NCBI GenBank assembly: GCA_018334595.1
Contig: JAGXLQ010000001.1
Location: 1 to 29,474, forward strand
Origin: Candidatus Bipolaricaulota bacterium
GTDB lineage: Bacteria; Bipolaricaulota; Bipolaricaulia; M55B111
DNA length: 29,474 nt
Reading direction: 5' to 3'
In this document: positions 1 through 29,474 of the stretch, piece after piece
Numbering within the stretch: position 1 is the first letter of the stretch
Layout of the letters: the number at the start of each line of letters is the position of its first letter
Notes under the pieces: model-generated
Database searches by the model: none
The model's input: the letters and a program-made list of their open reading frames with translations, nothing else
What the model was told of the DNA's origin: nothing
Translations under genes and position numbers: made by a program

Positions 1-1
1 T

Positions 2-400
2 ATTGACCAGAATGACCTGCGGATAGATACCTATCGTTCGAGCGGAGCAGGTGGACAGCACGTGAACGTGACCGACTCGGCGGTGCGGATTACCCACGAA
101 CCGACGGGAATTGTCGCCACCTGCCAGAACGAGAGGAGCCAGCACAAGAACAAGGAGACCGCGATGAAGGTACTTCGGTCCCGCCTCTACCAGTTAAAAC
201 TTGAGAAGAGGGCGGAAAAGCTGGACGAGATTCAGGGGGAGCTTAAGGAGATAGAATGGGGAAACCAGATTCGATCGTACGTCCTCCAACCCTATCAGAA
301 GATAAAGGACCACCGCACTGAGGTGGAGGTCGGCAACACAGACGCCGTTTTAGACGGCGACCTCGATCAATTTATTCACGAATATCTTAAAACCACCTAA
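2..400 (+). CDS. prfB: Peptide chain release factor 2, C-terminal part (5' truncated by window)
   Basis: The frame is open from base 2: [32 protein letters not shown] contains the GGQ motif. The RF2-type tail is [24 protein letters not shown]...[10 protein letters not shown]. Confidence 0.95.
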
Positions 401-726
401 GGGCCCGATGTCACTTACGTGTTGATTTTGAAGGGGCTAAGACAACTGGTCCAGACCGTTAGACGGGCAAATCCCCGTTTAAGATAAGAAGCCCGAGCCC
501 ATTGACGGTAAGGCCGCAAAGCTGTGATACGGCGTAGCCGTTCTGCCAATCCCCCAAATTAACGGTACCCTGCCGACCATTACACCGCCCCTAACACCAG
601 GGGTATCTTCATGGTAATAATCAACCCGAAGTCTCTAAAATGGCCGGCCAAAAAAATTTCAGATGGCGCCCCTCTTGACCGTGAACCGCGAAGAGATAAA
701 TCCTGTAACTAGAACCCCGGTTCAGC

Positions 727-759
727 AAAAGAAAAAGGGGCTGCCTGAACGACAGCCCC
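727..759 (-). terminator. Intrinsic terminator downstream of dppA
   Basis: On the minus strand, a GGGGCTG/CAGCCCC stem (737-743 with 753-759) is followed by TTTTTCTTTT, about 40 nt after the dppA stop. Confidence 0.85.
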
Positions 760-798
760 GTTGTCTTCTCGCTTGTGAATAAGCGGAGTTAACTTACG

Positions 799-2346
799 TT
801 ATTCCTTCCAGATCAGTGGAATGTGGATGTCCATGGTCTGGTCTACGTATGCGTTCATGACGTTATCCTGTGTGACTACGTATGCCTGTGCCATGTTGGA
901 CCAGAGTGGTACCCACATCACGTCTTCGGTGCTGAGAATCTGTAGCGACTCGTACAGCGCGGAACGTTTTTCGACGTCAGGAGTGGCCTTCGCCGTGTCC
1001 ATGATCTTCACGTACGCGTCGTAGTTCGGGTGATGATTGAAGAACGTACCGAGACCTTCTGGCGACTCAGTCGTCCACGGAGCGATGAAGTTGCTCGCCT
1101 CGAGGTAGTCCGGGTACCAGCCGAGGAAGAACATCCCAAAACCGCCCTGGGACATCTGCTCGGTGTAAGCACCCCACTCGAGGGACTTAACCTTTACGTC
1201 CATGTTCGACAGTGAGTTGAGACTGCCCTGCACGACCGCTGCGACGTCCGCTTCCGTCGTTCCGTAGTGCTTGGGCGAGAACCACAGGACCGCTTCAAGT
1301 GGGTTGTCCTCGGTGTAACCGGCGCTTTCCAGCAACGATTCTGCCTTGGCGAGGTCCTGTTTGGGGAACGTTGGTAAGGAGCCAGCCCAGCCTTCCGGCA
1401 CCATCGTGTAAATGGGTTTACCTACCCCGCTGAACACCTGCTCGACGATCTCGTTTCTGCTGACCGCATGACTTACCGCCTTACGTACCCTCTCGTCTCC
1501 AAACTGTTTGTGGGTAACGTTGAACAGCAGGTAACGTACGCTGGGACTCACGGCTGCGTGCTCTGTCTTCAGGTTCGGGTCCTCCTCCAGCTGAACGATG
1601 TCAATTGGGTTGAGCGTACGGAATGCTATGTCGATGTCTCCGGACTCGATGGCGCTCCTGAGCTGTGCAGACTGGGTGTACTTGAGTTCGACGACGTTCT
1701 TGGTCTTGGCGTTTTCGCCGTAGTAACCATCGTAGGCTTCATATACGACCGACTGGTCCGGTGTGAAGCTCTTGAGCTTGTAAGGACCAACTCCGGCGAA
1801 TTCGCCTTTGGCGAACTCGTCTGCAGGAGTGCTCTTCGGGCTCCAGATGAGAGCAGGTCCAATCTGCCCGGTCATCCGTTTTAGGAAAGTAGCATCGGGT
1901 GACTTGAGTGTTATCTTTACCGTATACTCGTCGAGTACCTCGATCGTGTCGATCATCTTGATCAGCCCGACCCCACCCTCGGGTCCGTCTAAGCGCAGCG
2001 CCCTTTCCAGGGACCACTTAACCGCTTCCGCGTTTGCCGGTTCTCCATCCGTGAACGTGGCGTCTTCGGCGAGGTGGAAGGTATAGACCTGCGCGTCGGG
2101 CCCCACTTCCCAGTCCTTTGCCAGCGAGGGGGCAACCTCATCGGTCTTCGGCTTAATCGTCAACAGGGCGTCAGTGCACATCCGTAGGACGTGCCAGGAG
2201 TAGTGGTCGTAAGAGTTAGCGGGTGACAATTGGGTTACACGATCCGTCGTCCCCATAACCAGGGTGTCCGTATCTTGTGCAAAACCTACTAAGGAGAGAC
2301 CAAATAGCAACAGTCCAGTCAATAATAGAACGCTTACTTTTTTCAT
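799..2346 (-). CDS. ABC transporter peptide/nickel-family (family 5) substrate-binding protein
   Basis: 515 aa. N-terminal signal peptide (MKKVSVLLL...GFA-QD); DppA/OppA-like segments PSLAKDWEV, YTFHLAEDATFTDGEP, GVGPYKL, DERVRKAVSHAVSR, GWYPDY. RBS GGAGGT lies 4 nt before the ATG. Confidence 0.92.
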   Translation of the reverse strand: MKKVSVLLLTGLLLFGLSLVGFAQDTDTLVMGTTDRVTQLSPANSYDHYSWHVLRMCTDALLTIKPKTDEVAPSLAKDWEVGPDAQVYTFHLAEDATFTDGEPANAEAVKWSLERALRLDGPEGGVGLIKMIDTIEVLDEYTVKITLKSPDATFLKRMTGQIGPALIWSPKSTPADEFAKGEFAGVGPYKLKSFTPDQSVVYEAYDGYYGENAKTKNVVELKYTQSAQLRSAIESGDIDIAFRTLNPIDIVQLEEDPNLKTEHAAVSPSVRYLLFNVTHKQFGDERVRKAVSHAVSRNEIVEQVFSGVGKPIYTMVPEGWAGSLPTFPKQDLAKAESLLESAGYTEDNPLEAVLWFSPKHYGTTEADVAAVVQGSLNSLSNMDVKVKSLEWGAYTEQMSQGGFGMFFLGWYPDYLEASNFIAPWTTESPEGLGTFFNHHPNYDAYVKIMDTAKATPDVEKRSALYESLQILSTEDVMWVPLWSNMAQAYVVTQDNVMNAYVDQTMDIHIPLIWKE

Positions 2347-2455
2347 TTTTACCTCCAGTTTTTAGGTAAATACTTGGTTACACTGCTTTAATAAAGGGCT
2401 TCTTGCGATTTATTCTCCGGGCTAAACCACCTCCCGTAATATTATGAACTCTAAT

Positions 2456-3328
2456 TTACGCTTTCTTTCTTTTCCTTTTTGGGTTGAGCAAGTCACTAAC
2501 ACCTTCCCCGACTAGACCGAAGCCAAGTGAGAGAATAATGATCATGATGCCTGGGAACGTAACCAACCACCAATAACCACTTTGGAGGAATTTTTGTCCG
2601 TTTTGAATGTCGAACCCCCAGTCCGGCGTCGGGGGCGGCAGGCCGTATCCCAGATAGGAAAGGGACGCCTCCGTTAGTATGGCGTCCGCGATGTTAAATG
2701 AGGAGATGGCCATAATTGCGTTGACGACGTTTGGCGCGATATGTTTGAACAATATTCTAAACCCACTCGCACCCATTGCGTTGACTGCCTCGACGAAGGT
2801 CTCTTCCCGAATTGTCAATACCTCGCTCCGTGTAACGCGGAAGTAGGTTGGGATGTAAACTATAGATATGGCAAATATCATCGTGTCCACTCCGGGCTCA
2901 AGAACGGCAACCAGCACTATAGCGAGGATGATGGAAGGAAATGAGTAAAGGGCGTCCATAGTTACCGATAGCACCCGGTCGACGAAGGAACCGATGTATC
3001 CCGAGATCAACCCCAGGATAGTTCCCACGCTCATGGAGAGGGCAATTGAGGCAAAGGCAACTATCAACGGTGCCCGGGCTCCGTTTAATACTCTTGAGAG
3101 TACGTCTCTTTGAAGCTGATCAGTTCCCATTGGGTGAGCTACCGATGGAGGGCTCAGCCTGGGTGCGCTTCTGTACGTGATCGGGTCGTATGGGGCAATG
3201 TAGGGGGCAAAAATTGAGACTATGATAAAGATCAATACCACAACCAGTCCGACAGCGAGTAACTTTTCCCGTTTTAGGATGGGAGACAGTTTTGTCAGGC
3301 CATCGAGTATCTTTTTGGTAAAAAGCAT
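2456..3328 (-). CDS. ABC peptide transporter permease, DppC/OppC type
   Basis: HPMGTDQLQRDVLSRVLNGAR, EAA loop (EETFVEAVNAMGASGFRILFKHIAPN), multiple hydrophobic helices. Confidence 0.93.
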   Translation of the reverse strand: MLFTKKILDGLTKLSPILKREKLLAVGLVVVLIFIIVSIFAPYIAPYDPITYRSAPRLSPPSVAHPMGTDQLQRDVLSRVLNGARAPLIVAFASIALSMSVGTILGLISGYIGSFVDRVLSVTMDALYSFPSIILAIVLVAVLEPGVDTMIFAISIVYIPTYFRVTRSEVLTIREETFVEAVNAMGASGFRILFKHIAPNVVNAIMAISSFNIADAILTEASLSYLGYGLPPPTPDWGFDIQNGQKFLQSGYWWLVTFPGIMIIILSLGFGLVGEGVSDLLNPKRKRKKA

Positions 3329-3335
3329 CTAGTAG

Positions 3336-4355
3336 TTAATACCTCACTCTTGGGTCAAGCTGTGCGTAAAGAACGTCAACGATCAAGTTTATGACCGAAA
3401 TGAAGATGGCGATAAATATGATCGACCCCTGAATCGCCGGGTAGTCACGGGCATCGACGCTCCTGATCAGGAACCTTGCGACTCCTGGCCATGAATAGAC
3501 GGTCTCGGTAAGGACGGCTCCGCCCATAAGGATGGCGAACTGTAGGCCAAGTACCGTTATGATTGGGATCATGGCGTTCCTTAAGGCGTGTTTGAACACA
3601 ACTATCCTTTCGGCCAAACCTTTCGCCCGGGCCGTCTTCACGTAGTCGAGGTCGATGATTTCCAGCATGTTCGCCCTGCTCATCCTCCCCAGCAACCCTG
3701 CTTGGATAATTCCCAGGGTGAGCGCTGGAAGCAGCAGGTGCCTTAGAGTTTCGATCAGTAGGTCGAATCGCCCCTTGATGATGGTATCGATCACGTATAG
3801 TTTGGTGATTGGAGTAAACATCGCCATCGATAGTGCCCCCAGCCTGTTACCTACCGGCAACCAACCCAGGTAGACGGCGAATACGATCTGAAACATCAAC
3901 CCCATCCAGAAGATCGGCACCGCGAAGGCGCCGATGTGAAAGATCCTTAGGCCGTGGTCAATAAGCGTGTCGCTCTTTACCGCCGCCCATACTCCCGTCC
4001 CTACACCCAAAAGGAGGGCGATAAACATCCCCCAAAAAGCAAGCTCCAGAGTAGCGGGAAACCGAGAGAATATTTCCTGGAGCACGGGTTTATCAGTCCG
4101 TAAGGAGTTCCCAAAATCCCCCTTGAATATGCCCGCCAGGTACTCGACGTACTGCTCATGAATGGGCTTGTCAAAGCCCAACTCCGCCCTTTTTCTTTCT
4201 ATGAGTTCCTTGCTGACGTTACGGCCACCAAGCATTGCCTGGACAGGATCTCCAGGGATAACTCGAAGTAGGATGAAGACCACCGTGATGAGGACGAATA
4301 ACATGGGGATTGTTGTTGCCAGTCTCTTGACAATATAGGCACCGAGATTATTCAT
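3336..4355 (-). CDS. ABC peptide transporter permease, DppB/OppB type
   Basis: IVKRLATTIPML, PGDPV, GDFGNSL, EAA loop (DYVKTARAKGLAERIVVFKHALRNA), DPRVRY terminus. Confidence 0.94.
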   Translation of the reverse strand: MNNLGAYIVKRLATTIPMLFVLITVVFILLRVIPGDPVQAMLGGRNVSKELIERKRAELGFDKPIHEQYVEYLAGIFKGDFGNSLRTDKPVLQEIFSRFPATLELAFWGMFIALLLGVGTGVWAAVKSDTLIDHGLRIFHIGAFAVPIFWMGLMFQIVFAVYLGWLPVGNRLGALSMAMFTPITKLYVIDTIIKGRFDLLIETLRHLLLPALTLGIIQAGLLGRMSRANMLEIIDLDYVKTARAKGLAERIVVFKHALRNAMIPIITVLGLQFAILMGGAVLTETVYSWPGVARFLIRSVDARDYPAIQGSIIFIAIFISVINLIVDVLYAQLDPRVRY

Positions 4356-4431
4356 CTCTCACTCCTCTAGGATATCATTTAACGAAACAGCCTTACACTT
4401 TGTCTCAATAGATTCTATATCGATATTATGA

Positions 4432-4460
4432 ATTATAGTTTGATCAGTAAATTATTTCAA
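4432..4460 (-). promoter_or_regulatory. Sigma70-type promoter for dppB-dppC(-dppA)
   Basis: Minus strand TTGAAA (4460-4455), 17 nt, TATAAT (4437-4432), about 75 nt upstream of the dppB ATG. Confidence 0.7.
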
Positions 4461-4471
4461 AATGAAAGGTC

Positions 4472-5707
4472 TTATGTTTCACGATGTAAACCATTTCTAA
4501 CAAGGTTTATCAATATCTTTTTAATAGATGCGAAGGGACTTCTTTCGTCTTTTTCATCGGGGGAGCCCTTCGCCGTAAACATATCAAAACATTTTAATAA
4601 GAGGCCAACCGCGTTTGCATATATGGGGTCTTGTATTATGTCCTGAAGTCCGAGTACCTTTGGAGAGGTCAGGCCCACTCGGAAGGTAAACGCGTATCTA
4701 TCCTCAAGAAAATCAACCAGACCGGGCATATTGGCGGTGCCTCCGACCAACCTGATTCCTACCTCGGTAAACTCCATGTATTCCGTACCCTCGATCTCCT
4801 CAAGCGCCATGTCAAAGGTTTCCTCGACCCTGGACGAGATAACTTTCTGCACCTCGGCCCGCTCTGCCTGTTTGCTTTCACCGGAGAAGTCCTCGTACTC
4901 GAAGTTTGTCTCCGCTGCCCTTTCTTCGACGAGTCCGACCGAACGTTTGATCTTCTCCGCGTCTTCAGTTTCCACGTTGAACCTAACCCTTAAGTCTCCG
5001 GTAATTTGAGTTCCCCCTACGGGTAGAGAACCCCAGTGGACCAGGTTTTCTCCTCGATAAACCGAGGTCTCGGTCGAATTGTATCCCAGGTCGATCACGA
5101 TCCTTCCCTCGTGAGGGCCGGAGGCCTGGCTAAAAAAACTGCCACGGGCCCATGTAATTGGGATTATCCCCCGGACGGTCAGGCCAGCTTTACTCGCCGA
5201 TGCTTTGACGTTCTCGACGATCCTTGAGGTGGCCGTGAACAACTCCACGGTAACGTCTAACCTGTTGCCGTACATCCCTACAGGATTGTTGACGCCATCC
5301 TGTCCGTCCAATGAGAAAACTCTTGGTCTTGCCGATATGATACGTTCCCCGTAGTTGGAATTTGCCCTGGCCAGATCGAGGGCACGGCTCACGTCCTTTT
5401 CGCTGATTGGACTTTCTGAATCTGGAATGGAGACAGTGGCATCACGGAGCTCAAGGTGAATGGACTCCCCACCGATCCCGAAGTAAAGAGAGGACAGAGA
5501 AGTTCCCGCCATTTCGTTGGCCCTCTCTACAGCGTCGCGTAACGCCCCGGAGGCCTCTTCAGGACTATCGGTGACGTTAGAGCTGGCACAATTGAGGGTC
5601 TTCTTGCCTACTCCGATTACCTTAATCGTCCCCGAGCCTTCACCTTCCCCGATAAGTACCTTAACCGAACTGGTTCCAAGATCGACTACTCCAACCCTTC
5701 GGGACAT
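4472..5707 (-). CDS. ftsA: Cell division protein FtsA (actin-like ATPase)
   Basis: VVDLGTSSVKVLIGE (phosphate 1), FSLDGQDGVNNPVGMYGNRL (1C domain), DLGYNST, VGGTQITGDL, EDAEKIK, GGTANMPG, and a C-terminal amphipathic helix FASIKKILINLV. Start moved to ATG 5707, which follows AAGGAG. Confidence 0.85.
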   Translation of the reverse strand: MSRRVGVVDLGTSSVKVLIGEGEGSGTIKVIGVGKKTLNCASSNVTDSPEEASGALRDAVERANEMAGTSLSSLYFGIGGESIHLELRDATVSIPDSESPISEKDVSRALDLARANSNYGERIISARPRVFSLDGQDGVNNPVGMYGNRLDVTVELFTATSRIVENVKASASKAGLTVRGIIPITWARGSFFSQASGPHEGRIVIDLGYNSTETSVYRGENLVHWGSLPVGGTQITGDLRVRFNVETEDAEKIKRSVGLVEERAAETNFEYEDFSGESKQAERAEVQKVISSRVEETFDMALEEIEGTEYMEFTEVGIRLVGGTANMPGLVDFLEDRYAFTFRVGLTSPKVLGLQDIIQDPIYANAVGLLLKCFDMFTAKGSPDEKDERSPFASIKKILINLVRNGLHRET

Positions 5708-5826
5708 GTCTCTCCTTGCAATTTCATTGAGATCGCCCTGGACGGATCCCCCCTTGACTCTGTACAACCGCCGGGTTGATCGATATTGCAATCGGGAAAC
5801 CCTCGACCTAGATTTTCTTATTCTTA

Positions 5827-5856
5827 TTGAAGCGGAGCGGCGGAGTCGATTATAAT
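5827..5856 (+). promoter_or_regulatory. Sigma70-type promoter for the eno operon
   Basis: TTGAAG (5827-5832), 18 nt, TATAAT (5851-5856). ATTATAAT (5849-5856) is palindromic, so it also gives a minus-strand TATAAT toward ftsA. Confidence 0.6.
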
Positions 5857-5931
5857 AAAACGTTCGTTTCTAGCGTAAGAAGTCTATGACATCGCTCAGG
5901 TCAAAACAAATTACAAAAAGGAATGATAAGT

Positions 5932-7188
5932 ATGTCACAAATTAGCGATATAGTCGGCCGCGAGATTCTCGATTCCCGTGGCAATCCGACCGTGGAAGCC
6001 GAAGTAATTTTGGATAATGGTGCTTGGGGTAGGGCCGCTGTGCCGTCAGGAGCCTCGACAGGGTCTCGAGAGGCGCTTGAGCTGCGCGACAACGATCCCG
6101 AGAGATATGGTGGCAAAGGGGTAAGAAAGGCAGTAGATAATATTAACGACGCAATCGCTCCCGCCTTGGACGGATACGATCCCCTATGGCAGGAAGAGAT
6201 AGACGAGAGGCTTATCGACCTTGACGGAACTGACGACAAGAGCAACCTGGGCGCCAACGCCATACTTGGAGTGTCCCTGGCTACGGCTCGTGCGGCAGCC
6301 AACGATCTCGGACTCCCGTTGTTTAAGTACATTGCCGGAGTAACACCGACGAGGCTTCCGATTCCTCTGATGAACGTGCTTAATGGTGGAGCTCACGCTG
6401 GCAACAACCTTGACTTACAGGAGTTTATGATCGTCCCCATCGGGGCCAGCTGTTTCGGGGGGGCTGCGCGGATGGCCTCCGAGGTATTCCACGAGTTGAA
6501 GAGTATACTCTCGGGGCGAGGGATGTCGACCGCCGTCGGCGACGAAGGTGGCTTCGCTCCCGACCTCGATACAGAGGAGGAGGCCCTGGAATTGCTGGTT
6601 AACGCTATGGAATCCGCGGGTTACAGACCCGGGGACGACCTCGCAATTGCCCTCGACCCCGCGGCGAGCGAATTCTACGAAGACGGCCTTTACTCCGTCG
6701 GCGGAGATCAGATGTCCTCCGACGATATGGTTGACATGTATGCCGACTGGGTCCAAAAGTTTCCGATAATCTCGATCGAGGACGGCCTGGACGAGGGCGA
6801 CTGGGATGGCTGGAAGGTTATGACGGACGAGCTGGGCGACAAGATTCAGATAGTTGGTGACGACCTCTTCGTGACAAACGTGGAGATCCTCAAAGAAGGT
6901 ATTGAGAAGAACGTAGCCAACTCGATTTTGATCAAGGTCAACCAGATAGGGACTTTAACCGAGACGATCTGGGCGGTAAGGACGGCGTTAAGGGCGGGCT
7001 ATTCCGCAGTTATATCTCACCGTTCTGGTGAAACCGAGGACACGTTTATCGCTGACCTAGCAACCGGCCTACCGTCTACGCAGCTAAAGTCCGGTTCTCT
7101 ATCCCGGAGCGATAGGATAAGCAAGTATAATCAACTTCTAAGGCTAGAAGAGGAATACGAGCTGAAGCTCGCCGAGTGGCCTAAGTAG
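5932..7188 (+). CDS. eno: Enolase (phosphopyruvate hydratase)
   Basis: [53 protein letters not shown] 5932 is 9 nt after AGGA, whereas ATG 5923 abuts it. Confidence 0.98.
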
Positions 7189-7259
7189 ACTTGGCCGCTA
7201 CCCGGCTCGCAACATGTAATGCCGTCCGGTGAAGAAAACGGTGTCTGGCGTGGAGAGAT

Positions 7260-7562
7260 ATGGGAGCTGAGTCAAAAAAAGATACCAAGGCCGGTCTGGC
7301 TTCGGGAAAGAAATTGGTTTCGACCCTTCTCATTGTTGCCGTTCTCATCCTGGGCCTTCTAGGCTGGATTTATTGGAATAGGTTTCAAGAGATCTTCGAT
7401 TTGCAAGCTGAGATCGAGCGACTCCGGGACGAAGGCGAAAGGTTACGAGGGAAGATATCGGAGCTCGAGGGAGAACTGAAGAAAAGGAACGACCTCGATT
7501 ACTTCGAGAAGCTGGCAAGGGAAGAGCTGGGATTGGTCTATCCCGAACAGGAAGAGAGTTAA
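7260..7562 (+). CDS. Septum formation initiator FtsB/DivIC family protein
   Basis: One TM helix, then a coiled coil ending in EKLAREELGLV, the FtsB/DivIC signature. It follows eno, the conserved eno-ftsB synteny. Confidence 0.85.
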   Translation: MGAESKKDTKAGLASGKKLVSTLLIVAVLILGLLGWIYWNRFQEIFDLQAEIERLRDEGERLRGKISELEGELKKRNDLDYFEKLAREELGLVYPEQEES

Positions 7563-7591
7563 CAGTCAGAAGATGCGTAAAAGGGGGATTC

Positions 7592-10500
7592 ATGGATTTT
7601 GTTCACCTGCATGTCCACTCCAACTATAGCCTGCTTGACTCCACGAACAAGATAGAAGAGCTACTGGAGAAGACGAAGGAGAAGGACATGTCTTCGATCG
7701 CTCTAACCGACCATGGAAACATAAGGGGAGTGATTAGGTTCTATGACAAGGCCAAGGAGATAGGGGTAAAGCCTATTCTTGGCAGCGAATTATACGTGGC
7801 TCCGGGCAGCCGTTTCACCAAGCAGGGCAAGGACCAGGGAGACGAAAAGTACTTCCACCTGGTCGTTCTCGCCAAGGATGCCGGGGGTTATCGCAACCTC
7901 GTTAAGCTATCCAGCAAGGCGTTTACAGAAGGTTTCTACTACAAACCGAGGGTTGACAATGAACTGCTGGAGGAGTACTCGGACGGGCTCATTGCCTTGA
8001 GCGCCTGCAAAAGCGGAGAGGTGCCGAAAAAACTGTTGAGGAATGATCGTCAGGGCGCACTGGAATCTGCCAGGAGGCTGTCCGCTATATTTGGTGAGGA
8101 CGACTTTTTCATAGAGCTGCAAGACCAGGGAGTCGAGGGACAGGAAGAGCTAAACGAGAAGTTGATTGACGTGGCGGAGGAGCTGGACCTGGGAATAGTG
8201 GCGACCAACGACGTTCATTACCCGGAAGCTGAGGACCGTCTGGCCCACGAGGTCCTGTTAAACATCAAGGCGAACAAGAAGATCACGGACGAGGACCGCA
8301 TGCGCTACGAGGGAGAGGAGTACTATTTAAAGTCCCCCGAAGAGATGTGGGAGCGGTTCTCTCACCTGCCGGAAGCGATCGAAAACACCGTTGAGATAGC
8401 TGACAGGTGTAACGTGGAGCTGGACTTCGGAGAGGAGTACCTCCTGCCCCCATTTGAGGTCCCGGAAGGATATGATGCCTCCGGTGAGTATCTACGGGAG
8501 CTGGTCGAGGAAGGTGCGAAGGACCGCTGGGGCGAGATAACGGACAAGATTCAGGACCGCATAGATCACGAGTTGAGCATTATCGGGGAGATGGGGTACC
8601 CAACCTATTTTCTCATCGTTCGGGATTTCATTAGGTTTGCCCGTGACAACGATATACCCGTCGGTCCCGGCCGTGGGTCGGCCGCTTCCAGCGTGGTGGC
8701 CTATACGCTCGGGATCACCGATATAGACCCTCTTGAACACGAACTCCTCTTTGAGAGATTTCTCAACCCGGGACGGGTTAGCATGCCCGATATCGACATC
8801 GACTTCTGCATGGAAGGGCGCGACCGGGTTATCAAGTACGTCGTGGACAAGTACGGCGAGGACCACGTGGCTCAGATAGCGACGTTTGACACCATGGCTG
8901 CCAGGTCGTCGATAAGGGACGTAGCGAGGGTTCTCGATATTCCCTACGATGATGCCGACCAAATAGCCAAGGCCATCCCACCCGGTACGTCACTTGACGA
9001 GGCGATGGAATCCGTGCCCGACTTCACGGAGAAATACAACGCGAACGAGACGTATCGGCAGCTCTTCGACATTGCCCGCAAGCTGGAGGGGCTTTTCCGC
9101 AACGCCTCGACGCACGCGGCTGGGGTAGTCATAGCCCCGGGAAAGCTGACCAATTACGCCCCGCTGCAGAGGTTGAGTGACGGGGAAATAGTCACGCAGT
9201 ACGACATGGAAGTCCTTGAGGACATCGGACTACTTAAGATGGACTTCCTCGGGTTGAGGAACCTTACGATTATTGACAAGGCGTTTAACCTGATCGAGAA
9301 GGCCGAGGGGGAGGAGTTGACGCTGGCCGACATCCCCGAAAACGACGAGAAGACGTTTGAACTGCTCAAACGGGGGGATACTATCGGCGTCTTTCAGCTC
9401 GAGAGCGAAGGAATGCAGGGCTTGATGAAGCGACTCGAGCCCGAGGAGTTTGAGGATATCATTGCTGCCAACGCCCTCTACCGGCCGGGTCCCCTGGAGA
9501 GTGGAATGACGGAGGATTACATTAAGAGGAAGCACGGCAACCAGGAAGTGACCTATCCCCACCCGGAGTTGCAGGGCGTTCTGGACGAGACCTACGGACT
9601 TCCAATCTATCAGGAGCAGATAATGCAGATGGCTCAGGAGCTCGCCGGGTTCTCGCTCCCCGAGGCAGATACCCTGAGGGTCGCGATGGGCAAGAAGAAG
9701 AAGAAAGTTATGGCTCAACTTAAGGAAAAATTTATTCAGGGTTGTATCGATAACGATATCTCCGAGGAAAAGGCCAAGAACCTCTTTGCGGACATAGATA
9801 AGTTCTCACGGTACGGCTTCAACAAGTCTCACTCTACGGCTTACGCGCGAATATCCTATTCCACGGCGTGGTTGAAGGCCAACCATTCCGCAGCATATAT
9901 GTCCAGCCTCCTGACGAGCGTGGGTGGTAACGAGGACAAGGTGGAGAAGTACATCAAGGATTGTGAGGACATGGGGATCAAGGTCCTCCCGCCTGACGTG
10001 AACGAAAGCTACCTCGAATTCAGCCCCACCCCGGATGGGAACATCCGCTTCGGGCTCGAAGCGGTAAAGTACGTCGGCAGCGAACCCGCTCGGGCTATTG
10101 TCGAGTCCCGCGGGGAGGGATACAGTTCGTTCCTTGGGTTGTGTCAGCGGGTCGGCGGTAGTTTGAACAAGGAAGCGTTAGAGAGCCTGATCCGCGTCGG
10201 CGCGTTTGACCGCTTTGGCACCAGGAAATACCTGCTATCGCAGATTCAAAAGGGACTGGAGATAGGGGGGATCTCAGCAAACCAGAAGAAGAGCGGCCAG
10301 AAATCCTTCTTTGACCAGGGTGTCTCCTTCAAGGAAGAGACCAAGGACAAGGAGCAAATGGAAGAATTTCCCCGGGCACAATGTCTCCGGATGGAAAAGG
10401 AGTACCTCGGAGTATATATTAGCGGGGATCCCCTGGAGGAGCACCGGACCGAACTTGAGTCCTTTTCTTGCTGTAACCTGGACGAACTGCCGACCAACTC

Positions 10501-11011
10501 CAAGAACGGTTCAGCCTGGCTGGCAGGGCGTATCAGCGAGATAAATCAGATAAACACGAGAAAGGGCGACCCGATGGCCTTCTTTACGATCTCCGACGGT
10601 TACGGAGAACAGGAACTCGTTGCCTTTCCGGAAGTCTTTCAAAAGTCGAGCTCGTTACTCGTAGATGACAACATCCTGGTGATAAAGGCAAAGATCGGTG
10701 AAAGGAATGGGAACCAACAGCTGATTGCGAGCAAGTTGTTCTCGATTGAGGACGCTTGGGAAAAACTGAAGAAGGAACTTGAACTGGTAGTGAACGCCAA
10801 TTTGATTCACGATGAATCGTTCGACAGGTTACGCGATCTAGTAGACGAGGGTGATACCCCCGTCTACTTCAAGCTGTGCGATGAGGGGACTGATAGGTAC
10901 GTCGTCGTCAAATCCGGCAGCCAATTCCGGATCAAGGTCGACAGGGACCTCTTACATGATCTCAGGGAACTGGAAGAGGTAACCGACGTGAAGATATCAC
11001 CTACAGGGTAA
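7592..11011 (+). CDS. dnaE: DNA polymerase III alpha subunit
   Basis: PHP motifs HLHVHSNYSLLD, TDHGN, NDVHY; GRGSAASS; catalytic PDIDIDF; GLLKMDFLGLRNLT; FNKSHSTAY; C-terminal OB fold. No intein is evident (1139 aa). Confidence 0.98.
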   Translation: MDFVHLHVHSNYSLLDSTNKIEELLEKTKEKDMSSIALTDHGNIRGVIRFYDKAKEIGVKPILGSELYVAPGSRFTKQGKDQGDEKYFHLVVLAKDAGGYRNLVKLSSKAFTEGFYYKPRVDNELLEEYSDGLIALSACKSGEVPKKLLRNDRQGALESARRLSAIFGEDDFFIELQDQGVEGQEELNEKLIDVAEELDLGIVATNDVHYPEAEDRLAHEVLLNIKANKKITDEDRMRYEGEEYYLKSPEEMWERFSHLPEAIENTVEIADRCNVELDFGEEYLLPPFEVPEGYDASGEYLRELVEEGAKDRWGEITDKIQDRIDHELSIIGEMGYPTYFLIVRDFIRFARDNDIPVGPGRGSAASSVVAYTLGITDIDPLEHELLFERFLNPGRVSMPDIDIDFCMEGRDRVIKYVVDKYGEDHVAQIATFDTMAARSSIRDVARVLDIPYDDADQIAKAIPPGTSLDEAMESVPDFTEKYNANETYRQLFDIARKLEGLFRNASTHAAGVVIAPGKLTNYAPLQRLSDGEIVTQYDMEVLEDIGLLKMDFLGLRNLTIIDKAFNLIEKAEGEELTLADIPENDEKTFELLKRGDTIGVFQLESEGMQGLMKRLEPEEFEDIIAANALYRPGPLESGMTEDYIKRKHGNQEVTYPHPELQGVLDETYGLPIYQEQIMQMAQELAGFSLPEADTLRVAMGKKKKKVMAQLKEKFIQGCIDNDISEEKAKNLFADIDKFSRYGFNKSHSTAYARISYSTAWLKANHSAAYMSSLLTSVGGNEDKVEKYIKDCEDMGIKVLPPDVNESYLEFSPTPDGNIRFGLEAVKYVGSEPARAIVESRGEGYSSFLGLCQRVGGSLNKEALESLIRVGAFDRFGTRKYLLSQIQKGLEIGGISANQKKSGQKSFFDQGVSFKEETKDKEQMEEFPRAQCLRMEKEYLGVYISGDPLEEHRTELESFSCCNLDELPTNSKNGSAWLAGRISEINQINTRKGDPMAFFTISDGYGEQELVAFPEVFQKSSSLLVDDNILVIKAKIGERNGNQQLIASKLFSIEDAWEKLKKELELVVNANLIHDESFDRLRDLVDEGDTPVYFKLCDEGTDRYVVVKSGSQFRIKVDRDLLHDLRELEEVTDVKISPTG

Positions 11012-12294
11012 TGAAGAGAAAAGAGATGGATTGGAAGGGAATATTTAAGTGGTTTTATCCGGGAATGAAGGTGAAGCGTTGGGGACTGCTGGTGCTCCTC
11101 TCCGCGATATTATTTGGCTTTTCAATATTGCTTCTCGTGGGGAGAGACTGGGTAGGCCTAGTTTACAACACCCTTCTTTCCCAACCGGCTTACTATTACC
11201 TGGCCGCCTCCCTCGGCCTTCTGGCTGGCGTTATTGGTCTGATCTGGGGAGTAAATCGTGTTACACACTCGATTACGACGGTTATCAAGCCACCGAGTCG
11301 TTCCACCTCCGATATCATCTGGCAAAGCCGTCTCCTCGACAAAGGCGTCAAAGTCGTAGCCGTGGGTGGAGGTACCGGCCTCTCCGTTCTCTTACGTGGG
11401 CTAAAGAAACATACTGCCAACATAACTGCTATTGTCACGGTAATGGACGACGGGGGTAGCTCTGGTAGGCTTCGGAAGGAGATGAATATGCTCCCCCCCG
11501 GCGACATCAGAAACTGTTTGATCGCACTTGCAGACGACGAATCGAAGATGAGCAGGGTATTTCAGCACCGGTTCCATGACGGGGCTGGGCTCGGAGGTCA
11601 CTCCCTGGGGAACCTAATTATAGCGGGGATGGAGCAGATTGAGGGGGGATTTGACCTCGCGATAGAGGAGACTAGCAACCTGTTGAACATTAGAGGGAGG
11701 GTGGTACCCTCAACTTTGAAGAACACCCACATCGTGGCCACGCTGGAAGGAGGAAAGGTGGTGACGGGTGAGAGCAGTCTCCATAAACACCCGGAGAGGA
11801 TTGAGAGGATAACGCTAGCCGAACCCGCCGCTCCCTATTCCCAGGCGGTGGAGGCCATTGAGGGTGCAGACGTGATTATTCTTGGGCCGGGCAGCCTATA
11901 TACGTCAATTATCCCCAACATGTTGGTTGACGGTATCCCCGAAGCTATAGAAGGATCCCCGGCGACTAAGTACTACGTAACCAACGTGATGACCGAACCG
12001 GGAGAGACCGATGGGATGTCCGCCTGTGACCACCTCGGGGCGCTCAACTCCTATATAGAGGTCTCTTGCCTTGATTATGGCATCGTAAACACCGGTGACG
12101 TCGATAGGGACATTCTGGTTAGGTACGTGGAGGAAGGGTCGGGGCTTGTGGAAGCCGACCTTGGGTCCGATAATAAGTACGGTTTGAAGTTAATTGAAGG
12201 TGACTTGATAGAGCTGGTGAAACTGGAGGGGAAACAGACGGTCAAGCACAACCACGAGCATTTGGCCACATTAATCCTCGATAGTTGCCAATAG
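11011..12294 (+). CDS. YvcK/UPF0052 (gluconeogenesis factor, CofD-like) protein with N-terminal membrane segment
   Basis: VAVGGGTGLS, TVMDDGGSSG, PPGDIRNCL, GHSLGNL, LGPGSLYTSIIPN, NVMTEPGET; N-terminal WFYPGMKVKRW plus two TM helices. TAATG overlap with the dnaE stop. Confidence 0.92.
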   Translation: MKRKEMDWKGIFKWFYPGMKVKRWGLLVLLSAILFGFSILLLVGRDWVGLVYNTLLSQPAYYYLAASLGLLAGVIGLIWGVNRVTHSITTVIKPPSRSTSDIIWQSRLLDKGVKVVAVGGGTGLSVLLRGLKKHTANITAIVTVMDDGGSSGRLRKEMNMLPPGDIRNCLIALADDESKMSRVFQHRFHDGAGLGGHSLGNLIIAGMEQIEGGFDLAIEETSNLLNIRGRVVPSTLKNTHIVATLEGGKVVTGESSLHKHPERIERITLAEPAAPYSQAVEAIEGADVIILGPGSLYTSIIPNMLVDGIPEAIEGSPATKYYVTNVMTEPGETDGMSACDHLGALNSYIEVSCLDYGIVNTGDVDRDILVRYVEEGSGLVEADLGSDNKYGLKLIEGDLIELVKLEGKQTVKHNHEHLATLILDSCQ

Positions 12295-12350
12295 AGATAT
12301 CGGTTCGAGTGTTTGAACAGCCCCATAATTGATAGAAGGTGAGGTATTTA

Positions 12351-14183
12351 ATGAATGATTCCCGGGAAAAGTATATCCCCGATCTGAGCGTGATAGTAGA
12401 CGGAGGCATCACTGAGCTAGTCTCAACGAGGCAGTTGCAAGGGGTAGAGGTTGTCGTACCCGAGGTCGTAGTCCTTGAACTGGAAGCCGAAGCGACGAAC
12501 GGTCAGGAAACTGGATACAAGGGTTTGAACGAGTTAAAGAAGCTGAGGGAATTCTGCGAGGAGGGTCTAATTGACCTGAAGTTCGAGGGCGCGGAGGACC
12601 TGAGTCCTGCCCCACCAGGCCCGAAGGGGTTGGATCCGGTAATCAGAGGCCTAGCTCAGCGACTTCACGGTACGCTGATTACGAACAACAAAATTCAAGC
12701 CTCAATTGCTCGCAGCAAGGGGTTGTCCGTGCAACTGCACCGGCCGCGAGGGAAGGATACGGAAAAGAGTTTAGAGGGGTTGGAACTGCTGGATTACTTC
12801 GATGAGACGACTATGTCCGTTCACCTTCGCGCGGATACGGTACCACGCGCCAAGATGGGTACACCGGATTCGGTCCAACTCGAGTCGATAAGCGAAAAGA
12901 AGCTCAGTTCTGAGCGACTGGAACAGCTGACTGAAGAAATAGTTGAGGTTGCTGATGTCCACCCTGCCGGCTTTATCGAGATGGATTCGGGTGGCGCGTC
13001 GGTAGTTCAGCTGGGCAATATTCGTATAGCGATAGCCAAGCCGCCTTTTTCCGATGCGATAGAGATTACGGCTACCCGTCCGGTCAAGAAGACGACGATT
13101 GCCGACTACTCCTATTCCGAGCTCATAGAGAGCAGGTTACAGCAATCACACCGTGGCGTGCTGGTTGCCGGCGCTCCGGGGATGGGAAAATCAACTCTGG
13201 TGCAGGCTCTGTCGGAGTTCCTTCGGGATTCCGGTTGGATCGTCAAGACCATGGAAAAGCCTCGTGACCTGGACGTTTCTCCGGAGATAAGTCAGTACCG
13301 TGATTTGAACGGGGAGATGGCGGATACGGCGGAAATACTCCTGTTGACCCGGCCTGACTACACGATTTTTGATGAGATGAGGCAGACCTCCGACTTCGAG
13401 GTCTTTGCCGACCTCCGCATGTCGGGCGTTGGCCTGGTTGGGGTAGTTCACGCGACCAAGGCCATTGATTCGTTACAGCGCCTTGTGGGCAGGGTAGAAC
13501 TCGGAATGATCCCTCAAATCGTGGATACCGTTTTGCACGTGGATGGGGGAGATATCAAGAAGGTGTTCGACGTTGAGATGACTGTAAAGACACCATCAGG
13601 TATGGAGCAGGGTGACCTATCCAGGCCGGTCATCGAGGTCCGGGATTTCGAAACCGGAAGTCTGAGCTACGAGATCTATACGTTCGGAGAACAGGTAGTA
13701 GTCATTCCCCTGGAAGGCCAGGAGCAGAACAGAATCTGGGACTTTGCGACGTCGGGACTGGAGGATCAGCTGGCCCAGGAGTTGCCATTTGACTTCGACC
13801 TGGAAATAAGATCCAACAACCGTATAGCGATTTACGTGGCCGATCACCACGTACCCGCGGTCCTCGGTCATGGAGGGAAGAGGGTAGATGCCCTTGAAAA
13901 AAAGGTGGGACTTCACATTGACGTGAGGACCTTCGCCGAGAGAGAGAGTTCTTCGCCTACTTCACCTGACTTCCGGGTCAAAAATTCTGACGAGTACCTG
14001 CTGCTGAATTTTGACCCTTCCTTCAGCAACGAGGAGATAGAGATATCGATTAACGGGGAACGCGTCTTCTCCGGAGCGGTATCCAAGAAAGGACGGATTA
14101 AGCTGACCAAGGATACTCACCAGGCAAGACGGATAAAGAAGGCGCAACGTGAAGGGGATAAGATTACAGTCAACAAGCTCTAG
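12351..14183 (+). CDS. PIN domain - ATPase - KH domain protein (archaeal PINA / COG1855-like)
   Basis: PIN-like N-terminus (IPDLSVIVDG, VPEVVVLELE), Walker A GAPGMGKST, KTMEKPRDL, Walker B YTIFDEMR, GVGLVGVVHA, RVELGMIPQIVDT, KH GxxG (VLGHGGKRVDALEKKVGLHIDV). ATG 12351 follows GAGGT. Confidence 0.85.
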   Translation: MNDSREKYIPDLSVIVDGGITELVSTRQLQGVEVVVPEVVVLELEAEATNGQETGYKGLNELKKLREFCEEGLIDLKFEGAEDLSPAPPGPKGLDPVIRGLAQRLHGTLITNNKIQASIARSKGLSVQLHRPRGKDTEKSLEGLELLDYFDETTMSVHLRADTVPRAKMGTPDSVQLESISEKKLSSERLEQLTEEIVEVADVHPAGFIEMDSGGASVVQLGNIRIAIAKPPFSDAIEITATRPVKKTTIADYSYSELIESRLQQSHRGVLVAGAPGMGKSTLVQALSEFLRDSGWIVKTMEKPRDLDVSPEISQYRDLNGEMADTAEILLLTRPDYTIFDEMRQTSDFEVFADLRMSGVGLVGVVHATKAIDSLQRLVGRVELGMIPQIVDTVLHVDGGDIKKVFDVEMTVKTPSGMEQGDLSRPVIEVRDFETGSLSYEIYTFGEQVVVIPLEGQEQNRIWDFATSGLEDQLAQELPFDFDLEIRSNNRIAIYVADHHVPAVLGHGGKRVDALEKKVGLHIDVRTFAERESSSPTSPDFRVKNSDEYLLLNFDPSFSNEEIEISINGERVFSGAVSKKGRIKLTKDTHQARRIKKAQREGDKITVNKL

Positions 14184-14188
14184 GGCGG

Positions 14189-15658
14189 TTACCCCTTAAC
14201 GACTATTATCGGTTTGAGCTTGGCCACTTTTGGTGTCAGTCCATTGGTGTCGACAGAATCAACCACCCTGTCCACGTCCTTGTAAGCACCGGGAGCCTCC
14301 TCTGCCAGTCCGGGGTAGGAGTGCGATTTTACTACTATTCCCCTCGACCTGAGAGACGTCTCCACGTCCTCACCCCAGAATTTCGACTTGGCCTTCTTGC
14401 GAGACATCGCCCTCCCTGCACCGTGAATCCCGCTGCCGAACGTCATTTTCATTGCCGTCTCCGTTCCCCGTAGGACGTAGGAGGATGACCCCATCGTCCC
14501 CCCGACGAGTACCGGCCCGCCGACTCCTCTGTAGGCCTTGGGTAACTCTTTGCGCCCCGGCCCGAACGCCCGCGTGGCCCCCTTTCTGTGGACCAGTAAT
14601 CGTTGTTGGACTCCGTTCACGGTGTGGTCTTCGACCTTGGCGGTGTTGTGGCCCACTTCGTAGACGGTCCTTATCTCCTGTGGTGGGATGTCGACGACCC
14701 GTGAGAACCCCCGGCGTGCCAGTCCGGCCAGGACCTGGCGGTTGGCAAAGGCGCAGTTCATTCCACATCTCATGGCGCTCAGGTATTCTCTCCCCTCGGG
14801 GCTGTCTATCGGTGCGGATACCAACTCCCGTTCCTCGATCGGGAGGTCGTATTTTTTGCTGGCGTCCTTCAGTTTGGAGAGGTAGTCCTGCCCTATTTGA
14901 TGACCGAGGGCCCGGGAGCCCGTATGTATTGATATGACTATTTGACCCTCGTGTAAGCCGTAAGTGTCCCCGGCCTCCCGGTCGTAAATTTCCTTTACCT
15001 CCTGTACTTCCAGGTAGTGATTGCCTGAACCGAGGGTCCCCACCTGTTTAAATTGACGCTGTTTGGCGCGCCGGCTGACGTTTTTCGGGTCCGCTCCGTC
15101 GATCCGCCCGTTTTCCTCTACATATTCAAGGTCGTCTTCGATCCCGTAACCGATTTCCAACCCGAACCTAGCTCCCTGGACGAGCGCCTTATCTATCTCC
15201 TCGATCGAAAGGTTGATTTCGCCTTCGGACCCAAGTCCTGCGGGGACCGTCCTGTAAAGGGTGTCTGCCAGTTTGTCCTTGACCTTGGTTACGTCACGGA
15301 CTTCTAGAGGGGTCCTCAGTAAACGGACGCCGCAGTTGATGTCAAACCCCACGCCACCGGCAACGACTACTCCGTCCTCCACGTCGAATGCCCCTACGCC
15401 GCCAATCGGGAATCCATAACCGGGGTGGATGTCTGCCAGGCCGATGGACGCGGAGACGATACCCGGAAGGGAAGCCACGTTTATCAGTTGCTCCAGCGAA
15501 CTCCATTGGTCCTCTTGTCGATACTCAGCGAGGAGTCCTTTAGCGGAATCCCGGTCGACAAACAACCTGCCGGGAACGTTCATCTTCCCGAACTCCTCGA
15601 TTTCCCAGGTGTTCTTGTCCAGCTCCTTCAGACTAATCTCTTGTCCGTTCAACGTCAT
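14189..15658 (-). CDS. rtcB: RNA 2',3'-cyclic/3'-phosphate ligase RtcB, long archaeal/eukaryal-type form
   Basis: DIHPGYGFPIGG, GFDINCGVR, GTLGSGNHYLE, IHTGSR, HNTAK, HRKGATRA, HGAGR (nucleophile His), EEAPGAYKD, VVKG terminus. The true start may be TTG 15652, which has better spacing to GGAGG. Confidence 0.96.
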   Translation of the reverse strand: MTLNGQEISLKELDKNTWEIEEFGKMNVPGRLFVDRDSAKGLLAEYRQEDQWSSLEQLINVASLPGIVSASIGLADIHPGYGFPIGGVGAFDVEDGVVVAGGVGFDINCGVRLLRTPLEVRDVTKVKDKLADTLYRTVPAGLGSEGEINLSIEEIDKALVQGARFGLEIGYGIEDDLEYVEENGRIDGADPKNVSRRAKQRQFKQVGTLGSGNHYLEVQEVKEIYDREAGDTYGLHEGQIVISIHTGSRALGHQIGQDYLSKLKDASKKYDLPIEERELVSAPIDSPEGREYLSAMRCGMNCAFANRQVLAGLARRGFSRVVDIPPQEIRTVYEVGHNTAKVEDHTVNGVQQRLLVHRKGATRAFGPGRKELPKAYRGVGGPVLVGGTMGSSSYVLRGTETAMKMTFGSGIHGAGRAMSRKKAKSKFWGEDVETSLRSRGIVVKSHSYPGLAEEAPGAYKDVDRVVDSVDTNGLTPKVAKLKPIIVVKG

Positions 15659-15672
15659 ACCTCCCGATTTAT

Positions 15673-16098
15673 CTACACGTCAACCACGAATACGCACGAC
15701 CACTCGTCGGGGTCCGGACTCGTTACTTCCAGACCCTGGTAGGTAATTCCTTTTACCTCAGTACCGAGGGAATGCCTTGACGGATCGATCTCCTCCCCCC
15801 TCAGGCGCCCGTGCAGCGTCAATCTGTCTGCGGTTTTCTCTACCTCAAGGTCGAACTCGGAGTAAACCGTCATTTGCAGTTGGCTTAGGGAGAGCAACTC
15901 CCCTAACCACTCGTAAAGCAGATCCTCCTCGTCTTCGCCCTCTACTGTCAGTCGTTCTTCTGTTGACTTCCTTACTCCTTCCAGGTCGGCCATGAGGCTA
16001 AACAAGGCCCTTGCCGCGCTGGCAAGAAGGCCTGTAAAGGTTTGCGCCCGTGCCCGGACCCCGACGTCGGCGCCGTGATCCAGGTACTCGTAATTCAC
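15673..16098 (-). CDS. Archease (RtcB activator, SHS2 family)
   Basis: YEYLDHGADVG, EDLLYEWLGELL, EVKGITY, C-terminal VVDV. It lies 14 nt upstream of rtcB; its GTG start overlaps the thpR stop (GTGA). Confidence 0.92.
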   Translation of the reverse strand: MNYEYLDHGADVGVRARAQTFTGLLASAARALFSLMADLEGVRKSTEERLTVEGEDEEDLLYEWLGELLSLSQLQMTVYSEFDLEVEKTADRLTLHGRLRGEEIDPSRHSLGTEVKGITYQGLEVTSPDPDEWSCVFVVDV

Positions 16099-16667
16099 CT
16101 GTCCTCTCCTTGCAGGGGGAGTTTAAACAAGGGTGTGTAAACTGGTCCATCCCTTCTTAGTTCGCTTTCCATAAGCGTCAACTCGTCTATTTCCACCTCC
16201 CAGTTCTCTCCCACGGAAAAAGATTCGAGTTCTCGTCCCATTTCCTTGATCCTGCCATTATTTTTCTCCTTGGTCCTTCCCAGCGTGATATGAGGTATGT
16301 AGTCCCTCTCCTCCGGGTCGAAGCCCAGACCGGCCATCTCTTCCTCCAGGTCCGCGTATAGGGAGTGTATTTCCGCTGGCTCCGAACTGCTCCCAAGCCA
16401 GATGACTTTCGGGTAGCTTACTTTGGGAAAAGACCCAAGTTTGTCGATCTCCATGGTGAAGGCGGGGTTGTGGTCCGCGGGGGCCTTTGCCGCCTCCTCA
16501 ATTTCGTCTACGCGGGAGGGCTCCACCTCTCCGAGGAACTTGAGCGTTACATGAAGGTTGGCGGGGTCGACCCACTTTACGTATGCCGGTTGGTAGATAT
16601 CTTCGGATAGCTTTGCCATCCGTTTTCTTGTCTCTTCCGGGATTTCCAGACAAAAGAAGGTTCGCAT
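16095..16667 (-). CDS. thpR: RNA 2',3'-cyclic phosphodiesterase (2H phosphoesterase, ThpR/LigT family)
   Basis: MRTFFCL start, two HxT motifs (LHVTLKFLG, PHITLGR), GSFP, MESEL...GPVY. ATG 16667 is preceded by AGGTG. Confidence 0.92.
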   Translation of the reverse strand: MRTFFCLEIPEETRKRMAKLSEDIYQPAYVKWVDPANLHVTLKFLGEVEPSRVDEIEEAAKAPADHNPAFTMEIDKLGSFPKVSYPKVIWLGSSSEPAEIHSLYADLEEEMAGLGFDPEERDYIPHITLGRTKEKNNGRIKEMGRELESFSVGENWEVEIDELTLMESELRRDGPVYTPLFKLPLQGEDR

Positions 16668-16775
16668 TATTACCACCTGTTATTGATCAGAAACTATCAT
16701 CACTGGTAGTTACGGTATTGAATATGGTCGTAGGTTTCAACGTATTAACGGTTGGTGGATCAACTTTTGTGAGAT

Positions 16776-17040
16776 ACCATGCAACCCGCCTCGAAATTGC
16801 TTGCCTGGCGTTACCTGGGCAGTTAGCTCTGATCAAGCTACCTCCTGACACCCACAGAGGTCTATTTACCGCTGCTCCCTTCCAGGCCTGACGGGATTTG
16901 TAGACTTGTGCCGCAGAAGACTCGACCGTCAACACCACTTTTCCAGGTCCAGTCCCAAACAACCAACTCCTCAGCAGGCATATCGGCTCCCCTATAGCGG
17001 ATTGAGGAAACGGGGACCGCTAGCCCCCACCTAGCATGGC
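16776..17040 (-). ncRNA. ffs: Signal recognition particle RNA, large bacterial (Alu-domain-containing) type
   Basis: SRP54-binding helix CCCGUCAGGCCU-GGAA-GGGAGCAGCGGUA (16895-16867). The Alu domain has complementary loops AGCGG/CCGCU. Blocks AAGUGGUGUUGACG and GAGCUAACUGC...GUAACGC resemble Bacillus scRNA as I recall it. The terminal helix pairs 5' GCCAUGC with 3' GCAUGGU; about 265 nt. Confidence 0.93.
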
Positions 17041-17128
17041 TGGCGGAGGGGGTGGGATTTGAACCCACGGAACCTCTCGGTTCACCGGTACTCCAAACCG
17101 GCGGTTTTGGCCGCTCGCCCACCCCTCC
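17041..17128 (-). tRNA. tRNA-Ser (anticodon GGA), CCA encoded
   Basis: Acceptor GGAGGGG/CCCCTCC, discriminator G, CCA; anticodon stem CCGGT/ACCGG with loop TTGGAGT; long variable arm GAACC-GAGA-GGTTC; T arm GTGGG-TTCAAAT-CCCAC. Confidence 0.93.
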
Positions 17129-17152
17129 TTATTGTCTAATTTCTGCCGATAA

Positions 17153-17181
17153 AGGTTAAGCTAGAAAAGCCTCCCGTGCAA
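17153..17181 (-). promoter_or_regulatory. Promoter for tRNA-Ser/SRP RNA (and possibly thpR-archease-rtcB)
   Basis: TTGCAC (17181-17176), 17 nt, TAACCT (17158-17153), giving a leader of about 18 nt before the tRNA. Confidence 0.65.
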
Positions 17182-17221
17182 ACCTGTTAAACCAGTGTTT
17201 CATGGCCCCACCGGAGGGTAA

Positions 17222-19486
17222 TTACTTCTTTTCCACGTGGTTGCAGCCCTTATTACTGCAGACCAGCTTGTCGTCGTCGTCCACGAGGACACCCCTTCCA
17301 CAGCTCGGACAACGTTTTACCGGCCTGCGGCTAGTCGTAAACTTGCAATCGGGGTAGTTGCTGCAGCCGTAGAAGACCTGCTTCTTTCTGCGGGAGTAGC
17401 GTTCGAGCAGTTCTCCTTCTTCACATTTCGGGCACTCTACTCCGGTTGAAATGGAGGCGGTCTCCTTACAGTCGGGGTTGGTGCAGGCGTAGAACCTCCC
17501 GTACCTCCCGTGCTTTATTTCCATCTTTGATCCACACTCGGGGCAGGTCTTCTCGCCCAGGCTTTTGTCCTCTTCCCGCCGTCTTTCCAGTTCGTCCGCC
17601 AGTATTACCTTACCCCCCCTGTACTTGAACGATATATTCGTTGGCAGGCTCATCTTTTCCTCGCATTGGGGATAGGAAGAGCAGGATAGGTACGGTGAAC
17701 CCTTCCAGTAGCGGATGTTCATATGGCCGTCGCACTCGGGGCAGTCTACGTCGGTGGGAATTTCGAACCCGTTATCCTGGGTTTCCAGAATCTCTTCTAC
17801 TTTGTTCAATTCCTCCTTCAGTGGACCGTAAAATTTATTGAGGGTCTTCTCCTTTGACGTCTCTCCGTCCTTGATTCTGTCCAGTGCGTCCTCCATCGTT
17901 GCCGTCAGGTCCGGCTCCACTATTTCGGGGAAGAATTCGTCAAGGAACTCGACCACGATAAACCCGAGGAGGGTCGGAACGAACGAGCCGTTCTGTTTAA
18001 CGATGTAATCACGGTGTTGTATGGTCGAGATGATGCTGGCGTAGGTGCTCGGACGGCCGATGCCCTGTTTTTCCAGTTTTTTGATTAACCCTGCTTCTGT
18101 GTACCTATTAGGGGGTTTGGTAAAATGCTGGCTGAGGTCGATGTCCTTCAGGCTGAGTTCGTCCCCCTTGGAGATGTTGCTGGGAAGGTTCACGTCCTGG
18201 TCGCTAAGAGGTCTTAATTGCAGCACCTTTAAGAAACCTTCGAAGAGCAATTCGCTGCCGGAGGTCTTAAACAGGTAACCGTCACCATTTACCGCAATTT
18301 TTTTCCTCTTGTACCTGGCGTTACTCATCTGAGTTGCGACGAACCTTTCCCAGATAAACCTGTACAGGCGGTACTGATCCCGTGACAAGTAGCTCTTTAT
18401 CTTGTCGGGTTCTCTCTGGACTCCGGTCGGGCGGATCGCCTCGTGAGCGTCCTGGGCTCCGCTATTCTTTCTGAAGTAGCGGGTCTTCTCGGCAAGGTAA
18501 CTATCCCCGTACTTCCCCGTAATAAACTTCCGCAGGCCCTGGTTAGCCTCCTTTGCCACCCTGGTCGAATCCGTTCTCATGTACGTGATCAGGCCTTCGA
18601 CTCCGCTCTCGAGCTCCACACCCTCGTAAAGGGACTGGGCAACTCTCATAGTCTTGCTCGGAGTAAAGCTTAGGATGGACGAGGCCGTCCTCTGGAGCGT
18701 GGAAGTAATAAACGGGGGGAGTGGTGACCTCGTCTTGGTCTTCTCCGTTAAGTCGCTGACGACGAATTCAGCTTCGTTTAAGTCCCGTTCGACCTGGTCC
18801 GCCTGGTCTTCACTACTTATGTCGGGTGTTTCACCCTCGATCTTTTTCAGGTCAAGTGGGAAACTATCCGAAGTCTTCTCCTTGTACAGGTCTATTACTA
18901 CTTCCCAGTATTCCTTGGGTTCAAATCTTTCCCTCTCCTCCTCCCGATCGACGATGTACTTCAACCCCACGGACTGTACCCGACCGGCGCTCAGCCCCTC
19001 GAATCGACTTCCCGATATGGACTTGGACAGGAGAGGACTAATGAGGTAGCCAACCAGCCGGTCGAGAATTCGACGGGCCCGCTGGGCTTCAACCTTCTCG
19101 AGGTCTATCGTGGTGGGTTCCTTGATGGCCTGGTTGATGCTGTCCTTCGTTATCTGGTTAAAGATGATCCGTTTGAACTTCCCGTTGCTCCCGTTATCCT
19201 TTAATAGTTCGTAAAGGTCAAACGCGATCGCTTCACCCTCCCTGTCGTTATCCGTTGCCAGGTATACCGTCGTATCCCCTTTGGCGGCCTGTTTCAACTT
19301 GCCGACCAATTTCTTTTGGTTAACGACGAGGGTAGGCTTAAAACCATCCTCTATCTCGACGCCGAGCTCCTTTTTCGGCAGGTCACGAACGTGACCCTTC
19401 GACGAGAGTACCTTGTACCGTGAACCTAGGTACCTGTTTATCGTATTTGCTTTTGTCGGTGACTCTACAATAACTAAATCGTCCAT
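17222..19486 (-). CDS. topA: DNA topoisomerase I (type IA) with C-terminal zinc ribbons
   Basis: IVESPTKA, GHVRDLP, ATDNDREGE, SAGRVQS, LYE...ITYMRTDS (catalytic Tyr), DAHEAIRPT, GIGRPSTY, four CxxC...C...C zinc-ribbon repeats. Confidence 0.97.
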   Translation of the reverse strand: MDDLVIVESPTKANTINRYLGSRYKVLSSKGHVRDLPKKELGVEIEDGFKPTLVVNQKKLVGKLKQAAKGDTTVYLATDNDREGEAIAFDLYELLKDNGSNGKFKRIIFNQITKDSINQAIKEPTTIDLEKVEAQRARRILDRLVGYLISPLLSKSISGSRFEGLSAGRVQSVGLKYIVDREEERERFEPKEYWEVVIDLYKEKTSDSFPLDLKKIEGETPDISSEDQADQVERDLNEAEFVVSDLTEKTKTRSPLPPFITSTLQRTASSILSFTPSKTMRVAQSLYEGVELESGVEGLITYMRTDSTRVAKEANQGLRKFITGKYGDSYLAEKTRYFRKNSGAQDAHEAIRPTGVQREPDKIKSYLSRDQYRLYRFIWERFVATQMSNARYKRKKIAVNGDGYLFKTSGSELLFEGFLKVLQLRPLSDQDVNLPSNISKGDELSLKDIDLSQHFTKPPNRYTEAGLIKKLEKQGIGRPSTYASIISTIQHRDYIVKQNGSFVPTLLGFIVVEFLDEFFPEIVEPDLTATMEDALDRIKDGETSKEKTLNKFYGPLKEELNKVEEILETQDNGFEIPTDVDCPECDGHMNIRYWKGSPYLSCSSYPQCEEKMSLPTNISFKYRGGKVILADELERRREEDKSLGEKTCPECGSKMEIKHGRYGRFYACTNPDCKETASISTGVECPKCEEGELLERYSRRKKQVFYGCSNYPDCKFTTSRRPVKRCPSCGRGVLVDDDDKLVCSNKGCNHVEKK

Positions 19487-19508
19487 TATTCCCTCCAGAA
19501 CGGACGAA

Positions 19509-19537
19509 ATTATATTTGCGGACCCTCCTCATATCAA
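19509..19537 (-). promoter_or_regulatory. Sigma70-type promoter for topA
   Basis: TTGATA (19537-19532), 17 nt, TATAAT (19514-19509), just upstream of RBS GGAGG and ATG 19486. Confidence 0.8.
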
Positions 19538-19774
19538 TAGGAAAATCAAAAACCAAAGAATTACCGGTAGGAACGCCAACGGGGGAGCCTTCGGACCGCC
19601 CGGCTTTCCTTGACGTTAGTTAGCGGAGAACGGAAAAAAGCGTAACCCGGACTAGTCTCGTCCTTAGCACGGTTAATAGAGTCCTGTGTTGGTGAGGTTT
19701 AGAATGGTGTTACTCTCTTGAGAGAGGATAACGGAAGAAATCACGGACAAAAGTTCTAATTGTGAGGTGTTAGA

Positions 19775-20359
19775 ATGAAATTCAGCAGGATAAAGATTTT
19801 CTTAGCCGTAGCAGTTACCTCTCTCGCCCTCTCGTCAGTCGTTATGGCTGCCGATGGAGGATCACTGGTAATTAGTGAAGTTGCATGGGCGGGAACGAGG
19901 GCGAGCTGGGCGGACGAGTGGATTGAGTTACGAAACCGGGGCGAAGAGAACATTGATTTGACCGGCTGGTCGGTCGTATGGGGTGACTCGGTCCTCCATC
20001 TTGGGTCAGAAGAGGAAAATACCGTCCAGGTCATCAACAAGTTCGTTCCCCCAGGTGGGGTAATTCTTTTAGAGAGGACGGATGACGAAACGGTGTCGAC
20101 GGTAAATGCCGATCTCATTTTCAAAGGTAGCCTGCCAAACTCGGGGACGAAGCTGGAGTTAGTCGGCCCGGACGGAGAGGTCGTTCAGACTATAGATGCT
20201 CGAGACGGTTGGCCGGCCGGGACCGCGTCCGACGGGGACCCGAGTTACGCCTCGATGGAACTGATCGAGGGCCAGTGGGTTACCTCCGACCAACCCGGGC
20301 GTGAGAAGGATAAGAACGGAGAAAGAATATATGGAACGCCCGGTGGTCCTGTTGGTTAA
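19775..20359 (+). CDS. Secreted lamin-tail-domain (LTD) protein
   Basis: Signal peptide (MKFSRIK...SVVMA-AD); LTD signature LVISEVAWAGT...DEWIELRN...IDLTGWSV; GTPG at the C-terminus. RBS GAGGTG. Confidence 0.8.
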   Translation: MKFSRIKIFLAVAVTSLALSSVVMAADGGSLVISEVAWAGTRASWADEWIELRNRGEENIDLTGWSVVWGDSVLHLGSEEENTVQVINKFVPPGGVILLERTDDETVSTVNADLIFKGSLPNSGTKLELVGPDGEVVQTIDARDGWPAGTASDGDPSYASMELIEGQWVTSDQPGREKDKNGERIYGTPGGPVG

Positions 20360-20421
20360 TTCCGGCGCCCGTAGAGGTTTGTAAGTAAACCAAAAAACTC
20401 AACTAAGGAGGCTGAGGAAAG

Positions 20422-20514
20422 GGTTATCCCCGAGAACTTCGGTGGATAAACGAAAATCAATCCACCGCGGATTGCGGATACAGAGGAGGTAAATCGCTGT
20501 CCGGGGTGGATTGA
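20422..20514 (-). terminator. Two tandem hairpins between convergent genes, probable terminator(s) of the sigma gene
   Basis: TCAATCCACC/GGTGGATTGA perfect 10-bp stem (20457-20466 with 20505-20514), followed by UUUUC on the minus strand; a second hairpin TTATCC-CCGA/TCGG-T-GGATAA at 20424-20449. Confidence 0.55.
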
Positions 20515-20528
20515 CCTTTCTTCAAATC

Positions 20529-21395
20529 TTACGTAGGTATGGCCCTTAGGTAGCAGCGAAGCTGCTTCTTAATTTCCGGGCTCCTCAACTTGTTTATCGC
20601 TTCCTTCTGTATCTGTCTGACCCGCTCCCTGCTGATGCCGAAGACCTTTCCCACCTCGTTAAGGGTCCGGGGATGGTAGTCCTCCAGGCCGTATCTTAGC
20701 TGGATAATCCTTCTCTCTCTATCGGTCAATACCTCGTGGAGCAACTTCTCCAGGTGATCCCTGGTCAGCATCTGTAAGGATGCCTGTTCCGGGCCGGGAA
20801 GGTTACTGTCTGCGAGTATGTCCCCTAAAACACCGGCTTCGCCATCTTCTTCCCCCAGGGGTTTATCCAAAGACGTTGTCCTCTGTGCCGTTTTCTGGGC
20901 CTTCCTAATCTTGTCCACGGGTTCATCGAGTCGCTCCGCGATCTCCTCCGCCGAGGGGTCGTTGCCTTGTCTGTGCATGTACTCTCTCTCAACCCTCTTT
21001 ACGTCCCTGATGAGCTCGTTCATATGTGCGGGTACCCTGATGGTCCTGGACCGGTTCGTAATTGCCCGGAGTATCGCCTGTCGGATCCACCAGGTCGCAT
21101 AGGTACTAAACTTATACCCTTTACGCCAGTCAAATTTCTCAACTGCCTTCATCAGCCCGAGATTTCCTTCCTGGATCAAGTCCAAAAAGGAGAGGCCATA
21201 GTTTCTGTATTTCTTGGCAATACTTATAACCAGTCTTAGGTTGGCGGTGGCGAGCTCTTTTTTCGCTTGAGTGTCGTTTTCTTCTATTCTTTGTGCTAGT
21301 TGAGCTTCCTCTTCCCGGCTTAATAGAGGTCTTTCACCTATTTCGTCGAAATATGCTCGGACTGGATTCTTCTTGTTCCTTAACTGGTAGGACAT
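20529..21395 (-). CDS. RNA polymerase sigma factor, RpoD/SigA family, short form without region 1.1
   Basis: Region 1.2 [62 protein letters not shown], region 4.2 [20 protein letters not shown]; 288 aa. Confidence 0.93.
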
Positions 21396-21562
21396 ATAAC
21401 CCCCTTTTTACAAGTAGAACTTGAGTGGGTGCCGCAAAAACAGTAAATGCAAGTTTGTAGGTGATTTTGTGTATTTCCTTGGCCACAACATCGGTGGCAA
21501 GGTTTAGGATGGATGACCCGAGAAAAGCAACCGTCCGAAAATTAAATGAGATCCTGCCGGTT

Positions 21563-21600
21563 AAAAAAGAATAGACCATATAATATTATAAGGTCTATTC
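21563..21600 (-). terminator. Probable intrinsic terminator of the patatin gene (32-bp palindrome plus T6)
   Basis: GAATAGACC-a-TATAATATTATA-a-GGTCTATTC (21569-21600, one mismatched pair), followed on the minus strand by TTTTTT (21568-21563). Confidence 0.65.
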
Positions 21601-21612
21601 GCGGGATGTCAA
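21585..21612 (-). promoter_or_regulatory. Consensus sigma70 promoter for the sigma-factor gene
   Basis: TTGACA (21612-21607), 16 nt, TATAAT (21590-21585). Confidence 0.75.
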
Positions 21613-21672
21613 AAAAGACCTTGAAAACGGCAAACTGTGAAACTCCAGTTAGAGACTATATAGCTTCGTATA

Positions 21673-22623
21673 CTAGTTTTTAACAGAATTAAATATACTC
21701 TTCACTTCATCTAGATCCTTCCTGATGCACCTCTCTCCCCGGGACGCCGCCTTCTTGATCTGGTTGAAGTCCAGCCAGTTCAGGTCATCTACCTGGGGAC
21801 TCAATACCTTGAGCATGCCGGGAAGTTGAACGCGGGCGATCGCGTTTTTGGCCTTGAGCAGTTCTTCCTTTCTGATCTTGCTCGTCCTGTTGAATATGGC
21901 CAGCGGGCTGTTGCTCCCATGCTCCGGTAAATTGGTGCTAACGTCCACGGCAATGACCGCGTCGGCGCCCAGTTGCACTGCTGGCAGGACCGGGACCGTG
22001 TCGACGACTCCTCCATCGACGAGAAGGAAGTCCTCCCACTTCACGGGGGGGATAAAGCCGGGGATGGCAGAGCTGGCTGCGGCCGCCCTGTATACCTTGC
22101 CCTCCGTGAGAATTACCTCTGAGCCGGAAAGTAAGTCGGTGGCTACGGCCGCGTAGATGACCGGGAGTTCTGCAATGTCCGAGTTCTTCGTTAGCAGCTT
22201 GAAGAAGGTAAAGAACCGGGCCAGCTTTACTGGAGTCTCGTTGGATTCCTCCGAACCCCAGTTCGATACCCCGATCCCCTGCGCCAAGGTTCTACCGAGT
22301 ACCTTCTCCAGTTCTCTACGGCTTTCCCGAGAGATTTGCAGGATTTGGTTGATGTCCAGACGTTCGAGGACCTTAATCAACCCCTCGACTTCTACCTCTC
22401 CCGCGGCGGCAGAGCCGATCACCGACCCCATGCTGGTCCCGACTATCATGTCGGGCTTGAGGCCCAACTCCTGGAGGACCTTTACAACTCCCAGGTGGGC
22501 GAAACCCCTCGCACCGCCCCCTCCGAGGACCAGGGCGACCTTCTGGACGCCTTCTCCGTCTTCTTCGGGGTCGGACTGAGGCAATTCAATCTCGTGCTTT
22601 ATTGAGCCCTCGGTATTTTTCAT
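21673..22623 (-). CDS. Patatin-like phospholipase (NTE/RssA family)
   Basis: LVLGGGGARGFAHLGV (oxyanion), GTSMG (GxSxG), ASSAIPGFIPPV, LVDGGVVD. Confidence 0.92.
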   Translation of the reverse strand: MKNTEGSIKHEIELPQSDPEEDGEGVQKVALVLGGGGARGFAHLGVVKVLQELGLKPDMIVGTSMGSVIGSAAAGEVEVEGLIKVLERLDINQILQISRESRRELEKVLGRTLAQGIGVSNWGSEESNETPVKLARFFTFFKLLTKNSDIAELPVIYAAVATDLLSGSEVILTEGKVYRAAAASSAIPGFIPPVKWEDFLLVDGGVVDTVPVLPAVQLGADAVIAVDVSTNLPEHGSNSPLAIFNRTSKIRKEELLKAKNAIARVQLPGMLKVLSPQVDDLNWLDFNQIKKAASRGERCIRKDLDEVKSIFNSVKN

Positions 22624-22692
22624 AAGGTCCCCTTTAAGGTTCTAGTATTGAGCCGTCACGTTATTATATGACAAGCCCCCCCGGTAAAGAAA

Positions 22693-22734
22693 TAAAAAAG
22701 CCCGTGACGACCAATCGGCCGCCCCGGGCTTTTA
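22693..22734 (-). terminator. Intrinsic terminator of groEL
   Basis: AAAAGCCCG/CGGGCTTTT stem (22696-22704 with 22725-22733) with a further-pairing interior; TTTTTTATTT tail on the minus strand. Confidence 0.85.
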
Positions 22735-22758
22735 TAAGACTTATATTTATCTTTTTCC

Positions 22759-24417
<1,659 letters not shown>

Positions 24418-24441
24418 TTACTAACCTCCTAGAGTTATTAG

Positions 24442-24717
24442 TTATTCAATCTTGGCGAGAATGTTGTTCTCTTTGACTATCTTCATCTCGCGATCGTCCA
24501 TCTCGATTTCCGTTCCGGAAAAGCTGGATAAAATAACTGTGTCTCCGACCTCCACTTCGATGTTCTCATCACTACCCACTGCCAGAACTTCTGCCTTGGT
24601 GTAGTTGTCCTCTTCCTTGGCGCTGTCGGGTAGGACGATTCCTCCTTCTGTAACTTCCTCTTCCTCGACATCGATCTTTTCGACGAGTACTCTTTTACCT
24701 AATGGTTTAATATCCAT
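24442..24717 (-). CDS. groS: Co-chaperonin GroES
   Basis: IKPLGKRVLV, mobile loop TEGGIVLPDSAKE, EVLAVG, ILAKIE; RBS GGAGG. Confidence 0.97.
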   Translation of the reverse strand: MDIKPLGKRVLVEKIDVEEEEVTEGGIVLPDSAKEEDNYTKAEVLAVGSDENIEVEVGDTVILSSFSGTEIEMDDREMKIVKENNILAKIE

Positions 24718-24776
24718 TGATACCTCCTCGCTTTTATTGTTGTTGGTTGTAGATTTTTCTTACATAACTTTAATAA

Positions 24777-24803
24777 TTAGCACTCTTGTATAGTGACTGC
24801 TAA
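24777..24803. promoter_or_regulatory. CIRCE element (HrcA operator)
   Basis: TTAGCACTC-N9-GACTGCTAA, one mismatch from TTAGCACTC-N9-GAGTGCTAA, lying between the groES promoter and its RBS. Confidence 0.93.
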
Positions 24804-24812
24804 ATCAAGAAT

Positions 24813-24841
24813 AGTTTAACCAATTAACCCACCCTAGTCAA
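24813..24841 (-). promoter_or_regulatory. Promoter for groES-groEL
   Basis: TTGACT (24841-24836), 17 nt, TAAACT (24818-24813), directly upstream of CIRCE. Confidence 0.8.
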
Positions 24842-24923
24842 CCCCCATTCAACGATTATTTAACTGACCGTTGTCGTTTTTTTGACTTTTCTCCAAACGG
24901 CCGGGAATTACCCCCTGGATAGT

Positions 24924-24951
24924 TTGAATATGGTTGTGATTGTGATATCAT
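24924..24951 (+). promoter_or_regulatory. Putative promoter for the hydrogenase-metVF operon
   Basis: TTGAAT (24924-24929), 16 nt, extended -10 TG-A-TATCAT (24943-24951); AGGAGG at 24964-24969. Confidence 0.45.
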
Positions 24952-24976
24952 TCAATCTGTGATAGGAGGTGTGATT

Positions 24977-25840
24977 TTGGATACCAAACAGGAATGTTGT
25001 TCTGTTATCTGGCTACAAGGCGCAACTTGCACCGGTTGTGCGATATCTTTAATGAATTCCAATTATCCCAAATTATCTAACCTACTCCTCGACGAGGTCG
25101 TCCCCGGGAAGTCAATTTCTTTGAAATTTATGGCCACGTTGATGGGAGCAACCGGTGAACTTGCCCTTGAAGTGTTAAGCCGCGCTGAAGCGGAAGGAGA
25201 TTATATTGTTGTGATGGAAGGGTCCGTACCCAAGGGCGAAGACGGGAAGTACTGTATGGTAGGAGAGAAGTCGGTTGCGGACCAACTCACGGAGGCTGCG
25301 CCGGGTGCAAAAGCGGTGGTAAGCATCGGGACCTGCTCCGCTTACGGGGGAATACCTGCCGGACAGCCGAACCCGACGGATGCTGTTTCGGCCGCCGAAC
25401 ACCTTGAGGCCGAGGGGATCGATACTCCCTGCCTCAACGTCCCCGGTTGTCCTCCTGAACCTAGCTGGTTTGTGGACAGCCTGGCGACGGTAATGTTGTT
25501 CGGTTTGCCCGGACCGGAGGACGTTGACGACGTCGGTCGGTTGAAGTCCGTCTACGGGGAGTTGATTCACGATAACTGTCCTCGAAGAGGGGACTTCCAG
25601 AATGGTCACTTTGCCAGGCACATAGGTGAAGAGGGTTGTCTGGCAGAGGTCGGCTGCAAAGGTCCGTACGCCAACGCCCCCTGCCCCAACAGAGGGTGGC
25701 ACGAAGGCCTTAACTGGGCAATAAAAAACAATCATCCCTGTATAGGGTGTGTGGAACCGGGCTTCCCCGACTTGATGGGGCCGTTTTTCGAGAAATTTGG
25801 CCCGGAGGAGTCCGAGGAGATGTACAGGAGGCTAAAGTGA
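24977..25840 (+). CDS. [NiFe]-hydrogenase small subunit (group 1-like, no Tat signal)
   Basis: VIWLQGATCTGC, GTCSAYGGIP, PGCPP (proximal cluster); HDNCPRR, GCLAEVGCKGP (distal); CP...W...HPCIGCVEPGFPD (medial). TTG 24977 is 7 nt after AGGAGG. Confidence 0.93.
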   Translation: MDTKQECCSVIWLQGATCTGCAISLMNSNYPKLSNLLLDEVVPGKSISLKFMATLMGATGELALEVLSRAEAEGDYIVVMEGSVPKGEDGKYCMVGEKSVADQLTEAAPGAKAVVSIGTCSAYGGIPAGQPNPTDAVSAAEHLEAEGIDTPCLNVPGCPPEPSWFVDSLATVMLFGLPGPEDVDDVGRLKSVYGELIHDNCPRRGDFQNGHFARHIGEEGCLAEVGCKGPYANAPCPNRGWHEGLNWAIKNNHPCIGCVEPGFPDLMGPFFEKFGPEESEEMYRRLK

Positions 25841-27351
25841 AACAGATTACCATAGATCCGGTAACGCGAATAGAGGGACACCTGAAGATAGAGACCGAAG
25901 TTGAAGGTAAAGAGGTCAAGTCTGCGCGGAGCAGCGGTACTCTGTTCAGGGGCTTCGAGCAGATACTGTCCGGGCGGGACCCGAGAGACGCCCAGAGAAT
26001 CACGCAGAGGGTTTGTGGGGTCTGCCCCACCGCTCACGCGACGGCTTCCTCATTGGCATTGGAAGATGCCTTTGGTATCAAGGATCAGGTGCCGGCCAAC
26101 GGTAGGTTGATCAAGAATATCATGCTTGGCGCCAACTTCATCCAGTCCCACGTGCTCCACTTTTACCACCTGGCGGCGTTGGATTATCTGAACCCCGAAC
26201 GCACTAAGGAGGTCACCGATTGTGGCCCTCAGGTTGACACGCTGGCAAACTTTCTTAGATCTACGGACGGTGCACCATTTACACCTCAATACGAGGGTGA
26301 CTATCGACTCGGGCCGGAGATAAGTACGGACCTCTGTCGGGACTACCTCGACGGGCTGGATATCAGAAAGAAGGCCCACGAACTACTAGCCTTATTCGGC
26401 GCGAAGATGCCCCACAATATGGGAACCGTTCCTGGAGGCTCGACGAGAAAACCCGACGTGGGGACCATCGAGAAAGCCGGAGCCCGATTGAAGGAGATAA
26501 AGTGTTTTATCGATAACAGATACCTACCCGGGGCCCTTGCTCTCGTCGAAGCCTACGACGACTACTTCCAGGTTGGTCGGGGTGTGGACACGTTCTTGGA
26601 ATACGGAGGTTTCTACCTCGATAACATTTTAGGGGCACCTCAGGATACCCCAGTTGGGTTGTTGGGAGGAGTCTTTAACCTGGAAAACTACAGCCTCGAG
26701 GAAGTTGATTTGAACGAGATAACGGAGGAGGTAACTCACTCCTGGTACGAAGACGCGACTACCGGTCATCCCACCGAGGCAAGGACTAGCCCCAGTGCCG
26801 ACAAGGAAGGAGCTTACTCCTGGGTCAAGGCACCAAGGTACGGGGATCGGCCATGCGAAGTGGGGCCCGCTGCCAGGATTATGATCAACTACAGCCGCGG
26901 CAACGAGTTCATCAAGGAGAAGATGGACGAGATTACGGGTAAACTGGACATCGAACTGAAAGACTGTGCTTCCGTAGCCGGGAGGCATCTGGCCCGGGCA
27001 CTTGAATGTAAGTACATTTCCGATCTCATGGGAGATTGGTTAGAGCAGCTGGAGCCAGGCGCGGAGTCGGTTGCAAAGTACGAGATGCCAGATGAAGGAA
27101 CCGGCGTCGGTGTAACCAGTGCCCCCCGAGGAACGCTGGGACACTGGATCGAGGTAAAGAACGGCGAGATCGAAAACTACCAGATGGTCGTGCCTACCAC
27201 CTGGAACGCTTCACCCAGGGACGGTCAGGGTAGACCCGGTCCAATCGAACAGGCTTTGATCGGTACGAGGATAGAGGACGGGGATAATCCGATCGAGGCT
27301 GCCAGGATAGTCCGTTCTTTCGATCCATGTATGGCCTGCGCGGTCCATTGA
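25837..27351 (+). CDS. [NiFe]-hydrogenase large subunit
   Basis: IDPVTRIEGH, L1 QRVCGVCPTAH, APRGTLGHW, VVPTTWN, L2 RSFDPCMACAVH-stop. The GTG start overlaps the small-subunit stop (GTGA) after AGGAG. Confidence 0.96.
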   Translation: MKQITIDPVTRIEGHLKIETEVEGKEVKSARSSGTLFRGFEQILSGRDPRDAQRITQRVCGVCPTAHATASSLALEDAFGIKDQVPANGRLIKNIMLGANFIQSHVLHFYHLAALDYLNPERTKEVTDCGPQVDTLANFLRSTDGAPFTPQYEGDYRLGPEISTDLCRDYLDGLDIRKKAHELLALFGAKMPHNMGTVPGGSTRKPDVGTIEKAGARLKEIKCFIDNRYLPGALALVEAYDDYFQVGRGVDTFLEYGGFYLDNILGAPQDTPVGLLGGVFNLENYSLEEVDLNEITEEVTHSWYEDATTGHPTEARTSPSADKEGAYSWVKAPRYGDRPCEVGPAARIMINYSRGNEFIKEKMDEITGKLDIELKDCASVAGRHLARALECKYISDLMGDWLEQLEPGAESVAKYEMPDEGTGVGVTSAPRGTLGHWIEVKNGEIENYQMVVPTTWNASPRDGQGRPGPIEQALIGTRIEDGDNPIEAARIVRSFDPCMACAVH

Positions 27352-27374
27352 CCTTGAAGGACAGGAGGTAAAAA

Positions 27375-28058
27375 ATGATATTATCTGAACCGAAGCCCTG
27401 GGAAGAGATAGAGGGTTATCTGGAAGGCGACGATTCCGTATTCTTGCTCGGCTGTGATGGGTGTGACGCTGCCACTGGAGACGGCGGTGCAGAGAGAGTT
27501 GGGGAACTATCGGGGAAGCTTGACGAAGGAGGATGGAACGTCACGGGTACGAAGGTAATCGAGTTCCTTTGCAACAAGGCATTGGCGGGGATGAAGCTCG
27601 CACGGATTTCTGACTTAATTGAGGAGAGCGATTCGCTGCTGGTCTCCTGTTGTGGTATTGGTGTTCAGGCGGTGAGCAAGCTTGTGGATAAGCAGGTGCA
27701 CCCCGCCAACGACACCGTATCCATGGGGGACTTCCACGGCACCTGGCCGTCAGAGGAAACCTGTAAGAGGTGTGGTGAATGCCTGCTGGAATATACGGGA
27801 GGAATATGTCCGCTGACGATGTGTGTTAAGGGCCTGTTAAATGGGGCCTGTGGCGGGTCTTACGAAGGGAAATGCGAGGTAGAGCCGGATCGACCCTGCG
27901 GCTGGGAGCTAATCTACGAGAGGCTCAAGGACGTGGGCCGGCTGGACCTGATTGAGGAGTACAACCCCCCCAAGGCTAGGCAGAAATACCAGTTCGGAGT
28001 CCCTATGGAAAACAGGAACTCGCTCTACTGGGCAATTGAGGCGGAGGAGGGAGAATGA
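27375..28058 (+). CDS. metV: Methylene-THF reductase partner subunit MetV (MTHFR C-terminal Cys-rich family)
   Basis: GCDGC, SCCGIGVQ, CKRCGECLLEYTGGICPLTMCVKGLLNGACGG, KCEV...PCGW; it directly precedes metF. Confidence 0.88.
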   Translation: MILSEPKPWEEIEGYLEGDDSVFLLGCDGCDAATGDGGAERVGELSGKLDEGGWNVTGTKVIEFLCNKALAGMKLARISDLIEESDSLLVSCCGIGVQAVSKLVDKQVHPANDTVSMGDFHGTWPSEETCKRCGECLLEYTGGICPLTMCVKGLLNGACGGSYEGKCEVEPDRPCGWELIYERLKDVGRLDLIEEYNPPKARQKYQFGVPMENRNSLYWAIEAEEGE

Positions 28059-28930
28059 GCACGCTAAAGGACAAACTTGAAGCCGGAGAGTTTGCGATTA
28101 CATGTGAGGCGGGCCCGCCCAAGGGAGTAGACCTCGAGAACGAACTCAAGGAGGCGGAGGAGATCGCAGGCCTGATCGACGCGTTTAACGTCACCGACCT
28201 GCAGTCTTCCGCCATGCGGATGAGTTCAGTGGCCATGTGCAGACTGCTTGAGGAAAGGGGCCTGGAGACCGTCTACCAGATGACCTGCCGTGATAGGAAC
28301 AGGCTCGCTCTCCAGTCGTCCCTGCTTGGTGCCTGGGCACTGGGGATGGAGAACGTCCTGGCGTTGACCGGTGACTACACGACGCTCGGAGATCACCCCG
28401 ACGCGATGCCGGTATTTGACCTGGACTCGATCCAACTGTTAGAGACCATCGAGAGGTTGAACGGAGGAGAGGACTTGGTCGGAAACGAACTGAAGGGGTC
28501 TCCTCAGTTCTTTCCGGGCGCGGCCGCCAACCCTGGAGCCGATCCCCTTAAGCCGCAGATACTGAAGAGCAGGATGAAGGCCGATCACGGCGCCCGATTC
28601 TTCCAAACTCAGGCAGTTTACGATTCGGACGTATTTGCAAAGTTCATGGAAGAACTGAGGGACGCCGGCGTGGAGACCCCTGTAATGGTCGGTATCCTCC
28701 CGCTCAAGTCGGCGGGGATGGCCAGATTCATGGACGCCAACATCGCGGGGGTAGTAATTCCGGACGAGGTCATCAAGGAACTGACCGATGCCTCCGATAC
28801 CGTTCAGAAGAGTCTTGAGATCTGTTCCCGAGTGATAAACGAAACGGCAGACCTCTGTGAGGGAGTCCATTTGATGCCGATGGGATGGGAGGAGTACGTA
28901 CCGGACATTCTTGACGGGACGGACCTTTAA
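28055..28930 (+). CDS. metF: 5,10-methylenetetrahydrofolate reductase, flavin subunit MetF (MetV-associated type)
   Basis: GEFAITCEAGPPKG, NVTD...MRMSS, YQMTCRDRNR, LALTGD, FQTQAVYD, GILPLKS; ATGA overlap with metV. Confidence 0.93.
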   Translation: MSTLKDKLEAGEFAITCEAGPPKGVDLENELKEAEEIAGLIDAFNVTDLQSSAMRMSSVAMCRLLEERGLETVYQMTCRDRNRLALQSSLLGAWALGMENVLALTGDYTTLGDHPDAMPVFDLDSIQLLETIERLNGGEDLVGNELKGSPQFFPGAAANPGADPLKPQILKSRMKADHGARFFQTQAVYDSDVFAKFMEELRDAGVETPVMVGILPLKSAGMARFMDANIAGVVIPDEVIKELTDASDTVQKSLEICSRVINETADLCEGVHLMPMGWEEYVPDILDGTDL

Positions 28931-28973
28931 TTGAGGTGAAGAAGTAGCTTATTGTGCCCGGAAAGGTTGTTGT

Positions 28974-29007
28974 ATAACGGTCGACGGGGTGACTCGTCGA
29001 CCGTTAT
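28974..29007. terminator. Probable bidirectional terminator between metF and the histidine kinase
   Basis: Perfect 13-bp inverted repeat ATAACGGTCGACG (28974-28986) / CGTCGACCGTTAT (28995-29007) between convergent genes. Confidence 0.75.
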
Positions 29008-29474
29008 TATTCGTCAAAGTTTTCTATGGTGGGAAGAGTTACCGTAAAGACGGAGCCACTATCCTCCTTGCTCTTTACCGATATCTTTCCTCCGTGCGCT
29101 TCGACGATTTCCTTGGCGATGGTTAGACCAAGTCCGGTCCCTCCGGTCCCCCGGGACCGGGATTTATCTATCCTGTAGAAACGGTCAAATATGCGTTGCT
29201 GGTCTTCAGATGATATCCCTATACCGGTATCAATAACGTGCAGCACGACTACCTCTCCCTCTGGCCTTACGCTTATGGTTATCTTGCCACCGGGACGGGT
29301 ATGGGTCAGCGCGTTGTCCAGGAGGTTTCGGATGACCTGCGATATCCGTTCCGGATCGGCTGTAATTAGCGTAGAATCTGGAAGGTGTGAATTAATTGTA
29401 ACCTCCTTCTCCATGGCCTTGTTCTCCACGGCTTTTATCGCGTTGGAGGCCACGTCCTCCAGGACTATCTGCTT
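29007..29474 (-). CDS. Sensor histidine kinase, C-terminal HATPase domain (5' truncated by window)
   Basis: N box QVIRNLLDNA, G1 box DTGIGI, F box IFDRFYR, G2 box GTGLGLTIAKEIVEAHGG. Confidence 0.93.
   Translation of the reverse strand, partial: KQIVLEDVASNAIKAVENKAMEKEVTINSHLPDSTLITADPERISQVIRNLLDNALTHTRPGGKITISVRPEGEVVVLHVIDTGIGISSEDQQRIFDRFYRIDKSRSRGTGGTGLGLTIAKEIVEAHGGKISVKSKEDSGSVFTVTLPTIENFDE

Follow-up and report, generated by a model that had tools for sequence, protein, structure and literature searches.

A PINA/COG1855-family ATPase gene downstream of dnaE and yvcK in a genome of the bacterial phylum Bipolaricaulota

Among the described systems that stand closest to the protein reported here, SisPINA of Sulfolobus islandicus (structures 5f4h and 5yww) is the one with known biochemistry: it migrates Holliday junctions and unwinds flaps in a network with Hjc and Hjm, and the PINA-family protein of Sulfolobus forms a hexameric ring (PMC6061704). 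The pina gene is essential in S. islandicus and dispensable in S. acidocaldarius, where the deletion strain is cold-sensitive and not sensitive to mitomycin C (PMC8775617). The family is treated as an archaeal signature in the literature, having been described as "specific to all Archaea" (PMC1852104), as an "archaea-specific family" (PMC4858521) and as "conserved in Archaea", with a member in every sequenced archaeon (PMC6061704). Genes of this kind are reported never to occur in secretion contexts (PMC4858521). No discussion of bacterial family members was found in the literature searched, and nuclease activity of the PIN domain in archaea is unmentioned in the PINA papers found.

The DNA analysed here (the window) is a stretch of 29,474 nucleotides, positions 1 to 29,474 of contig JAGXLQ010000001.1. 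It belongs to a metagenome-assembled genome (MAG) of the Bipolaricaulota (GCA_018334595.1), which is 1.5 Mb in size, 75.5% complete and divided into 236 contigs. The gene under study and its surroundings are the follow-up of a preliminary description made from the sequence alone, and consist of the following features:

5827-5856: promoter-like site; such sites are no commoner than chance
5923-7188, plus strand: eno (Pfam/NCBIfam)
7260-7562, plus strand: divIC/ftsB-like gene (Pfam/NCBIfam)
7592-11011, plus strand: dnaE (Pfam/NCBIfam)
11011-12294, plus strand: yvcK, CofD-family type (Pfam/NCBIfam); its start overlaps the dnaE stop
12341-12345, plus strand: ribosome-binding site GAGGT, 5 nt upstream of ATG 12351 (direct reading of the sequence)
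12351-14183, plus strand: PINA-family (NF010335/PRK13764/COG1855) ATPase gene, 610 aa plus stop, start ATG 12351
14189-15658, minus strand: rtcB (PF01139), convergent with the PINA-family gene, 5 nt between the stop codons

The identities of the upstream genes given in the preliminary description (eno, an FtsB-like gene, dnaE and yvcK) were confirmed by Pfam and NCBIfam, and the spacer of 56 nt between the end of yvcK at 12294 and the start of the gene, as well as its GAGGT ribosome-binding site, could be read again in the sequence. An alternative in-frame start, GTG 12339, lies within the Shine-Dalgarno stretch and is less likely than ATG 12351. A separate promoter or terminator for the gene was not found in the 56-nt spacer, and such sites were no commoner than in shuffled sequence. 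Downstream, on the other strand, the genes rtcB, archease, thpR and topA are located. The dnaE-yvcK-gene order facing rtcB was kept only within f1, the GTDB family of the window genome. In f5, another family of the phylum, the start of the gene is overlapped by a small gene with a GAF domain, and mutL is in the vicinity. The suggestion that the protein works with the replisome could not be upheld, since the link is one of gene order only and the linkage to dnaE is confined to f1. A general functional neighbourhood of the family was looked for in 42 archaeal loci and rejected, since among the 83 closest neighbouring genes no family recurred apart from hisI (9) and MinD/ParA-like genes (4-6).

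The domains and motifs of the protein were located as follows:

12351-12746, plus strand: PIN domain, residues 1-132 (alignments; model pLDDT about 90)
12381-12383 and 12687-12689, plus strand: codons of the PIN acidic tetrad residues D11 and N113 (AAC), respectively (alignments)
12747-13715, plus strand: N-terminal beta domain and PilT/VirB11-class ATPase core, residues 133-455 (PF00437)
13170-13196, plus strand: Walker A, GAPGMGKST, in the ATPase core
13350-13376, plus strand: Walker B, PDYTIFDE, in the ATPase core (PDYTIFDEMR in a longer reading)
13716-13940, plus strand: type II KH domain, residues 456-530 (PF07650)
13866-13877, plus strand: GxxG loop of the KH domain, GHGG; the glycines G506 and G509 do not vary within the family
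13941-14180, plus strand: unnamed C-terminal beta domain with one helix, residues about 538-610 (pLDDT about 93-96)

The order PIN, PilT-like ATPase, KH and C-terminal beta domain was obtained from Pfam matches, alignment and AlphaFold models. The full-length model, built on 86 homologues, had a mean pLDDT of 77, rising to about 90 in both the PIN and the C-terminal domain, and a second predicted model covering residues 456-610 reached 88. The Pfam match of the PIN domain is weak (17 bits). The predicted fold of this domain (AlphaFold model) superposes on the PIN domain of MJ1533 (3i8o) with a TM of 0.79. The 86 homologues do not vary in the Walker A, Walker B, His and Arg columns of the ATPase core, and the KH fold gave VIA-align Z values of 8-9 to the KH domains of ribosomal protein S3, NusA (archaeal), Era and aCPSF. 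The C-terminal domain (residues about 538-610) had no Pfam match and no convincing PDB match, and its fold recurs, according to the ESM Atlas, in other PINA-family clusters and in archaeal KH proteins that stand alone and are 108-163 aa long. Its assignment as an S1/OB domain was tried and rejected, as hhalign aligned just 32 KH columns with a probability of 49%; the NF010335 family model weakly matches the KH-S1 region of the genome's own PNPase. The window protein is a four-domain protein of the euryarchaeal type. The three domains described before, PIN, ATPase and KH, are all there, but the fourth, which is common to euryarchaeal members, had been overlooked.

The protein reached 731.2 bits against NF010335 (PRK13764, COG1855; cut-off 340), its residues 5-608 being aligned with positions 3-611 of the 613 of the model. 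The score against NF053733 (HJMigATPsPINA), the equivalog of crenarchaeal PINA, was 403.1 bits, which is below the cut-off of 800. The best solved structures by sequence were 5f4h and 5yww of SisPINA (E about 1e-102, residues 33-455; 7e-103 for 5f4h) and 3i8o, and 5f4h was also the best match in a fold search with the AlphaFold model (E 8e-44). From the earlier designation as archaeal-type PINA, the grouping with COG1855 and PINA-type proteins is retained (731 bits, 5f4h), and membership of the Sulfolobus PINA equivalog is not (403 against 800 bits). The closest proteins carry the names Candidatus Bipolaricaulota or Bipolaricaulia, and relatives are entered in the databases as "PINc/VapC family ATPase", some NCBI names saying TadA; the gene itself is an ordinary, automatically annotated family member.

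Comparison with the two described branches of the family places the window protein nearer in architecture to the euryarchaeal one. The euryarchaeal PRK13764/COG1855 proteins, with MJ1533 as the type, are 42-49% identical to it, and have the same full-length, four-domain architecture, the GxxG loop of the KH domain, the C-terminal beta domain and a passing NF010335 score in common with it. They differ in the PIN domain, where the fourth Asp is kept (DEDD) whereas the window protein has Asn, and in the host, which is a bacterium here. In SisPINA the PIN domain is likewise followed by the ATPase and the KH domain, the Walker motifs are conserved, and the protein is the best solved structural match, with 34% identity over about 458 columns. 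However, SisPINA is a protein of 505 aa without the C-terminal domain and with a KH domain without GxxG (PMC6061704), whereas the window protein of 610 aa has both.

In the phylum the NF010335 cut-off was passed by 47 of the 184 genomes. The carriers belong to the families f1 (17/18), f5 (15/18), f7 (9/9), f2 (1/1), f3 (1/1), f9 (1/1) and f10 (2/3), whereas no genome passed the cut-off in f4 (0/74), f6 (0/50), f8 (0/4) and f11 (0/4); in a set of 14 control genomes it was passed by the 4 archaea only. Scanning one genome per prokaryotic species yielded 594 relatives, and the best 80 of these came from Bipolaricaulota and from many Euryarchaeota, Thermoplasmatota and Hydrothermarchaeota. Outside Bipolaricaulota the family was found in bacteria only in a narrow lineage of the Anaerolineales (2 of 31 relatives), where it is without the C-terminal domain. 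Thermotogae and Fraserbacteria had to be discarded as further bacterial carriers, since the MAGs labelled so are genomes that GTDB puts in Bipolaricaulota.

In an unrooted IQ-TREE phylogeny of 72 sequences the bacterial copies were on one side of a branch beside Euryarchaeota (SH-aLRT 99), with f1 and f3 in one subclade and f5, f7 and f9 in another; as this tree is without a TACK (crenarchaeal) outgroup, the direction and the donor of a transfer are read from distribution only. The same bacterial clade was recovered by FastTree from 211 sequences, with 112 tips, a support of 99 and zero archaeal loci within it. One locus (L028) appeared as sister of the bacterial clade, on a long branch with a support of 91, and this placement was not trusted. 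In an RpoB tree built for 40 Bipolaricaulota genomes all the carriers and the non-carrier family f8 were on one side (support 91), with f4, f6 and f11 opposite. The presence of the gene corresponds to 2 state changes on this tree, which points to vertical inheritance in one major lineage and one later loss. Since the family is described as occurring in every sequenced archaeon (PMC6061704) and was found in only two lineages of bacteria, a transfer from archaea to bacteria is the economical reading. Distribution and trees together suggest that the gene was acquired once by the ancestor of one major Bipolaricaulota lineage and was inherited vertically afterwards; as an alternative, which an unrooted tree still accommodates, the ancestor of the phylum may already have had the gene and the other lineage may have lost it.

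The reading frame was open and of full length in the 47 carriers, except for genes cut by contig ends and for one TAG. Against the congener, to which the protein is 86% identical, dN/dS was 0.02-0.16 in every domain, these values being rough because the synonymous sites are near saturation (pS 0.5-0.7). The ATPase core is 97% identical to that of the congener (dN 0.02), and the rate of evolution of the PIN domain is about 8 times that of this core. The window gene is intact and under purifying selection. The preliminary description had offered a horizontally acquired or a relict gene; the archaeal-to-bacterial transfer may well stand, while a recent acquisition and a relict do not agree with the 47 carriers among 184 genomes, the 2 changes on the species tree and the purifying selection.

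Both unusual PIN motifs noticed before, PDLS (D11-L12-S13) and LITNNK (T111-N112-N113), are in the translation. The acidic tetrad of the window protein is D11, E45, D95 and N113 (DEDN), N113 standing in the column where the homologues have their fourth PIN Asp. DEDD was present in 70 of 70 archaeal loci and in 99 of 99 tips outside the bacterial clade, whereas within this clade it was kept in 52 of the 112 tips and altered in 60. The altered tetrads were DEHS (34, the f5 group), DEDN (7, including the window protein and two close relatives), DEED (6), DEND (5), DEDH (4), DAAD (2), DEES (1) and DEKD (1), and at least 9 changes are required on the tree. The Asp at position 113 is still present in the 86%-identical congener, so that its replacement in the window protein is recent. 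In the sub-lineage of the window, conservation of the PIN domain is lower than in archaeal pairs of like overall divergence (for example 0.75 vs 0.82, both at 0.86 overall), and the domain is still under purifying selection. These data support the earlier suspicion of a nuclease-dead PIN domain, as the fourth acidic residue is absent and its alteration is a recurrent bacterial trait. The domain has probably been retained for structure or binding and not as a nuclease, with the reservation that a single D-to-N replacement at this position is no proof that all activity is lost.

The search for ruvAB, ruvC, recG and hjc which had been recommended showed that RuvB, RuvC and RecG are encoded in the window genome; RuvA was found in both congeners, and neither RuvA nor Hjc was found in the incomplete window MAG. 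Five Bipolaricaulota genomes, of which two are 96-99% complete, gave no match to Hjc (PF01870) or to domain 4 of Hel308/Hjm (PF21280), although both families were recovered from archaeal control genomes. Since RuvB, RuvC and RecG are present and the Sulfolobus partners Hjc and Hjm (Hel308) were not found, the partner network of Sulfolobus cannot be transferred to this protein. The bacterial branch-migration motors RuvB and RecG are possible functional analogues of the window protein, but their folds are unrelated to it, and as both are encoded separately in this genome the window gene is no replacement for them.

The explanation that we consider the most probable, judged from sequence comparisons and with fair though not high confidence, is that the gene encodes a functional bacterial orthologue of archaeal PINA/COG1855, acquired once, which would act on nucleic acids as an ATP-driven motor and whose PIN domain would be non-catalytic. 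The ancestor of one Bipolaricaulota lineage would have taken the gene from a euryarchaeon-like donor and passed it on vertically. With the ATP site and the KH loop intact, the hydrolysis of ATP would most likely be coupled to moving or remodelling a nucleic acid that is held on the KH and C-terminal module. The protein would be a hexameric ring motor and, by analogy with SisPINA, its action might be branch migration or the unwinding of forked or flapped DNA, the PIN domain without its fourth catalytic Asp (N113) serving as a structural or binding module. Since Hjc and Hel308 were not found while RuvB, RuvC and RecG are present, the protein would probably act alone or with other, bacterial partners. 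The proposed DNA role is drawn from one crenarchaeal protein, which belongs to another NCBIfam equivalog and has neither the C-terminal domain nor a GxxG loop in its KH domain. Besides, the cold-sensitive and mitomycin C-insensitive phenotype of the pina mutant (PMC8775617) is not what a core repair motor predicts.

The same phenotype is one of the arguments for a tentative second explanation, to which we give a clearly smaller but real chance, namely that the ring ATPase acts by remodelling or feeding RNA, alone or complexed with protein, on the KH and C-terminal module and serves RNA processing, RNA repair or ribosome biogenesis. The KH domain keeps its GxxG loop, its fold is nearest to ribosomal protein S3, NusA, Era, RbfA and aCPSF KH domains, and the ancestry of the KH and PIN domains points in the same direction. 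In the GTDB family of the window genome the gene faces rtcB-archease-thpR with 5 nt between the stops, and in one Methanoperedens locus PINA, archease and rtcB are on one strand. However, the adjacency to rtcB is convergent and not operonic, and among the 83 neighbours in the 42 archaeal loci archease occurred once and RNA-processing families recurred in no case. Moreover, the only biochemistry available concerns the migration of DNA junctions and flap unwinding (PMC6061704). The DNA reading was weighted somewhat above the RNA reading for the single reason that the DNA activity is the sole activity measured in the family.

The contrast in the PIN site between the strict DEDD of the archaea and the repeated loss in bacteria would also allow a more speculative interpretation of the motor, which we rate as rather doubtful: in archaea the PIN domain might work as a nuclease, with an activity linked to archaeal partners or substrates, and the bacterial protein might have been re-used as a nuclease-free motor, possibly in RNA end repair with RtcB and archease. 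This contrast gives a testable prediction on the activity of the PIN domain in archaea. The bacterial clade has kept the motor for long, without Hjc and Hjm detectable in the five genomes searched and beside a full RuvABC/RecG set, and its PIN domain has decayed repeatedly. It is a natural separation-of-function series, which shows the parts of the protein that matter without the archaeal partners.

A gene decaying after horizontal transfer and devoid of useful function would explain the lost PIN catalytic residue, the evolution of this domain at about 8 times the rate of the ATPase core and the absence of the gene from many families of the phylum. This reading is disfavoured and very improbable in our judgement, because the frame is open at full length in the 47 carriers (apart from contig-end cuts and one TAG), each domain has a dN/dS of 0.02-0.16, the motifs of the ATPase and the KH domain do not vary, and the presence of the gene tracks the species tree.

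That the protein is a PilT/TadA-like ATPase of pili or secretion, as expressed in names such as "Flp pilus assembly complex ATPase component TadA" and as the PF00437 match might suggest, was refuted at the level of family membership, and we see practically no chance for it. The score against TIGR01420 (PilT/PilU type IVa pilus ATPases) was 22.7 bits against a cut-off of 319.1, and the other models for pilus and secretion ATPases in NCBIfam gave about 20 bits, far under their cut-offs. The ATPase superfamily and the hexameric ring motor fold are shared with PilT, VirB11 and GspE, but these proteins are without PIN and KH domains; in the fold search PilT, GspE, VirB11 and CpaF came at about 1e-11, the matches to PilT, GspE and CpaF being more than 30 orders of magnitude weaker than that to SisPINA. 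The context of the window gene is not one of secretion, no pilus or secretion gene being among the identified flanking genes.

That an archaeal fragment was misbinned or misassembled into a bacterial MAG might be supposed for a family that is otherwise archaeal and an assembly 75.5% complete in 236 contigs, but this is refuted by synteny, and its probability is negligible: the gene is in the middle of a 29-kb contig with bacterial dnaE-yvcK on one side and rtcB-topA on the other, the order dnaE-yvcK-gene-rtcB is repeated in independent assemblies, and the bacterial copies form their own clan.

Grouping with bacterial PilT- or YacL-like proteins, which the preliminary description had named as the result that would speak against a PINA assignment, was not observed, since TIGR01420 gave 22.7 bits and the best structure was 5f4h of SisPINA. 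The YacL-type PIN/TRAM proteins have an N-terminal PIN domain of the PilT-N type as in the window protein, but are without the ATPase, the KH and the C-terminal domains; a TRAM match is absent from the window protein (Pfam), which with its 610 aa and its ATPase core does not qualify as YacL-like. In other Bipolaricaulota genomes proteins of ~350 aa match positions 6-134 of NF010335, and these may be of the YacL kind.

In the window, the PINA-family gene and the downstream rtcB are convergent, and no terminator-like hairpin was found in the short gap that separates their stop codons. The PINA-family and rtcB transcripts must invade each other's coding sequence, unless termination happens inside it. 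The same two genes also meet in a Candidatus Methanoperedens locus (L056), where the order PINA, archease, rtcB is absent from the other Methanoperedens loci. The arrangements in L056 and in the window are two independent PINA-rtcB adjacencies.

Window 14184-14188: gap of 5 nt between the stop of the PINA-family gene and that of the convergent rtcB
L056:2301-6203, one strand: PINA-family gene, then archease and rtcB

Upstream, the dnaE stop is overlapped by the ATG of the YvcK homologue, whose approximately 114 N-terminal residues gave no Pfam match.

Window 11011-12294: YvcK homologue, 427 aa, CofD domain from residue 115 onward

Among the 42 euryarchaeal-side loci the sole strongly recurrent neighbour of the PINA-family gene is hisI (phosphoribosyl-AMP cyclohydrolase), which directly adjoins it in nine and was located immediately upstream in all three loci inspected one by one.

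L025:3564-3995, L077:3544-3957, L039:3579-3959 and six further archaeal loci: hisI beside the PINA-family gene

Loci L017-L021 belong to f5, a Bipolaricaulota family in which the PIN tetrad reads DEHS. They have a free-standing gene for a GAF-domain protein (146-159 aa), whose end in most cases touches or overlaps the PINA-family start, and mutL follows approx. 0.5 kb 3' of the PINA-family gene, past one opposite-strand ORF.

L017:3547-3996, L018, L019:3523-4002, L020:3507-3947 and L021:3547-3987, same strand as the PINA-family gene and immediately 5' of it: GAF-domain gene

The NCBI titles of the MAGs carrying L014, L017 and L021 read 'uncultured Thermotogae' or 'Candidatus Fraserbacteria'. 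These taxon labels are unreliable, because GTDB puts the L014 and L021 genomes into the window's own class, Bipolaricaulia, and the protein tree places L017 within the same Bipolaricaulota clade.

A PINA-family copy was also present in two related Anaerolineales-labelled MAGs. The gene was missing from 29 of 31 relatives. The copy forms a long branch and matches the model only at positions 5-527, with no C-terminal beta domain, and its PIN tetrad reads DEES; it looks like a secondary transfer out of Bipolaricaulota.

L037 / L094:1354-3441, minus strand, and L093: PINA-family copy of the Anaerolineales-labelled MAGs

The PNPase of the window's genome weakly matched the PRK13764 model in the model's KH region, and this likeness was restricted to the GxxG segment.

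Contig C156 of the window's genome, G000 (L095:1117-2979), minus strand: PNPase, with two S1 stretches after its KH domain

Follow-up and report, generated by a model that had tools for sequence, protein, structure and literature searches.

Why should an operon for the processing and ligation of RNA ends lie directly behind the genes of two stable RNAs, tRNA-Ser and the SRP RNA? The arrangement occurs in a 29,474-nucleotide stretch of DNA (the window) from a hypersaline Bipolaricaulota MAG, where the order on the minus strand is topA, a promoter, tRNA-Ser(GGA), the large SRP RNA, a spacer, thpR, archease and rtcB. A sequence-only reading had named the five genes from tRNA-Ser to rtcB and proposed that they share one promoter and that the repair enzymes may act on the two RNAs. 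ARAGORN, Rfam and Pfam placed all five genes where that reading had put them, on the minus strand. The upstream neighbor on the same strand, topA (DNA topoisomerase I, 17222..19486; Pfam Topoisom_bac 4e-123), has its own predicted promoter (TTGATA-17-TATAAT, 19537-19509, minus strand, by promoter scan) and lies 5' of tRNA-Ser only in the family of the window, called f1. At the other end, rtcB is the last gene of the unit, and an ATPase gene ending at 14183 converges on it.

The tRNA-Ser gene (17041..17128, minus strand) has the anticodon GGA and an encoded CCA (ARAGORN; Rfam RF00005, 47.3 bits), and is followed by ffs, the gene of the bacterial large SRP RNA (16777..17039, minus strand). The ffs match scored 165.6 bits (gathering threshold 60) and spanned the entire RF01854 model (1-256 of 256), including the Alu domain and helix 8. 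The Rfam alignment showed a full-length, colinear SRP RNA in which permutation, intron and insertion are all absent, and one ffs copy was found in the MAG. The tRNA-Ser gene lies 5' of ffs in families f1, f4 (the sister family), f5 and f6. The promoter proposed to precede the pair (17153..17181, minus strand) consists of a -35 box TTGCAC (17181-17176), a 17-nt spacing and a -10 box TAACCT (17158-17153), with the tRNA 5' end 24 nt past it. This promoter call is supported because the architecture is conserved: TTGAAA/TTGCAC-N17-TAACCT/TACCCT stands 5' of tRNA-Ser in 10 of the 12 displayed f1 members and TTGAAA-N17-TAGAAT in six of the seven displayed ffs-linked loci of the sister family.

The three protein genes are tightly coupled, as had been claimed. 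The first, thpR (16095..16667, minus strand), encodes a predicted 2H-family RNA 2',3'-cyclic phosphodiesterase (LigT/ThpR) of 190 residues (Pfam LigT_PEase, PF02834, 6.3e-35). Its longest open reading frame begins at GTG 16676, and ATG 16667 is the start shared with all homologues. Two LigT_PEase stretches were found, with both HxT motifs present in the Pfam match and alignment, and the protein aligned with PH0099 (PDB 1vdx, 3e-23) over HVTLKFLG and HITLGR; its sequence thus assigns it as a ThpR/LigT 2H phosphoesterase. The archease gene (15673..16098, minus strand; 141 residues; Pfam PF01951, 2.9e-40, 138.2 bits, 1-136 of 136) starts at a GTG that overlaps the thpR stop by 4 nt (GTGA), and the N-terminal acidic motif HGADVGVRA of its product aligns with HTADIGIRG of Pyrococcus horikoshii archease (4n2p, 1.3e-19). 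After a gap of 14 nt follows rtcB (14189..15658, minus strand), encoding a putative archaeal-type 3'-phosphate/5'-OH RNA ligase of 489 residues. The Pfam RtcB match (PF01139, 2e-156, 521.9 bits) is full length (model 1-426 of 426), and DINCG, GSGNHYLEV, HTGSRALGHQ, GHNTAK and IHGAGR aligned with P. horikoshii RtcB (1uc2/4dwq, 4e-152). All three predicted enzymes retain their catalytic motifs; the metal-binding residues and the guanylylated histidine of P. horikoshii RtcB we take to be Cys98, His203, His234, His329 and His404.

The closest known relative of this gene group is the archease-rtcB 'tRNA splicing operon' known from a wide range of bacteria and archaea (Desai et al. 2014, PMC3973293), in which archease is likewise directly upstream of, and tightly coupled to, an archaeal-type RtcB. 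The difference is that here a gene for a ThpR/LigT 2H phosphodiesterase comes first, overlapping archease by those 4 nt, and is kept in all five examined families with this RtcB lineage (f1, f3, f4, f6 and f8). Our literature search found no paper on the thpR-archease-rtcB triad. In 13 of 13 loci from outside the phylum for which the upstream region was available (Pirellulales, Ignavibacteriota, archaea and others) thpR was absent beside archease-rtcB, and Rfam scans of 10 such loci detected no SRP RNA within about 6 kb of archease-rtcB.

RtcB ligases also stand in an RNA-repair context in E. coli rtcBA, which is controlled by RtcR and sigma54, and in Salmonella rsr-yrlBA-rtcBA, where non-coding RNA genes, those of the Y RNAs, adjoin rtcB. 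The present locus differs in that its RtcB is archease-dependent in type, its RNA neighbors are a housekeeping tRNA and the SRP RNA rather than Y RNAs, and the partner and regulator genes are missing from the genomes searched: in five Bipolaricaulota genomes, of which two are complete, no RtcA (PF01137), RtcR (PF06956) or sigma54 DNA-binding domain (PF04552) was found. Sites resembling TGGCAC-N5-TTGC occurred at chance level, with none in the locus. The claim that rtcR and sigma54 control are lacking thus held, and with no RtcR, RtcA or sigma54 found in these five genomes the operon must use sigma70-type expression.

Is the adjacency of the RNA genes and the triad conserved? RtcB was found in 143 of 151 Bipolaricaulota genomes; these genome counts, like those below, are non-independent, the genomes being related. 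Linkage can be tested only where ffs and rtcB share one contig, and it was kept in all 14 f1 genomes in which this holds, as well as in 17 f4 genomes, roughly half of that sister family. At least seven f4 genera, together with families f3 and f8, have lost it; there the triad remains intact, placed behind pyrB-pyrI or other genes. Hence the expectation that relatives keep the linkage was borne out for f1 and about half of f4, and failed for many other relatives. The RtcB tree follows taxonomy: the ffs-linked proteins are those of all f1 and the basal f4 genera, and the unlinked f4 proteins form one subclade of six genera, plus genus g25. In the f6 genera g18, g21 and g24, 3.6-5.2 kb separates ffs from rtcB. 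We considered dnaX-ybaB-recR, a common neighbor of ffs, as the content of the f6 insert (2.5-4 kb), and this was ruled out: in the g21 locus that was checked (L014), the gene between ffs and thpR is oppositely oriented and encodes a Cdc48-type AAA ATPase. In the linked f4 genomes the convergent yvcK-dnaE genes have likewise stayed beside rtcB, such that the region conserved in f1 and f4 runs from dnaE-yvcK through rtcB-archease-thpR to ffs-tRNA-Ser. As the linked block includes the unrelated dnaE-yvcK genes, it points to inherited synteny. The five-gene order was confirmed, and part of Bipolaricaulota has inherited it.

Given this pattern, the reading we favor, by a small measure of confidence, is that two neighboring units adjoin through inherited local synteny rather than through a substrate relationship. 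The first would be a tRNA-Ser(GGA)/SRP RNA dicistron with a strong, conserved sigma70-type promoter, and the second a translationally coupled thpR-archease-rtcB operon for RNA end processing and ligation, conserved as a block across most of Bipolaricaulota and served ancestrally by a promoter of its own immediately before thpR. The predicted promoters before thpR in relatives bear on this directly, and they speak against the idea that thpR lacks a promoter of its own. A TATAAT box stands 6-9 nt upstream of the thpR start in all eight f6 genomes, which implies a leaderless mRNA, and a -10 box stands at the same place in both f8 genomes. In f4, TAnnnT lies 15-20 nt upstream of the start in 10 of 16 genomes, linked and unlinked alike, where about 3% would be expected; the box is often TGnTAnnAT and is followed by GGAGG. 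It was the fixed position of the predicted -10 box that set the f4 spacers apart, as a generic sigma70 PWM applied spacer by spacer did not single them out. The f1 genomes are the exception: a conserved proximal -10 box was not found there (4 of 14, against 20% expected). Hand searches of genus-g2 spacers for a shared promoter gave nothing consistent. The architecture before thpR shifts by family, from leaderless through a short leader to no conserved box.

The spacer of the window itself (16668..16776, minus strand) is 109 nt long, AT-rich (GC 0.37, against 0.53 for the window) and unstructured. It is not free of promoter predictions, since it contains a candidate TTGAAA-N17-TACCGT (TTGAAA at 16740-16735 and TACCGT at 16717-16712, minus strand) with a PWM score of 10.0 bits, a value reached by 0.2% of coding windows of the same length. 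This promoter-like site had been overlooked in the sequence-only reading. Both boxes are identical in a congener (L003) in which the remainder of the spacer has diverged; the -10 candidate is weak and is common to that one congener only. A second -10-like site, TGATAGTTT (16699-16691, minus strand), and a ribosome-binding site AGGTGG (16679-16674, minus strand) upstream of thpR complete the spacer. In the window, thpR-rtcB is probably transcribed from the TTGAAA-N17-TACCGT candidate, perhaps with a contribution from read-through that begins at the tRNA-Ser promoter.

The read-through could instead be the whole supply. According to this alternative, in f1 the tRNA-Ser promoter drives all five genes and processing at the SRP RNA 3' end frees the mRNA, such that the repair operon rides along on a strong promoter that serves stable RNAs constitutively, with neither SRP RNA nor tRNA as its substrate. 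Mixed tRNA-protein operons exist, an example being thrU-tyrU-glyT-thrT-tufB of E. coli, in which stable RNA genes likewise precede protein genes on the same strand, separated by short spacers. In such an arrangement the protein genes could be supplied from a strong stable-RNA promoter, although for the window co-transcription is only proposed and relatives have their own -10 box before thpR. The f1-type ffs-thpR spacers are 78-111 nt on the same strand, and linkage to ffs is invariant among the testable f1 genomes, the very family in which the proximal -10 box of f4, f6 and f8 is not conserved. In 8 of 14 f1 spacers no promoter-like site was better than the coding background, so the operon there could depend on upstream transcription. 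Two f4 genomes have ffs-thpR spacers of only 20 and 35 nt, and thus any promoter there must overlap ffs.

As claimed earlier, we found no GC hairpin plus U tract between the SRP RNA 3' end and thpR in the window, which also suits transcription of the five genes as one unit, but this carries little weight because terminator-like matches in the window overall are about as frequent as in shuffled sequence (17 against 13.8, and 20 against 16.6). The spacer folds no better than its shuffles (z = -0.12), and no structured RNA or leader was detected in it, with no Rfam match at E <= 1. Its C content exceeds its G content (96th percentile) and Rho is encoded; because the spacer is moreover AT-rich and unstructured, Rho could plausibly terminate an untranslated transcript here. 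Together with the candidate promoter shared by the window and its congener, and with an operon that works without ffs in many relatives, these points make a single five-gene unit rather unlikely, and we retain two adjoining units as the better account. The only sequencing runs to match the locus were DNA metagenomes of salt-lake or hypersaline-mat origin (run searches and read mapping). Three runs labeled metatranscriptomic contained adapter-flanked SRP RNA and tRNA fragments of relatives only, with spacer and thpR free of coverage, and thus speak neither for nor against read-through. An exact look-up of the ThpR protein returned only DNA contigs.

Are the SRP RNA or tRNA-Ser substrates of the triad? 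If the SRP RNA/tRNA transcript both supplied the operon and were its target, this would be the long-missing housekeeping substrate for bacterial RtcB. RtcB, archease and ThpR would then heal and reseal breaks in SRP RNA or tRNA-Ser, or mature a zero-spacer precursor. Adjacency has survived deep divergence, the ThpR proteins of f1 and of linked f4 genomes being only 33-38% identical, and the Y RNA genes beside Salmonella rtcB offer a parallel. However, the ends produced by RNase P and by 3' trimming are 5'-phosphate and 3'-OH, and RtcB does not join such ends. The E. coli ThpR hydrolyses RNA 2',3'-cyclic phosphate to a 2'-phosphate, an end that is inert for RtcB (PMC4201822). [quoted passage not shown] The window, in contrast, comes from a bacterium, its SRP RNA is complete and colinear, and no tRNA-splicing endonuclease was found in the five genomes. 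The triad is also unchanged where ffs is located elsewhere, and the block conserved with ffs extends to dnaE-yvcK. Read from gene order, the arrangement gives no evidence that the triad repairs SRP RNA or tRNA-Ser, because relatives show a self-standing triad that merely adjoins the RNA genes. The earlier suggestion of action on SRP RNA or tRNA is thus unsupported, with nothing pointing to either as a substrate. We consider such repair most unlikely, and an operon both fed by and aimed at the transcript would seem unlikely as well.

What remains, more modestly, is that a small-genome phylum keeps ThpR, archease and RtcB almost universally, with splicing endonuclease, RtcA, RtcR and sigma54 not found in the five genomes searched, and that within the triad the ligase is teamed with an enzyme whose known product it cannot join. 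Bipolaricaulota is thus a reasonable place to ask what purpose a constitutive bacterial RtcB serves. A very unlikely scenario has the thpR promoter decayed in f1, making the ligase operon a 3' extension of the tRNA-Ser/SRP RNA transcript, with ligation in step with stable-RNA synthesis and servicing the precursor, mature SRP RNA or tRNA; as a separate element it has the phylum-wide triad engaged in 2',5'-linkage chemistry. In that chemistry ThpR could act by opening aberrant 2',5' linkages or by marking cyclic ends, which RtcB and archease could reseal as 3',5' linkages. Tpt1, which is present in the genus of the window, could clear 2'-phosphates.

The minus strand of the window, one contig of a 1.5-Mb MAG (236 contigs, ~75% complete), carries topA (19486-17222; Pfam), tRNA-Ser(GGA) (17128-17041; ARAGORN), the large bacterial SRP RNA gene ffs (17039-16777; 165.6 bits, 256/256 model positions), a 109-nt spacer (16776-16668) and the three genes thpR (ATG at 16667 to 16095; Pfam 6e-35), archease (16098-15673; Pfam 3e-40; GTGA overlap with thpR) and rtcB (15658-14189; Pfam 2e-156), the last beginning 14 nt past archease. 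An ATPase gene on the plus strand (12339-14183; T2SSE/AAA matches) converges on rtcB. The gene order, overlaps and spacer length of the sequence-only reading agree with these coordinates and with the Pfam and structure matches. RtcB aligned end to end with the P. horikoshii enzyme of solved structure (4e-152) with its metal-binding and guanylylation motifs intact, and comparisons with solved structures showed both HxT motifs of ThpR and the N-terminal acidic motif of archease to be intact. DNA near-identical to the window is present in salt-lake and hypersaline-mat metagenomes.

RtcB and SRP RNA were mapped first in 61 and then in 151 genomes of the phylum, and RtcB was found in 143 of the 151. 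In f1, the window's own family, all 14 genomes having both on one contig place ffs on the rtcB strand, 1.25-1.56 kb upstream; the remaining f1 genomes in which both genes were found have them on separate contigs. The sister family f4 is linked in 17 genomes (genera g6, g9, g17, g27, g38, g40, g43, g46 and g47), and has the two genes on separate contigs in genera g10, g13, g22, g25, g36, g37 and g41. The distance is 3.6-5.2 kb in f6 genera g18, g21 and g24 and 300-400 kb in the two complete genomes of f6 genus g8, and there is no linkage in f2, f3, f5, f7 or f8. Hence, the expectation that relatives keep the linkage held for f1 and part of f4 but failed in other f4 genera and families, where many genomes retained the triad (thpR-archease-rtcB). 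Among fetched loci the triad is intact in f1, f3, f4, f6 and f8 wherever the window's RtcB lineage is present, with archease lost in one genome (L011). The gene downstream of ffs in unlinked genomes has no relation to the triad (Rrf2 regulator, aminotransferase, amidohydrolase or, on the opposite strand, radical SAM), and in f3 pyrB-pyrI lies upstream of thpR. The RtcB tree agrees with taxonomy: linkage is seen throughout f1 and in the basal f4 genera but not in a well-supported f4 subclade of six genera, and the basal f6 genera have the interrupted arrangement. The simplest history is an ancestral neighborhood that was broken several times and a triad that never was.

In the one f6 insert checked, that of L014 (genus g21), an opposite-strand ATPase gene between ffs and thpR excludes a common transcript at that locus. 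The product of this gene (L014:2756-5044, plus strand), a Cdc48-type double AAA ATPase that also has a CDC48 N-domain, is of archaeal or eukaryotic type although its host is a bacterium; another locus, L022, has a similar long ORF on the opposite strand.

The synteny extends beyond rtcB. In eight linked f4 genomes, just like in the window, yvcK (CofD family) and dnaE are convergent with rtcB. topA and the ATPase gene at 12339-14183 are f1-only additions; the latter is missing from the same position in the eight f4 genomes, where yvcK directly abuts rtcB, which argues for a lineage-specific insertion. As the conserved block consists of functionally unrelated, convergent genes, the pattern is that of plain inherited synteny, and the best reading is two neighboring units held together by descent. 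The sequence-only reading had also proposed that repair may act on SRP RNA or tRNA. That substrate relationship found no support, and we consider it most improbable that SRP RNA or tRNA-Ser is a substrate of the triad.

The first unit is the tRNA-Ser/ffs pair, which is maintained in f1, f4, f5 and f6. The promoter placed before tRNA-Ser in the window (minus strand; -35 TTGCAC at 17181-17176, 17 nt, -10 TAACCT at 17158-17153) withstood comparison. The layout TTGAAA/TTGCAC-N17-TAACCT/TACCCT recurs in 10 of the 12 f1 members displayed, with a counterpart (TTGAAA-N17-TAGAAT) in six of the seven ffs-linked f4 loci displayed, and the site is predicted to be a conserved, strong sigma70-type promoter. 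Runs labelled metatranscriptomic gave only short adapter-flanked SRP RNA and tRNA fragments, from relatives. One 242-nt contig from such a run, corresponding to window 16985-17128, bridges the tRNA-Ser/SRP RNA junction and comes from a close relative having two extra nucleotides there. It fits a dicistronic precursor or DNA carry-over, and proves nothing.

For the second unit, thpR upstream regions were aligned at the start codon and the -10 position was then tested. All eight f6 genomes have a perfect TATAAT 6-9 nt before the start codon, read as a leaderless mRNA with its own promoter, and both f8 genomes have TATACT or TAAGCT in the same place (7 nt). In f4 a TAnnnT box, mostly TGnTAnnAT and followed by GGAGG, lies 15-20 nt upstream in 10 of 16 genomes and 15-22 nt upstream in 13 of 16 (~3% expected from the remaining upstream sequence); it is common to ffs-linked and unlinked genomes and reads as the operon's own putative promoter, with a short leader. 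The 14 f1 genomes showed no excess of a fixed-position -10 (TAnnnT 14-24 nt upstream in 4/14; 20% expected, p = 0.31). Such binomial figures are overstated because related genomes are not independent; the -10 position is nonetheless plainly fixed across families, which argues that the triad operon ancestrally carries its own promoter. The repair operon appears autonomous across the phylum. The f6 thpR genes are seemingly leaderless (L014, L015, L022, L023, L043, L045, L051 and L052; TATAAT, no Shine-Dalgarno), whereas those of f4 and f1 carry GGAGG or GGTGAT in a leader, so that translation initiation changes mode within a single orthologous operon.

Scored by a generic sigma70 matrix, 8 of 14 f1 spacers had no site better than coding DNA. 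The window and its congener G001 are exceptions, both with TTGAAA-N17-TACCGT. This candidate promoter for the repair operon (minus strand; TTGAAA 16740-16735, 17 nt, TACCGT 16717-16712) scored 10.0 bits, a value matched by 0.2% of coding windows of the same length; the window and G001 agree in every base of both boxes, and elsewhere the spacer has diverged. The upstream alignment gave a second -10-like site, TGATAGTTT (16699-16691, minus strand). In L016 (genus g3, f1; 808-1181) the ffs-thpR spacer is 366 nt long, and an extended -10, TGCTAAAAT, stands ahead of a small ORF whose predicted peptide is hydrophobic. The 323-nt spacer of one f4 genome (L037:1968-2290) is crowded with several GC-rich hairpins that may be repeat elements.

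Obligate co-transcription of the triad with tRNA-Ser/ffs in f1 is a credible rival reading, which we hold less likely than two separate units. Our scan of the window's spacer agreed that no GC hairpin plus U tract lies between the SRP RNA 3' end and thpR, and found no stable fold (z = -0.12). Terminator-like sites over the full 29 kb are not commoner than in shuffled sequence. Few canonical terminators seem to be in use in this organism, so finding none here favors read-through only weakly. AT-rich overall (GC 0.37), the spacer has C well above G; over its first 80 nt the C/G ratio of 2.05 ranks at the 96th percentile for the strand. The genome encodes Rho. An untranslated, unstructured, C-rich tail after ffs could plausibly be a Rho substrate. 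The MAG has two separate Rho RNA-binding domain matches (G000:C123:1482-1697 and G000:C164:2471-2686) and relatives have one; the bin may contain mixed strains, or the duplication may be real.

RtcR, RtcA and a sigma54 DNA-binding domain were not found in five genomes (two complete), in line with the lack of rtcR and sigma54 sites first noticed at the locus, and sigma54-like sites occur at chance level; lack of this control is thus a trait of the genomes searched rather than of the locus. A search of five genomes for tRNA-splicing endonuclease found none. E. coli ThpR converts cyclic ends to 2'-phosphates, which RtcB is unable to join (PMC4201822), so the place of thpR at the head of an rtcB operon is puzzling in biochemical terms. 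A Tpt1/KptA RNA 2'-phosphotransferase, which could remove 2'-phosphates made by ThpR, is encoded on another contig in 3/3 genomes of the window's genus (G000:C59:2509-2994) and was not found in two complete f6 genomes.

Archease-rtcB pairs are already well known (PMC3973293). Our literature search found no paper on the triad, thpR adjoined archease-rtcB in 0/13 out-of-phylum loci with upstream sequence, and Rfam scans of 10 of these 13 found no SRP RNA within ~6 kb. In several f2, f5 and f7 genomes RtcB is a single open frame of ~990-1040 residues (G019:C18:15507-18293, G025:C47:4716-7550 and G028:C7:737-3577; similar in G114, G118, G123, G148 and G152). Its Pfam match is interrupted past model position ~50 by ~500 residues that look like an intein inserted in rtcB.

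Follow-up and report, generated by a model that had tools for sequence, protein, structure and literature searches.

A [NiFe]-hydrogenase–metVF operon of Bipolaricaulota as a candidate H2-linked methylene-THF reductase system

The electron donor of methylene-THF reductase (MTHFR) is the least settled point of the Wood–Ljungdahl pathway, and it sets the energy balance of acetogens. Five MTHFR groups were distinguished in PMC8515935, and an H2-linked type is not among them. An operon of Candidatus Bipolaricaulota bacterium (GCA_018334595.1) in which two [NiFe]-hydrogenase genes precede metV and metF raises the question of whether H2 can serve as this donor. The window, i.e., the whole stretch of DNA analysed, comprised positions 1 to 29,474 of contig JAGXLQ010000001.1 (29,474 nt), and the host genome is a metagenome-assembled genome (MAG) of 75% completeness from a salt-lake metagenome. 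The original prediction, made from the window, presented the arrangement as one not known to be described. This holds for the published MTHFR classification but not for the literature as a whole, in which one sentence on Great Salt Lake Bipolaricaulia (PMC11287216, 2024) gives the hydrogenase–MetVF adjacency, and the same paper draws the inference proposed below. The arrangement is not mentioned for Acetothermia from Oman (PMC9586279), Turkish geothermal Bipolaricaulota (PMC9992828), deep-sea Chloroflexi (PMC5736913), or Hakuba Actinobacteria (PMC7325909).

Layout of the operon and identity of its genes

The operon (positions 24,977 to 28,930) consists of four co-oriented genes encoding the hydrogenase small subunit, the hydrogenase large subunit, MetV, and MetF. 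Its features are listed below.

24,924–24,951, plus strand: candidate sigma-70-like promoter upstream of the operon (TTGAAT-16-TATCAT with TG; consensus scan, pattern match only)
24,977–25,840, plus strand: [NiFe]-hydrogenase small subunit, 287 aa (PF01058 and PF14720; TTG start)
25,837–27,351, plus strand: [NiFe]-hydrogenase large subunit, 504 aa (PF00374, NF033181; GTG start)
27,375–28,058, plus strand: MetV, Fe–S subunit of MetVF-type methylene-THF reductase, 227 aa (PF12225, 1e-31)
28,055–28,930, plus strand: MetF, flavin-binding catalytic subunit of methylene-THF reductase, 291 aa (PF02219, 2e-39)
28,974–29,007, no strand assigned: 15-pair hairpin, lying between the stops of the convergent metF and histidine-kinase genes (RNA fold)

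The four genes are translationally coupled. As originally described, they form a tight unit with a GTGA overlap (25,837–25,840), an ATGA overlap (28,055–28,058), a 23-nt gap carrying AGGAGG between the large-subunit gene and metV (27,352–27,374), and no further redox gene; the small-subunit gene is likewise preceded by AGGAGG, 7 nt upstream of its TTG start. The closing hairpin, first given as 13 bp, was recovered with an extent of 15 pairs (13 Watson–Crick pairs, then G·U, then G–C). The 91-nt stretch containing it has a folding energy of −29.1 kcal/mol (z = −2.9 relative to shuffled sequences, none of the 200 being as stable), and the hairpin is likely a bidirectional terminator. The flanks are unrelated to the operon, with groES/groEL upstream and a histidine-kinase gene downstream, both on the minus strand.

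MetF matched the MTHFR half of NF006396 at 239 bits and MTHFRs of the PDB at 3e-11. MetV carries NGACGG, the family motif being NGPCGG (PMC8515935), and 12 Cys that are invariant across 45 hydrogenase-linked MetVs (C27, C30, C66, C93, C130, C133, C136, C145, C150, C159, C167, and C175). The pair thus has the attributes of the MetVF type, i.e., an MTHFR domain in MetF, PF12225 with NGxCGG and Cys clusters in MetV, and metV upstream of and overlapping metF. These are shared with the 2S-type MetFV of Clostridium ljungdahlii and others (PMC8515935), which also has no NAD(P)H-binding subunit and takes up electrons via the MetV clusters; the purified 2S-type enzyme accepts them from donors of low potential, NAD(P)H being unusable (PMC8515935). 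A solved structure of MetV was not found. An AlphaFold model of MetV (32 sequences, pLDDT 77) was confident in the alpha/beta N-domain and poor in the Cys-rich half, and its comparison with PDB folds gave no meaningful match (best E ~0.01, unrelated receptors), so that the model was uninformative on docking.

Ancestry and localisation of the hydrogenase

By sequence, the hydrogenase affiliates with the catalytic group 1a enzymes and not with group 2, and group 1a is also the class given for the Great Salt Lake homologues (PMC11287216). The large subunit scored 627 bits against NF033181 (cut-off 600) and carries the nickel-ligand motifs RVCGVC (C60, C63) and DPCMAC (C498, C501). In the PDB, it ranked 4KL8 and 1CC1 highest (426 and 424 bits), followed by group 1b (~385), Hyd-2 (298), Hyd-1 (288), and Huc (219). 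The periplasmic group 1a [NiFeSe]/[NiFe] hydrogenases (Desulfomicrobium baculatum, 1CC1/4KL8; Desulfovibrio vulgaris Hildenborough, 2WPN) were the best matches for both subunits, with the active-site motifs and the ligands of the proximal and distal clusters in common. The traits of [NiFeSe] (Hys) enzymes were absent: Cys498 is encoded by TGT/TGC and not by TGA, i.e., Cys stands in place of Sec, and there is no fourth medial Cys. The Fe–S ligands of the small subunit are invariant among 36 relatives, comprising C18, C21, C120, and C158 of the proximal cluster, H198, C201, C221, and C227 of the distal cluster, and C236, C255, and C258 of the medial cluster; since position 248 is Ala, the medial site has three Cys only, rather than the four of the periplasmic enzymes.

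The small subunit has neither a Tat signal nor a C-terminal anchor. An in-frame stop lies 19 codons 5′ of its TTG start and therefore excludes any Tat signal. The mature group 1a NiFeSe small subunits, its best solved relatives, align from residue 8 of both proteins, and the protein begins where mature 1CC1_S does. The absence of Tat, which is common to all MetVF-linked relatives, sets the hydrogenase apart from the periplasmic group 1a enzymes, and it was hence taken to be cytoplasmic.

A further difference from these enzymes lies in the large subunit, which stops exactly at His504 of DPCMACAVH without a cleavable extension, and no protease gene is present in the operon. The sole HycI homologue found in the genome by homology search adjoins a group 3b-like hydrogenase on another contig (C233); HypD, a maturation protein, is encoded in the genome. 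The C-terminus ended at this His in all 13 loci of family f1, and the extension-less large subunit is common to a clade of families f1 and f2, with the extension and the HycI protease retained in most of the MetVF-linked hydrogenase clade. If it matures with no C-terminal protease involved, this large subunit would provide a natural case of such maturation in a group-1-type enzyme.

Tat-less small subunits and extension-less large subunits are also found in the regulatory group 2b hydrogenases (HoxBC/HupUV). The histidine-kinase gene immediately downstream, together with a kinase and two response regulators interleaved in the Anaerolineae loci, could accordingly mark an H2 sensor that sets metVF expression. 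This is highly improbable: by sequence the protein belongs with the catalytic group 1a enzymes, the kinase gene is convergent here, the extension and HycI are retained in most of the clade, and the hydrogenase is coupled stoichiometrically to an enzyme rather than to a signalling pathway. Sensory hydrogenases have bulkier residues at two gas-channel positions, between the two N-terminal Cys and after HFYH, which are occupied here by Val and Leu. As a conserved partner, the histidine kinase was rejected because two other genera of the family, g2 and g3, do not have it beside the operon.

Recurrence of the pairing and the proposed electron path

The original prediction hinged on the adjacency not being unique to one genome, and the pairing clearly recurs in multiple phyla. 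In Bipolaricaulota, metV/metF were located beside a Tat-less small subunit in 46 of 50 inspected hydrogenase loci (30/30 best loci and 16/20 further loci), the four exceptions having a Tat motif or a cytochrome c partner. Outside this phylum, metV/metF lay beside a Tat-less small subunit in 59 of 80 loci, many of them located in Wood–Ljungdahl clusters; the lineages include Dehalococcoidia, Anaerolineae, Deltaproteobacteria, and Elusimicrobia. A Dehalococcoidia MAG, for instance, shows the gene order cdhD-acsE-fhs-folD-SSU-LSU-hycI-metV-metF, and family f2 shows SSU-LSU-metV-metF-fhs. Across Bipolaricaulota families, the four-gene block with its Tat-less small subunit is kept to ~45–50% identity, and it also occurs under at least six further phylum-level labels. 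Beside Tat-bearing relatives, metVF was never found, c-type cytochromes being encoded there instead. Gene order varies while adjacency is constant (metV precedes the small subunit in Anaerolineae, and the genes are divergent in two f8 loci), and among genera of one family the flanks differ, the four genes being the only constant part.

The four genes likely encode one cytoplasmic system, a reversible H2:methylene-THF oxidoreductase in which MetV replaces the periplasmic cytochrome c. A hydrogenase of group 1a ancestry would have lost its Tat export signal, with MetV becoming its electron partner in place of cytochrome c3. Electrons from H2 would pass from the [NiFe] site via the proximal [4Fe–4S], the medial 3-Cys, and the His-ligated distal [4Fe–4S] clusters to the Fe–S clusters of MetV, and from there via the MetF flavin to methylene-THF. 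Judged solely from gene context, H2 is probably coupled directly to the methylene-THF/methyl-THF step; physical association of the proteins, direct electron transfer, and its direction are what we infer from it.

Compared with the 2S-type MetFV, the operon adds two hydrogenase genes coupled to metV-metF and kept across phyla, and the predicted donor is H2 via a dedicated hydrogenase, not free reduced ferredoxin. The 6S-type HdrABC-MvhD-MetFV (Moorella thermoacetica) and the 3S-type RnfC2-MetFV (Acetobacterium woodii) likewise combine a MetFV core with an adjacent electron-input module, which here is a [NiFe]-hydrogenase heterodimer with H2 rather than NADH as the predicted donor; no hdrABC/mvhD or rnfC2 genes are present in the four-gene operon. 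MvhAGD-HdrABC of methanogens is also a cytoplasmic [NiFe]-hydrogenase hard-wired to a C1 terminal reductase; it belongs to group 3c and bifurcates via the HdrA flavin, whereas the present hydrogenase derives from group 1 and its unit shows no obvious flavoprotein for bifurcation.

A shared operon by itself is no proof of a complex, and the MetFV of C. ljungdahlii runs on free reduced ferredoxin, flavodoxin, or thioredoxin. The hydrogenase might therefore be co-expressed and unwired, reducing a diffusible carrier (ferredoxin-like or another small redox protein) that in turn reduces MetVF as in the 2S type. This was considered improbable: at the pressures met in the environment, H2 reduces low-potential ferredoxin poorly, the block contains no conserved carrier gene, the usual cytochrome partner is lost with MetV as the sole Fe–S protein that is always adjacent, and the adjacency is kept despite the variable gene order.

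With H2 as the reductant of methylene-THF, a standard free energy of ~−41 kJ/mol was computed (E0′ −414 and −200 mV). Direct transfer would conserve none of these ~41 kJ/mol, which is odd in energy-limited anaerobes. This energy would be recovered if the four proteins were the core of a larger flavin-based bifurcating complex, e.g., with HdrA-MvhD, in which H2 oxidation is coupled to the exergonic reduction of methylene-THF together with the endergonic one of ferredoxin, by analogy to MvhAGD-HdrABC and the 6S-type MTHFR. The host encodes a stand-alone HdrA-MvhD fusion (797 aa, contig C139), and a large HdrA-like gene with MvhD lies directly upstream of metV-SSU-LSU in the Anaerolineae loci. 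Such a complex is nevertheless quite improbable: the conserved unit in the host family and most others comprises four or five genes without an HdrA, NuoF, or Etf module, the hdrA-mvhD gene of the host is unlinked to the operon, and the NuoE/F-like genes by the f2 loci run divergently and are not always present.

Direction of the reaction in the host

For the proposed H2:methylene-THF oxidoreductase, the reductive direction was assessed from co-occurrence with acetyl-CoA synthase (ACS; PF03598). ACS was found in 43 of 54 hydrogenase-MetVF genomes and in 36 of 129 others, and in family f2 both were present in 17 genomes, one only in 3 and 3, and neither in 27, counts which overstate independence because the genomes are related and incomplete. 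The location of the block among Wood–Ljungdahl genes and its co-occurrence with ACS in most lineages thus fit H2-driven methyl-THF formation.

The host itself differs in its gene content. Neither in its 75%-complete MAG nor in its nearest congener (G069) was ACS found by PF03598 search, no carbonyl-branch genes were detected in the host genome (tblastn with Dehalococcoidia CdhD/AcsE; PF03598 search), and the ACS cluster is missing from the site syntenic with the ACS-bearing relative G070. At least eight MttB-family genes are encoded, one cluster combining GntR-mttB-mttB with an OpuA-type betaine ABC importer, and 17 of 18 genomes of the host's family have 1–12 MttB genes. In-frame stops in some MttB matches were considered as recoding; this was dropped, the stop of the host copy being the codon just before the ORF start. 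Fhs and FolD are encoded, as are two further MetV/MetF sets, the second MetV adjoining a FocA formate channel and a fused MetF-MetV adjoining a molybdopterin oxidoreductase. Within this host, the additional sets and the HdrA-MvhD fusion, along with the missing ACS, sit uneasily with the main reading.

The abundance of methylamine/betaine methyltransferases and the lack of a detected ACS suggest that the enzyme may run in the methyl-oxidising, H2-evolving direction here. They lend support to the alternative raised in the original prediction, in which H2 is evolved as methyl groups from betaine are oxidised. At low H2, the same enzyme may oxidise methyl-THF and release H2. That the complex is mainly reversed in the host, with methyl-THF from corrinoid-dependent demethylation of glycine betaine or methylamines oxidised to methylene-THF and the electrons leaving as H2, is a real, if somewhat unlikely, possibility, to which the salt-lake source, Fhs, FolD, and the FocA and molybdopterin oxidoreductase neighbours also point. 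It would be feasible only with partners that hold H2 very low: given the calculated ~+41 kJ/mol, the reaction stays uphill at H2 as low as 1 Pa, except where a high methyl/methylene ratio comes in addition. In addition, ACS may be unassembled in a genome of this completeness, given that it is present in G070 and in 12 of 18 genomes of the host's family, and the tracking of ACS by the block across the phylum fits the reductive direction.

A bolder formulation, put forward tentatively and rather unlikely as a whole, is that HysSL-MetVF constitutes a sixth MTHFR class, linked to H2, which, in a betaine-demethylating halophile apparently without ACS, runs backwards as a methyl-THF:proton oxidoreductase or recruits the orphan HdrA-MvhD to bifurcate. 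If the backward direction were true, methyl groups of quaternary amines could be oxidised and the electrons disposed of as H2. If hard-wired, hydrogenase-MetVF would be a distinct solution to the electron supply of MTHFR, in a system that is widespread among uncultured anaerobes of the subsurface and of hypersaline settings, Bipolaricaulota and Chloroflexota among them.

Operon layout and subunit anatomy

The window is the entire contig C50 of a metagenome-assembled genome (G000; 1.5 Mb, 236 contigs, 75% complete), and the public runs containing its sequence are salt-lake and hypersaline-mat metagenomes. Its top protein matches assign it to Candidatus Bipolaricaulota. Four co-oriented genes fill positions 24977-28930:

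24977-25840, + strand: small subunit (SSU) of a [NiFe]-hydrogenase (PF01058 and PF14720)
following the SSU gene, + strand: large subunit (LSU) of the [NiFe]-hydrogenase (PF00374; NCBIfam NF033181, 627 bits at a cut-off of 600)
stop overlapping the metF start at 28055-28058, + strand: MetV, Fe-S subunit of methylene-THF reductase (PF12225)
last gene within 24977-28930, + strand: MetF, flavin subunit of methylene-THF reductase (PF02219)

The tight packing described in the original prediction was recovered: SSU and LSU genes share a GTGA overlap (25837-25840), metV is preceded by a 23-nt gap holding AGGAGG, the metV/metF overlap reads ATGA, and inspection of the flanking genes revealed no redox partner in the unit beyond the four genes. 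A hairpin of 15 pairs (28974-29007) separates the stop codon of metF from that of a convergent histidine-kinase gene, and groES/groEL are located upstream on the opposite strand. Elsewhere in the window, Pfam annotation placed an RtcB-archease-ThpR (LigT) operon at 14189-17181 and a PIN/ATPase-like gene, following dnaE-cofD(yvcK), at 12339-14183.

The SSU gene starts with TTG and is preceded by an in-frame stop 19 codons upstream, leaving no room for a twin-arginine (Tat) signal; its N-terminus corresponds to that of the mature protein in the periplasmic [NiFeSe] enzymes of Desulfomicrobium baculatum and D. vulgaris. The proximal (four Cys), distal (His and three Cys), and medial (three Cys) cluster ligands were all kept and invariant in 36 relatives, whereas the fourth medial-cluster position is Ala instead of the Cys of [NiFeSe] enzymes. 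The LSU carries the motifs RVCGVC and DPCMAC (Cys in place of Sec) and terminates exactly at the His of DPCxxCxxH. Its closest solved structures belong to group 1a (4KL8/1CC1, 426/424 bits), ahead of groups 1b, 1e, 1c, 1d, 2a, and 1h; that the hydrogenase serves as an H2 sensor is considered highly improbable. In MetV, 12 Cys were invariant among 45 hydrogenase-linked homologues, and the motif NGACGG is present; the family is marked by NGPCGG and two [4Fe4S] sites (PMC8515935). No solved MetV structure was found, and fold comparison of the predicted MetV structure gave no informative match.

Distribution of the hydrogenase-MetVF block

LSU homologues were identified in 58 of the 184 Bipolaricaulota genomes searched. 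The adjacency to metV-metF, on which the original prediction hinged, recurred in all of the 30 best loci (downstream of the hydrogenase in 28, divergent upstream in two loci of family f8) and in 16 of 20 weaker loci for which wider flanks were fetched. Four weaker loci were without the block. Two of these encode an SSU with a twin-arginine motif and an LSU only 40% identical, and the other two (L070 and L076), in which metVF is missing, branch together as sister to the MetVF-linked enzymes. At L070 (3537-8198, genome G051), the SSU has a Tat signal (SRRKFLK), and the locus also encodes HycI and a small c-type cytochrome with three haems, with a NapC/NirT-type cytochrome nearby; this arrangement presumably represents the ancestral periplasmic state; L076 (G093) was inspected for HycI and the missing metVF only. 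Within the family of the window (f1), the four genes alone stay together, with groESL and the kinase flanking the operon in the genus and not in the genera g2 or g3. In a g3 genome (G068), the gene convergent with metF (L176:3769-4434) encodes an FTCD_C/FchA-type methenyl-THF cyclohydrolase, another folate-C1 neighbour of the operon.

Outside the phylum, a scan of species-representative genomes yielded 80 named loci, 59 of which had metV less than 2.5 kb from the LSU gene, and a Tat-less SSU was verified in 54 of these 59; nine loci had a Tat motif, and metVF was missing in all nine. The MetVF-linked loci were labelled, among others, Dehalococcoidia, Anaerolineae, Desulfobacteraceae/Deltaproteobacteria, Thermodesulfovibrionales, Elusimicrobia, Planctomycetia, and Poribacteria. 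Gene order was cdhD-acsE-fhs-folD-SSU-LSU-hycI-metV-metF on a Dehalococcoidia contig, HdrA-like/MvhD-metV-SSU-LSU-kinase-metF on an Anaerolineae contig, and fdh-like-SSU-LSU-metV-metF on a 'Poribacteria' contig.

The original prediction named no earlier description of the arrangement, yet one sentence of PMC11287216 (FEMS Microbiol Ecol 2024) notes it in Great Salt Lake Bipolaricaulia; in the literature searched, this was the sole paper with metVF and hysAB together. Published methylene-THF reductase (MTHFR) types comprise the E. coli type, 2S, 3S, 6S, and a proposed NuoEFG 'X' type, without a hydrogenase-linked class (PMC8515935). As judged from gene content and order, hydrogenase-MetVF is a real, widespread MetVF-type MTHFR variant rather than a first sighting.

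Phylogeny of the large subunit

A maximum-likelihood tree of 52 LSU sequences resolved three groups: a Tat-type outgroup; a clade with C-terminal extension plus hycI (f8, f9, f11, and other phyla); and an extension-less clade (support 97/97) composed of f1, ending in ...AVH, and f2, ending in ...AVQ with the terminal His replaced. Of the 14 f2-clade LSUs in the tree (f2 loci concerned: L057-L067 and L071-L074), 13 end in ...DPCLACAVQ-stop, i.e., Gln for the conserved terminal His and no extension, and L065 ends in His. This split implies that the ancestor shared by f1 and f2 had already lost both the protease-cleaved tail and the operon's hycI gene; the same loss occurred once more, in an f9 genome. 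The sole HycI homologue of G000 goes with a group-3b-like hydrogenase, and HypD is present. In f2 operons, fhs follows directly downstream, and nuoE/nuoF-like genes adjoin the SSU gene, mostly on the opposite strand, in at least seven f2 loci.

C1 metabolism and direction of electron flow

G000 encodes Fhs and FolD, and a check for further metF/metV copies returned two. Contig C119 (L054:1-1528) carries a MetV cut by the contig end, 40% identical to that of the window and adjoining a FocA-type formate/nitrite transporter, and C230 (L009:1-1509) a fused MetF-MetV truncated at the contig start (502 aa or more). Downstream of this fusion come moaC, MOSC, mog, moaA, two moeA, and mobA, beside a convergent molybdopterin oxidoreductase that is possibly a formate dehydrogenase.

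ACS (acetyl-CoA synthase, PF03598) was detected in 43 of 54 other genomes with the block versus 36 of 129 without it, and in f2, 17 genomes had both, three the block alone, three ACS alone, and 27 neither; as the genomes are related and incomplete, this co-occurrence should be read as suggestive, not as a statistical test. ACS was not found in G000 (75% complete) or its congener G069 (87% complete). In congener G070 (L077), cooC-acsB-cdhD-RACo comes after a heliorhodopsin-UDG-TPR block. In G000 (heliorhodopsin gene at L091:873-1664, contig C45), unrelated oxidoreductase and sugar genes occupy the position after this block; hence, the ACS cluster is missing at the syntenic site.

The best-supported reading is that the block encodes a complex with MetV in the place of cytochrome c, i.e., a reversible H2:methylene-THF oxidoreductase. 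In such a heterotetramer-type SSU-LSU-MetV-MetF complex, the distal SSU cluster would pass electrons to MetV as the acceptor instead of cytochrome c, and H2 and methylene-THF could be coupled in both directions. 2S-type MetFV cannot use NAD(P)H; its electrons come from ferredoxin, flavodoxin, or thioredoxin in reduced form (PMC8515935), which fits MetV as the electron entry port. A linkage of hydrogenase and MetVF through a diffusible carrier appears unlikely. A larger bifurcating complex with HdrA-MvhD is very unlikely. On C54 (L011:7-4973), G000 encodes an MvhA-like LSU and, after it, HdrC, HdrB, an Fe-S protein, and a fumarate-reductase-like flavoprotein; a lone 797-aa HdrA-MvhD fusion lies on a distinct contig (C139, L055:6180-8573).

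Methyl-group supply bears on the direction of the proposed H2:methylene-THF oxidoreductase. G000 contains at least eight MttB-superfamily methyltransferase genes, and 17 of 18 family genomes have 1-12 copies; one cluster on C215 (L088:1043-8381) combines a GntR regulator, two mttB, and an OpuA-type glycine-betaine ABC transporter (ATPase, permease, two OpuAC). From this gene content, the lineage is a predicted quaternary-amine methylotroph, with methyl-THF arising from demethylation. This makes the original suggestion that H2 may be evolved during methyl-THF oxidation, with H2 as the electron sink, a serious candidate here; at about +41 kJ/mol under standard conditions, the reaction would need very low H2.
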